From IMG/VR virus record IMGVR_UViG_3300034989_000079: a DNA stretch of 50,192 nucleotides; one strand, written 5' to 3'. The notes under the pieces were generated by a model that made no database searches, was not told where the DNA came from, and saw only the letters and a program-made list of their open reading frames with translations. Positions 1 through 50,192 of the stretch are shown here, piece after piece. Position 1 is the first letter of the stretch. Each line of letters begins with the position of its first letter. Source of the stretch: a virus. The translations under genes and the position numbers were made by a program.

Positions 1-697
1 TGATATATATGAGAGTTTAGTAAGAACTGGAGAAATTGATTTGTTTGTGCTTGATTCTATTGCTGCTATGACACCATCTGCAGAAATTGAGAATAGTTTA
101 GCTGAATGGCAACAAGGATTGCAAGCAAGATTGATTAATAAGTTTATTAGGAAAGTGCTATCTAGTATTACTTCTGTTATGAAGTCAAAAGGTAGAGCAC
201 CAACACATATTTGGATAAATCAATTTAGGGAAAAAATTGGTGGGTCATCATTTGGCGATAATCGTGTGATGACATCTGGTAAGGGACAATTGTTTTTTGC
301 TAGTACAATTGTAGAGTTTTGGACATCAAAATGGACTAAAGAGGAACAGGATAAAGATATTTTTGGTAAAGATTTAATGTCTGAAATTGGTACTAAAGTA
401 AAGGTTAGTTATAAGACTGAAAAGAATAAGACAGCACCTGCAAAACAAAAGGGTAGTTATTATATGTGGACTGCAGGGGATAATGCTGGAAAAATAGATG
501 AATTAAAATATGTTATTGGTATGGCTTCTAAATTAAATATGTATAGAGAAGTTGGAGAGGGTTCAAATAAGACATGGTATGTTGGTAATGAAAAATATAC
601 TAGAAAAAAGGATGCTATGGCTAGAATAGAAGAACCAGCTACTTTCGAAAAGCTTAGGAAGATTTTATTGGATAGGATATTAGATGGGAAAATATGA
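1..697 (+). CDS. RecA/UvsX-family recombinase, 5'-truncated by window edge
   Basis: Frame is open from nt 2 (DIYESLVRTGEIDLFVLDSIAAMTPSAEIE...GLQARLINKFIRK), matching the RecA core segment VDSVAAL-TPKAEIEG-GLQAR; the ORF-track start at 41 is an internal TTG. Confidence 0.7.
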   Translation, partial: DIYESLVRTGEIDLFVLDSIAAMTPSAEIENSLAEWQQGLQARLINKFIRKVLSSITSVMKSKGRAPTHIWINQFREKIGGSSFGDNRVMTSGKGQLFFASTIVEFWTSKWTKEEQDKDIFGKDLMSEIGTKVKVSYKTEKNKTAPAKQKGSYYMWTAGDNAGKIDELKYVIGMASKLNMYREVGEGSNKTWYVGNEKYTRKKDAMARIEEPATFEKLRKILLDRILDGKI

Positions 698-1058
698 ACC
701 TAGGAGATATATTGGTAGTAGTGGTGGAAGTCCAACAGAACAAGAGAATCGGTTAGCTAAAAGATTTGGTGGTAAGCGTGTTGGTGGGTCTGGTGCTAAT
801 TATCATTCAAAAGGAGATGTCAGGGATGTTTATGTGAGAGATAAAGAATTCTTGATTGAGGCAAAACAAACTAAAAAAGCAAGTATTTCTGTTAAATGGG
901 ACTGGTTAAAGAAAATTTCCAGAGAAGCAGAAGATAATAATTGCGAACCTGCATTGGCTATAGAAATAAAGGGAGGGGAATTTGATAGTACCACCGATAG
1001 GGATTGGGTAATGATTCCAGCAAGGGTTTTTGAGGAATTTAGAAGGTTGACAAAATGA
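684..1058 (+). CDS. Hjc-like (archaeal-type) Holliday junction resolvase, PD-(D/E)xK fold
   Basis: ENRLAKRFGGKRVGGSGANYHSKGDVRDVYVRDKEFLIEAKQTK fits the Hjc pattern E..L...G..V..SG....DV......E.K; ATGA-coupled to the recombinase gene. Confidence 0.5.
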   Translation: MGKYEPRRYIGSSGGSPTEQENRLAKRFGGKRVGGSGANYHSKGDVRDVYVRDKEFLIEAKQTKKASISVKWDWLKKISREAEDNNCEPALAIEIKGGEFDSTTDRDWVMIPARVFEEFRRLTK

Positions 1059-1435
1059 GAACTACATTAGAAGAAGATTTCAAAAAAATAGGTATGGATA
1101 TTGGTGGTGAAGAATTTGCAGAAATGGCATATCATATGCCTAAAAGTGATGATTTTATAAAAATAAAAGAAGTAACAAGGGTTAGTATTAATCCTGGTGA
1201 TATGTTGGTTGTTCATATTGATACTGAAGGATTACCAGCAAATCGTTTGTCTGAATCTGTAATTGGAAAAGTATCTAATGATTTGAAGAAATTATATGGT
1301 AAAGATATTAAAGTTATGATTTGTGATGAAAGAACAAGAGTTGAAGTTGTAAAGAAGAACAGTAAAATAAAAAGAGAGTACAGAAAAAGAGAGTACAAAA
1401 AGACAAAAATAGAAATGGGTATATGGAAGAGTTGA
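1055..1435 (+). CDS. hypothetical protein (K/E-rich C-terminus)
   Basis: co-oriented ORF, ATGA overlap with upstream gene. Confidence 0.5.
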   Translation: MRTTLEEDFKKIGMDIGGEEFAEMAYHMPKSDDFIKIKEVTRVSINPGDMLVVHIDTEGLPANRLSESVIGKVSNDLKKLYGKDIKVMICDERTRVEVVKKNSKIKREYRKREYKKTKIEMGIWKS

Positions 1436-1500
1436 TAGAGTTAAGTTGATTTTTGAGTATTAAAATATAGATAGTTGAAAAGATTAAAGGATAAGGTTTT

Positions 1501-2271
1501 ATGGGAGATAAGAGTGCGATTCATTGGACTGATGCAACATTAAATCCAGTGACGGGTTGTTCAAAGGTTAGTCCAGAATGTGATAATTGTTATGCTGAAA
1601 AAATGGCTATGCGATTGAAAGCAATGGGTCAGAAAAATTATGAGGATGGATTTGATGTTCGTTGTCATCCAGATATGCTTAAAAAATTAGGTGAATGGAC
1701 TAGACCTAGATGGGTTTTTATATGTTCGATGGGAGACCCTTTTCATTCTGAAGTACCATTTAGTTTTATTGATGATATGCATGATGCAATGAATAAATAT
1801 AATCATCATAAGTATATTGTTTTGACAAAAAGAGCTCAGAGAATGAATAGATATTTTCAAGAAAGGAATGGATTTCTTGACCATGTTTGGTACGGTGTAT
1901 CTGTTGGATTGAGACAAACAGTTAATAGAATTAATATTTTGAGAGGTACGAATGTTGAACATAAATTTGTATCTTTTGAACCATTAATTGGTGATATTTT
2001 TAGTCCTTATGTTACTCCAGTAGAGGATGATTTTTTTAATCTTCGTGGGATTGAATGGGTGATTATTGGTGGAGAATCTGGTCAAAAAGCAAGGGAAATG
2101 AACGAAAATAATGCTGAGAAGATTGTGTCATATGCTAAACTTCTTGGTTGTAGGGTTTTTTTCAAGCAGATGGGGACTGTTTGGGCAAAGAAAAATGGTT
2201 CTAAAAGTAGAAAAGGTGATATTGTTGATGAATGGCCAATGTGGGCCAGGATAAGAGAGATGCCATGTTGA
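1501..2271 (+). CDS. Phage Gp37/Gp68-family protein (PF07505-like)
   Basis: N-terminus IHWTDATLNPVTGCSKVSPECDNCYAEKMAMRL matches the family signature IEWTDATWNPVTGC.KVS.GC..CYAE; RBS aaaggataagg upstream. Confidence 0.65.
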   Translation: MGDKSAIHWTDATLNPVTGCSKVSPECDNCYAEKMAMRLKAMGQKNYEDGFDVRCHPDMLKKLGEWTRPRWVFICSMGDPFHSEVPFSFIDDMHDAMNKYNHHKYIVLTKRAQRMNRYFQERNGFLDHVWYGVSVGLRQTVNRINILRGTNVEHKFVSFEPLIGDIFSPYVTPVEDDFFNLRGIEWVIIGGESGQKAREMNENNAEKIVSYAKLLGCRVFFKQMGTVWAKKNGSKSRKGDIVDEWPMWARIREMPC

Positions 2272-2355
2272 TAAATAATAATGAACAAAAAGAAGGCTGC
2301 AAGATAAATGTTATGTTTTGATATTTGATGAGATTTCAAAGAAAGGAAAAGTATA

Positions 2356-2892
2356 ATGAGTGAAGAGTTTAGTGATATAAAATATTTTACAGACAAATTA
2401 TATTCTGCTTTAGGTATTCAAAAGGAGTTAGTGAGTAAGGATAATGAATCATCTTACGTGAAACAGGATGAATATGAATATTTATTATTTAATCCTATTC
2501 AGCCGATGACACGACCAACATGTGATATATTTCATTGGGATTTTTTGATAGATAAGCATAGAAGACCATGTCCATTTCCTGAAAAATTAGGTGTTTATGT
2601 TTTGAAGGAAGGATATGAAATAAATGCTTTAAGTACATTAAGAAGGCATATACGATGGAATGGTTTTCAATTTATATGTAGTGATTTTCGTGATAGAAAA
2701 GGTAATATTTATTATCGTCAGTTTTTATTGGGTGTTAAAGAACCTAGTATAGGTTATGTGTGGGAACATATTGAGAATGGTATTGATGAGTATAAAAATG
2801 CTGAATTGGATGAAAAATATTTGAAGAAAAAAGAACCATCTGTTTTGTTTGACCCATATTATTTAGGGGGAAGGAAAGGGAATTTATGGTGA
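2356..2892 (+). CDS. hypothetical protein
   Basis: ORF in tiled + strand array; RBS gaaaggaaaag upstream. Confidence 0.5.
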   Translation: MSEEFSDIKYFTDKLYSALGIQKELVSKDNESSYVKQDEYEYLLFNPIQPMTRPTCDIFHWDFLIDKHRRPCPFPEKLGVYVLKEGYEINALSTLRRHIRWNGFQFICSDFRDRKGNIYYRQFLLGVKEPSIGYVWEHIENGIDEYKNAELDEKYLKKKEPSVLFDPYYLGGRKGNLW

Positions 2893-2896
2893 TATT

Positions 2897-3457
2897 ATGG
2901 GTGAATATGATCAAATATTGATAGGTATGCCTCGAGATAAGGCAATTTTGTGTTTGAGAAAATTGGGTGATAATATTGAGCCTGTAGAACAAGAGGTTTT
3001 AGACAATAAAAATGGAGAATTAATTAAATTTCAGGCATATGATTTTGTGATTCATTTGTTTGAAAGTAATAATGATACAGAGAAATTTATATGTTTGTTA
3101 CAAAAATGGATTGAAAATGTTGAATGGTCAAAGAAATTGATAGCAAGTAGAAATATAGAATCAGTTAAAGATGGTGATGATTTTAAAAATATACATGTAT
3201 TAATGATTAGATTATGGGTTAGTGATAAACATTATGCTGATTCTTTTAAGATTGCTGCTAATGTTATTAGGGAAAAGCTTTTACAAAAATTGGATGACCC
3301 TATTAGTGTTGGCAAAAATTTAAGTTCAATGTTTAGAGAAAAAGGATGGGTTTGTAAGTGTGGGCATCTGAATTCTATAGATCATAATATATGTGTTAAT
3401 TGTTTATCATTTAATAATAATGGTAGTAGCAAAAAGAAAAATATGAAGTTTAATTGA
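2897..3457 (+). CDS. hypothetical protein with C-terminal zinc ribbon (CKCGH...CVNC)
   Basis: ORF tiling; Cys4 motif at C-terminus. Confidence 0.5.
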   Translation: MGEYDQILIGMPRDKAILCLRKLGDNIEPVEQEVLDNKNGELIKFQAYDFVIHLFESNNDTEKFICLLQKWIENVEWSKKLIASRNIESVKDGDDFKNIHVLMIRLWVSDKHYADSFKIAANVIREKLLQKLDDPISVGKNLSSMFREKGWVCKCGHLNSIDHNICVNCLSFNNNGSSKKKNMKFN

Positions 3458-3527
3458 ATTTGGATTCATATTGTGTAAATAGGGAAAGTAGGCGAACTCG
3501 AGTTCGTAGTTGAAAGGATTATAAAAA

Positions 3528-3899
3528 ATGTTTGCATGTACAAGATTTGAGACAAAACAGATTATGGATGGTAAGGCTTGTGGTATTGTTAGGAAATATG
3601 GTGATAATTGTCCACATGTTAGGGGAGGGGAAATTGTTTTGACTTCAAAATTTATAGATGGTCAAAGAAATATGCCATTCGCTAAAATAGAAGTGCAGAC
3701 GGTTAGACCCGGTACTGTTGGTATGTTTAGGAGAGATCCGATTATTTCAGAAATGGATGGATATGCCAATGGTGAGCATTGGGTGGGGCAGATGAGACAG
3801 CTTTATCCTGGTATTTCTAATGAGGATAAGGTTTTTCATATAAAGTTTTTTATTAAGGAAATGGACAAGGATGCCGGAAGAAGGGGTGATATTAATTAA
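3528..3899 (+). CDS. hypothetical protein, possible PUA/ASCH-like fold
   Basis: ORF preceded by palindrome copy 1; weak resemblance to ASCH N-termini (FETKQIMDGKACGIVRK). Confidence 0.4.
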   Translation: MFACTRFETKQIMDGKACGIVRKYGDNCPHVRGGEIVLTSKFIDGQRNMPFAKIEVQTVRPGTVGMFRRDPIISEMDGYANGEHWVGQMRQLYPGISNEDKVFHIKFFIKEMDKDAGRRGDIN

Positions 3900-3965
3900 A
3901 TTTTTGGTTTACTAACTATTTTTTGTGTAGTATTGTGTAAATGCTGATTGTTGTCAGGAGGCTGA

Positions 3966-5003
3966 ATGTTAGGAAATGTTATATGTAAAAAAAGTATTGA
4001 TGAAGCTAAAGAAAATTTTACAATTGTTCGTTCTACAAGTGTTCAAGATTTATTATTAGAAAAATGGAGTAAGAATAACTCTGATAGTAGATTAGCGACA
4101 TTAGTTCCACAAGATGAAACATGGAAAGAATTTTGGCTTTATGCTTCTGGTACAAAATATTGGTGTCCTAGATTATGTGCTATTAAGTCTTTTGTTAAAA
4201 TAAATGATATCGTAAATGCTGAAGGACTTTGGAATATGGAATACGGTAAAGCCGTTCATTCTGTATTTCAAAAGTCAGCTTTACCCAGTTTGGGTGTAAA
4301 ATTTTTAGGTGCATGGAAAAAATATTTTCCACTAGAGGTTCCAATCGGTAAAGATTTTGAGCATAAAATTTTTAAACTTGTTAGGTCTAGTTTTTGGAAT
4401 CAAGTAAATGATGATGAAGATCGTCATATTGTTAGGGGTTGGGGTACCAAGCCGGAAGGTAAAGATTGGGAATATGATGAGGTGAAAATCAGGATGTTAA
4501 AGTATCGTATAGTATCAAAATTGGATGCGATACTTTTGATTGATGATGAAGAAGAAGTTTTTGAGCTCAAAACAGAGAAAGTAACAGCAAGGGATGACTT
4601 GGACCCATGTTTAGGTGGTGCTGCAAGGATAGATCATGTTAATCAAGTGCAATTAGGAATGTGGGCTACTGGTATTCATAGGTCACGTATAGGTTATAAA
4701 TTTAAAGAAGTACCATATTTTAAGTCATCATTAATGGAACATCAGATTTTATATGATGAAAGTATTGTTGAGAGATTGAAAAGATTAGCGTTGATGTGTG
4801 TAGAAGCTGTCAGGATGTGCGATAAATATAAAATGGAGGTAGAGGGCGGTAAGCCTTTTTTCAAGGATGAGGCGTCCTTGTATGGATGGTTAGAGGATAG
4901 ATTCGATAGACTTCAAGATTGTCAGTTAAAGAGTAAGGGTAGACCTAAATATTGTCCTGGTAGAGATATTTGTTTTCCTAAAGGATATAGACGTAAAAAA
5001 TAA
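3966..5003 (+). CDS. PD-(D/E)xK nuclease, Cas4/RecB-family-like exonuclease with candidate Fe-S cysteines
   Basis: KLDAILLIDDEEEVFELKTEK (D...ExK), QLGMW (QxxxY-like), N-terminal CPRLC and C-terminal C..CPGRDIC cysteines; RBS caggagg. Confidence 0.45.
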   Translation: MLGNVICKKSIDEAKENFTIVRSTSVQDLLLEKWSKNNSDSRLATLVPQDETWKEFWLYASGTKYWCPRLCAIKSFVKINDIVNAEGLWNMEYGKAVHSVFQKSALPSLGVKFLGAWKKYFPLEVPIGKDFEHKIFKLVRSSFWNQVNDDEDRHIVRGWGTKPEGKDWEYDEVKIRMLKYRIVSKLDAILLIDDEEEVFELKTEKVTARDDLDPCLGGAARIDHVNQVQLGMWATGIHRSRIGYKFKEVPYFKSSLMEHQILYDESIVERLKRLALMCVEAVRMCDKYKMEVEGGKPFFKDEASLYGWLEDRFDRLQDCQLKSKGRPKYCPGRDICFPKGYRRKK

Positions 5004-5023
5004 AATAGTTGGGAGATTGAGTT

Positions 5024-5572
5024 GTGGCTGTTTTTTGTGGTGTTGACCCTGGTACAAACAAAAGTGGATTTGTGTTATTTGATAATGTAGATGATAAGAT
5101 TATTTTTTCTAGTGAACTTGAAAATGAAATTGTTCGTTCCATATTAAGAGTGGAAGGTGATTTCCCTCGGATTCCTGATGTTAAGACATGGGAAGCTTTT
5201 TTTATTGAAGACATTGAGTCAATGGGTTTGGTGGTTGGCAAGTCAACTTTCCAAACGGTAAAATGGATAGGTAGATTCGTTGAGGCTTACGAATATAGCA
5301 CCATGAAAAAATCTATCGAAATTTTAAGGGGAGATGAAAAAATAACATTGTGTGGAGCGAGAACATTTGTTAATCCTAAAACTGGTAGTAGGAAAGCGGT
5401 TACTGATGCGAATATAAAAAGTGCCGTGATTGATAGATTTTTACCATTAGGTGGAGGTAAGATACCGCAAGTGGGTACCAAAAAAGAACCTGGTCCATTA
5501 TATGGAGTGAAGGGTCACTGTTGGCAGGCACTTGCTGTTTTGATAACTGGGTTAGAAAATTTAAAGAAATGA
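5024..5572 (+). CDS. RuvC-like (RNase H fold) Holliday junction resolvase
   Basis: GTG start with RBS gggaga; FCGVDPGTNKSGFVLFD matches the RuvC motif GIDPG...G; acidic FIEDIES and C-terminal GHCWQALAVLIT resemble RuvC catalytic segments. Confidence 0.5.
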   Translation: MAVFCGVDPGTNKSGFVLFDNVDDKIIFSSELENEIVRSILRVEGDFPRIPDVKTWEAFFIEDIESMGLVVGKSTFQTVKWIGRFVEAYEYSTMKKSIEILRGDEKITLCGARTFVNPKTGSRKAVTDANIKSAVIDRFLPLGGGKIPQVGTKKEPGPLYGVKGHCWQALAVLITGLENLKK

Positions 5573-5606
5573 TGGTTTTGTGCCAGACAACAGAAAGGGC
5601 TGTACG

Positions 5607-6497
5607 ATGAGCGATGAACAAGGAATTCAAAAAGTGAACGAAGCAGGATTGACCGTTGTTAACAACAATGATGGTTCGGGTTCGGTAGGTGATGTAGAAA
5701 ATGCCAATATTGTTGATGTTGAATTTGCTGATATCAGAGAAAAGGTGTTGGAGTTAAAAAATAAAGCTGAAGAAAATTATTGGGAGTTAGGAGTTGTTTT
5801 AGCTGATGTTTATACTAATAACAGATATCGTTCTTGGGGTTTTGATTCTTGGAAAGAATATGTTGAGCAAGAGTTAGATTTTACACTTCGCAAAGCTCAA
5901 TATCTTGTAAAATTGCAAGCATGGTTTGAAAATATGACACCTGCTATGCAGGCTTTTTTTAGAGGTATTGGTTGGGCAAAATGCAGATTGCTGATGGGAT
6001 TCGTAGTTAAGGAGAATGCTAAATCTTGGAAAAAGCGTGTGGAAGGTAAAACATTTAAACAAATAGAAGAAATGATTTCTCGAGCCAAAAAAGAAGAGAA
6101 AGGAATAACCTCTGGTGGAGATGGGTCTGGTGGAGATGGTCAAGAAGGACAGCAATCTACTGGAGAGACTTTAGTTCGTAGAGCATTTAGTCTTTATAGT
6201 GGACAAGATGAAGTTGTTACAAATGCGATAAATCGTGCCAAGGATATTGGTGAGACTGATAAAGATGGTCATGCATTGTCTCTAGTATGTATGGATTATT
6301 TAGCGTCAAGTACAAATTTGATAGATACGATTTCCTTATTTAGGCACATGGAAGATATCACGGGATATCGGATTATTGCGTTTAAGTCGGTAGATGGAGA
6401 AAAGGACCAAATTGTATTCGGTAACGAATATCTGGTAGATTTAGTTGATGAATCGGAAGGGGATTCTGAATCGGAAGGGGATTCTGGTCAAGAATAA
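5607..6497 (+). CDS. hypothetical DNA-binding protein (DUF3102-like region), Gly/Asp linker and acidic C-terminal SEGD repeats
   Basis: YWELGVVLADVY...WKEYVEQELDFTLRKAQYLVKLQ resembles DUF3102; alternative GTG start at 5580; 18-bp tandem repeat at the 3' end. Confidence 0.4.
   Translation: MSDEQGIQKVNEAGLTVVNNNDGSGSVGDVENANIVDVEFADIREKVLELKNKAEENYWELGVVLADVYTNNRYRSWGFDSWKEYVEQELDFTLRKAQYLVKLQAWFENMTPAMQAFFRGIGWAKCRLLMGFVVKENAKSWKKRVEGKTFKQIEEMISRAKKEEKGITSGGDGSGGDGQEGQQSTGETLVRRAFSLYSGQDEVVTNAINRAKDIGETDKDGHALSLVCMDYLASSTNLIDTISLFRHMEDITGYRIIAFKSVDGEKDQIVFGNEYLVDLVDESEGDSESEGDSGQE
6450..6485 (+). repeat. 18-bp direct tandem repeat x2 (gaatcggaaggggattct) encoding ESEGDS-ESEGDS
   Basis: seen directly in sequence. 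Confidence 0.8.
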
Positions 6498-6504
6498 AAA
6501 AGTG

Positions 6505-6532
6505 TTGACAAACGCTGTTATTGCCTTAAAAT
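6505..6532 (+). promoter_or_regulatory. sigma70-type promoter: TTGACA, 16-nt spacer, TAAAAT, with upstream A-tract (aaaaagtgTTGACAaac)
   Basis: consensus -35/-10 hexamers in the 120-nt intergenic region upstream of the 6619 gene. Confidence 0.55.
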
Positions 6533-6618
6533 TAATTAAGATGGCTTGCAAGATGCAAGATTTTTTTAAAATGTTGGTTTTCATGTAAGAAAATATTTTT
6601 AATAAAGAGGGTAATAAA

Positions 6619-7116
6619 ATGAATGCTTTTAGATGGAAAGAAACATGGAGAGATAATTGTGAATTTGATTGGCTTGATGACATGAAAGATTGTGATGAGG
6701 CTATAGAATCTTTGAGAATGCATATTCAAAATTGTGACAGAAAATATGATTTAAAAAGTATTTACAATGCTGAAGATTTAATTTTGGATATTGAAGATGA
6801 GAAAGTTGAAAGAGAGTTTTGTCCGGAATGGCCAACAAATGAACAAGTGGAAAAATATTGTGGGGTTTATCCGTGTCTTGAGTATGTTTCACGTGAAACA
6901 TTTCGAAGAACAGGAGAGGCATGGAAATTGACACCTCAATTGCTTAAGACAAGGTGGACGTCAGAATTGGATTTTATTCAATGGTCACTAGTTATGCATA
7001 GTTTTTCTCCTCAAGAGGTAAGGATTGAGCCAATGCCTGTTAAGCCTGTTAATGTATTACAAAAAAGAGAAAGAGAGATTAATATAGGATGGGATCCTTA
7101 TGACTTGGGTTATTGA
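6619..7116 (+). CDS. hypothetical protein
   Basis: ORF with RBS aaagagggtaataaaATG. Confidence 0.55.
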   Translation: MNAFRWKETWRDNCEFDWLDDMKDCDEAIESLRMHIQNCDRKYDLKSIYNAEDLILDIEDEKVEREFCPEWPTNEQVEKYCGVYPCLEYVSRETFRRTGEAWKLTPQLLKTRWTSELDFIQWSLVMHSFSPQEVRIEPMPVKPVNVLQKREREINIGWDPYDLGY

Positions 7117-7144
7117 TAATATTTGATAAGTTTGGTTTTAATTT

Positions 7145-7230
7145 TACGCAAAAAGGTAAATAAAGTACGCAATTTTTTCTATTTGAAATCATTGGGTTTT
7201 TTAAGGTACGCAATTTTTTCACGCAAAAAG
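7145..7230. repeat. iteron-like cluster: GTACGCAATTTTTTC x2 and ACGCAAAAAG x2 ((T/C)ACGCAA x4) in a 213-nt intergenic region
   Basis: direct repeats at 7146-7155, 7165-7179, 7207-7221, 7221-7230. Confidence 0.6.
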
Positions 7231-7329
7231 TATCCATTCTGTCCTAAAAAAACTAATGATTTTGTGCTCATAAATTTGGCATGAAGAATGCAACCTATTG
7301 TTGGCAGTTGCTGATGAAAGGATGATAAA

Positions 7330-7545
7330 ATGACTATAGCCAAACAAAAAGAATCTATTCGATTCAATACCGTGATTCGGTTTCGCCGTGGAAAGAGCGG
7401 GTCAGGTAGGGACCTTGTCGGTGCTAATGGTCGTGTGTCGTGCTTGGATACGGACCCCCATTATGCGTGGGTATATGTCGATGGTTGGGTGCCTGTGGAG
7501 CGTGTCCCCATAACATGGTTTAAGATTATTCGTCAATGGGGATGA
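7330..7545 (+). CDS. hypothetical small basic protein; locally GC-rich (~50%) compared with ~33% surroundings
   Basis: ORF with RBS aaaggatgataaaATG; compositional outlier. Confidence 0.5.
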   Translation: MTIAKQKESIRFNTVIRFRRGKSGSGRDLVGANGRVSCLDTDPHYAWVYVDGWVPVERVPITWFKIIRQWG

Positions 7546-7548
7546 TAG

Positions 7549-8178
7549 ATGGAAAAGTTATATAAATATCCTAGAACATTTCATTTTCCTTGGTCTGAGA
7601 CAGTTGCTTCAGATGATAAGGTGTTGACTGATATATCATGTTTTGTTGGGTCTGAAATTGTTGTTACTGAGAAAATGGACGGTGAGAATTGTACCATGTA
7701 TAGAGACCATATTCATGCCAGAAGCATTGATGGGTTATTTCATCCTAGTAGAGCATGGGTAAAAAATATGTGGGCTGATATTAGGTATGATATACCGGTT
7801 GGTTGGAGGATTTGTGGAGAAAATTTGTATGCAAAACATTCTATAAGTTATCTTAATTTGAAGTCATATTTTTATGGGTTTTCAATATGGAATGAGAACA
7901 ATGTTTGCTTATCTTGGGATGAAACTATTGAATGGTTTGAACTTTTAGGGATTGTTCATGTTCCAGTTTTGTATAGGGGGGAATTTGATGTTGATGTTCT
8001 GAAAGATTTATCAATTAATAAAGATAAACAAGAGGGATATGTTGTTAGACATGCTTGTTCCTTTCGATATGATGAATTCAAGAAAAGGGTGGCCAAATTT
8101 GTAAGGTCAAATCATGTCAAAACTGATGAACATTGGATGCATAGTAAGGTTGAGAAGAATTTATTGATGGAGGGTTGA
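7549..8178 (+). CDS. RNA ligase (PF09414-type small ATP-dependent RNA ligase)
   Basis: KYPRTFHFPWS, adenylation motif I VVTEKMDGEN, motif IV EGYVVRH, motif V KRVAKFVR. Confidence 0.7.
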   Translation: MEKLYKYPRTFHFPWSETVASDDKVLTDISCFVGSEIVVTEKMDGENCTMYRDHIHARSIDGLFHPSRAWVKNMWADIRYDIPVGWRICGENLYAKHSISYLNLKSYFYGFSIWNENNVCLSWDETIEWFELLGIVHVPVLYRGEFDVDVLKDLSINKDKQEGYVVRHACSFRYDEFKKRVAKFVRSNHVKTDEHWMHSKVEKNLLMEG

Positions 8179-8179
8179 G

Positions 8180-8617
8180 ATGGATATTGAAAAAGTAAGA
8201 AAATATTGTGATGAAGAAATCGAGACAGATGAAGAAGGAAATGAATGTGAATGTCAGAAGAAATTGTTTTTTATCGAAGTTACATTTGGGGGGGATAAAG
8301 GTTGTCTTTCTGATTTGATAGATGGTATTTATTATGGGATGGAAAGTGGAAATTTTGATTTTAGCAAAATGCTTAGTGTAGTTGAATGTGATTGTTATTG
8401 GATAGAGAAACATGAGTATTCAGGAGAAGATGTTGTAGCTTTTGATACTGATGAATATACTACTACAGCATGTTTAGATTGGGTTTTTGAGGATAGAAAA
8501 AGTGCTGAAGAACAAGTTGCTAAGATAGGATACGATTTTTTCAAAAGAGGATTTGAGTATTTTAGTAAACAAATACTGGATGTTGATTCTAAAAAACTAT
8601 GGGATATGGGTAGATAA
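8180..8617 (+). CDS. hypothetical acidic protein
   Basis: ORF tiling. Confidence 0.5.
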   Translation: MDIEKVRKYCDEEIETDEEGNECECQKKLFFIEVTFGGDKGCLSDLIDGIYYGMESGNFDFSKMLSVVECDCYWIEKHEYSGEDVVAFDTDEYTTTACLDWVFEDRKSAEEQVAKIGYDFFKRGFEYFSKQILDVDSKKLWDMGR

Positions 8618-9084
8618 TGAACAAAAAAACGATAACAGTAAAAATGGGATATGTTGATAGACCAAATAAAAATGGATTTATTATTCCTAAGAAAGTTATG
8701 GAACATGCTATAAAAGAGAAATTTAAGGATAGTACTGTTTGGGGAATGCTTGGATGTACTTTGGATGGTAGGATTCAACTATCAAAAGTAACTCATTGTA
8801 TTAAAGAACCTCCTGTTATAGAAGGAGATGAAATCATAGGAGAGATTTTATTAATGGAACATTCAGATATAAATCCTGATATTGGGATTGTTGAAGCTAT
8901 GGATGAGATTGTATGTGCTCCATGTGGATATGGTACCGTTAAAGACCGTGGAGATGGGGTGATGGAGGTTCAACCAGGTTATGAATTGATTTCTTTCAAT
9001 ATTGTTGCTCCAGATATTGGAACAGAAGAATCTGATAAGATTGTTGATAAATTTCTAAAAAATAGGATTAAGAAATATGAATAA
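8617..9084 (+). CDS. hypothetical protein
   Basis: ORF tiling, ATGA overlap. Confidence 0.5.
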   Translation: MNKKTITVKMGYVDRPNKNGFIIPKKVMEHAIKEKFKDSTVWGMLGCTLDGRIQLSKVTHCIKEPPVIEGDEIIGEILLMEHSDINPDIGIVEAMDEIVCAPCGYGTVKDRGDGVMEVQPGYELISFNIVAPDIGTEESDKIVDKFLKNRIKKYE

Positions 9085-9433
9085 ACAGACAGCTAGAAAA
9101 ATTGCTTATCGAAGAGCATGGTTGATTTTACAGTCAACTTTAGAGGCTGGATGGGAACCAAATGAATTGGGTAGCCATGATTATTCAAAAGTTGAATGTA
9201 GGAAGATTTTAATGGAGGTTGAAAATATATGTGAATATCTTTATAAAAAATCGAAAGGAAATCCAGAACAAAATTTGATTTATAATAAAGTGATGGAAAA
9301 TGAAGATGAGGAATCTTGGGAGCAAGAAAGAATTGAAGCTGCTGAAAATATAGAAACTGGACATTGTGTTGATGGTCCATGTGCTTGTCCAAGATGTGTG
9401 GAAGCATATTTGGGAAAGTATAATATGGAATGA
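9077..9433 (+). CDS. hypothetical protein (C-terminal Cys cluster)
   Basis: ORF tiling. Confidence 0.5.
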   Translation: MNKQTARKIAYRRAWLILQSTLEAGWEPNELGSHDYSKVECRKILMEVENICEYLYKKSKGNPEQNLIYNKVMENEDEESWEQERIEAAENIETGHCVDGPCACPRCVEAYLGKYNME

Positions 9434-9615
9434 CAATTTTAATAAATAAAAAAATTGAAGTTAAAGATTTTGCTTCTGTTTATTATGGATATACTGGATG
9501 TATAATAGAAAATTATGGAGATGAAATAATAGTAGACTTTTGGCCAGAATTGAATATCAAGGATTCATTTAGAAAATTGAAAAGAGACCAAATAAGATTT
9601 TTGGATGAGATTTGA
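9430..9615 (+). CDS. hypothetical small protein
   Basis: ORF tiling, ATGA overlap. Confidence 0.4.
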   Translation: MTILINKKIEVKDFASVYYGYTGCIIENYGDEIIVDFWPELNIKDSFRKLKRDQIRFLDEI

Positions 9616-9695
9616 TGAAAGGATGTGTTTAGATGGGAAACAATATGATTGAATTGGCTAAGCAGCAAACTAGAAGATAGTTATAGATAATTAGG

Positions 9696-9719
9696 TTCTG
9701 CGAACTCGAGTTCGCAGAA
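9696..9719. repeat. palindrome copy 2: perfect 24-bp palindrome TTCTGCGAACTCGAGTTCGCAGAA (core CGAACTCGAGTTCG)
   Basis: exact self-complementarity; lies 27 nt upstream of the -35 of the 9746 promoter. Confidence 0.9.
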
Positions 9720-9745
9720 AAAACTTTAGAAAAAAACTTAAAAAA

Positions 9746-9774
9746 GTTGACAAACCATTTTTAAGGTTTTAAAA
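9746..9774 (+). promoter_or_regulatory. sigma70-type promoter: TTGACA, 17-nt spacer, TAAAAT
   Basis: aaaagTTGACAaaccatttttaaggtttTAAAAT; -35 plus spacer identical to the 44265 promoter. Confidence 0.6.
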
Positions 9775-9820
9775 TCAAAGTAGATACTCAACAAGATGTT
9801 GAGAAAAATGGAGAGAAAAA

Positions 9821-10210
9821 ATGAGAAGTAAAAATTTTCAAAGATTGATTGATAAATATGGGGAAGATCGTATTAATGTTGGGGTTGATGGAGAGGAATT
9901 TTTGTATTTTTTTTCTGAAGGTCAAGAGTATATTGCCTATGAGAACGGTGATATAGCAGAATTATATGAAGACAAGAAGACAGACAATTTTATAGAAGCG
10001 TGGAGATGGGGTAATGATAAAGGAGAAGGATATAGTATTGGGGAAGAGTATCAGAGTCCGATGGAGGCAGCACAATCGGACGGATTGACTTGTATTATAC
10101 AGATTAGTACAGATGGGTCTGTATTGGGTTATAAAGAAGATGGAAGTGCTATTGTTGTATGTTGGTCTCATGGACCATGGGCGGTTGATGTAACTGATTA
10201 TATGGAGTAA
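9821..10210 (+). CDS. hypothetical protein
   Basis: ORF with RBS ggagag. Confidence 0.55.
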   Translation: MRSKNFQRLIDKYGEDRINVGVDGEEFLYFFSEGQEYIAYENGDIAELYEDKKTDNFIEAWRWGNDKGEGYSIGEEYQSPMEAAQSDGLTCIIQISTDGSVLGYKEDGSAIVVCWSHGPWAVDVTDYME

Positions 10211-10213
10211 GAT

Positions 10214-10387
10214 ATGAGTAATTGTATAGATATAGAATTTACAGGACTGGAATTGAAAAAGGCAATTTCATATTTAAAGTTATCGATAGAGGTAAATAAA
10301 GATGCTGTTAAAAAAGCAGAGGAATGTTTGAATAGGTTGGTTAACTTGTGTGATTGTTTAGAAATACAAAAAGAATTTTACAGATAA
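10214..10387 (+). CDS. hypothetical small protein (57 aa; below the ORF-track cutoff)
   Basis: ATG with RBS ggagtaa; fills a 197-nt gap. Confidence 0.4.
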   Translation: MSNCIDIEFTGLELKKAISYLKLSIEVNKDAVKKAEECLNRLVNLCDCLEIQKEFYR

Positions 10388-10428
10388 AATAAGTAATATA
10401 TCAAAAGTTGACAATATGGAGGGTTGAG

Positions 10429-10776
10429 ATGGGATATGCATCATATAATAGAGGGTCTAGTACTATTTCTCGTCAAATTGACATGGAACAACATGACCCA
10501 TTATTTGATGTTATTGATTCTTTAAATAGCACAAAAAAAATAAGAACAAAATTTGATATTATTGGTATGGAACGTAAATTTTTTCAACCTTTTAAAAATG
10601 GTAAAATTAGTTTTGGAAACAATGGGTGGTGGTTCGAGGATGCTTCTAAAGTGGGCGGTTTTGGATATCATTATAAAACAATACGAGAAGTTTTGGCTAG
10701 TTGGGATATTATGGTAACTGGTATTGATGTAACTGGTAAAACGCCGATTTATTATACAGAGAATATAAATGAGTAA
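10429..10776 (+). CDS. hypothetical protein
   Basis: ATG with RBS ggaggg; the ORF-track TTG start at 10408 is unlikely. Confidence 0.5.
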   Translation: MGYASYNRGSSTISRQIDMEQHDPLFDVIDSLNSTKKIRTKFDIIGMERKFFQPFKNGKISFGNNGWWFEDASKVGGFGYHYKTIREVLASWDIMVTGIDVTGKTPIYYTENINE

Positions 10777-11008
10777 AGTATCAAAAGTAGATATTATGTT
10801 GTTGGATGATGGGCTTGTTTTTGTATGTGAAGCTAAAGGAAAGTTTGAGACTTGTGATTACACTGATGGATATAAAAACAGATGTCCATACAAGAGTAAT
10901 CTAGGGTGTATTTGTGTAAATGATAGAGCAATAGAGGTTGCTCTGAAAAGGATGAAGCAAGCCATTTGTGATGAGATGAAAAGAAGGGGAATAACAGGAA
11001 TGAAGTAA
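10769..11008 (+). CDS. hypothetical Cys-rich small protein
   Basis: ORF tiling. Confidence 0.45.
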   Translation: MSKVSKVDIMLLDDGLVFVCEAKGKFETCDYTDGYKNRCPYKSNLGCICVNDRAIEVALKRMKQAICDEMKRRGITGMK

Positions 11009-11254
11009 ATGTCAAAAGAAGTATTTTATCCAGTAGTAATTTATCGGGTTGATGAAGAAAACGAACCATATTTTATAGCATACCTTCCAGATTTTGGTGA
11101 AGCGGCATGTAGTGCCGTTGGAGAAACAGAAGAAGAAGCATTATTGGAATTGAAGAATGTAAGACATGATGTAATTGAGTATTATAAAAAAAACGAGAGA
11201 GAATTGCCTAAGCCGTTTTCTAAGAAAGATATTCATTTTGGTTGGAGACATTGA
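11009..11254 (+). CDS. HicB-like (UPF0150) antitoxin-fold protein
   Basis: YPVVIYRVDEENEPYFIAYLPDFGEAACSAVGETEEEALLELKNVRHDVIEYY matches the HicB N-domain pattern (YP..i....dg.y....PDlpGc...G.T.EEAl....eal); no adjacent HicA. Confidence 0.6.
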   Translation: MSKEVFYPVVIYRVDEENEPYFIAYLPDFGEAACSAVGETEEEALLELKNVRHDVIEYYKKNERELPKPFSKKDIHFGWRH

Positions 11255-11266
11255 AAGGTAGATATA

Positions 11267-11569
11267 ATGAAGAGGTATACACAAGAAGATGTAGATAGGT
11301 GGGTTGAAGAGAACGGAGAGACAGATGCGTATGGTTTGTTTAGAGAAGTCTTGCCTGGATATGATAAAAAGCTGGATCGGCTTGACAAAAGGATAGCTAA
11401 ACTTTTGTCAGAAATTAGAGATGTATTTCCAGATGCAGAATACTACACTGCTAGTGGTGGATTTAGTCTTGTTTTGGGCTGTACCCACGGGGGGTATGAT
11501 GGAGAACAAGCTCAACAACAAAGAACAGCGTGGGGAGGGTCTGCAGAAATAGGCGATGGAGATTGGTAA
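11267..11569 (+). CDS. hypothetical protein
   Basis: ORF with RBS aaaggtag. Confidence 0.5.
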   Translation: MKRYTQEDVDRWVEENGETDAYGLFREVLPGYDKKLDRLDKRIAKLLSEIRDVFPDAEYYTASGGFSLVLGCTHGGYDGEQAQQQRTAWGGSAEIGDGDW

Positions 11570-11625
11570 TGGTAATGGTAATCAAAAGAACGGAAAAAGA
11601 AGAAGCATGTTGGTGAATAAATAAT

Positions 11626-12261
11626 ATGAATAATATTCAAGAAAATGATTTGGTAAAGAAATATATTGATATAGCAAAGGGTGTTGCAAGGTTATATTCT
11701 GCGGTTACGCCAGACCATATTTCATTCGATGATTTGTTTTCGGCTGGATTGATAGGTATTTTAAATTCTATTAGATCTGGAAAAACAAGATGTGTTAAGG
11801 CAAGAGTGGTTTGGGCAATCAAGGAAGAACTGAGAAGATGTGATTTTGTAGATAAACAAAAACGAAAAAAGATCAATGATATTGAAATAGCTAAAGATGA
11901 ATTATTTGTTAAATTGGGTAGATATCCTACAGATATCGAAATTGCAGAAGAAGTTGGAATGAGTTTTGATGGATACAATAAATTTATACTTATGCATCAG
12001 GATTATAGATTATATGATGAGTTAGAAGATGTAGTTGTTGAAGATGAGGCTTTTTATGACGGTATTTTAGTTCGAGAAGTAGTTACTCGTGCGAATTTAA
12101 GTGACCGAGAATTGAAAATTTTAAGATTACTGTATGTTGATGGGTATACGTTGGCAGAGGTAGGCAAACAAATAGGAGTAATAGAATCGAGAGTATGTCA
12201 GATAAAAAAAGAGATTTTGGCAAAGATAAGTGATGCTATTTCTGTTGATAAAGTAGCTTGA
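11626..12261 (+). CDS. RNA polymerase sigma factor (sigma70 family, regions 2 and 4)
   Basis: DDLFSAGLIGILNSIRSG (region 2-like) and GYTLAEVGKQIGVIESRVCQIKKEILAKI (region 4.2 HTH with the SRV.QI signature). Confidence 0.65.
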   Translation: MNNIQENDLVKKYIDIAKGVARLYSAVTPDHISFDDLFSAGLIGILNSIRSGKTRCVKARVVWAIKEELRRCDFVDKQKRKKINDIEIAKDELFVKLGRYPTDIEIAEEVGMSFDGYNKFILMHQDYRLYDELEDVVVEDEAFYDGILVREVVTRANLSDRELKILRLLYVDGYTLAEVGKQIGVIESRVCQIKKEILAKISDAISVDKVA

Positions 12262-12279
12262 TGTTTTTTTAAAAAAAAG

Positions 12280-12308
12280 TTGACTAAACGTGTTTTTTGT
12301 TGTAAAGA
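12280..12308 (+). promoter_or_regulatory. candidate sigma70-type promoter: TTGACT with a weak -10
   Basis: aaaaaaaagTTGACTaaacg upstream of the CCA gene; -10 is poor. Confidence 0.3.
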
Positions 12309-12347
12309 TCATAGTAGGATGATGACTAAGATGGTCATGGAGATACT

Positions 12348-13685
12348 ATGTTAGATACAGTCAAAGATTTTGCAAATAAGTATTTTAAATGTTTTCCTGT
12401 ATATCTTGTAGGAGGGGGTGTCATAGATTATCTTTGTGATCGTATTCCAAAAGATTTTGACATAGAAATTTATGGTTTATCAATAGACGAAATTTCAGAC
12501 ATATTAAAATCCAATGGTTTTGACGTTAATTTTGTTGGGGCAAGTTTTGGAATAATCAAGACAGTATACAAGAATATTGATTTGGATATTTCTGTTCCCA
12601 GGGTAGATAATAGAATTGGGAAAGGTCATAAAGGATTTGATTGTTCTTTTCCTTCCAATATTTCGCCGAAAGAAGCGTCAAGAAGAAGAGATTTGACGAT
12701 TAATTCAATTTTTTTAGATCTTCATACTTTGGATATTCATGATCCATGGGGAGGAGTTGAGGATTTAAGCAAGGGTGTGCTGAAAGCAACTGATTCAACA
12801 ACATTTATTGAGGACCCGTTGAGGGTGCTTAGGGTTATGCAACTGTTAGCAAGGAAGGGAAAAAGTGTTGATTCAGATACTGTTGACTTATGTATTAGTA
12901 TGGTCGATAGTTTTGTTGATTTGCCCCAAGAAAGAGTTTTTGAAGAGTTTGTGAAGCTTTTTAGTGCTAGTCGTCCATCAAAAGGGTTAAGGTTTTTGGT
13001 AGATTCAAATTGGATTTTTTGTTTTCCAGAGTTGGAAAGCCTTATTGGATGTAAACAACATCCAGAATGGCATCCAGAAGGAGATGTCTGGGAACATACT
13101 CTAAGAGTTGTTGATTGGGCAGCTAAAGAGAAAGAAAATTTGGATGAGGATTGGCGTTTGGCGTTCATGTTTGGGGCATTGCTACATGACATTGGGAAGC
13201 CAGTGGTTGTGTCTGATGATTTTACTTGTCATGGCCATGATTTGGCTGGAGAGCCATTGACTAGGTCATTCATGGAAAGGATTACAAGGGATAAGGAACT
13301 GATTGATAGAGTTGTTTGTATTGTTAGAAATCATATGAGATGTGGACAACTTAGTTTTGGCGATGCTAAGAAATCAGGATGGAAGAGATTACATAATGAC
13401 CTTAGGTTGGATGTTGCAGCATTTCTTTCTAAGTGTGATTCATTGTCTAGATATAGTGAAGAATATGTATCAGGAATGGAATATGAGCCAAGTATGGTTG
13501 CTTTGCAGTATTTTGATGAATTTGGGAAAAAGCCAATTAAGCCTGTATTGATGGGGAGACATTTGATTGATGCAGGAATGAAGCCTGGCCCAGAGTTTGG
13601 TAAGATCTTGGATAGGGCATATGATATCCAAATTGAAGACGGAATTTCTTGTCTAGACACATTGTTGAGGTTGGTTAATGGGTGA
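12348..13685 (+). CDS. CCA-adding tRNA nucleotidyltransferase with C-terminal HD domain
   Basis: GGGVIDYLCDRIPKDFDIE (GGxVRD head motif), RRDLTINSIF, HD motif LLHDIGK. Confidence 0.7.
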   Translation: MLDTVKDFANKYFKCFPVYLVGGGVIDYLCDRIPKDFDIEIYGLSIDEISDILKSNGFDVNFVGASFGIIKTVYKNIDLDISVPRVDNRIGKGHKGFDCSFPSNISPKEASRRRDLTINSIFLDLHTLDIHDPWGGVEDLSKGVLKATDSTTFIEDPLRVLRVMQLLARKGKSVDSDTVDLCISMVDSFVDLPQERVFEEFVKLFSASRPSKGLRFLVDSNWIFCFPELESLIGCKQHPEWHPEGDVWEHTLRVVDWAAKEKENLDEDWRLAFMFGALLHDIGKPVVVSDDFTCHGHDLAGEPLTRSFMERITRDKELIDRVVCIVRNHMRCGQLSFGDAKKSGWKRLHNDLRLDVAAFLSKCDSLSRYSEEYVSGMEYEPSMVALQYFDEFGKKPIKPVLMGRHLIDAGMKPGPEFGKILDRAYDIQIEDGISCLDTLLRLVNG

Positions 13686-13739
13686 AACAACTGGCTTGGA
13701 ACTGTTTTAATACAAGCCGATGAGGCGAAAAACGAAAAG

Positions 13740-14024
13740 GTGAAGAAAGATATGCAATACACGATAGAAAGTGATAGGTTGTGGAAATTCGTTGAGGAGT
13801 TGCTTGTGTTTCCATTTCCTCAGATATGTAGACACACTGTGGTTTGCATGCTTGCAGATGCTTTTATGGAAAAAATTCACGCAGAGGACCCTCGCTTCAA
13901 AAGTTTTTGCCGTCATGTTGTCCGTGCTGATGACGATGAGGCACTTGAGATGCTTTATGAATTGAGAGAGAAGGACAACAGGTCAACAAAAGAAAAGAAA
14001 AAAGATGAGACCGGCAATTTATAG
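13740..14024 (+). CDS. hypothetical protein
   Basis: ORF tiling. Confidence 0.45.
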   Translation: MKKDMQYTIESDRLWKFVEELLVFPFPQICRHTVVCMLADAFMEKIHAEDPRFKSFCRHVVRADDDEALEMLYELREKDNRSTKEKKKDETGNL

Positions 14025-14214
14025 ATGCATTGGACCTAATTGTAAAGGTGGTAGTGAAACAGTAGTTTGTCTTGTGAGAGGTGCAAAGTCAAGACGATAT
14101 TTATATCATGTTGAATGTTATGAATGTGGTGCAAGAGGACCAGGAGGATTAACAAAGGTTGAAGCTATTTCAAATTGGAACAAATTTGTTGAAATAGGAA
14201 GTAGAGAATTATGA
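14005..14214 (+). CDS. Lar-family (restriction alleviation) zinc-ribbon protein
   Basis: CIGPNCKGG...YHVECYECGARGPGGLTKVEAISNWNKF fits the Lar pattern C..Cg....y.v.C..Cga.GP...t..eAi.aWN.r. Confidence 0.55.
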   Translation: MRPAIYRCIGPNCKGGSETVVCLVRGAKSRRYLYHVECYECGARGPGGLTKVEAISNWNKFVEIGSREL

Positions 14215-14555
14215 GATACAAACGTAGTTTGTTTCCATTTTTGATTTCTTTGATATGGCCAATTTGGATAGTAGTTTTTATATTTTTAATTAATAACCCG
14301 CAAGGAGTTTTGAAAATGAAAAAAACAGAAATTGATAGTCCTGGATTATGGTTGGTTAAGTTTCATGGAGATGAAGCGACATCAGTAATTCGTATAATTA
14401 GAAGAAGACATGTTCAGGATAAGGGTGATTCACTTTTAATTTGTGACAATCCTGGAATGCCAAGGCAAGGAGTAACTCCATTTTGGATTACCAAAAAACA
14501 TTTGGAAAAAGTATACAGAAAGATAAAAGACCCGCTTGGTATTGAAGAGTATTAA
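14211..14555 (+). CDS. hypothetical protein (possible N-terminal TM; alternative start ATG 14317 with RBS aaggag)
   Basis: ORF tiling. Confidence 0.45.
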   Translation: MRYKRSLFPFLISLIWPIWIVVFIFLINNPQGVLKMKKTEIDSPGLWLVKFHGDEATSVIRIIRRRHVQDKGDSLLICDNPGMPRQGVTPFWITKKHLEKVYRKIKDPLGIEEY

Positions 14556-14587
14556 GGAATAATATTATAGGAAGTAAATGGAATAAT

Positions 14588-14773
14588 ATGGGAAAAAGAG
14601 ATTCTAGGAAAAAGAAAAATAGACCAAGAAAAAGGTCTAGAGTGTTTGGGTCTAAAAAGCATGAAGAGCAAAATGCTATTCTACAGAGAGCTGCGAAAGA
14701 TGCAGTGAACGATTATGAGAATGACCGTGAATTAGTGTGGGATGACGCAGAGGAACCACTTGATTATTACTAA
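14588..14773 (+). CDS. hypothetical small basic protein
   Basis: ORF tiling. Confidence 0.4.
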   Translation: MGKRDSRKKKNRPRKRSRVFGSKKHEEQNAILQRAAKDAVNDYENDRELVWDDAEEPLDYY

Positions 14774-15041
14774 AAAATCTTGTGTTAGATGTGGACATTG
14801 TTGTACACAATATTTTACCGTTATAGTTGTAATCCCTGAGTTGGGGCCAAGAAAAGACAATATAAGGTCAATAAATATGCTTGAAGAGAGATGTCCACAT
14901 TTAGAAGGAGACCGGCCAGGAGAATACTCTTGTAGGATACATCATTATGAATGGTTCAAGGATACACCTTGCGGACAATATAATTCAGACGGTTGTACAT
15001 TAGGAGAATACGTCATTAGTAATAGTAAGAAGGATGATTGA
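14742..15041 (+). CDS. YkgJ-family Cys-cluster (putative Fe-S/Zn) protein
   Basis: CVRCGHCC (CxxCxxCC) followed by CPHL...C..C motifs. Confidence 0.5.
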   Translation: MTQRNHLIITKKSCVRCGHCCTQYFTVIVVIPELGPRKDNIRSINMLEERCPHLEGDRPGEYSCRIHHYEWFKDTPCGQYNSDGCTLGEYVISNSKKDD

Positions 15042-15306
15042 TAGAGTGACTGGTTCAAAACAGAAAAGATTTATTCGAATTCATGATTATGGACCATTTG
15101 AGATATGTGAATATGAACAAAGATATTTTCTTGAAATAGCAATATGGAAATCATCAGAAAAAGTATCAGGATGGTTGCTGCAGTGGGTGAGAAAAGAAGA
15201 TGGAAGACCTCTTTCGTTCAAAAGAAGATGTGATGCAAGTAGATATGCAGGAAGACACTTTAAAGACTACGAAAGACAACACTGGACAATATCTTGTGGT
15301 AAATAA
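15034..15306 (+). CDS. hypothetical protein
   Basis: ORF tiling, ATGA overlap. Confidence 0.5.
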   Translation: MIDRVTGSKQKRFIRIHDYGPFEICEYEQRYFLEIAIWKSSEKVSGWLLQWVRKEDGRPLSFKRRCDASRYAGRHFKDYERQHWTISCGK

Positions 15307-15331
15307 AGAATAAAATAAAGAATAAAAAGTG

Positions 15332-15360
15332 TTGACAAACTATTGATAACTAGATAATAT
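15332..15360 (+). promoter_or_regulatory. sigma70-type promoter: TTGACA, 17-nt spacer, TAATAT (aaaaagtgTTGACAaac...)
   Basis: textbook hexamers and spacing, upstream A-tract. Confidence 0.7.
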
Positions 15361-15436
15361 ATTTACTTGATAAAAATATAATAATATTGAATCGATAGGA
15401 AATATAAGGAATAAACAATATTTAGGAGATAATAAA

Positions 15437-15580
15437 ATGGATGCTGCAATCATAATTATAGTGCTTTTGGCTGTAGGCTTTCTTGTAGCAGTTAGAATAG
15501 TTGGGATTAATAAGGGGGAGAAGAACCCAGAAGAAGATGAAGATTGTCAAGAAGATGATGTTGGAGATAAAGAAGAATAG
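15437..15580 (+). CDS. small membrane protein (47 aa; TM helix then acidic tail)
   Basis: RBS aggagataataaaATG; MDAAIIIIVLLAVGFLVAV...; below track cutoff. Confidence 0.5.
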   Translation: MDAAIIIIVLLAVGFLVAVRIVGINKGEKNPEEDEDCQEDDVGDKEE

Positions 15581-15767
15581 AGTATGGAGATAGAGTTTTG
15601 AAACGATACGTATTTTATGTAGACACAGGGAATACAGGTGATTTGTCTCCTGAAGCAAAAGTTCGTCTTGAAAAGATAAGAAGCAAATATAAAAACAAAG
15701 AAGTTGATTTTAACAGTAATCTTATTGGTACAGATGGTCATATAGATGATGAAAAGGGGAAAAATTA

Positions 15768-15980
15768 ATGAGTACTTGGAATGTTGAGAGTATTTTAGAA
15801 GAGAAGTTTCATGAGAAGAATGGAAGAGTTGGTAAGGTGTTTGGGGTAGATATAACAACTAGGTTTTCTAAAGAAGCGCTGGTTGGTATGATAGCTATGT
15901 TGGCTGATATGATGAAAGAAGAAGATGCAAAAAGACATCATAAGATGATGTCATTTTTTCAGGCAAATAAACATGGGTAG
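15768..15980 (+). CDS. hypothetical protein
   Basis: ORF tiling. Confidence 0.5.
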   Translation: MSTWNVESILEEKFHEKNGRVGKVFGVDITTRFSKEALVGMIAMLADMMKEEDAKRHHKMMSFFQANKHG

Positions 15981-16356
15981 AAAGAAGAAAGAAAAAGTTA
16001 AAAGTGGTCAGCATCCATTTTGGGCATTGTTATCAGAGTTGAAGGCTGAAGAGTTTGATAAAAATGTGACACTTTCTATTGGTGATATGGAGGCTAGATT
16101 AATTGCCACTTGGCCAAAAGTTACAAGAACAGTACTTAGTACACCTTTTGAAAATAAAAATATTCATGAAGCATGGAACTATATTGATTTTTATGCTGGT
16201 GGTTGGGCTAAGGCTGCTCTTGTGGATGAAGATATAGTATGGAAGAAGTGGCAAGGATTAGCCAATACAAAGTTGATATATCCTGATGGGACATATCCTG
16301 ATGAAGTTAGAACTGTATTGTTGGCTAAGGCAGATGCTTTGGCTAAGTTGAAATGA
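15973..16356 (+). CDS. hypothetical protein
   Basis: ORF tiling. Confidence 0.5.
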   Translation: MGRKKKEKVKSGQHPFWALLSELKAEEFDKNVTLSIGDMEARLIATWPKVTRTVLSTPFENKNIHEAWNYIDFYAGGWAKAALVDEDIVWKKWQGLANTKLIYPDGTYPDEVRTVLLAKADALAKLK

Positions 16357-16377
16357 TTGATTTTTTTTAAGGGTTAT

Positions 16378-16482
16378 ATGAAGATGGAATTATTATTAGA
16401 GAGTGTTTTTACTTTTGTTATCGGGGCGATTATTGGGGCGATAGTAGGATTTTTTGTGAAGATAATAAAGAAACGAAATTGA
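16378..16482 (+). CDS. small hydrophobic peptide (34 aa, single TM)
   Basis: MKMELLLESVFTFVIGAIIGAIVGFFVKIIKKRN; weak RBS. Confidence 0.35.
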   Translation: MKMELLLESVFTFVIGAIIGAIVGFFVKIIKKRN

Positions 16483-16532
16483 TTTCGTAAGAAATAAATT
16501 GAAAGATGCTTTGGCTAATTTGAGGTGATAAA

Positions 16533-16700
16533 ATGGATTTGTCAGAGTCTATATTGAAATTGAAATTTATTATTGATATTGTAATAGTAGTTGGAATTGT
16601 AACTATAATAGGAATTATAATAGGAATTATTATTATATGGCGATATGAACTCAAACGAACTCGAGTTCGCAAAGCAAGAAATGAGTTGAAAGATGTATAA
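16533..16700 (+). CDS. small membrane protein (55 aa; TM then basic tail); palindrome copy 3 lies in its 3' end
   Basis: RBS gaggtgataaaATG; MDLSESILKLKFIIDIVIVVGIVTIIGIIIGIIIIW... Confidence 0.5.
   Translation: MDLSESILKLKFIIDIVIVVGIVTIIGIIIGIIIIWRYELKRTRVRKARNELKDV
16656..16669. repeat. palindrome copy 3: CGAACTCGAGTTCG
   Basis: exact 14-bp palindrome. Confidence 0.9.
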
Positions 16701-16983
16701 AGAAAATTGTTGTAGTTTAAACATAGATGACATGAAGGGTTCTTTTTTGTGTAAGGCTATAGAAGATCTTGGATCTGGTCAGATGAGATGTACTGGGTTT
16801 AAGCGTGATGATAAAGAAGGATGTAGTAATGGATGTAAGTATAATATTATGTTTTCATGTCATAATATTGAGTTGCAATTGAAAACATTAGATGAATTGA
16901 TAGAAAAATTGGGTATTTTAAAGGGACAATTGGTCATAGAATTTGGTAAAAAGATGTATGAGCAAGTAAATGGTAATTCATAA
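16693..16983 (+). CDS. hypothetical Cys-rich protein
   Basis: ORF tiling. Confidence 0.5.
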   Translation: MYKENCCSLNIDDMKGSFLCKAIEDLGSGQMRCTGFKRDDKEGCSNGCKYNIMFSCHNIELQLKTLDELIEKLGILKGQLVIEFGKKMYEQVNGNS

Positions 16984-17182
16984 TGTGGTCTGTGATGGAT
17001 GTGGAAAAGAATGTGTTGGATTTCCTCCTCTTGAATTGAATAAGAGGGGGAGCAATAGGGATAAACTACATAAGATACGGTATATGTATTCTCTCTGTGG
17101 GTGGAGAGTGAATCTTCCTGGTGGAAAAGATTATTGTCCAGAATGTTGGGAGAAGATGAAAGATGAAGGAAAGCGTTTTTGA
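16970..17182 (+). CDS. zinc-ribbon mini-protein (CDGCGKEC...CPECW)
   Basis: two CxxC pairs. Confidence 0.5.
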   Translation: MVIHNVVCDGCGKECVGFPPLELNKRGSNRDKLHKIRYMYSLCGWRVNLPGGKDYCPECWEKMKDEGKRF

Positions 17183-17447
17183 TATAAAACAAGATCGGCC
17201 TGCAAAGAGAATACAGCAGGCTCTTTATAAAGAGAGAGACAAAGATGGAAGTAAATTGTTGTCACCATTAGAATGGCAACAGGCTGAAATAAATGTATTA
17301 TGGAACGCCGTGAATGATGAGAGAAAGAAGATTGGCAAGGGGCCAATTAGAATAACTAGAATAGAGGATGTTGAAAAAACTGCCTTTGGTCATATTGATT
17401 ATGTACATAAAATAGCAATCTATTGTGAAGAATTGGTTTATGAGTAA
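17163..17447 (+). CDS. hypothetical protein
   Basis: ORF tiling. Confidence 0.5.
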   Translation: MKESVFDIKQDRPAKRIQQALYKERDKDGSKLLSPLEWQQAEINVLWNAVNDERKKIGKGPIRITRIEDVEKTAFGHIDYVHKIAIYCEELVYE

Positions 17448-17450
17448 GTT

Positions 17451-17666
17451 ATGAAAAGGAGATTTGATATAGGTGATTCTGTAATAGTTGATGATGAAAA
17501 TTCTATGTTAAATCAAAGGCATGGTTTTGTTAGTGGATATAATGAATCACGTGGTTATTATGTGGAATTCAAAACAACAATAACCATAATAGGTGGAAAG
17601 AATTTTTATTATTCTTGGTTTAAAGAGGAACAATTGAGGGATGGAAAAGGTCCATGTCTTTATTGA
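17451..17666 (+). CDS. hypothetical protein
   Basis: ORF tiling. Confidence 0.5.
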   Translation: MKRRFDIGDSVIVDDENSMLNQRHGFVSGYNESRGYYVEFKTTITIIGGKNFYYSWFKEEQLRDGKGPCLY

Positions 17667-17681
17667 TTATATGAAATAGGT

Positions 17682-18038
17682 TTGGTGTATATGATAATAG
17701 TTGCAATAGTTTGTGATAATTGTGGGCGTCAATACAGTCATAGAGAATTTAAAGAAGAGATTATTGATGATTTGCTTGATGCTCTCGAGACAAGAGGAAT
17801 AAATAAGGATTTATGTACTGATTGTTCATTGGAAATATCTAAAGATAGACCAATGTGGGAAGATATTACTCTTGCAGAAGGAATAGATATACGGTTGTGT
17901 AGGGCACCATCTATGAAATCTATGGCTTTTGAATGTTCGAAGAGTGTTTTTGAAAAAGATGCTGATATTTGTAAATATTATTGTGACAGAGAGATTGGTG
18001 ATACGGAATTTGGTCTTTGTTTATTCAAAGATGAATAA
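17682..18038 (+). CDS. zinc-ribbon protein (CDNCGRQY...CTDC)
   Basis: CxxC pairs. Confidence 0.5.
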   Translation: MVYMIIVAIVCDNCGRQYSHREFKEEIIDDLLDALETRGINKDLCTDCSLEISKDRPMWEDITLAEGIDIRLCRAPSMKSMAFECSKSVFEKDADICKYYCDREIGDTEFGLCLFKDE

Positions 18039-18151
18039 AAATAATATAATTTGGTGAATAAATATTCGTTATTTTATGGAAACCTCGGGATATAGAAAAA
18101 ACGGATGAAAACTGTGAATAATTATTCATAAAATATAGAAAGAGAGTTGAG

Positions 18152-18340
18152 ATGTATATACCAGACCCATTAGAGATTTTAGAGTCAAGAGAAGATAGAA
18201 TGATAGATGAATTTGTTGATGAGTATACTTGTATGGAATGTGGAAAACGGTTTGATTATGAAATGACGTGCGTTGACCCATTGGGTTGTGGACCAATTGT
18301 ATGTGATGAGTGTTTGGGGGTAATTTTTGATGTTAGATAA
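18152..18340 (+). CDS. zinc-ribbon mini-protein (CMECGKRF...CDEC)
   Basis: CxxC pairs; RBS agagagttgagATG. Confidence 0.5.
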   Translation: MYIPDPLEILESREDRMIDEFVDEYTCMECGKRFDYEMTCVDPLGCGPIVCDECLGVIFDVR

Positions 18341-18554
18341 AATACGAAAAAGTGATTTAAAAAAAGGTATGTGGGTTGCTTATATTGCTAATCAAGTAAA
18401 TTATGGTGGGGAAATAGAAGTTGGAAGAGTGAAAAGTTGGAATGATAAGTTTGTTTTTGTAGTATATAAATGTGCTGAAAATTGGGATCGGTATGAAGAT
18501 TATACTGGAGTTGCTACAAAAATAGAGGATTTAGTTATATATGATGGGGATTGA
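18327..18554 (+). CDS. hypothetical protein
   Basis: ORF tiling. Confidence 0.5.
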   Translation: MMLDKIRKSDLKKGMWVAYIANQVNYGGEIEVGRVKSWNDKFVFVVYKCAENWDRYEDYTGVATKIEDLVIYDGD

Positions 18555-18870
18555 TATGATAATTGCAGCACCCAATTTACCGGATAAATATCATTTAGAA
18601 TATGTAAAAAAAGAAATGAAGAAACTTGGTGTACCTAAAATTAGAGCTATATGGTCAAAAACACATAATATATGGTTTGCAGCAGAAGGGTCACATCGTA
18701 TTGCAGCAGCACATAAGGCTGGAATAGTTCCTATTATAATTGATATTACTGGAGAAGATGCAATTGTTCAGAAGAATGAAGAGGATACCCAAATGACTGC
18801 TAGAGAGTTAGAAGATTGGTTGATTTCTGACCCTACTGCACCCAGATATGTTTTTGATGAAAATAATTGA
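18541..18870 (+). CDS. ParB N-terminal (ParB/Srx) nuclease-like domain protein
   Basis: AAEGSHRIAAAHKAGIVPIIIDI matches the ParB-N catalytic box (dG.HR..Aa...G...vP..v). Confidence 0.55.
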   Translation: MMGIDMIIAAPNLPDKYHLEYVKKEMKKLGVPKIRAIWSKTHNIWFAAEGSHRIAAAHKAGIVPIIIDITGEDAIVQKNEEDTQMTARELEDWLISDPTAPRYVFDENN

Positions 18871-19071
18871 ATGGTAATTCGTAATAAAAAATGGAAATAT
18901 ATAGACCCATCTGGTGAATATGAAAAGACAGAATTAGAGATTTTAGCAGAATATTTTGAATGTTGGTCTGCTAAGATGAGAAAGAATGGAAGAGAGGACC
19001 TTATTTCTGAAAAAAGATGTATAGATGATTGGGTTGTTACAAATTGGGCTTGGGAAGTGAAAAATGAATAA
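18871..19071 (+). CDS. hypothetical protein
   Basis: ORF tiling. Confidence 0.45.
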   Translation: MVIRNKKWKYIDPSGEYEKTELEILAEYFECWSAKMRKNGREDLISEKRCIDDWVVTNWAWEVKNE

Positions 19072-19303
19072 AAGAAAAGAAGAAATTTTTGAATCGGTAC
19101 CTAAATGGGCTGATTTGTATGAGGTATCTCATGATACGGTTAAGATGAGAAGTTGTGCTGGTCCTTTTTCACCATTAACTAATTCTCATATGATATTAGG
19201 TCCACCAATTTGTACCTTTAGATGTAAAAAATGTATGTCTATATATGATGAAGGTGATGTAATAGGAGACATAAAATGTCCAAGTTGTGGATATGGAGGA
19301 TAG
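19064..19303 (+). CDS. zinc-ribbon mini-protein (CTFRCKKC...CPSCG)
   Basis: CxxC pairs. Confidence 0.5.
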   Translation: MNKRKEEIFESVPKWADLYEVSHDTVKMRSCAGPFSPLTNSHMILGPPICTFRCKKCMSIYDEGDVIGDIKCPSCGYGG

Positions 19304-19565
19304 TTTGAACGTTAAGGAGGCTAAGAAGGCAAAGAACAAGTGGAAGAAATCTGCACCATCTATGGGGGAGGATGAAGCTAATGATATATTGTTGTCTTCT
19401 ATGAAGTGGTTATCAAGACATGTTGATGGAGATGTTAAGGAAAGCAGAGAGCTTGGTGAAATGCTTCGTGATAAAGGTATATGGTATATGTTTATTGAAG
19501 GAGATGAACAGAGGCCGATATTTAAGACTAGAAGAGGAAAATTTAGAAGAATGGAATGGCCTTAA
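19287..19565 (+). CDS. hypothetical protein
   Basis: ORF tiling. Confidence 0.45.
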   Translation: MDMEDSLNVKEAKKAKNKWKKSAPSMGEDEANDILLSSMKWLSRHVDGDVKESRELGEMLRDKGIWYMFIEGDEQRPIFKTRRGKFRRMEWP

Positions 19566-19571
19566 AGATAG

Positions 19572-19859
19572 GTGTTTAAAATGGATAGTAAATGGTTGAA
19601 AGATTATTCTTTAGGACCAGATTGGTTCAAGGAAGGTGTTGATAAGGCTAGAAAAGAGTTTGATGAAAAAAGGCAAATTATATATGAAAAGTATGTTTTT
19701 AAGGACCCTAATAATGGCAAGATTTTGTTGATTGATGGAAGTGTTCATTTGTTGAAAGGTGCTGAAAAGAAATATACTAATGAAATGTGGGTTGCTCAGA
19801 AGAAATATGATGAAGAAATTAATTTGTTGAAAGATAGATTATTATTTATTTTTCATTGA
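19572..19859 (+). CDS. hypothetical protein
   Basis: ORF tiling. Confidence 0.5.
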   Translation: MFKMDSKWLKDYSLGPDWFKEGVDKARKEFDEKRQIIYEKYVFKDPNNGKILLIDGSVHLLKGAEKKYTNEMWVAQKKYDEEINLLKDRLLFIFH

Positions 19860-19874
19860 TATGGTGAAAATAAG

Positions 19875-20123
19875 ATGAATAAGATAGATTGGCCTAGTGG
19901 TAAGAAGATGCATGTTCAGAATATTGTTCTTGCACCACCTAATGGACGTCACGTTCATTCTGAATTGGTGGAAGAGGCTTACAAAGAATATTGTCAGATG
20001 TTCGGAAATAGTCAAACGTTAGAAAGATTACAAGAGAGGGGTGGATTTGATATAGTTGAATTGGCTACTTTTTTGTATATGAGGATAAAGCGGTTAGAGA
20101 AGAATATTGTAGAAAAAAGTTGA
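19875..20123 (+). CDS. hypothetical protein
   Basis: ORF tiling; its stop codon overlaps the -35 of the next promoter. Confidence 0.5.
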   Translation: MNKIDWPSGKKMHVQNIVLAPPNGRHVHSELVEEAYKEYCQMFGNSQTLERLQERGGFDIVELATFLYMRIKRLEKNIVEKS

Positions 20124-20148
20124 CAAATTTTGTGTTGTATATAATATA
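20120..20148 (+). promoter_or_regulatory. sigma70-type promoter: TTGACA, 16-nt spacer, TAATAT (aaaagTTGACAaatttt...)
   Basis: consensus hexamers upstream of the 20197 gene. Confidence 0.65.
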
Positions 20149-20196
20149 TTTGCATGGATTTCTAGTTAGATTCTAGATGTGGAGTGAAAATGAAAA

Positions 20197-21429
20197 ATGA
20201 AAAGTTTAACTAAAAAGCAAATCGAAAAATTATCAATTTATAGAGATAAGTGGATACGAATAGGTACATCTATATTTGATATTGATGATCGTAAAATAGC
20301 TGAAAAGTATATTGATGATGTATATTCGATTGCTGGATTTGAACCACCAAAATTTAAGATATGGTTATCTTCTCCTTATAGTGGTGTAATTGGAGTTGTG
20401 TTATTAAAACAGATTAGGGCTCAGGTTGGGGATCAGATTTGGGATCAGATTTGGGATCAGATTAGAAATCAGATTGTGGAACAGGTTGGGGAACAGGTCG
20501 GGGAACAGGTCTGGGAACAGGTCGGGCAACAGGTTGTGGAACATGTTGGGAATAAGGTTGGGGATCAGATTAAGGATCAGATTTGGTTTAAGAGTTTAGG
20601 TAAGGTTGTGAATCAGATTAGAAATCATGTTGGGGATCAGATTTGGGAACAGATTAGAAATCAGATTAGAAATCAGATTAGAAATCAGGTTGGGGAACAG
20701 GTTGTGGAACAGGTTGGGGAACATGTTGTGGAACAGGTTGGGAATCAGATTGATGGTCAAAATTTGACATTTAACATTTGGCATCAGGTTGATGTTCAAA
20801 CCTTTCAATGTGGATATGGAATTCATGATGCTAACTTTTTATCATTTTATGATTATTTTGATAGTGAGGTATTATATAATTTGAATGAAATTAGGCCATT
20901 AATAAATTTGTCTAAATATGTTGGTTGGTGGTGGCCTTTTGAAAATGTAGTAATTTTTACGGATAAACCAATATTTGTTTGTTGTGATGACCGAGGTAGG
21001 CTTCATCATGAGAATAGGATGGCATTAGAATATTCTGACGGATTCGGGATATACTCATGGCATGGCATTATGGTTTCAGAACAAATTATTATGAAACCAG
21101 AAACTATAACGTTAGACCAAGTAGTGAAAGAGAATAATCAGGAGATTCGTCGTATTATGTTGGATCGGTATGGATGGGATAGGGTTTTGTGTGATTTGCA
21201 TGCTTGTGTAGAACATGAGGATAATACAGGAAAATTGATATCTACTTATAGGCTTGGAGAATATTTAGCTGGTGAAGATGAGATAGCAAAATTTGTATTA
21301 GTAGTTGACCCTTCTACTAATCGGAAATATTCATTAAGAGTACCACCCGAAACAAAAACAGCTAAAGAGGGAGTGGCATGGACATTTGGGCAAAAAGAAG
21401 ATGAGTATAATCCAATAAAGGAGACATAG
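20197..21429 (+). CDS. tetrapeptide-repeat protein: about 45 tandem xQ[IV]x units (DQIW/EQVG/NQIR) plus a Trp/Cys-rich C-terminal domain of unknown function
   Basis: 12-bp DNA tandem array in frame; C-terminal region GWWWPF...FVCCDDRGRLHHENR. Confidence 0.6.
   Translation: MKSLTKKQIEKLSIYRDKWIRIGTSIFDIDDRKIAEKYIDDVYSIAGFEPPKFKIWLSSPYSGVIGVVLLKQIRAQVGDQIWDQIWDQIRNQIVEQVGEQVGEQVWEQVGQQVVEHVGNKVGDQIKDQIWFKSLGKVVNQIRNHVGDQIWEQIRNQIRNQIRNQVGEQVVEQVGEHVVEQVGNQIDGQNLTFNIWHQVDVQTFQCGYGIHDANFLSFYDYFDSEVLYNLNEIRPLINLSKYVGWWWPFENVVIFTDKPIFVCCDDRGRLHHENRMALEYSDGFGIYSWHGIMVSEQIIMKPETITLDQVVKENNQEIRRIMLDRYGWDRVLCDLHACVEHEDNTGKLISTYRLGEYLAGEDEIAKFVLVVDPSTNRKYSLRVPPETKTAKEGVAWTFGQKEDEYNPIKET
20407..20760 (+). 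repeat. coding tandem array of about 29 x 12-bp units (cag-att/gtt-ngg-gan)
   Basis: seen directly; creates a spurious minus-strand ORF at 20596-20826. Confidence 0.85.
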
Positions 21430-21430
21430 A

Positions 21431-21721
21431 ATGTATAGGCAAGGTGATTTATTGTTTGTGATGGGCATAATCAAGCATGATGCAAAAGAACAAAAAGATG
21501 GTGTTTTGGCATTAGGCGAGGCAACTGGACATCGTCATCGTATTGAGGATCGTTCAAATGCAATGATGATGGTAATTGGTACTATGGCTTATGTGCGTGC
21601 AATACAAGAGGCTAATATAGTACATGAGGAGCATGCTACGATTACATTGCCTCCTGGAGATTGGGAGGTAATTAAACAGCGTGAGTACCATCCAGATGGA
21701 TGGTTTCATGTATTAGATTAG
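21431..21721 (+). CDS. hypothetical protein
   Basis: ORF tiling. Confidence 0.5.
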   Translation: MYRQGDLLFVMGIIKHDAKEQKDGVLALGEATGHRHRIEDRSNAMMMVIGTMAYVRAIQEANIVHEEHATITLPPGDWEVIKQREYHPDGWFHVLD

Positions 21722-22048
21722 ATGATTTCTGATAATAGAAATATATATATTTTAAACATTCTTATTGCTTTTGTATGGTTGTTTAATTTTTTTGATGCTG
21801 TTTTTACGTGGTATTGGTTGAATAATGGTGCAGAAGAGTTGAACTGGATTATGAAGACATTGTTTGATGTTCATCCAATTTTGTTTTTCGTTTGTAAAAT
21901 CGGTTTTGTGACTATTTTTTTGATAATGTTGAAAAGGTGGTTGAAAGAACATTTTCTTGCCAGAGTAGGAATTGTATTGTGTTTTGTTATTTATTCTTTT
22001 GTGATTTTATGGCATTGTTGTGGTGCATATTATATTTTAGGTGATTAG
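21722..22048 (+). CDS. integral membrane protein (about 4 TM helices)
   Basis: hydrophobic segments ILNILIAFVWLF, ILFFVCKIGFVTIFLIML, IVLCFVIYSFVILW. Confidence 0.5.
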   Translation: MISDNRNIYILNILIAFVWLFNFFDAVFTWYWLNNGAEELNWIMKTLFDVHPILFFVCKIGFVTIFLIMLKRWLKEHFLARVGIVLCFVIYSFVILWHCCGAYYILGD

Positions 22049-22050
22049 GA

Positions 22051-22070
22051 TTGCGAACTCGAGTTCGCAA
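22051..22070. repeat. palindrome copy 4: perfect 20-bp palindrome TTGCGAACTCGAGTTCGCAA
   Basis: exact; 12 nt upstream of the ATG at 22082. Confidence 0.9.
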
Positions 22071-22081
22071 AAGAGGATGAA

Positions 22082-22423
22082 ATGTATGAAGATGGATATG
22101 TAGTAAGAGAAAAAATAGGTAAAAAGAGTGATGAGGTTGCTTGGTGTATTCCTATGGATTATGAGATAATTCAGATTGTTCTTTATATTAGGCAGGGTGA
22201 TGACAATATCATATTTGATATTATTGAAGGTAAGCCACGTGTATTTGTTAGAAAGAATAAAAAAGCTACTACGTATCTTCAGCGTATAATTAATTCTTGT
22301 CATACGTTTGACATTATTGCCTTCAAGAAAAAAGGAGATGATTGTTGTGATGTTGTTGCTAAGGAAGGATCTATATCATGGTATAATGATAATCCATCAT
22401 TGAATCGTAGTTATCATAGATAA
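22082..22423 (+). CDS. hypothetical protein
   Basis: RBS aaagagg; ORF tiling. Confidence 0.5.
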   Translation: MYEDGYVVREKIGKKSDEVAWCIPMDYEIIQIVLYIRQGDDNIIFDIIEGKPRVFVRKNKKATTYLQRIINSCHTFDIIAFKKKGDDCCDVVAKEGSISWYNDNPSLNRSYHR

Positions 22424-22457
22424 TAGATTGGAATATATCTGGTTAGGAAAATAATGT

Positions 22458-22712
22458 TTGATGATTGTTTTATATATAAAAGATTGTGTAATGGTAAAAA
22501 AATATAGACAGGTTTTTCTTGGTTATAACGATAGACGATTGGTGGGATGGGTGGATAACAGAATGGCCAAAAAAAGGAATTTGGTGACGATAAATGGGTA
22601 TGATGGTGTATGGGAGATACTTGAAGTATTTGATGATGTAATAGTGGATGATGGGAATTTGGATACTTTATCTTCTGAGTATAGACATCATAGAGAAAGA
22701 ACAGATGTATGA
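22458..22712 (+). CDS. hypothetical protein
   Basis: ORF tiling. Confidence 0.45.
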   Translation: MMIVLYIKDCVMVKKYRQVFLGYNDRRLVGWVDNRMAKKRNLVTINGYDGVWEILEVFDDVIVDDGNLDTLSSEYRHHRERTDV

Positions 22713-22897
22713 TATTTTTAGACCAAAAATATTTTGTAAAAAAGAAAGGTTTAAGAAGTAAAATTTGTCCAGATTGTGGTGGTTTTTTTACTAAAACTGA
22801 AGATGGATATTTATGTAATTTGTGTGGATTTGAGCTTGATAAAAATGGGAGTAGTAAATCATATTTTTATGGTGTGATTACTATTGAGAATAAATAA
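22709..22897 (+). CDS. zinc-ribbon mini-protein (CPDCGG...CNLCG)
   Basis: CxxC pairs. Confidence 0.5.
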   Translation: MIFLDQKYFVKKKGLRSKICPDCGGFFTKTEDGYLCNLCGFELDKNGSSKSYFYGVITIENK

Positions 22898-22920
22898 TAG
22901 ATAGGAATATAAGTGTCAAT

Positions 22921-23247
22921 TTGAAATTTAAATGTCTTGTTACTAGGAAAGAGAAAAAGACTGTTTCTGAAATTTTTTCATTGATTAAAGAACCTTGGTG
23001 TGAGGTTGTAGTTGAAATTAAAAAAATGAATATTAGTGTGGTTTCATATTTTGAGAAAGATGCTGTGGTTTCAAAAATAGATGTTTGGGAAAAGGCAAAT
23101 ACACTAGAAGATTTAATTGATGATATAGAATATTATTCTGGTGAAGTTATGCAATTTACTGGAGATGGTGTTTGGTTGAAGTTTGAATTGTCAGAAGATA
23201 TACTTAGAAGGGTTTTAGAAAAACTTTTGAGGAAAAACTATGGATAG
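22921..23247 (+). CDS. hypothetical protein (TTG start per track; start uncertain)
   Basis: ORF tiling. Confidence 0.4.
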   Translation: MKFKCLVTRKEKKTVSEIFSLIKEPWCEVVVEIKKMNISVVSYFEKDAVVSKIDVWEKANTLEDLIDDIEYYSGEVMQFTGDGVWLKFELSEDILRRVLEKLLRKNYG

Positions 23248-23656
23248 GAAAGAAAGCATAAGAATTCATTGGGATTGGTATGGATATTGTAGGACATGCA
23301 AATTTTGGGATAGTCATGAGGATAGAAAGAAACTAGAAGGTAGATGTGATTATGAAAAATCACCTAATTACAATGAAGAAGTATGGAGTGAAGGACATTG
23401 TAAATGTTGGGAAAGTTTTGACCCTGAAATTGCTAATTTTATTGTGAATGTAGTTCAAAGAAGACCTAGGAGTGCAGGGGTATGGTTCTATGAAAATAAT
23501 TATGATGGTCATATAGATGCAGCTCTTGTGGGCAGGAGATATGGAAGGCATAGTGGGCCACTGCAAGTATTTCATGTGGAAAATGATGATTGGTGTAATT
23601 TTGATGTTTTTGAAAAAGCTGAGGTAGCTAGATGGATGGAGAAAGCAAAACCATAA
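23240..23656 (+). CDS. hypothetical Cys/Trp-rich protein
   Basis: ORF tiling. Confidence 0.5.
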   Translation: MDRKESIRIHWDWYGYCRTCKFWDSHEDRKKLEGRCDYEKSPNYNEEVWSEGHCKCWESFDPEIANFIVNVVQRRPRSAGVWFYENNYDGHIDAALVGRRYGRHSGPLQVFHVENDDWCNFDVFEKAEVARWMEKAKP

Positions 23657-23847
23657 GATTGGAAGCAAAATGTTCGGAGTGTGGAGAATGGTCAGAAATA
23701 TCATGGTTTGAGTTTGAATTTTATGCTGGTTATTGGTGGATAGAATCTGGTCCATGTCCAGTATGTGGAGAATCTGTTAGAGTTGAAGAATTAGAAAGAA
23801 GAAGATTCGGGGGTAATAGGAGTTGGAAAGTTGGAAAAGAATCATAG
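23632..23847 (+). CDS. zinc-ribbon mini-protein (CSECGE...CPVCG)
   Basis: CxxC pairs. Confidence 0.5.
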   Translation: MDGESKTIRLEAKCSECGEWSEISWFEFEFYAGYWWIESGPCPVCGESVRVEELERRRFGGNRSWKVGKES

Positions 23848-24058
23848 AGAATGTCCTCATTGTAGATATGATAAGCAAAGTGTTTACGAGAAAGAGAGAG
23901 AAGGATTTGGGTGGGGTCCTGTGAAATATTATAGTGTAATTTGTGATAGGTGCAAAGCTCAAGGTCCTGAGATGGTTACACCAGATGATGCATGGATAGC
24001 ATGGGATGATAGAGGTGAAGGAAAAATGGGACTTAGATTTCATAGATATGGAAGATAA
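23831..24058 (+). CDS. Lar-family zinc-ribbon protein, paralog 2 (TTG start)
   Basis: MEKNHRECPHCRYDK...YYSVICDRCKAQGPEMVTPDDAWIAWDDR. Confidence 0.5.
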   Translation: MEKNHRECPHCRYDKQSVYEKEREGFGWGPVKYYSVICDRCKAQGPEMVTPDDAWIAWDDRGEGKMGLRFHRYGR

Positions 24059-24254
24059 GCATAAAAAATGTCCTTTTTGTGCTCATGATAAGCAAAGTAT
24101 TTATTATAGAGAAACAGATGGATTTGGATGGTTTTCAGTAAAATATTACAATGTTCGTTGTAATAGTTGTGGTGCAGAAGGTCCCGAAGAACGTACAGAA
24201 GAAGAGGCTTGGAAAGCTTGGGACAAAAGAAAAAGAAAGAGTGATAAAAGTTGA
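24048..24254 (+). CDS. Lar-family zinc-ribbon protein, paralog 3 (tandem duplicate of the previous gene)
   Basis: MEDKHKKCPFCAHDK...YYNVRCNSCGAEGPEERTEEEAWKAWDKR; N-terminus parallels paralog 2. Confidence 0.5.
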   Translation: MEDKHKKCPFCAHDKQSIYYRETDGFGWFSVKYYNVRCNSCGAEGPEERTEEEAWKAWDKRKRKSDKS

Positions 24255-24757
24255 TATTTATTGATGAAAAATGGTTGATGTATCTCTATGGTTGGATTTT
24301 CGTGAGACCACGTAGATGGTTTTTTATGAATATATGTATAAATAATAAATTGCGTCTTTGGCCAAAAAAGGAATATGGTTATTGGTTTTGGCCTAATATG
24401 CATTGGATTGTTTTATATTATACTTTGTGGAAGTTTTTTAAATGGATGTATTATGAGGCTTGGAGGTTTTTTTGTAATTGGGATGGTGGATATAGAAATA
24501 CTTATCCATGGATTGCTAGATTTATTCATTGGATTGGGCGTACAACAGTTGGTGTTCATATATCCACGGTAGAGTGTTGGCATTGTGGATTTGAGGCTGG
24601 AAATCAGGTTGATTTATCATATGATGATAGTGGAACGACATTTATTTTAGGGGATTCTGGTTCTTATGGTACGCAGGATGGAATATGTCATTGGTTTGAA
24701 GGTACAACAATTTGTCCAATATGTGGATATAGAGAACACTATGAGGATAGTGATTGA
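24251..24757 (+). CDS. hypothetical Trp-rich protein with C-terminal Cys cluster
   Basis: ORF tiling. Confidence 0.5.
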   Translation: MIFIDEKWLMYLYGWIFVRPRRWFFMNICINNKLRLWPKKEYGYWFWPNMHWIVLYYTLWKFFKWMYYEAWRFFCNWDGGYRNTYPWIARFIHWIGRTTVGVHISTVECWHCGFEAGNQVDLSYDDSGTTFILGDSGSYGTQDGICHWFEGTTICPICGYREHYEDSD

Positions 24758-24984
24758 GTGGATCAAGTTAGGTATAGTTTATGATTGTTCCGTATATTCC
24801 AAGATTGTACGAAAGAGGACTGAAATTAAAGTGGTCAAAAATAATTTTGATTATTTTAGTAAGTTCTATAATTGCATTTTTAATTGTAATAGCAACATGT
24901 TTGTGTGTAGGGTGATTACAATTAATAACTAAACGAGATATGGTGTCGTAATATTGGTTTGGAGTTTAGAAGGAGTATTTAATA

Positions 24985-25314
24985 ATGATGAATCCAGAAA
25001 CAAATAGATTTGAAGAAGTGCATCCTAAGGTTGAGAGTGCTCTTGAACAATTTTCTGAAAAAATGTCTGATATGTCTGGGTATGTTCGTTATGATGGGTC
25101 TGATGTGCCTAAAGGATATCCTGTTTTTGGGATAGGAGAAGAGTTTCAACTTAAAGGATATCGATTTAAGGTTAAAAGGATAAAAGAAGATGAAATTACT
25201 TTTGAACCAATTGGTCCAGTACCTATATCTAAAATGCGTAGTGTGGTATATACAAAAAAAGGTACTGGGTCTTCAAAGAAGAAAAAGAAAAGTGGTAGTA
25301 GAAAGAAGAGATAA
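24985..25314 (+). CDS. hypothetical protein with K/S-rich basic tail
   Basis: RBS aaggag; ORF. Confidence 0.55.
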   Translation: MMNPETNRFEEVHPKVESALEQFSEKMSDMSGYVRYDGSDVPKGYPVFGIGEEFQLKGYRFKVKRIKEDEITFEPIGPVPISKMRSVVYTKKGTGSSKKKKKSGSRKKR

Positions 25315-25315
25315 A

Positions 25316-25492
25316 ATGTTGTCAGATAAAGCAATTTGTTGGACATGTAATAAGTTTGTATATTCTGGAGAGTTAGATATTGGATATTGTTATTATCATG
25401 ATAGAAATGTGAAACAAGATTCATCTTGTATTCATCATCCAGATTATGTTGAAGGTGATTTTATTGATATAGAAGATGAAGATGAAAGTTGA
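25316..25492 (+). CDS. Cys-rich mini-protein (CWTCNKF...CYYH...C)
   Basis: ATG immediately after the upstream stop; the longer track ORF from 25190 overlaps the upstream gene. Confidence 0.45.
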   Translation: MLSDKAICWTCNKFVYSGELDIGYCYYHDRNVKQDSSCIHHPDYVEGDFIDIEDEDES

Positions 25493-25778
25493 TACAATTG
25501 AAGATTTAAAAAAAATAGTTGGTAAAAAAGTTTATTTAGGTAAGCGTATTGCTTGGAACAACAATGATGATGATTTTGATACTTTTGAATTAGAAGTAGG
25601 AAGTATAATTATTGGACGCAAAAGATATAAAAATGAACTTGGGTTAGTAGAAGTTTTTATAAAGCCTATTTTAAAAGATGATCCTTGGGAAGTAATTGGT
25701 GAAGTTCCTATTGATTTTGTTTGGAATACTCGTGAAGAGGCATTGGATTTTATAGCGGAATATGAAAGACAAGATTAA
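25476..25778 (+). CDS. hypothetical protein
   Basis: ORF tiling. Confidence 0.5.
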   Translation: MKMKVDTIEDLKKIVGKKVYLGKRIAWNNNDDDFDTFELEVGSIIIGRKRYKNELGLVEVFIKPILKDDPWEVIGEVPIDFVWNTREEALDFIAEYERQD

Positions 25779-26023
25779 TGCATGTGAATTTTAATGGTAT
25801 AAGGATAAATTTAGCAAGAGCATATAATGGTTTGTTTGAGCAATCTGAGTCAATAGATAATGAGAGGATTGAAATAAGCAAAGATAGACTTGCTGAGATG
25901 TGTGAAATGGTAGGTGCATTTTTGTGTATTTATAACGAAGGAGATGAATCTTTTCGTGATTTATCAGATGATGTTAAATTGATAGACCCATATACTGGTA
26001 GATGGGAAGAAGATGATGGTTGA
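25778..26023 (+). CDS. hypothetical protein
   Basis: ORF tiling. Confidence 0.45.
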   Translation: MHVNFNGIRINLARAYNGLFEQSESIDNERIEISKDRLAEMCEMVGAFLCIYNEGDESFRDLSDDVKLIDPYTGRWEEDDG

Positions 26024-26309
26024 TAATAATTATTGTATGACATGTGAAAGTGTAAGGAGGGTTGCATCTGAAGATTTAGAAAAAGAAGGATATGTGGGTT
26101 GTAATATTTTGAGTGGTATTAGAGGTGTTATTTGTTATAATAAAGATGATTTGAATAAAATAATAGGTAATGTTGTTGCTATGGGATGGGTTGATTTGGG
26201 TTCTCGTCCTGGCAGTAAAAGTAGTGGTATGATAACAAATGAACAATTGATAATAAAAGGTGTTATTTCTTGTCCATGGTTTGAATTGAATTGGAGGAAT
26301 AGAAAATGA
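26013..26309 (+). CDS. hypothetical Cys-containing protein
   Basis: ORF tiling. Confidence 0.5.
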   Translation: MMVDNNYCMTCESVRRVASEDLEKEGYVGCNILSGIRGVICYNKDDLNKIIGNVVAMGWVDLGSRPGSKSSGMITNEQLIIKGVISCPWFELNWRNRK

Positions 26310-26569
26310 GTTGTTGCAAAGACAAAAGATATATAGTTGTAGAGATAGAAGAAATACATAGAGTTATTGATGTGTGGAAGGAGAGGTTGAAGGGGTCATA
26401 TACTGATGAACCATCAGCATATCAAGCTATTTGTGGATTTTTGCTTGAGGACTTGAAGAAACACAGATGTAAAAAAGGTACTGTGTCAAAGTCAAAGATT
26501 CTTTTGGAATCACAGTGTAAAGATAAAAAAGGGTCTTTAGTTACCATTGATGAGTCTTGTTGTGAATAG
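26306..26569 (+). CDS. hypothetical Cys-rich protein
   Basis: ORF tiling. Confidence 0.5.
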   Translation: MSCCKDKRYIVVEIEEIHRVIDVWKERLKGSYTDEPSAYQAICGFLLEDLKKHRCKKGTVSKSKILLESQCKDKKGSLVTIDESCCE

Positions 26570-26870
26570 ATTTGTAATGATGAAAGATGGTTTTTGGAAA
26601 TGGGATATTGGTGGGTTGAGTTTTTTGATTGGTAGTACAAAAGAAAAAAATACATATTTAGCATTATGGGTAACAACTATTTCGATATTGAATTATAGAA
26701 TGGTTGAAAGAAGAATTGTTGAAGGTAATTATGGATTGGTGTTAAAGAATTTAGAGAAAAAAGCAGCAATTCTTTTGGTTAGAAGTAAAGTTAATGGTGG
26801 AAAAGATTTTATTGAATATATAAACAAAAGACAAGAGGTAATGGATAGTTTGATGTGTGTTAGGTATTGA
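26547..26870 (+). CDS. hypothetical protein
   Basis: ORF tiling. Confidence 0.45.
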   Translation: MMSLVVNRFVMMKDGFWKWDIGGLSFLIGSTKEKNTYLALWVTTISILNYRMVERRIVEGNYGLVLKNLEKKAAILLVRSKVNGGKDFIEYINKRQEVMDSLMCVRY

Positions 26871-27432
26871 TATGAATAAATTGGAAGATATGTCTAAAGC
26901 ATTTGATTCATTAACTGGTGTTTGTGATAATTGTGGTTATACAGATGATAATATAGGTCGAAAAGAATGTTTAATGTGTGGAGCAAAGGCTTATGATGTA
27001 AAATTGCATGTTTTGGATAAAGATAGACCCAGTTTTCAAAAAATATATATGAATCTTGCGATTGATATTTCTAAACGGTCTACTTGTTCTAGGAGACAAG
27101 TAGGTTGTGTAATATCTTCTAGTGATTTTAGAAGGATTCTTGCTGTTGGATATAATGGTAATGCTTCTGGGTTGCCCAATAAGTGTGATGCACCAAATGT
27201 TTCCTCAGGGTGTGGATGCATTCATGCTGAGGAAAATGCTTGTATTTCTTGTGTTGAGCCAAGGAGTACAAAGAAAATAGTTTTTGTTACGGTTTTTCCT
27301 TGTAAGATGTGTGCAAAAAGATTTGTACAACTTGGTGGGGTTAAGCAAGTATATTATTTAGATGATTATCATGGTGAAGAAGCAAAATTTGTTTTTGATA
27401 TGGCTGGAATTGAGTTTTGTCGTTTGTTGTAA
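26857..27432 (+). CDS. dCMP deaminase (cytidine/deoxycytidylate deaminase zinc-binding fold) with N-terminal zinc ribbon
   Basis: HAEENAC ... PCKMCAKR zinc-ligand motifs (H-x-E, PCxxC); N-terminal CDNCGY...CLMCG. Confidence 0.65.
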   Translation: MLGIDMNKLEDMSKAFDSLTGVCDNCGYTDDNIGRKECLMCGAKAYDVKLHVLDKDRPSFQKIYMNLAIDISKRSTCSRRQVGCVISSSDFRRILAVGYNGNASGLPNKCDAPNVSSGCGCIHAEENACISCVEPRSTKKIVFVTVFPCKMCAKRFVQLGGVKQVYYLDDYHGEEAKFVFDMAGIEFCRLL

Positions 27433-27452
27433 TAATTATGGAAGATTGAGTT

Positions 27453-27677
27453 ATGATAGAAGTGAAAAGATGGATGTTTAGATGTTGGGTGGAAGGAATA
27501 ATAATGGAAAGAGATTCCAAAGGTAGGGTTGTTGCAGTTGAAGAAGGTAAATGTCAAGAAGCGGAAGATGCGTTGAATAGGGGAGAAACAATAGGTTTTT
27601 TGGATAACAGGGGTAAATGTATTTCAACGATGTCATTAGTTGATGGTGAATATAAGGAAAAGTTATATGAAGATTAA
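27453..27677 (+). CDS. hypothetical protein
   Basis: ORF tiling. Confidence 0.45.
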   Translation: MIEVKRWMFRCWVEGIIMERDSKGRVVAVEEGKCQEAEDALNRGETIGFLDNRGKCISTMSLVDGEYKEKLYED

Positions 27678-27915
27678 GCATAGAGATATCTTTACAAAAG
27701 AACAAATTGAAGAATTTGTTGGTGAATTTGTTACAATTAATTATAAGGGTCTTTTAGATAGGAAAGTTTTGGTAACTAGGCTTTTTAAGGGAAGTATAGG
27801 TTTTGATTCTAAAGAAGAATGGATATTAGGTGTTGTTGAAATTGGGAAAGGATTTTTTGAGATACCGATTGCTATTTCTAATATATTAGAGATAAAGAAA
27901 TTGGTAGTTGATTAG
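27667..27915 (+). CDS. hypothetical protein
   Basis: ATG in frame with track ORF 27640; chosen to minimise overlap. Confidence 0.45.
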   Translation: MKIKHRDIFTKEQIEEFVGEFVTINYKGLLDRKVLVTRLFKGSIGFDSKEEWILGVVEIGKGFFEIPIAISNILEIKKLVVD

Positions 27916-27918
27916 TTG

Positions 27919-27934
27919 GCGAACTCGAGTTCGC
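27919..27934. repeat. palindrome copy 5: GCGAACTCGAGTTCGC
   Basis: exact 16-bp palindrome, 12 nt upstream of the ATG at 27947. Confidence 0.9.
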
Positions 27935-27946
27935 AAAGAGGTTGTT

Positions 27947-28150
27947 ATGTCGAGACGGGTTGTTGTTTGGTCTGGATGTGCTGATTCTACATATCTTCTT
28001 CATTGGTATGCTACTTATTCTTCTATACAAAATCCTGTTTATGCTATTACGGTTGATTATCATCCTCAATTAGATAAGAAATTTATGGCTGCACAAAGAG
28101 CAGCAAAATTTGAAATGGAAAAGAAGAATCCACGGTCACCGTTTTTTTAA
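27947..28150 (+). pseudogene. QueC-like (7-cyano-7-deazaguanine synthase) PP-loop N-terminal fragment, 67 aa; truncated remnant or mini-protein
   Basis: RRVVVWSGCADSTYLLHWYATYSSIQNPVYAITVDYHPQ aligns with the QueC N-terminus (KAVVLLSGGLDSTTCLAWA....VYALSFDYGQRH); ORF stops after about one third of QueC length. Confidence 0.4.
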
Positions 28151-28161
28151 GGAGAAAAGAA

Positions 28162-28455
28162 ATGAATAAAATAAAATTAGGTGAAGGAAAATATCTTGTT
28201 AAGGTTGCAAGAGATAATGATACTAAAGATATAGGAATTGCATTTGTTAAGTTTGATAATAGTCATAAGATTGGGTCAAAGCCAACAGAAGAAGAAGATA
28301 AAAAAGAACCTTCATTTTTTATATCGTTAGGAAATATTAATAGTGCAACTATTATGTTGCAAGTACTTACGTATTCAATAGCATTAATAAATGGTGTTTC
28401 AGAGACAGATTGGTCAGAACATATAGATTTCGAAAGAGTTAATGGAAGAGCATAA
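28162..28455 (+). CDS. hypothetical protein
   Basis: RBS aaggagaaaag; ORF. Confidence 0.55.
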   Translation: MNKIKLGEGKYLVKVARDNDTKDIGIAFVKFDNSHKIGSKPTEEEDKKEPSFFISLGNINSATIMLQVLTYSIALINGVSETDWSEHIDFERVNGRA

Positions 28456-28480
28456 TAAAGAATATATGAAAGGTTAAGAA

Positions 28481-28828
28481 ATGAAAATTGATAATTATGG
28501 TGAATGTATAATTTGTGATAAATGGTTTAGTTTAGGTGATGAATATGATGACCATTTAATGTCTGAACATTCAGATATTATGGATATTGTTATGAAAATT
28601 GATGATAGTGAGGATAGTGAGAAAAATAAATTGATTTTTGACCTTATTAGGAAGGGATATGGGGAAAAACAACTTCCTGATAGATGGAAGGGCAAAGGTG
28701 GATTGAAGGATATTTATGAGATTCATGGTTGGGAAGCTGTTTTTTGGGTTGGTAAAGCCATTAGGCAAGAAGAATTGTATGTTGAAGAGATGAAAGATAG
28801 GAATAGTAATGCAGACAATAAAGTTTAA
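28481..28828 (+). CDS. C2H2-like zinc-finger protein (CIIC...H...H)
   Basis: CIICDKWFSLGDEYDDHLMSEH. Confidence 0.5.
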   Translation: MKIDNYGECIICDKWFSLGDEYDDHLMSEHSDIMDIVMKIDDSEDSEKNKLIFDLIRKGYGEKQLPDRWKGKGGLKDIYEIHGWEAVFWVGKAIRQEELYVEEMKDRNSNADNKV

Positions 28829-29357
28829 TTATGATTTTTTGGATGTACCATGTAAGAAGAATAAAGAAGTTATGGTTGGTTCTATTACATGTAAAAAATG
28901 TAAGCATAACAAAACTTCAGGCATAAGAATGAGATATGGAGGGGAAATAATGTGTAATTATGATGAAGATGTTATTGGTGACAGAGAAATAGTTGGTTGG
29001 TCATGTAATAAAAATGAAGAGCGGATTGTTTGTAGTGATAAAGATGAAGCTATACGATATTATCTTGAAGCGTTTGAGTGTGGAGAAAAACCAGATAAGA
29101 TAAAGGTTTTTGGCTTTGCTCGTTCTGAAATACATGATGATGGAACAGGTGTTTTAGAAGATTTTTTGATATGGTTAGATGAAGATTTTGGAGATCCAGA
29201 TAGTGGATGGACAGAACCTTCTGATAAAATGAAAAAGGCAGCAAAAGAATTTGTTGATGTCGTAATATCAGAATATGAGGTTTGGGCTTGTGATTGTGTT
29301 TATGAAGAGGAAGTTGATTTGAAAAAATGGATTGAAAAGAATGAAAGAAAAATTTAA
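28809..29357 (+). CDS. hypothetical Cys-rich protein
   Basis: ORF tiling. Confidence 0.5.
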   Translation: MQTIKFNYDFLDVPCKKNKEVMVGSITCKKCKHNKTSGIRMRYGGEIMCNYDEDVIGDREIVGWSCNKNEERIVCSDKDEAIRYYLEAFECGEKPDKIKVFGFARSEIHDDGTGVLEDFLIWLDEDFGDPDSGWTEPSDKMKKAAKEFVDVVISEYEVWACDCVYEEEVDLKKWIEKNERKI

Positions 29358-29637
29358 AGATCTTGATAAATGTATAGCAATAATTCGTGAAGTATTTGGT
29401 AATCCTAGGATATTGATTGAATCAGTGATTGGTCCAGCAACTCATTATGATGATGATCCAGATTATTATATTGAAATGACGCTTTATCCATCAAAGTTTT
29501 TGGGTGATATATCAAAAGAAGAATTTAGAAAGAAAAGTTTGAAAGTGTATTCTATATTGAGACAAAAAGGATATAGAGATATTTGTGAAAAAGTTGTGAT
29601 TAGAAAAGGTTGGAGTGGAAAGGAAGATAAAAAATGA
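29332..29637 (+). CDS. hypothetical protein
   Basis: ORF tiling. Confidence 0.5.
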   Translation: MKRMKEKFKDLDKCIAIIREVFGNPRILIESVIGPATHYDDDPDYYIEMTLYPSKFLGDISKEEFRKKSLKVYSILRQKGYRDICEKVVIRKGWSGKEDKK

Positions 29638-30347
29638 AAATTGTAGAACCATCAGTTGAAGTTATATTTTGGGCTCCTGAAGATAGTGGAACATTAGAGG
29701 AAGGAATTGAGAAAGCAGCAAGAACTTGTTACAAAAGTGAAGGGAAAATTGGTGAAGGAACAGCGGATAAACTGATTAGGAAACTCAGAAAAAGTGGTCA
29801 CCATGCTATGCTTGAATTTGGTTATATAATGGCAAGGATTATTGCGGACCGAGGTTTGAGTCATGAATTGGTAAGGCATAGATTGGCTTCCTTTGCACAG
29901 GAATCGACACGATGGTGCAATTACAATTCTGAAAGATTTGATTCTGAAATTTCTGTAATAGAACCTCCAGGATTGACAGAGGAACAGAGAGTCATATGGT
30001 CTGTAGCAATGGCTGATGCTGAAAGACATTATATGACTTTGATAAAAATTGGTGCTAAGCCACAAATAGCTAGGTCGGTTCTTCCGATAGGGTTAAAGAC
30101 TGAGATTGTTATTGGGGCAAATCCAAGGGAATGGAGGCATATTTTTAAGATGAGGTGTGATAAATATGCTCACCCTATAATTAGGAGTATAATGATAGAG
30201 ATTTTGTTGCAGTGTCGTGATAAATATCCTGCTATTTTTGATGATCTTTTTGATGATTTGCCTGATGAACTTATAAATAAATGGTCGGAATTAAAAGATA
30301 AAACTATGAGAGAAGTGATTATGAAACATGTTGTTGACAAAACATGA
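29634..30347 (+). CDS. thyX: flavin-dependent thymidylate synthase ThyX
   Basis: ThyX signature RHRLASFAQES (RHR-x7-S) plus conserved GHHAMLEF; ATGA-coupled. Confidence 0.75.
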   Translation: MKIVEPSVEVIFWAPEDSGTLEEGIEKAARTCYKSEGKIGEGTADKLIRKLRKSGHHAMLEFGYIMARIIADRGLSHELVRHRLASFAQESTRWCNYNSERFDSEISVIEPPGLTEEQRVIWSVAMADAERHYMTLIKIGAKPQIARSVLPIGLKTEIVIGANPREWRHIFKMRCDKYAHPIIRSIMIEILLQCRDKYPAIFDDLFDDLPDELINKWSELKDKTMREVIMKHVVDKT

Positions 30348-30363
30348 ATATGCTGTAATATAT
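30334..30363 (+). promoter_or_regulatory. sigma70-type promoter: TTGACA, 16-17 nt spacer, TAATAT (overlaps the thyX 3' end)
   Basis: catgttgTTGACAaaacatgaatatgctgTAATAT. Confidence 0.5.
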
Positions 30364-30413
30364 TAATGTTAGATCTGTAGGGCGATCTTACATGGATAGG
30401 AAATGAAACAAAA

Positions 30414-30599
30414 ATGAGACCATATAAATCAGAATATTGGTGGTATGAAATAAAGCCAAATAGTAGATATGGTAATTTTGAGATAGCAGATTTAAGGGGG
30501 TTATCTGATAAAACAAGAGAGAAGCAAGTTTTATGTATAGAGAATGATCCTGTTTTTGTTAGGTGGTTAGATTTGGCATATCCGCCTAAGCATGTATAG
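30414..30599 (+). CDS. hypothetical protein (MRP..YWW family, paralog A)
   Basis: MRPYKSEYWWYEIK..; paralog of 32143-32352. Confidence 0.5.
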   Translation: MRPYKSEYWWYEIKPNSRYGNFEIADLRGLSDKTREKQVLCIENDPVFVRWLDLAYPPKHV

Positions 30600-30611
30600 A
30601 TTGATAGAAAG

Positions 30612-30878
30612 GTGATATTGATGATATGCACAAGATGTGATGGTACTGGATTTATAAATTGGGATGAAAGGTGTGACCCAGAAGAATTTCATTCTGAAAA
30701 TGTAGAAGGGGTTTTGAAGTGGATATCAGAACATGAAGATACTGATATGTCGGTTTGTGATTGTTGTGGGGATGGAGAAGGGTGGTATGGGGTGCCAGGA
30801 CAACATTATGGACATGATGACCCAATAGGGAAGAATGGACCTTATGCTTATAATGGGGGGCTTTGTGAGTGCCATTAA
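30612..30878 (+). CDS. zinc-ribbon protein (CTRCDGTG...CDCCGDGEG)
   Basis: DnaJ-like CxxCxGxG repeats. Confidence 0.5.
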   Translation: MILMICTRCDGTGFINWDERCDPEEFHSENVEGVLKWISEHEDTDMSVCDCCGDGEGWYGVPGQHYGHDDPIGKNGPYAYNGGLCECH

Positions 30879-30884
30879 TGAATT

Positions 30885-31106
30885 ATGAAAACTGTAAAAA
30901 TAACAATTGAAGTTAAAGTACCTAATAAAACTAAGTTTGTAGCTGTTGACAAGAATGGGTATGTATATGCTTATTCAAGTGTTAAACCAGTTGTGTTTTC
31001 TAACGAAAGTGTATGGGATATTGATGGTGGTGGTATTGAAGAGTCAAAAAATTTTTCTAAAAGGGAAGTTTATAATTGGAGAGATACGTTGACGAAAGTT
31101 GAATAG
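30885..31106 (+). CDS. hypothetical protein (MKxVKITIEV family, paralog A)
   Basis: paralog of 31802-32098: MKTVKITIEVKVPNKTKFVAV..NWRDTLTKVE. Confidence 0.5.
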   Translation: MKTVKITIEVKVPNKTKFVAVDKNGYVYAYSSVKPVVFSNESVWDIDGGGIEESKNFSKREVYNWRDTLTKVE

Positions 31107-31108
31107 TT

Positions 31109-31492
31109 ATGGTTGATATAGATAATTTTTTACCGTTGACTGGTAAAGAACCACCACCAGGTTGGAGAAGACGTGTTGATGGTTTATCTGCTTTCTATCA
31201 TGGGGTATGGGATAATGAGAAAAAGCAGATGAGAGTGATAATATCGTATTCTAATGGATATGGTGATGGTAAATGGTGGTACCATGTTTCAGTATCTCAT
31301 CGAAAAAGAATTATTACCTATGATGAACTAACATATGTGAAGAGGCATTGGGTTGGAGATGACCATAAAGCTATTATGGTGCTTCCTGAAAAATCAAAAC
31401 ATGTGAATATACATCCAAATTGTCTTCATTTGTTTTGTTGTCTTGATGGAGACCCTTTGCCTGATTTTACTGGAGGTATGGATACGATATGA
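31109..31492 (+). CDS. hypothetical protein (conserved-looking WYHVSVSH...HPNCLHLF)
   Basis: ORF tiling. Confidence 0.5.
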   Translation: MVDIDNFLPLTGKEPPPGWRRRVDGLSAFYHGVWDNEKKQMRVIISYSNGYGDGKWWYHVSVSHRKRIITYDELTYVKRHWVGDDHKAIMVLPEKSKHVNIHPNCLHLFCCLDGDPLPDFTGGMDTI

Positions 31493-31815
31493 CAAAAGAA
31501 TTTCATGTTGAAACTGGAATATTGACGGAAGTTAAAACATCTAAGGTAGTTTTGATTACTGTTATAGAAAAACCATTTAGTTCTTTTGGTGAGTATAGAG
31601 ATGACCATGAACATTCACGTAGTGGAGATCTGCAATCTTATTGTTTTATGTGTTCTAGATTGTTTAAAAATGAAGACAATATATTTTTAAGTTATTGGGA
31701 ATCTCATGATAATGTGTTTTTATGTGAATCATGTAAAAATTTAGCATTAGAGTCTTGTGAAAAAAATATTGGGTCTGGTTTGATTGTAAAGAGGGGAAGA
31801 TATGAAGAAAGTTAA
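31489..31815 (+). CDS. zinc-ribbon protein (CFMC...CESC)
   Basis: CxxC pairs. Confidence 0.5.
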   Translation: MTKEFHVETGILTEVKTSKVVLITVIEKPFSSFGEYRDDHEHSRSGDLQSYCFMCSRLFKNEDNIFLSYWESHDNVFLCESCKNLALESCEKNIGSGLIVKRGRYEES

Positions 31816-32098
31816 AATTACAATAGAAGTAGAAGTAAAAGATGAAGCGAAGTTTGTAGCGGTAGAAAGTGACGGTACCGTTTATTCATTTGGTGAATTT
31901 CCTCATCCTTCTCTTCATGGGTCATATTTTGAAGTAGAAGATGATGTTTTTTGTGAGTCTGCTAGAGTTAGTAATTGGCGTGAAACAATTACTGAAGTAG
32001 AAGATACTGAAGTAGAAGATACTGAAGTAAAAAATAAAAATAGACCAAATAAGCCTGAGAAAGATTGGTGGGATAACATTTTTGATACCAAAAAATGA
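31802..32098 (+). CDS. hypothetical protein (MKxVKITIEV family, paralog B) with EVEDT tandem repeat
   Basis: MKKVKITIEVEVKDEAKFVAV..NWRETITEVED. Confidence 0.5.
   Translation: MKKVKITIEVEVKDEAKFVAVESDGTVYSFGEFPHPSLHGSYFEVEDDVFCESARVSNWRETITEVEDTEVEDTEVKNKNRPNKPEKDWWDNIFDTKK
31991..32029 (+). repeat. 15-bp tandem repeat x2.6 (actgaagtagaagat) encoding TEVED
   Basis: seen directly. Confidence 0.8.
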
Positions 32099-32142
32099 TT
32101 AGCAGAATGGGGTCAAAAACTGAATAGGTGATGAAATAATAA

Positions 32143-32352
32143 ATGAGACCAGATAGACCAGGATATTGGTGGTGGCGTGTTGATGCTTCATGTAAGTGGG
32201 AGATAGTAGAAATATTAAAAAATTCTGATGATGAATTTATAGTTAGATGGATAGGTAAATCAGGATTTAGTTTTTTGTCTGTTGTTGGAGGTGAGTGGCT
32301 TGGAATGGTATGTTTAAATCATGTAATACCATTTGTTAATGAAGGAGAGTGA
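32143..32352 (+). CDS. hypothetical protein (MRP..YWW family, paralog B)
   Basis: MRPDRPGYWWWRVD... Confidence 0.5.
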   Translation: MRPDRPGYWWWRVDASCKWEIVEILKNSDDEFIVRWIGKSGFSFLSVVGGEWLGMVCLNHVIPFVNEGE

Positions 32353-32353
32353 T

Positions 32354-32650
32354 ATGTATAAAGAAAAATTAGAAGTATTACGTGCAAATGTTGCTGTTCA
32401 ATCTTCTGATGGAAATTGGAATTATGACCCATATAATCATGGTTATGCTAATGGTTTAATTTTAGCTGAAGCTATTATGTATGATATTGAACCTAAATTT
32501 CTTGACGCACCCGAAGAGTGGATAAGTGAACGTGATGGTTTAGTATGCAGTAATGAAGATTTGAAGGATTTTGAAAGAATTAGTTTGGATTCTGAATTGT
32601 CAGCTTTGAATGTTTTGAACAGGAGTATTGCGAACTCGAGTTCGTTGTAA
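32354..32650 (+). CDS. hypothetical protein; palindrome copy 6 encodes its C-terminal ANSSSL
   Basis: RBS gaaggagagtgatATG. Confidence 0.5.
   Translation: MYKEKLEVLRANVAVQSSDGNWNYDPYNHGYANGLILAEAIMYDIEPKFLDAPEEWISERDGLVCSNEDLKDFERISLDSELSALNVLNRSIANSSSL
32631..32644. repeat. palindrome copy 6: CGAACTCGAGTTCG
   Basis: exact; 21 nt upstream of the ATG at 32666. Confidence 0.9.
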
Positions 32651-32665
32651 AGGAGGATATATAAA

Positions 32666-33001
32666 ATGGAATGGATAGGTGTTGATTTGGATGGAACATT
32701 GGCTGAATATGATAAATGGCGTGGTCCTTCTCATATAGGTAAGCCTATTTCTAAAATGGTTGATAGAGTAAAAAGATGGCCTAAGGATGGAAAGGATGTT
32801 CAGATTTTAACAGATAGAGTTCATAAGGATAATCCTGGTAAGGTTGAATCTGAATTGGCAATTAATTTGTGGACTAAAAGAGTCTTTGGAAAATCGTTAA
32901 AGACTAGAGCTGATAAAGATTTGAATATGATTGAATTATGGGATGATAGATGTATTCAGTTGCTTACTAATACTGGAGAAAGAGTTGATGGTAAAGAATA
33001 A
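32666..33001 (+). CDS. HAD-superfamily-like mini phosphatase/nucleotidase (motif I DxDGT)
   Basis: IGVDLDGTLAEYDKW; RBS aaaggagga; only 111 aa so fold assignment is tentative. Confidence 0.4.
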   Translation: MEWIGVDLDGTLAEYDKWRGPSHIGKPISKMVDRVKRWPKDGKDVQILTDRVHKDNPGKVESELAINLWTKRVFGKSLKTRADKDLNMIELWDDRCIQLLTNTGERVDGKE

Positions 33002-33080
33002 AGTAATTATATCTTGGAAAATAGATGAATGTTCATTACTTGATGTAAACAGGATTGAGAAAGTAAGATGAGGTTATAAG

Positions 33081-33341
33081 ATGGCTGTTTTTTATGAAGA
33101 ACATGAAAAACCAACAAGAATATTTAGTTTTAAAGATACTATTGGTGATTTTCATTTTATTGATTTTACATTAATTTATAGAATAAGTATTCATGAAAAT
33201 TGTGCGTCTGATTCATCTGATGTATCTATATTTTGGAATTTTAAAATTACTGGATTAATTAAAACTGAATTTAAGACAAGTAAAGATAGTGCAAAAAAAA
33301 TAGCTAATGCATGGTGTATGTGTATTAATGGAGGTAATTAA
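33081..33341 (+). CDS. hypothetical protein
   Basis: ORF tiling. Confidence 0.45.
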   Translation: MAVFYEEHEKPTRIFSFKDTIGDFHFIDFTLIYRISIHENCASDSSDVSIFWNFKITGLIKTEFKTSKDSAKKIANAWCMCINGGN

Positions 33342-33650
33342 GTGAGTGAAGATGACAGTAAGTTATCTATAGTTAAAAAAAGTAATGATAGTGTTGAGTT
33401 GTTTAGTTTATCTGCAATTTATACTCAAGATGCAGATTCTTGTAGCAATGAAACATGTCAGGAATTGGAATTGAAGACAGATGATGCAGGTTGCGGAATG
33501 TATTATGTTTTATCTACTAAAAGATGGGCTTTTGAAAGTGTTGATGAGATAGTAGGTATAATTGAAGATTTTCTGAAAAGAGTATGGCATTCTCGAACAC
33601 AATCATTTGGATTGGGTCTGGATCAAAAGGATGGTGAGAATGATGATTGA
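33342..33650 (+). CDS. hypothetical acidic protein (GTG start)
   Basis: RBS ggagg then GTG. Confidence 0.45.
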   Translation: MSEDDSKLSIVKKSNDSVELFSLSAIYTQDADSCSNETCQELELKTDDAGCGMYYVLSTKRWAFESVDEIVGIIEDFLKRVWHSRTQSFGLGLDQKDGENDD

Positions 33651-33921
33651 AATTATGAGTAAAATTAAATGTATAAAATGTGATTATATGGCTAAAGATA
33701 TAGAGGATATGATGTGTCATATTGAAAAAGAACATGTTGATGTGTTTAATATGATTGAATCTATTAAGAATGTTGACCCAAATGAAAGAGGTAAAAAAAT
33801 TGCTAGTGTTATTGAAGAAATATTAGGAGAAAAGATTCATGGAAATATTAATTATGATTCTCTTAGTGATATGTATGCTTTAAATGGTATATGTTCAATA
33901 TTGGAATTGATTGTTTATTAA
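33640..33921 (+). CDS. C2H2-like zinc-finger mini-protein (CIKCDY...MCHIEKEH)
   Basis: RBS aagga; ATG 33640 preferred over track start 33607. Confidence 0.45.
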   Translation: MMIEIMSKIKCIKCDYMAKDIEDMMCHIEKEHVDVFNMIESIKNVDPNERGKKIASVIEEILGEKIHGNINYDSLSDMYALNGICSILELIVY

Positions 33922-33944
33922 TATATATAATAAGGAGAGTAGTT

Positions 33945-34460
33945 GTGGTTAAACCTGAGATTAAGCCGGAATGGGTTGAAAAGTATACTGATTCATTTGC
34001 ATCACATTTAAGATATTATCGGCAGGCTGCTGATAAACTTGGTGTGGATAAATCACTTGTGCTGATTCATGATAATTCAAAAAGTATGGATGAAGAGTTT
34101 CCTTGGTATGTAAGGAGATTTGGTGGTGAGATTAAAGATGATCCTGAATGGTTGGCTGCTTGGAATCATCATATTCATAATAATCCTCATCATTGGGAAT
34201 ATTGGATAACACCAGGTGGTAATAATGAACCTAATACAATATTGCCAATGCCAGAAAGATATGTGTTAGAAATGGTGGCAGATTGGATGGGGTCTGGACG
34301 TGCATATACTGGTGATTGGGATATGACAGATTGGTTAAGTAGAAATTTGTCAAAGATAAAAATTCATAACAAAACAAGAGATAATGTTGAGAAAATTTTA
34401 GTTGATAAGCTTGGATATGAGAAACAGAATATACTGTTATGGAGATGGAGTTTGAAATGA
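33945..34460 (+). CDS. hypothetical His-rich protein, possible HD-like metal-dependent hydrolase
   Basis: GTG start with RBS aaggagag; LIHDNSK, WNHHIHNNPHHWEYW, EMVADWMG. Confidence 0.4.
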   Translation: MVKPEIKPEWVEKYTDSFASHLRYYRQAADKLGVDKSLVLIHDNSKSMDEEFPWYVRRFGGEIKDDPEWLAAWNHHIHNNPHHWEYWITPGGNNEPNTILPMPERYVLEMVADWMGSGRAYTGDWDMTDWLSRNLSKIKIHNKTRDNVEKILVDKLGYEKQNILLWRWSLK

Positions 34461-34526
34461 GTGGTTTTTTGTCGGGTATTTGGGGTTGTAAAGAGGGTAG
34501 TTGTTTATTGTTAGAAGAGGATACTA

Positions 34527-35252
34527 ATGAATAATTTTATTGTATTTGAAGGTATTGATGGTGTTGGAACTACAACACAATCATATATGATGTATGAATA
34601 TTTAAAAGATTTGATTGGAAAGAATAAAGTTGTATGGACAAAAGAACCAACTGATTCTTGTATCGGATATTTAATACGAGAGATTTTAGGTGGTACAGAA
34701 GAGAAGCCTTCTGGTAATGCCGTGGAATTACTGTTTAGAGCAGATAGAATAGACCATGTTGAGGATTTTATAAGACCAAAGATAGAGGAAGGGAAATGGG
34801 TTATTTGCGATAGATATTATCCTTCAACACTTGTGTATCAAGGAATTCAAAATACTATGTTAGATAGTATAAAGCAGATGAAGCGTATGTTTTATCATTT
34901 TATTGATAATGATGGAATTGTTATTCCTATTTTAACAATTATTTTAGATGCTGATGTTGATATTTGTCAGAGCAGAATAAAAGATAGAGATACTCATCGT
35001 GAAATTTATGAAGATATAGAATTTCAATTAAAGGTAAAAGAATTGTATTTAGAGTGGGCTAATGTCGATTGGGATAGAATAGCTGGGGCACATGGTAAAA
35101 CTGATGAAATTATTTATCCATGGAATAAAAAAATAGTTGTTGATGCGAACGGAAGTGAAAAAGAAGTTCATGATAGATGTAAAAAAGTATTATGTGATGT
35201 TTTATCTGATGCTTTAGGTATCGATTGGAACAGTTTAGAAGGTGTAAAATGA
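34527..35252 (+). CDS. tmk: thymidylate (dTMP) kinase
   Basis: P-loop FIVFEGIDGVGTTTQ and TKEPTDSCIGYLIREIL match Tmk motifs (FI.fEGidGsGKsTQ; TREPgGt.iGe.IR). Confidence 0.65.
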   Translation: MNNFIVFEGIDGVGTTTQSYMMYEYLKDLIGKNKVVWTKEPTDSCIGYLIREILGGTEEKPSGNAVELLFRADRIDHVEDFIRPKIEEGKWVICDRYYPSTLVYQGIQNTMLDSIKQMKRMFYHFIDNDGIVIPILTIILDADVDICQSRIKDRDTHREIYEDIEFQLKVKELYLEWANVDWDRIAGAHGKTDEIIYPWNKKIVVDANGSEKEVHDRCKKVLCDVLSDALGIDWNSLEGVK

Positions 35253-35452
35253 AATATTCTGTTTATGCAAAAGTTATTGGAAGTAAATATTTGGGTGAGG
35301 TAGAAGCTTCTAGCGAAAAAGAGGCCATTGAAAAAGGTTGGGAATTAGACGAAGCTTGCGTTTGTCTTTGCCATCAGTGTTCTTCGGAATGTGAAAATCC
35401 AGAAGTAGATCATATATCTGTTGTTCAGCATGGAGATGAAGATAATGGGTGA
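35249..35452 (+). CDS. Cys-cluster mini-protein (CVCLCHQCSSEC)
   Basis: ATG overlapping the tmk stop. Confidence 0.45.
   Translation: MKYSVYAKVIGSKYLGEVEASSEKEAIEKGWELDEACVCLCHQCSSECENPEVDHISVVQHGDEDNG

Positions 35453-50192: not shown

Follow-up and report, generated by a model that had tools for sequence, protein, structure and literature searches.

The 410-aa protein encoded in this phage DNA is, judging by its profile match and motifs, a genuine phage member of the large uncharacterized DUF6745 family. Its N- and C-terminal lobes form a single globular body, which is interrupted at one fixed site between the lobes by an optional array of tetrapeptide repeats that is hypervariable across the family, and its gene travels with a small gene coding for a histidine-rich partner. 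A fast-changing array set in a conserved body that travels with a partner points to a molecular arms race. On the basis of these observations and of an analogy with the unrelated mycobacteriophage protein Tweety gp54, we tentatively propose that the array is an arm providing the tunable interaction surface of a nonstructural two-gene module, for which counterdefense appears the most likely role. The features of the locus are collected in Table 1; the window referred to below is the whole 50,192-nt stretch of viral DNA that was analyzed.

Table 1. Features of the DUF6745 locus, in window coordinates
Feature	Position	Strand	Basis or remarks
Promoter-like site (TTGACA, 16 nt, TAATAT)	20120..20147	+	In the 73-nt gap 5' of the DUF6745 gene
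DUF6745-family gene	20197..21429	+	ORF, 410 aa; Pfam PF20530 match
N-terminal lobe, residues 1-68	20197..20400	+	Conserved family-wide; outside the Pfam model
Tetrapeptide array, residues 69-188 (30 12-bp units)	20401..20760	+	Tandem Repeats Finder, register reading, lag test
C-terminal lobe, residues 189-410	20761..21429	+	Pfam DUF6745 covers residues 204-410
Partner gene, 96 aa, histidine-rich	21431..21721	+	Separated by 1 nt from the DUF6745 stop codon
DUF5658 small membrane protein	21722..22048	+	PF18902, E = 1.4e-18; abuts the partner gene

The open reading frame is present as an earlier reading, made from the sequence alone, had claimed, and what that reading described as a conserved-looking C-terminal domain is DUF6745: a Pfam search with the 410-aa protein recovered PF20530 with an E value of 2e-47 (161.6 bits; cutoff, 27), the alignment running from profile position 7 to 206 of 206 (nt 20806 to 21426). 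All the family motifs, namely, GWWWPF, RLH, YxDG, NxExRR, and LRVPP, are found in the protein, and in a 60-sequence alignment H270 is invariant, with D281, G282, N314, and E316 conserved in at least 90% of the sequences. Nearly all of the 122 homologues of the protein belong to PF20530, a family of 10,464 cluster representatives (E ≤ 1e-10). Like members such as Ma-LMM01 gp174 and prophiGD102-1 gp38, the window protein has an N-terminal lobe and an adjacent partner gene, and its C-terminal 207 residues match the profile over its full length; the N lobe and array of these proteins lie outside the coverage of the Pfam model. Literature searches on DUF6745 and on peptide strings from these arrays retrieved no paper, a PDB sequence search with the 410-aa protein returned low-complexity matches only, and no solved structural relative of the DUF6745 body was found. 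Upstream of the gene, the promoter-like site agrees with the consensus at 10 of 12 positions and is the top match within 19500 to 22800, but it counts as weak evidence since such sites are no more numerous in this region than in shuffled sequences. The 50-kb window has neither tRNA nor Rfam elements.

Structure prediction with AlphaFold2 models both lobes with confidence (pLDDT of 90 to 97 in the N lobe and mostly >90 in the C lobe). The N lobe carries conserved motifs of the form LTxEQ..RDKW..IGLST..Y..AGL.PP..W..SP, and DSSP output for the model indicates that its single β strand (residues 53 to 57) would have to pair with strands of the C-terminal lobe. Repeat-less family members of 274 to 298 aa exist, in which some 10 to 20 residues join the N and C parts, and the predicted structure of such a homologue folds as one unit (pLDDT 92.7, pTM 0.83). 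The two flanks of the array are thus parts of one body, which argues against the contractible linker suggested in the sequence-only reading. The junction between them is also where other members (P0308, P0106, P0108, P0117, and Ma-LMM01 gp174) carry long nonrepetitive inserts.

The array itself is by far the strongest tandem array in the window. Tandem Repeats Finder, proposed earlier as a check, confirmed a single array of 12-bp units (20410 to 20752; 28.6 copies, 75% matches, score 166), and the translated units follow the pattern [V/I]-[G/R/W/V]-[E/N/D]-[Q/H/K] through 30 consecutive tetrapeptides. Two of these are irregular (IWFK and SLGK) but leave the register unbroken, so the run is uninterrupted, as had been described; the count of about 45 repeats given with that description was too high, its own range of residues 71 to 188 holding about 30. 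At lag 4, the fraction of identical residues is 0.47 within the array and 0.04 elsewhere in the protein; none of 10,000 shuffles reached the array value, and the identity drops to 0.03 at lag 5 and 0.04 at lag 3. The view that the repeat lies outside the catalogued classes was borne out, with no pentapeptide, collagen, or other repeat match in Pfam, NCBIfam, or the PDB. AlphaFold2 draws the array as helices but at a pLDDT of only 40 to 66, so that the helical nature of the arm is uncertain; no β-solenoid signal was found in it, and the solenoid envisaged earlier thus lacks support. The array has a net charge of -6, and it is more degenerate than textbook cases, with a third-position (synonymous) entropy of 0.67 to 0.98. 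The array is not an assembly artifact: in two assemblies made independently, which share 99.9% identity over 5.3 kb, the 410-aa gene is the same apart from a single synonymous change, and the array is also in frame in four relatives that are more distant.

Comparison of copy number between related phages, also proposed earlier, revealed an array of 342 to 402 nt that is in frame in all five window relatives, none of which shows the absence or frame disruption that would mark it as an artifact, and that sits between conserved flanks: DNA identity between relatives is 61 to 77% in the array versus 94 to 99% in the C lobe and 90 to 100% in the flanks. Across the family, the same site holds from 0 to 47 or more units (5 to 47 where an array is present), and the repeats come in interchangeable flavors, xQVx, xQLx, xSVx, xAVx, xATx, and xNLx, as in the Mycobacterium prophage protein prophiGD102-1 gp38 with its 46-unit xQLx array. 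These flavors, the partner gene, and the assignment of the C-terminal domain to a Pfam family had been missed by the sequence-only reading. In most arrays of distant relatives, entropy is concentrated at nucleotide 4 (NGG, giving G/R/W) and nucleotide 8 (GNC, giving D/A/G) of the unit, and third codon positions are nearly invariant; this pattern of two hot nucleotides is clear in at least 12 family arrays (e.g., L003, L012, L027, and L065). The constraint acts at the protein level, with one Ser position encoded by AGC, TCG, AGT, or TCA and Val by GTT, GTA, or GTC, depending on the lineage. Many DUF6745 relatives are without an array, including most of those in viral contigs, and these last keep the partner, which indicates that the core function is independent of the array. 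Of the slippage or phase-variation hotspot proposed earlier, the gain and loss of units on an evolutionary scale stands. On/off switching is unlikely, as the gain or loss of a 12-bp unit leaves the frame intact and the array is the same in three assemblies of 99.9% identity; the latter also argues against fast change over short time scales. The only copy in which the array and the N lobe are in different frames, on plasmid 3 of Nocardia farcinica NCTC11134, may reflect a sequencing error or a pseudogene.

Several ideas on the form of the arm were rejected. A hairpin arrangement would have been visible as mirror symmetry or as W opposite G, but nothing beyond chance was seen along 13 arrays; the irregular FKSLGK units were dropped as a hairpin tip because they are off-center in the relative L004 and the AlphaFold2 helix is unbroken there. 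DNA mimicry fails as a family property, given that array charge, taken from residue counts at the variable positions, ranges from negative (32 Asp versus 14 Arg in L003) to positive (12 Arg versus 3 Glu in L075).

Of 78 loci, 70 have a partner homologue immediately beside the DUF6745 gene and in the same orientation (upstream in 37 and downstream in 31), the gap being mostly below 100 bp, and a reciprocal check recovered the linkage in four of four cases. Linked pairs include Mycobacterium prophage gp37/gp38, Ma-LMM01 gp175/gp174, and copies from Streptomyces, Deinococcus, and Chloroflexi. The partner shows the motif QGD..GExTGHxH..HxEH..PPGxYxVxRQREY..D, and its four conserved histidines, together with Glu and Asp, suggest a metal site; searches of the protein against Pfam, the PDB, and PADLOC gave no match. 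The DUF5658 gene that follows is probably on the same transcript as the pair but outside the core module, since only close relatives of this phage have it beside the pair. Among 150 neighboring genes surveyed with Pfam, no third conserved gene emerged; DUF932 turned up six times, probably always in one related phage group.

The genes around DUF6745 loci code for DnaB, RecA, ERF, YqaJ, DUF669, methylase, integrase, and UDG, and no virion or structural genes were seen nearby in about 35 diverse loci. In Ma-LMM01, gp174 and gp175 both belong to the middle-expression cluster B5, the DUF6745 homologue being transcribed together with replication genes. With the same search patterns, scans for related loci based on a 10-sequence alignment yielded 67 loci in viral contigs versus 3 in species-representative genomes. 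Copies are nevertheless also present in bacterial chromosomes and megaplasmids, some without the partner, a distribution that suits a cellular or defense role as well as phage counterdefense. Profiles from PADLOC-DB v2 gave only scattered single weak matches, with no consistent family, among 80 DUF6745 members and no match among 30 partners. A literature search on STM4012-4015 returned nothing useful.

The closest known parallel is mycobacteriophage Tweety gp54, in which changes in tetrapeptide copy number lead to escape from the Phrann gp29/gp30 defense (PMC9262239). Like the window protein, Tweety gp54 and its relatives Che8 gp57 and PMC gp51 have an array of 12 bp or 4 aa per unit between conserved N and C regions, and close relatives are unequal in copy number (48, 26, and 15 in that group); the variable residues there, G/W/Q and S/Y, are close to the G/R/W seen here, and the gene likewise lies in a nonstructural setting, the early arm of the genome. 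The published pattern, in which nonsynonymous sites vary and synonymous sites are invariant, matches that of most arrays of distant DUF6745 relatives. The two differ in the scaffold residues, which are Ala-Ala in Tweety gp54 and Gln-Val in the DUF6745 array here, and in the partner gene, none being known for Tweety gp54. Further, in the published model the array is a spacer setting the juxtaposition of two domains, unlike in DUF6745, where both flanks belong to a single fold from which the array has to loop out. Homology was rejected, as profiles of DUF6745 and of the partner, run with hmmsearch on Tweety gp48 to gp59, gave no E value below 0.16. As cited in the Tweety paper, variable region 2 of bbp36 of Bordetella phage BPP-1 is another in-gene tandem array with a copy number that varies between isolates; as described there, its 24-bp unit comprises a 19-bp repeat and a spacer, and the protein is unrelated to DUF6745. 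Pentapeptide-repeat proteins (PF00805/PF01469; MfpA and Qnr) also consist of short tandem repeats with a conserved central hydrophobic residue. They have a period of 5 and fold into a right-handed quadrilateral β helix, and some act in conflict, e.g., as DNA mimics. The period of 4, an array charge that is not consistently acidic across DUF6745, and the lack of a Pfam match at an E value of ≤1 between PF00805, PF13599, or PF01469 and the window protein separate the present array from them. A collagen-like Gly-X-Y repeat is excluded by the lag-3 identity given above and by the confinement of Gly to the variable position of some units.

We accordingly envisage the following mechanism, which builds on the parallel with Tweety gp54. 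Inserted at the one insert-tolerant site of the family, the array has to exit from the body and come back to it and would form a protruding, probably helical arm. It evolves as whole 12-bp units are gained, lost, and block-duplicated, the reading frame always being kept as a consequence, with two diversified residues per unit displayed on an otherwise homogenized scaffold. The body would act with the small histidine-rich protein of the adjacent gene, the pair being a nonstructural accessory module expressed with replication and repair genes. Tuning of the arm in length and residue pattern might fit the body and its partner to a rapidly changing target of the host or of a rival phage. That the arm binds, what it binds, and that the direction is counterdefense rather than defense are steps that we infer. 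An anti-defense role, which was among the possibilities raised from the sequence alone, is nonetheless plausible, though by analogy with Tweety gp54 only.

Alternatively, the pair could act in defense or as a toxin-antitoxin-like system, for instance, in superinfection exclusion or abortive infection, with the insert sensing proteins of invading phages. Sensors in conflict systems typically have hypervariable inserts, and the compact same-strand two-gene cassette with its variable gene order, its presence in prophage early regions beside integrase and repressor genes, and the isolated pairs in bacterial replicons are in keeping with such a role. We regard it as unlikely in view of the results with PADLOC, the strong excess of viral over cellular loci, and the occurrence of the module in large phages with a strictly lytic life cycle, such as Ma-LMM01 and the window's 170-kb relative, with middle-phase expression alongside replication genes. 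The same placement among replication and recombination genes, the coexpression of the Ma-LMM01 homologue with UDG and replication genes, and the possible metal site of the partner would also suit a factor that assists the phage in DNA replication, recombination, or repair, for instance, by modulating a host nuclease or helicase, and whose insert is a tolerated surface loop drifting without any arms race; we consider this rather improbable.

Two further readings merit hardly any credence. A tandem array inside a gene of a replication region, together with the out-of-frame Nocardia copy, might suggest that the 12-bp units act as DNA, either as in-gene origin iterons like those of lambda gene O or as an on/off slippage contingency locus. 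The unit is, however, a multiple of three, so that slippage is frame neutral, and the five window relatives are all in frame. Moreover, the family conserves an amino acid pattern and not DNA, as seen in the differing codons for the same residues, different residues occupy the same unit positions across the family, many members have no array, and 30 to 47 copies are far above known iteron sets. Similarly, the sole point in favor of a surface protein with a repeat solenoid, be it of the virion, host-range, or ice-binding-like type, is that variable phage proteins rich in repeats often bind receptors; a host-range or ice-binding role had been raised at the outset. The gene lies among nonstructural genes at all of the diverse loci inspected, the Ma-LMM01 homologue is of the middle and not the late class, PHROGs matches to tail or fiber families are no better than noise, and there is no β-solenoid signal. 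A very improbable extension of the arm hypothesis is that the arrays embody a modular recognition code or, relatedly, that the hot nucleotides arise from targeted diversification and not from selection alone. Each unit would then be one helical turn with invariant V and Q/S/A and specificity residues G/R/W and D/A/G, the ligand would be periodic (a nucleic acid strand, a glycan, or another repeat protein), and the shuffling of units would write new specificities; TALE and PPR repeats, with their two-residue codes, offer an analogy. As for a diversity-generating retroelement (DGR), no second copy of the array that could be a template repeat is present in the 50-kb window, and a PHROGs scan of its 10 largest ORFs detected no reverse transcriptase.

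Even if the counterdefense reading is wrong, a family-wide hypervariable insertion site is now documented in a large domain of unknown function. With a body that has no solved structural relative and a partner that belongs to no catalogued family, both proteins are targets for structural and functional work. DUF6745 and its partner occur in cultured Microcystis and Mycobacterium phages, and if the proposal holds, the gene pairs gp37/gp38 of Mycobacterium abscessus prophiGD102-1 and gp175/gp174 of Ma-LMM01 would be tractable systems in which to study it. The pair would then represent a very widespread and unstudied phage accessory module with more than 10,000 sequence clusters, whose specificity element consists of peptide repeats of the shortest kind and is retuned as units are simply gained and lost. 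Tweety gp54, at present the single experimental case, would become an instance of a general strategy in which repeat arrays serve as evolvable arms on conserved effectors.

The protein encoded by the window gene matches Pfam DUF6745 over residues 204 to 410 along the entire profile (E = 2e-47; 161.6 bits against a cutoff of 27), which gives an identity to the region that the sequence-only reading had called conserved looking. As that reading had also supposed, the repeat falls outside the standard classes, with no match to pentapeptide, collagen, or other repeat families; a search of NCBIfam yielded only noise, and one of PHROGs retrieved an unannotated family. A word-indexed search recovered 122 homologs, almost all of which are PF20530 and none of which bears an informative name, and an exhaustive profile search returned 14,230 cluster representatives at E <= 1e-3 (10,464 at E <= 1e-10). 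The gene belongs to a domain family that is catalogued but unstudied; our literature search found no paper mentioning DUF6745. The family is much commoner in viral contigs than in species-representative genomes, with 67 loci against 3 when both were searched with identical patterns. Examples among cultured phages are Microcystis phage Ma-LMM01 and its relatives; the Mycobacterium abscessus prophage prophiGD102-1 and plasmids of Streptomyces, Nocardia, Nostoc, Aulosira, Deinococcus, and Mycolicibacterium also carry one. Two complete DUF6745 units stand in tandem in P0284, in P0260, and in a 773-aa Mycolicibacterium plasmid protein (L092:3240-5561). On Nocardia farcinica NCTC11134 plasmid 3 (L087:573-1932), the QV array and the N lobe are in different frames, and the gene pieces are spread over three reading frames, with only the C-terminal piece annotated in RefSeq; the copy may be a pseudogene or a real frame switch, or the repeat may contain a sequencing error.

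Features of the window discussed in the text
Feature	Coordinates	Strand	Remark
DUF6745-family ORF, 410 aa	20197..21429	+	ORF call
Array, residues 69-188	20401-20760		Four-residue units, in register
Array, Tandem Repeats Finder	20410-20752		Period 12
PDC-S29 match, residues 125-184	20569-20748		PADLOC, E = 1.3e-5
57-aa ORF	20426-20599	+	Other frame of array
76-aa ORF	20596-20826	-	Other frame of array
Partner ORF, 96 aa	21431-21721	+	Starts one nucleotide past the DUF6745 stop codon
DUF5658 membrane-protein gene	21722-22048		Follows partner
Putative Lar-type homolog (PF14354)	~24006-24221		Synteny with L084:5076-5291
Sigma-factor-like ORF	11626-12261		Syntenic counterpart in L001
Nucleotide/RNA metabolism set	11626-13685, 29634-30347, 34527-35252, 36460-37365, 46730-47710		
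884-aa ORF	40300-42954		Largest in window

Read in register, the array comprises 30 consecutive units, rather than the approximately 45 first estimated, with the composition [V15/I13]-[G10/R6/W5/V5]-[E10/N8/D6]-[Q24/H3/K3]; two irregular units, IWFK and SLGK, preserve the register. Tandem Repeats Finder, the check proposed for it, detects a 12-bp array that is the sole strong one in the whole window (28.6 copies, 75% matches, score 166), and the residue identity at lag 4 is 0.47 in the array versus 0.04 in the rest of the protein, a value reached in 0 of 10,000 shuffles. The repeat is thus real and correctly placed. Nor is it an assembly artifact, since two independent assemblies (Logan SRR12668987 and JGI 3300037297) are 99.92% identical to the window across 5.3 kb and carry the same gene save one synonymous change. 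The arrays of these three 99.9%-identical assemblies are identical, so over the shortest time spans the array does not change quickly. The window array has 22 distinct 12-mers among its 30 units, varies at synonymous sites too, and is more degenerate than most arrays of distant family members. The two small ORFs in its other frames are by-products of the repeat and not genes. A weak PADLOC match to the candidate defense family PDC-S29 is limited to the array, does not occur in repeat-less relatives, and probably reflects repeat composition. The 73-nt gap 5' of the gene contains a promoter-like site; such sites are not enriched in the region over shuffles.

Comparison of five related phages (the window, L001, L004, L006, and L008) showed that DNA identity is 61 to 77% in the array, against 94 to 99% in the C lobe, 85 to 97% in the N lobe, and 90 to 100% in the flanking DNA. 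Array length ranges from 342 to 402 nt, always in frame, and the relatives differ by the insertion and deletion of whole units and by substitutions. The suggestion of a slippage hotspot is borne out to this extent; on/off phase variation is unsupported because slippage by a 12-bp unit alters length and not frame. In most arrays of distant members, nucleotide entropy is focused on two positions of the 12-nt unit: nt 4, the first base of the second codon (~1.5 bits; NGG gives G/R/W and NAC gives H/D/Y), and nt 8, the second base of the third codon (~1.0 to 1.5 bits; GNC gives D/A/G), with third codon positions near zero. In prophiGD102-1 gp38, the per-nucleotide values are 0 0 0 1.48 0 0 0.15 1.00 0.15 0.15 0 0.15. 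Block duplications of several units in L069:5998-7185 and L040:5989-7329 (e.g., an 8-unit block three times in L069) point to recent unequal recombination. We read the pattern as homogenization by unequal recombination or slippage, with diversity probably retained at two residues; the same pattern and argument have been published for the mycobacteriophage Tweety protein gp54 (PMC2884959).

Tetrapeptides at the insertion site of family members in viral contigs
Flavor	Units	Source
xSVx	ASVG, DSVW, DSVR	L027, L040, L050, L065, L068, L069
xAVx	SAVG, SAVR, SAVD	L045, L064, L070
xATx	AATW, DATW	L058
xNLx	SNLR, SNLG, SNLW	L075
xQLx	SQLR and others	L051, prophiGD102-1 gp38

Across the family, copy number ranges from 0 to at least 47 units, which share a four-position grammar: one position is hydrophobic (V, I, L, or T), one is hypervariable and nearly always G/R/W, another also varies (D, A, G, N, E, or S), and the remaining one holds a small or polar residue (Q, S, A, or N). 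Lineages differ in their codons for the same Ser (AGC, TCG, AGT, TCA), Val (GTT, GTA, GTC), and Gln (CAG, CAA); the constraint is at the level of the protein and not that of the DNA.

Many DUF6745 members are repeat-less (P0015, 297 aa; P0069, 283 aa; P0062; P0073; P0082), with ~10 to 20 residues connecting the N-terminal 70 residues to the "YGxHDAxWLSFYDYF" helix. AlphaFold2 modeled P0015 from an 80-sequence alignment as a single confident unit (mean pLDDT, 92.7; pTM, 0.83). In the model of the window protein, both lobes exceed a pLDDT of 90, and the array is rendered as helices at 40 to 66. Secondary-structure output gives the N lobe a single β-strand (residues 53 to 57) whose only possible pairing partner is the strands of the C lobe, which suggests that the two lobes form one fold that the array would leave and reenter as an arm. 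The same site holds long nonrepetitive inserts in P0308 (~570 aa), P0106, P0108, P0117, and Ma-LMM01 gp174 and is therefore the variable insertion point of the family. We consider this identity and architecture well supported.

A profile built from homologs of the 96-aa histidine-rich partner places it beside and co-oriented with the DUF6745 gene in 70 of 78 loci (upstream in 37, downstream in 31, overlapping in 2 calls), mostly with a gap of <100 bp; several of the 8 remaining loci appear to be cut by the contig or locus end. Reciprocally, 4/4 contigs sampled via the partner have an adjacent DUF6745-family gene. The pair recurs as gp37/gp38 in prophiGD102-1, as gp175/gp174 in Ma-LMM01 (E = 3.7e-31), and on two Streptomyces megaplasmids, Deinococcus ficus pDFI2, and one Chloroflexi MAG; the copies on Nostoc, Aulosira, and Mycolicibacterium plasmids have no partner within 5 kb. 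Because it also accompanies repeat-less members, the partner relates to the body and not the array. Its motif is QGD..IP..LAxGExTGHxH..HxEH..PPGxYxVxRQREY..D, in which H36, H68, and the Asp at the C terminus are invariant and H34, H65, and E85 nearly so, suggestive of a metal site. The family has at least 412 homologs, none named, and no match in Pfam, PDB, or PADLOC. Linkage to the DUF5658 gene occurs only in close relatives of this phage. On pDFI2 (L089:4715-8152) and in the Chloroflexi MAG (L081:2062-5270), from two unrelated phyla, a VWA-domain gene, with an additional FHA domain in the latter, directly follows the pair. On the Streptomyces megaplasmids (L086:1-5588, L088:1-6588), which may be related and hence one observation, the pair lies beside, and in divergent orientation to, an STM4012-STM4015 cluster (radical SAM, hydrolase, and two unknown families).

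The window looks like a portion of a large phage, and the contig of one relative is 170 kb. Nearly all ORFs lie on one strand (all but two of those of >=150 aa on the plus strand), GC content is 30 to 38%, and GC skew is +0.30 to +0.56 in each 2-kb bin across 1-50192, so that the coding strand is extremely C depleted. The nucleotide/RNA metabolism set includes a tRNA nucleotidyltransferase, a ThyX-type thymidylate synthase, thymidylate kinase, a DHH phosphoesterase, and another nucleotidyltransferase; in relatives, dCMP deaminase, QueC-like, and nucleoside deoxyribosyltransferase genes are additionally called. The sigma-factor-like gene is identified solely via its 211-aa counterpart, and the Lar-type restriction-alleviation homolog, ~2.6 kb downstream, was called in near-identical contigs. 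No PHROG match at E <= 1e-5 was obtained for the largest ORF. Among 150 genes that flank the pair across ~35 diverse loci, a Pfam census recovered DnaB, RecA, ERF, YqaJ, DUF669, AAA ATPases, Dam methylase, integrases, and DUF932, and neither a virion gene nor a third conserved one. In Ma-LMM01, gp174, gp175, and the adjoining uracil-DNA glycosylase all belong to expression cluster B5, the middle genes (PMC5780444, supplementary file 4).

Our preferred reading, held tentatively and at somewhat less than an even chance, is that the pair is a nonstructural accessory module in which the conserved body and partner would act on a component of the host or a rival phage, with the insert, here the tetrapeptide array, as a tunable interaction arm; counterdefense would be its most probable role. 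It draws on the signature of hypervariability, on a chemically extreme alphabet (G/R/W) that recurs in lineages of 28 to 70% GC, on the nonstructural, middle-expressed context, and on the precedent of Tweety gp54, in which an altered number of tetrapeptides enables the phage to overcome the Phrann gp29/gp30 defense (PMC9262239). That analogy is functional only, as gp54 and its neighbors have no homology to DUF6745 or the partner, and since the flanks here probably form one fold, the gp54 model of a spacer between two domains is not directly transferable.

A defense or toxin-antitoxin-like cassette would also fit the layout as two genes, the variability in their order, and the existence of cellular copies, but the module occurs in lytic phages and has no consistent PADLOC match, making this reading unlikely. 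Rather less likely again is a replication or repair accessory factor with the insert as a drifting loop, which the genomic context would suit but which leaves the site-specific diversity unexplained. We regard as highly improbable both a DNA-level role or on/off switch for the array and a virion, host-range, or ice-binding function for the protein.

What is new here is the view, across the family, of tetrapeptide arrays that are interchangeable at a single insertion site, a two-position diversity signature common to most arrays of more distant DUF6745 members and an unrelated, experimentally characterized phage protein, and a near-obligate partner gene of DUF6745 in phages. By analogy, the DUF6745 arrays may represent tunable phage proteins of the tetrapeptide-repeat kind, for which they offer a solid, testable lead.

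Follow-up and report, generated by a model that had tools for sequence, protein, structure and literature searches.

A 67-codon QueC-like ORF in a large uncultured phage as a probable gene relic left by an internal in-frame deletion

The 67-codon ORF and its signals

The window analysed here is a 50,192-nt stretch of viral DNA (IMG/VR record IMGVR_UViG_3300034989_000079) from an uncultured phage with a large, AT-rich genome (about 160-170 kb). An ORF of 67 codons on its + strand, located in a nucleotide-metabolism and replication module, is the subject of this study; its product is MSRRVVVWSGCADSTYLLHWYATYSSIQNPVYAITVDYHPQLDKKFMAAQRAAKFEMEKKNPRSPFF. The coordinates of the ORF, of its parts and of the signals around it are collected in Table 1.

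Table 1. Features at and around the 67-codon ORF (positions in the window)
Feature	Position	Strand	Remarks
Palindrome copy 5, GCGAACTCGAGTTCGC	27919..27934	+	Perfect, 16 nt; 12 nt 5′ of the ATG
Shine-Dalgarno-like AAGAGG	27936..27941	+	5 nt 5′ of the ATG; read from the sequence; kept in all relatives
67-codon ORF	27947..28150	+	ATG at 27947, TAA at 28148-28150
Codons 1-53 (= intact residues 1-53)	27947..28105	+	DNA alignment, tblastn
Degenerate PP-loop SGCADS	27971..27988	+	Codon 11 (27977-27979) is TGT, Cys
Deletion junction	28105..28106	+	429 nt (143 codons, residues 54-196) gone, in frame; alignment with L014-L016
Codons 54-67, KFEMEKKNPRSPFF	28106..28147	+	Intact residues 197-210, C-terminal tail
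Premature stop TAA	28148..28150	+	GAA (Glu) in L010 and intact genes; five codons before the ancestral stop
AAGGAG	28149..28154	+	Now the Shine-Dalgarno sequence of the next gene
Former last codons GGA GAA AAG AAA TGA (GEKK-stop)	28151..28165	+	Intact genes end in EGEKK-stop
319-bp lineage-specific segment with ORF97 (28162-28455)	28157..28485	+	Bounded by a 10-bp direct repeat

The sequence-only reading of this DNA had placed the ORF immediately after the fifth copy of a palindrome, and this is correct: the ATG follows the fifth of nine copies by 12 nt. Nine copies of GCGAACTCGAGTTCGC in the window compare with 0.02 expected by chance. Several of them stand directly 5′ of a Shine-Dalgarno sequence and an ATG, and the same palindrome lies 5′ of the intact gene in the relatives described below. 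It is a conserved intergenic element, presumably with a regulatory role; neither a promoter and terminator scan nor RNA folding of the region around the upstream palindrome rose above background. The Shine-Dalgarno sequence and the ATG are intact and the ORF sits in a co-directional gene array, and on these signals it is probably still translated.

A search of 5.8 billion proteins returned only the ORF itself and two close variants, an IMG/VR search with the 67-aa product found no relative, and blastn of the 3.6 kb around the locus found no match among cultured phages. Fourteen contigs, assembled independently of one another and up to 173 kb long, carry the identical ORF. They come from different samples in the JGI and Logan assemblies, which rules out an assembly or sequencing error.

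The resemblance to QueC and its PP-loop is real and beyond chance; it is also weak and below family thresholds. Against Pfam QueC the ORF product scores 17.3 bits (cut-off 22; E 0.0036), with aa 4-54 aligned to profile positions 2-49, and against the NCBIfam QueC equivalogs it scores 13 bits (cut-offs of 150 for TIGR00364 and 378 for PRK11106). The match to PHROG 1550, ‘QueC-like’, has an E value of 6e-5. When two phage QueC proteins were searched against the window with tblastn, the sole match for both was at 27950-28108 (E 7e-4 and 3e-3), and weak tblastn matches to the ORF in cultured phages fell on annotated QueC genes in 10 of 11 cases. Relative to canonical QueC, the product aligns to residues ~1-54 at 35-38% identity and has SGCADS where the PP-loop motif is SGGxDS, so that the motif itself is absent. 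The ORF had been read as a QueC N-terminus including the PP-loop; the PHROG match bears out the resemblance, which does not suffice for family membership, the Pfam score is below its cut-off and the loop has SGC in place of SGG. The automatic JGI label on the ORF, ‘7-cyano-7-deazaguanine synthase’, is misleading.

Comparison with relatives that carry the intact gene

Informative, more distant relatives of the phage were reached through homologues of the downstream 182-aa gene, ORF182. Three loci, L014 (on a 124-kb contig), L015 and L016, encode ORF182 homologues that are 63-70% identical to that of the window, and they have the same gene order as the window: dCMP deaminase, two small ORFs, the gene in question, a zinc-finger ORF, ORF182 and ThyX. 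At the position of the 67-codon ORF they carry an ORF of 215 aa (gene X), the product of which consists of MSRQVVVWSGGADSTYLLHWYATCSSIQNPVHAITIDSHSQLDKKFMAAQRAA, a stretch of 143 aa, and RFEMEKKNPQSLFYEGEKK. The window ORF corresponds to residues 1-53 and residues 197-210 of this protein, joined in frame. Judged from these alignments, the gene was not cut short at its 3′ end but lost an internal stretch in frame. The sequence-only reading, according to which the frame stops after about a third of the enzyme, was inexact on this point, as the ORF goes on in frame from the first 53 residues into 14 residues of the C-terminal tail.

Both segments were also found by tblastn with the intact protein from L014. 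Its aa 1-54 matched 27947-28108 with 85% identity (E 1.5e-25), and aa 197-215 matched 28106-28162 with 74% identity (E 4.6e-4), in the same frame and through the TAA. The middle 143 aa had no significant match in about 70 kb, that is, in the window and the 10 kb on either side. One candidate, a match of residues 117-141 to 33703-33777 (E 0.05), falls in an unrelated small ORF rich in Cys and His and was dismissed as chance. In the DNA alignment the 429-nt gap has an identical junction in the window and in L010, another copy of the shortened gene. The exact breakpoints and any microhomology at them are uncertain, since the comparison genes come from phages whose neighbouring ORF182 homologue is 63-70% identical to that of the window rather than from the direct ancestor.

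The 3′ border of the gene has been kept. At 28162-28165 the sequence ATGA combines the start codon of the next gene with the ancestral TGA; the intact genes have this overlap as well, and L010 retains it. In the window the next gene has an AAGGAG of its own, so that translational coupling would not be required. Immediately downstream, the segment of 319 bp with ORF97 is bounded by the direct repeat AAGAAATGAA at 28157-28166 and 28476-28485 and is missing from L010, as it is from phages in which the gene is intact; its presence in one lineage and absence from others indicates a locus prone to insertions and deletions.

A run of seven T residues just before the stop codon (28141-28147) is the type of site at which frameshift errors occur, and a full-length QueC gene could in principle be hidden here by a programmed frameshift or by an error of assembly or of sequencing, the last of which the earlier reading had allowed for. 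The same sequence is found, however, in all 14 contigs of the JGI and Logan assemblies. tblastn with the two phage QueC proteins and with the intact protein recovered the missing middle two thirds neither downstream nor in other frames, the next ORF is unrelated, the missing 143 aa are unmatched in the 70 kb, and read-through of the TAA would add just the ancestral tail GEKK and its stop. We regard such an artefact as extremely improbable.

The consequences for the product were considered on an AlphaFold model of the intact protein P0011 (mean pLDDT 89.5). Mapped onto it, the shortened product comprises β1, the PP-loop, α1, β2, the first part of α2 and a piece of the C-terminal tail. Lost with the deletion are β3-β5, α3-α5 and the C-x8-C-x2-C-x2-C zinc knuckle, together with substrate-side motifs of the clade to which the protein belongs (Q..WL, GYIxxDxFWH and EW..K). 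By comparison with canonical QueC, the segment deleted from the window copy is the one in which VPxRN and YPDC fall, and the C-terminal C(x)8CxxCxxC zinc site is deleted as well. As the catalytic core and the zinc knuckle are gone, the product is unable to form the PP-loop ATPase fold or to catalyse adenylation.

The intact protein and the question of a 7-deazaguanine pathway

The intact protein scores 31.9 bits against Pfam QueC (threshold 22; E 1e-7) and matches PHROG 1550 with an E value of 3e-20; of the sampled clade members, 16 of 16 have a PHROG 1550 match. A QueC profile search, which had been proposed as a check on the ORF, is thus passed by the intact relative (31.9 bits) and not by the relic (17.3 bits against 22). 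Against the NCBIfam QueC equivalogs, the intact relative scores 20 and 14 bits (cut-offs 150 and 378). A sequence search of the PDB with the single intact protein gave no match; a profile of 16 relatives matches the QueC structures 2pg3 (6e-9) and 3bl5 (2e-6) over the full length. The best structural match of the P0011 model is Cap9 (9nto_B; Foldseek E 4.6e-9, TM 0.75 on the target), followed by the QueC structures 2pg3 and 3bl5.

An exhaustive search of representatives shows a family of ~190-300 aa, mostly ~210 aa, in which W8, S9-G10-G11, D13, S14, T15, L18, W96, Y114, D118, W121, K153 and four Cys are invariant; the zinc-site residues C173, C182, C185 and C188 are invariant in the intact relatives. 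Two top matches of that search, P0010 (1927 aa) and P0012 (2977 aa), consist of many short stretches and are putative repeat or low-complexity matches. The relic derives from a known phage gene family of uncharacterised function, and is an ordinary gene relic.

Part of PHROG 1550 forms a phage clade of ‘singleton QueC-like’ proteins that includes SP15_114 of phage SP-15, proteins of the Pseudomonas jumbo phages PA1C and PS119XW, and one of Vibrio phage 207E48.1. The clade and the intact orthologue have in common the motifs V-x-WSGGxDST, Q..(L)W, GYI(R/K)xDxFW(H/Q), EW..K and CE-x7-CGxCxxC. The relic keeps only the first of these, with the change G11C, and has lost the ~210-aa architecture. The closest cultured member is SP15_114 (YP_009302501.1) of Bacillus phage SP-15, which is 31% identical to the intact orthologue (E 1e-12), has the clade motifs and follows the DNA polymerase gene within a module for replication and nucleotide metabolism. 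As in L014-L016, the SP-15 gene stands alone in such a module with no queuosine-pathway gene nearby. Hutinet et al. (2019) described the SP-15 QueC as a singleton that probably belongs to a functionally unrelated subgroup (PMC6884629).

Several known systems invite comparison with the clade. Canonical QueC (EC 6.3.4.20; 3BL5, 2PG3) and the intact relatives share the fold, SGGxDS, a conserved Lys and the four-Cys zinc site; phage 7-deazaguanine clusters, such as those of Flasso and vB_DshS-R5C, encode QueC of this canonical kind. Libby et al. (2026) defined the canonical motifs YxQxHxxE, VPxRN and YPDC and validated them by mutation, and Y35, R99 and Y131 of the Escherichia coli enzyme are essential for preQ0 formation (PMC13329287). 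The clade replaces these motifs; in the intact relatives Q..WL and FWH stand for VPxRN and YPDC, and xHPQL for YxQxHxxE. The ‘CE’ of the clade's zinc motif resembles the CE(x)6CxxCxxC of Cap9 (type IV CBASS; 9NTO), the best structural match, and the size is similarly compact (~190-215 aa); Cap9, however, keeps the canonical QueC catalytic motifs and adjoins a CD-NTase, a context not seen here. QatC of QatABCD is longer (~400 aa), with motifs and partners of its own, and this context is likewise not seen here. Cap9 and QatC are bacterial defence proteins, whereas the clade is phage-encoded.

The ancestral gene most likely encoded an adenylate-forming, ATP-dependent ligase or amidotransferase with the QueC/Cap9 fold, one that was not demonstrably a preQ0 synthase. 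The enzyme would have adenylated a carboxylate substrate and then passed it to an amine, as in QueC/Cap9 chemistry. More specifically, the intact gene may represent an uncharacterised branch of the QueC fold that is confined to phages, does not make preQ0 and has its own pocket (Q..WL, GYIxxDxFWH) while keeping the ATP-adenylation machinery and the zinc site; this we offer tentatively, as something rather unlikely. Were it so, the enzyme could be a ligase acting on a nucleobase, a nucleotide or a protein, structurally closest to the protein-deazaguanylating Cap9, and conceivably a counter-measure to type IV CBASS and QatABCD. The window lineage would then be a natural knockout, and the gene would be dispensable in some hosts. 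The intact clade, as a phage-specific family of the QueC/Cap9 fold with a remodelled pocket, is the worthwhile object of follow-up.

The sequence-only reading had gone further and taken the ORF for a decayed or repurposed piece of a 7-deazaguanine DNA-modification cluster. Stated in full, the proposal is that a true QueC once worked here with DpdA, FolE, QueD and QueE in a phage preQ0/dG+ cluster, possibly alongside Gp37/Gp68 and ParB-like proteins. Both the fragment and the intact genes related to it do fall within Pfam QueC and PHROG 1550, and the weak tblastn matches in cultured phages lie on QueC genes inside real 7-deazaguanine clusters. The pathway was sought by BLAST and phmmer, with the FolE, QueD, QueE, QueF and DpdA proteins of two phages that have genuine clusters as queries, and by Pfam, combining a scan of 124 window ORFs with the precomputed annotation of the flanking 10 kb on each side. 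Together these searches cover ~70 kb of a genome of about 160-170 kb, which leaves the proposal some room in the form of a distant dpdA.

No gene for DpdA/TGT, DUF6610 (DpdA4), QueD, QueE, FolE or QueF was found in the window and its 10-kb flanks, and the search for dpdA, queD, queE and folE that the earlier reading had recommended was therefore negative over these ~70 kb. The Pfam scans of window and flanks showed no TGT, DUF6610, PTPS, radical SAM or GTP cyclohydrolase I domain. The group of Hutinet et al. regards DpdA as the signature protein of 7-deazaguanine DNA in phages (PMC10516641), and in the ~70 kb there was neither a PF01702 or PF20314 domain nor a tblastn or phmmer match to the two phage DpdA proteins. 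With respect to the supposed partners, a Gp37/Gp68 (DUF5131) gene is indeed present, at 1501-2268; the ParB-N protein could not be found, as no window ORF of at least 55 aa has such a domain at Pfam E<=0.01.

The relatives give the same picture. In L014-L016 the intact gene is a singleton in the same neighbourhood, close to dCMP deaminase and ThyX, and the 6 kb to its left and to its right contain no gene of the pathway. A QueD-like gene occurs within 10 kb in 2 of 51 IMG/VR clade loci, which is the one sign of the pathway among related viral loci; FolE, QueE and DpdA are absent within 10 kb from these 51 and from L014 and L015, and no neighbour or partner gene is conserved across the 53. The commonest clade neighbours are a terminase-like protein (10 loci) and clamp-loader-like, DHH phosphoesterase and portal-like proteins (6 each). 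The clade lacks the validated YxQxHxxE, VPxRN and YPDC, its equivalog score of ~20 bits compares with cut-offs of 150 and 378, and the SP-15 homologue is the probably unrelated singleton cited above. Over these ~70 kb and the clade loci, a link of the ORF to a 7-deazaguanine DNA-modification pathway is not supported, and we consider descent from such a cluster quite improbable. What stands of the earlier proposal is a decayed gene of the QueC family (PF06508) that encodes no functional enzyme; the 7-deazaguanine cluster, for which no pathway gene was found in the ~70 kb, does not. The ORF should be annotated as a QueC-like pseudogene fragment and not be taken as a sign that the phage modifies its DNA with 7-deazaguanines.

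Decay of the shortened copies

Three diverged copies of the shortened gene, in the window, L010 and L011, were compared with the intact genes. Each bears a different disruptive lesion. The window copy has the Cys codon in the PP-loop and the premature stop listed in Table 1; Gly at codon 11 is invariant in the sets of 16 and of 23 family sequences, and L010 and L011 have GGT there. L010 has an additional deletion of 24 nt that removes residues STYLLHWY, and with them the P-loop helix. In L011 a further deletion starts at about codon 52 and extends through the next-but-one gene to its end, and with it the whole 3′ third is gone.

Substitutions between the copies are nearly all non-synonymous: seven non-synonymous and one synonymous change separate the window from L011, and five and none separate it from L010. 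Between the intact genes of L014 and L015, over the same first 53 codons, the proportion is reversed (one non-synonymous and seven synonymous changes). The difference in pattern between relic and intact copies gives p=0.01 in a Fisher test, with small counts. The intact genes have dN/dS values of 0.04-0.11, that is, they are under strong purifying selection. The base changes and the different lesions in different copies point to a relic that evolves under relaxed constraint, apparently free of purifying selection.

The contrary possibility is a micro-protein under selection: the N-terminal PP-loop module might, for instance, act as a decoy or inhibitor, or the ORF might encode a leader peptide that has to be translated for downstream genes to be expressed. 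Such a role would fit with a deletion that is in frame, an ORF that is open behind an intact Shine-Dalgarno sequence, a sequence that is invariant in 14 contigs, and the ancestral ATGA stop/start overlap that L010 has kept. The 14 contigs are near-clonal, however, with 0-6 differences in the flanking 1.7 kb, so that the invariance is uninformative about selection. In the window copy the stop is 11 nt short of the following ATG, a start codon that is served by an AAGGAG of its own. Given in addition the separate lesions in the three copies (the P-loop helix in L010, the 3′ third in L011) and the excess of non-synonymous changes, a selected micro-protein is very improbable; there is a small residual chance that the relic acts as a short peptide, or that its translation serves the genes downstream as a leader.

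The reading we prefer, with a probability of about 0.87, is that the 67-codon ORF is the non-functional and now decaying relic of a stand-alone gene of the QueC family (PF06508 / PHROG 1550). In an ancestor of the window lineage, 429 nt (143 codons) dropped out of the middle of a gene of 215 codons, in frame. What survived, besides the palindrome, the ribosome-binding site and the start codon, were the 53 codons at the 5′ end, the final 14-19 codons and the overlap of stop and start, leaving an open mini-ORF of 67-72 codons. Thereafter purifying selection ceased and each copy acquired lesions independently. The mini-ORF is probably still translated into a useless product, and the 5′ end may persist because the deletion is recent and perhaps also because it carries regulatory or translation signals of the operon.

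If this reading is right, the locus offers a clean natural case of phage gene loss, in which a single in-frame deletion inside the gene came first and sister lineages then gathered secondary lesions independently, and the ‘singleton QueC-like’ gene of large phages would be dispensable in at least one lineage. Sites 32 and 38 give conflicting shared-derived patterns for the three copies, which points to recombination or homoplasy among them.

A repeated palindrome and the ORF97 segment

A 16-nt palindrome, (G/A)CGAACTCGAGTTCG(C/T), occurs nine times in the window, against 0.02 occurrences expected by chance, with neighbouring copies spaced ~3-7 kb apart. Several copies are followed directly on the 3' side by a Shine-Dalgarno sequence and an ATG, and the copy 5' of the QueC-like gene is also kept in the more distant relatives L014, L015 and L016, where that gene is intact. 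The hairpin formed by the palindrome shows no unusual stability by itself. The palindrome probably serves the phage as an operator, as an RNA-processing site or as a hairpin for translational control.

Flanked on both sides by the 10-bp direct repeat AAGAAATGAA, the ORF97 segment encodes a 97-aa product that matches no family, and its GC content (0.28) is below that of the window (0.33). The segment is missing from the variant locus L010, which holds another copy of the QueC-like relic, and from the relatives with an intact QueC-like gene; this reflects either the recent gain of a small gene or a microhomology-mediated deletion.

Positions of the features discussed (window coordinates, except for the L014 gene)
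Feature	Position	Size
Palindrome, copies 1-5	3492-3507, 9700-9715, 16655-16670, 22053-22068, 27919-27934	16 nt
Palindrome, copies 6-9	32630-32645, 39388-39403, 44897-44912, 47757-47772	16 nt
ORF97 segment	28157-28485	319 bp
ORF97	28162-28455	97 aa
Four RNA-repair/tRNA-related genes	12348-13682, 46730-47707, 7549-8175, 36460-37362	
ThyX, window	29634-30347	237 aa
ThyX, L014	7010-8554	514 aa
Vault-like protein	40300-42954	884 aa

Nucleotide- and RNA-related genes

A gene resembling QueD/PTPS was found in only two of the 51 IMG/VR loci that carry the phage singleton QueC-like gene (L019 and L033; E 2e-9 and 2e-12), where it lies downstream of the QueC-like gene at a distance of 4-8 kb. These two loci may represent a sub-lineage whose QueC-like protein is tied to pterin or deazapurine chemistry. 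The RNA-repair and tRNA-related set of the window comprises an HD-domain enzyme that resembles CCA-adding enzymes/poly(A) polymerases, an RlaP nucleotidyltransferase, an RNA ligase and, as a weak match, a DHH/DHHA1 phosphoesterase. DHH phosphoesterases also lie close to the QueC-like gene in Bacillus phage SP-15 and in 6 of the 53 clade loci (the 51 above plus L014 and L015). The ThyX gene call is more than twice as long in L014 as in the window, and that of L015 is 241 aa, which suggests that the gene of the L014 phage carries an insertion (such as an intein or a homing endonuclease) or is a fusion.

An archaeal label and a vault-like protein

ORF182, the 182-aa gene downstream of the relic, has a homologue of 96% identity (P0004; NCBI deposit P8Y23_01885) on a 5.4-kb contig filed within a 'Candidatus Lokiarchaeota archaeon' metagenome-assembled genome. 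This contig is most likely a mis-binned piece of the window's phage, and its label hints at a sediment-type habitat rather than an archaeal host.

The vault-like protein of the window strongly matches PF11978, the 'shoulder' domain of the major vault protein (E 3.6e-24), which is unusual in a phage gene.
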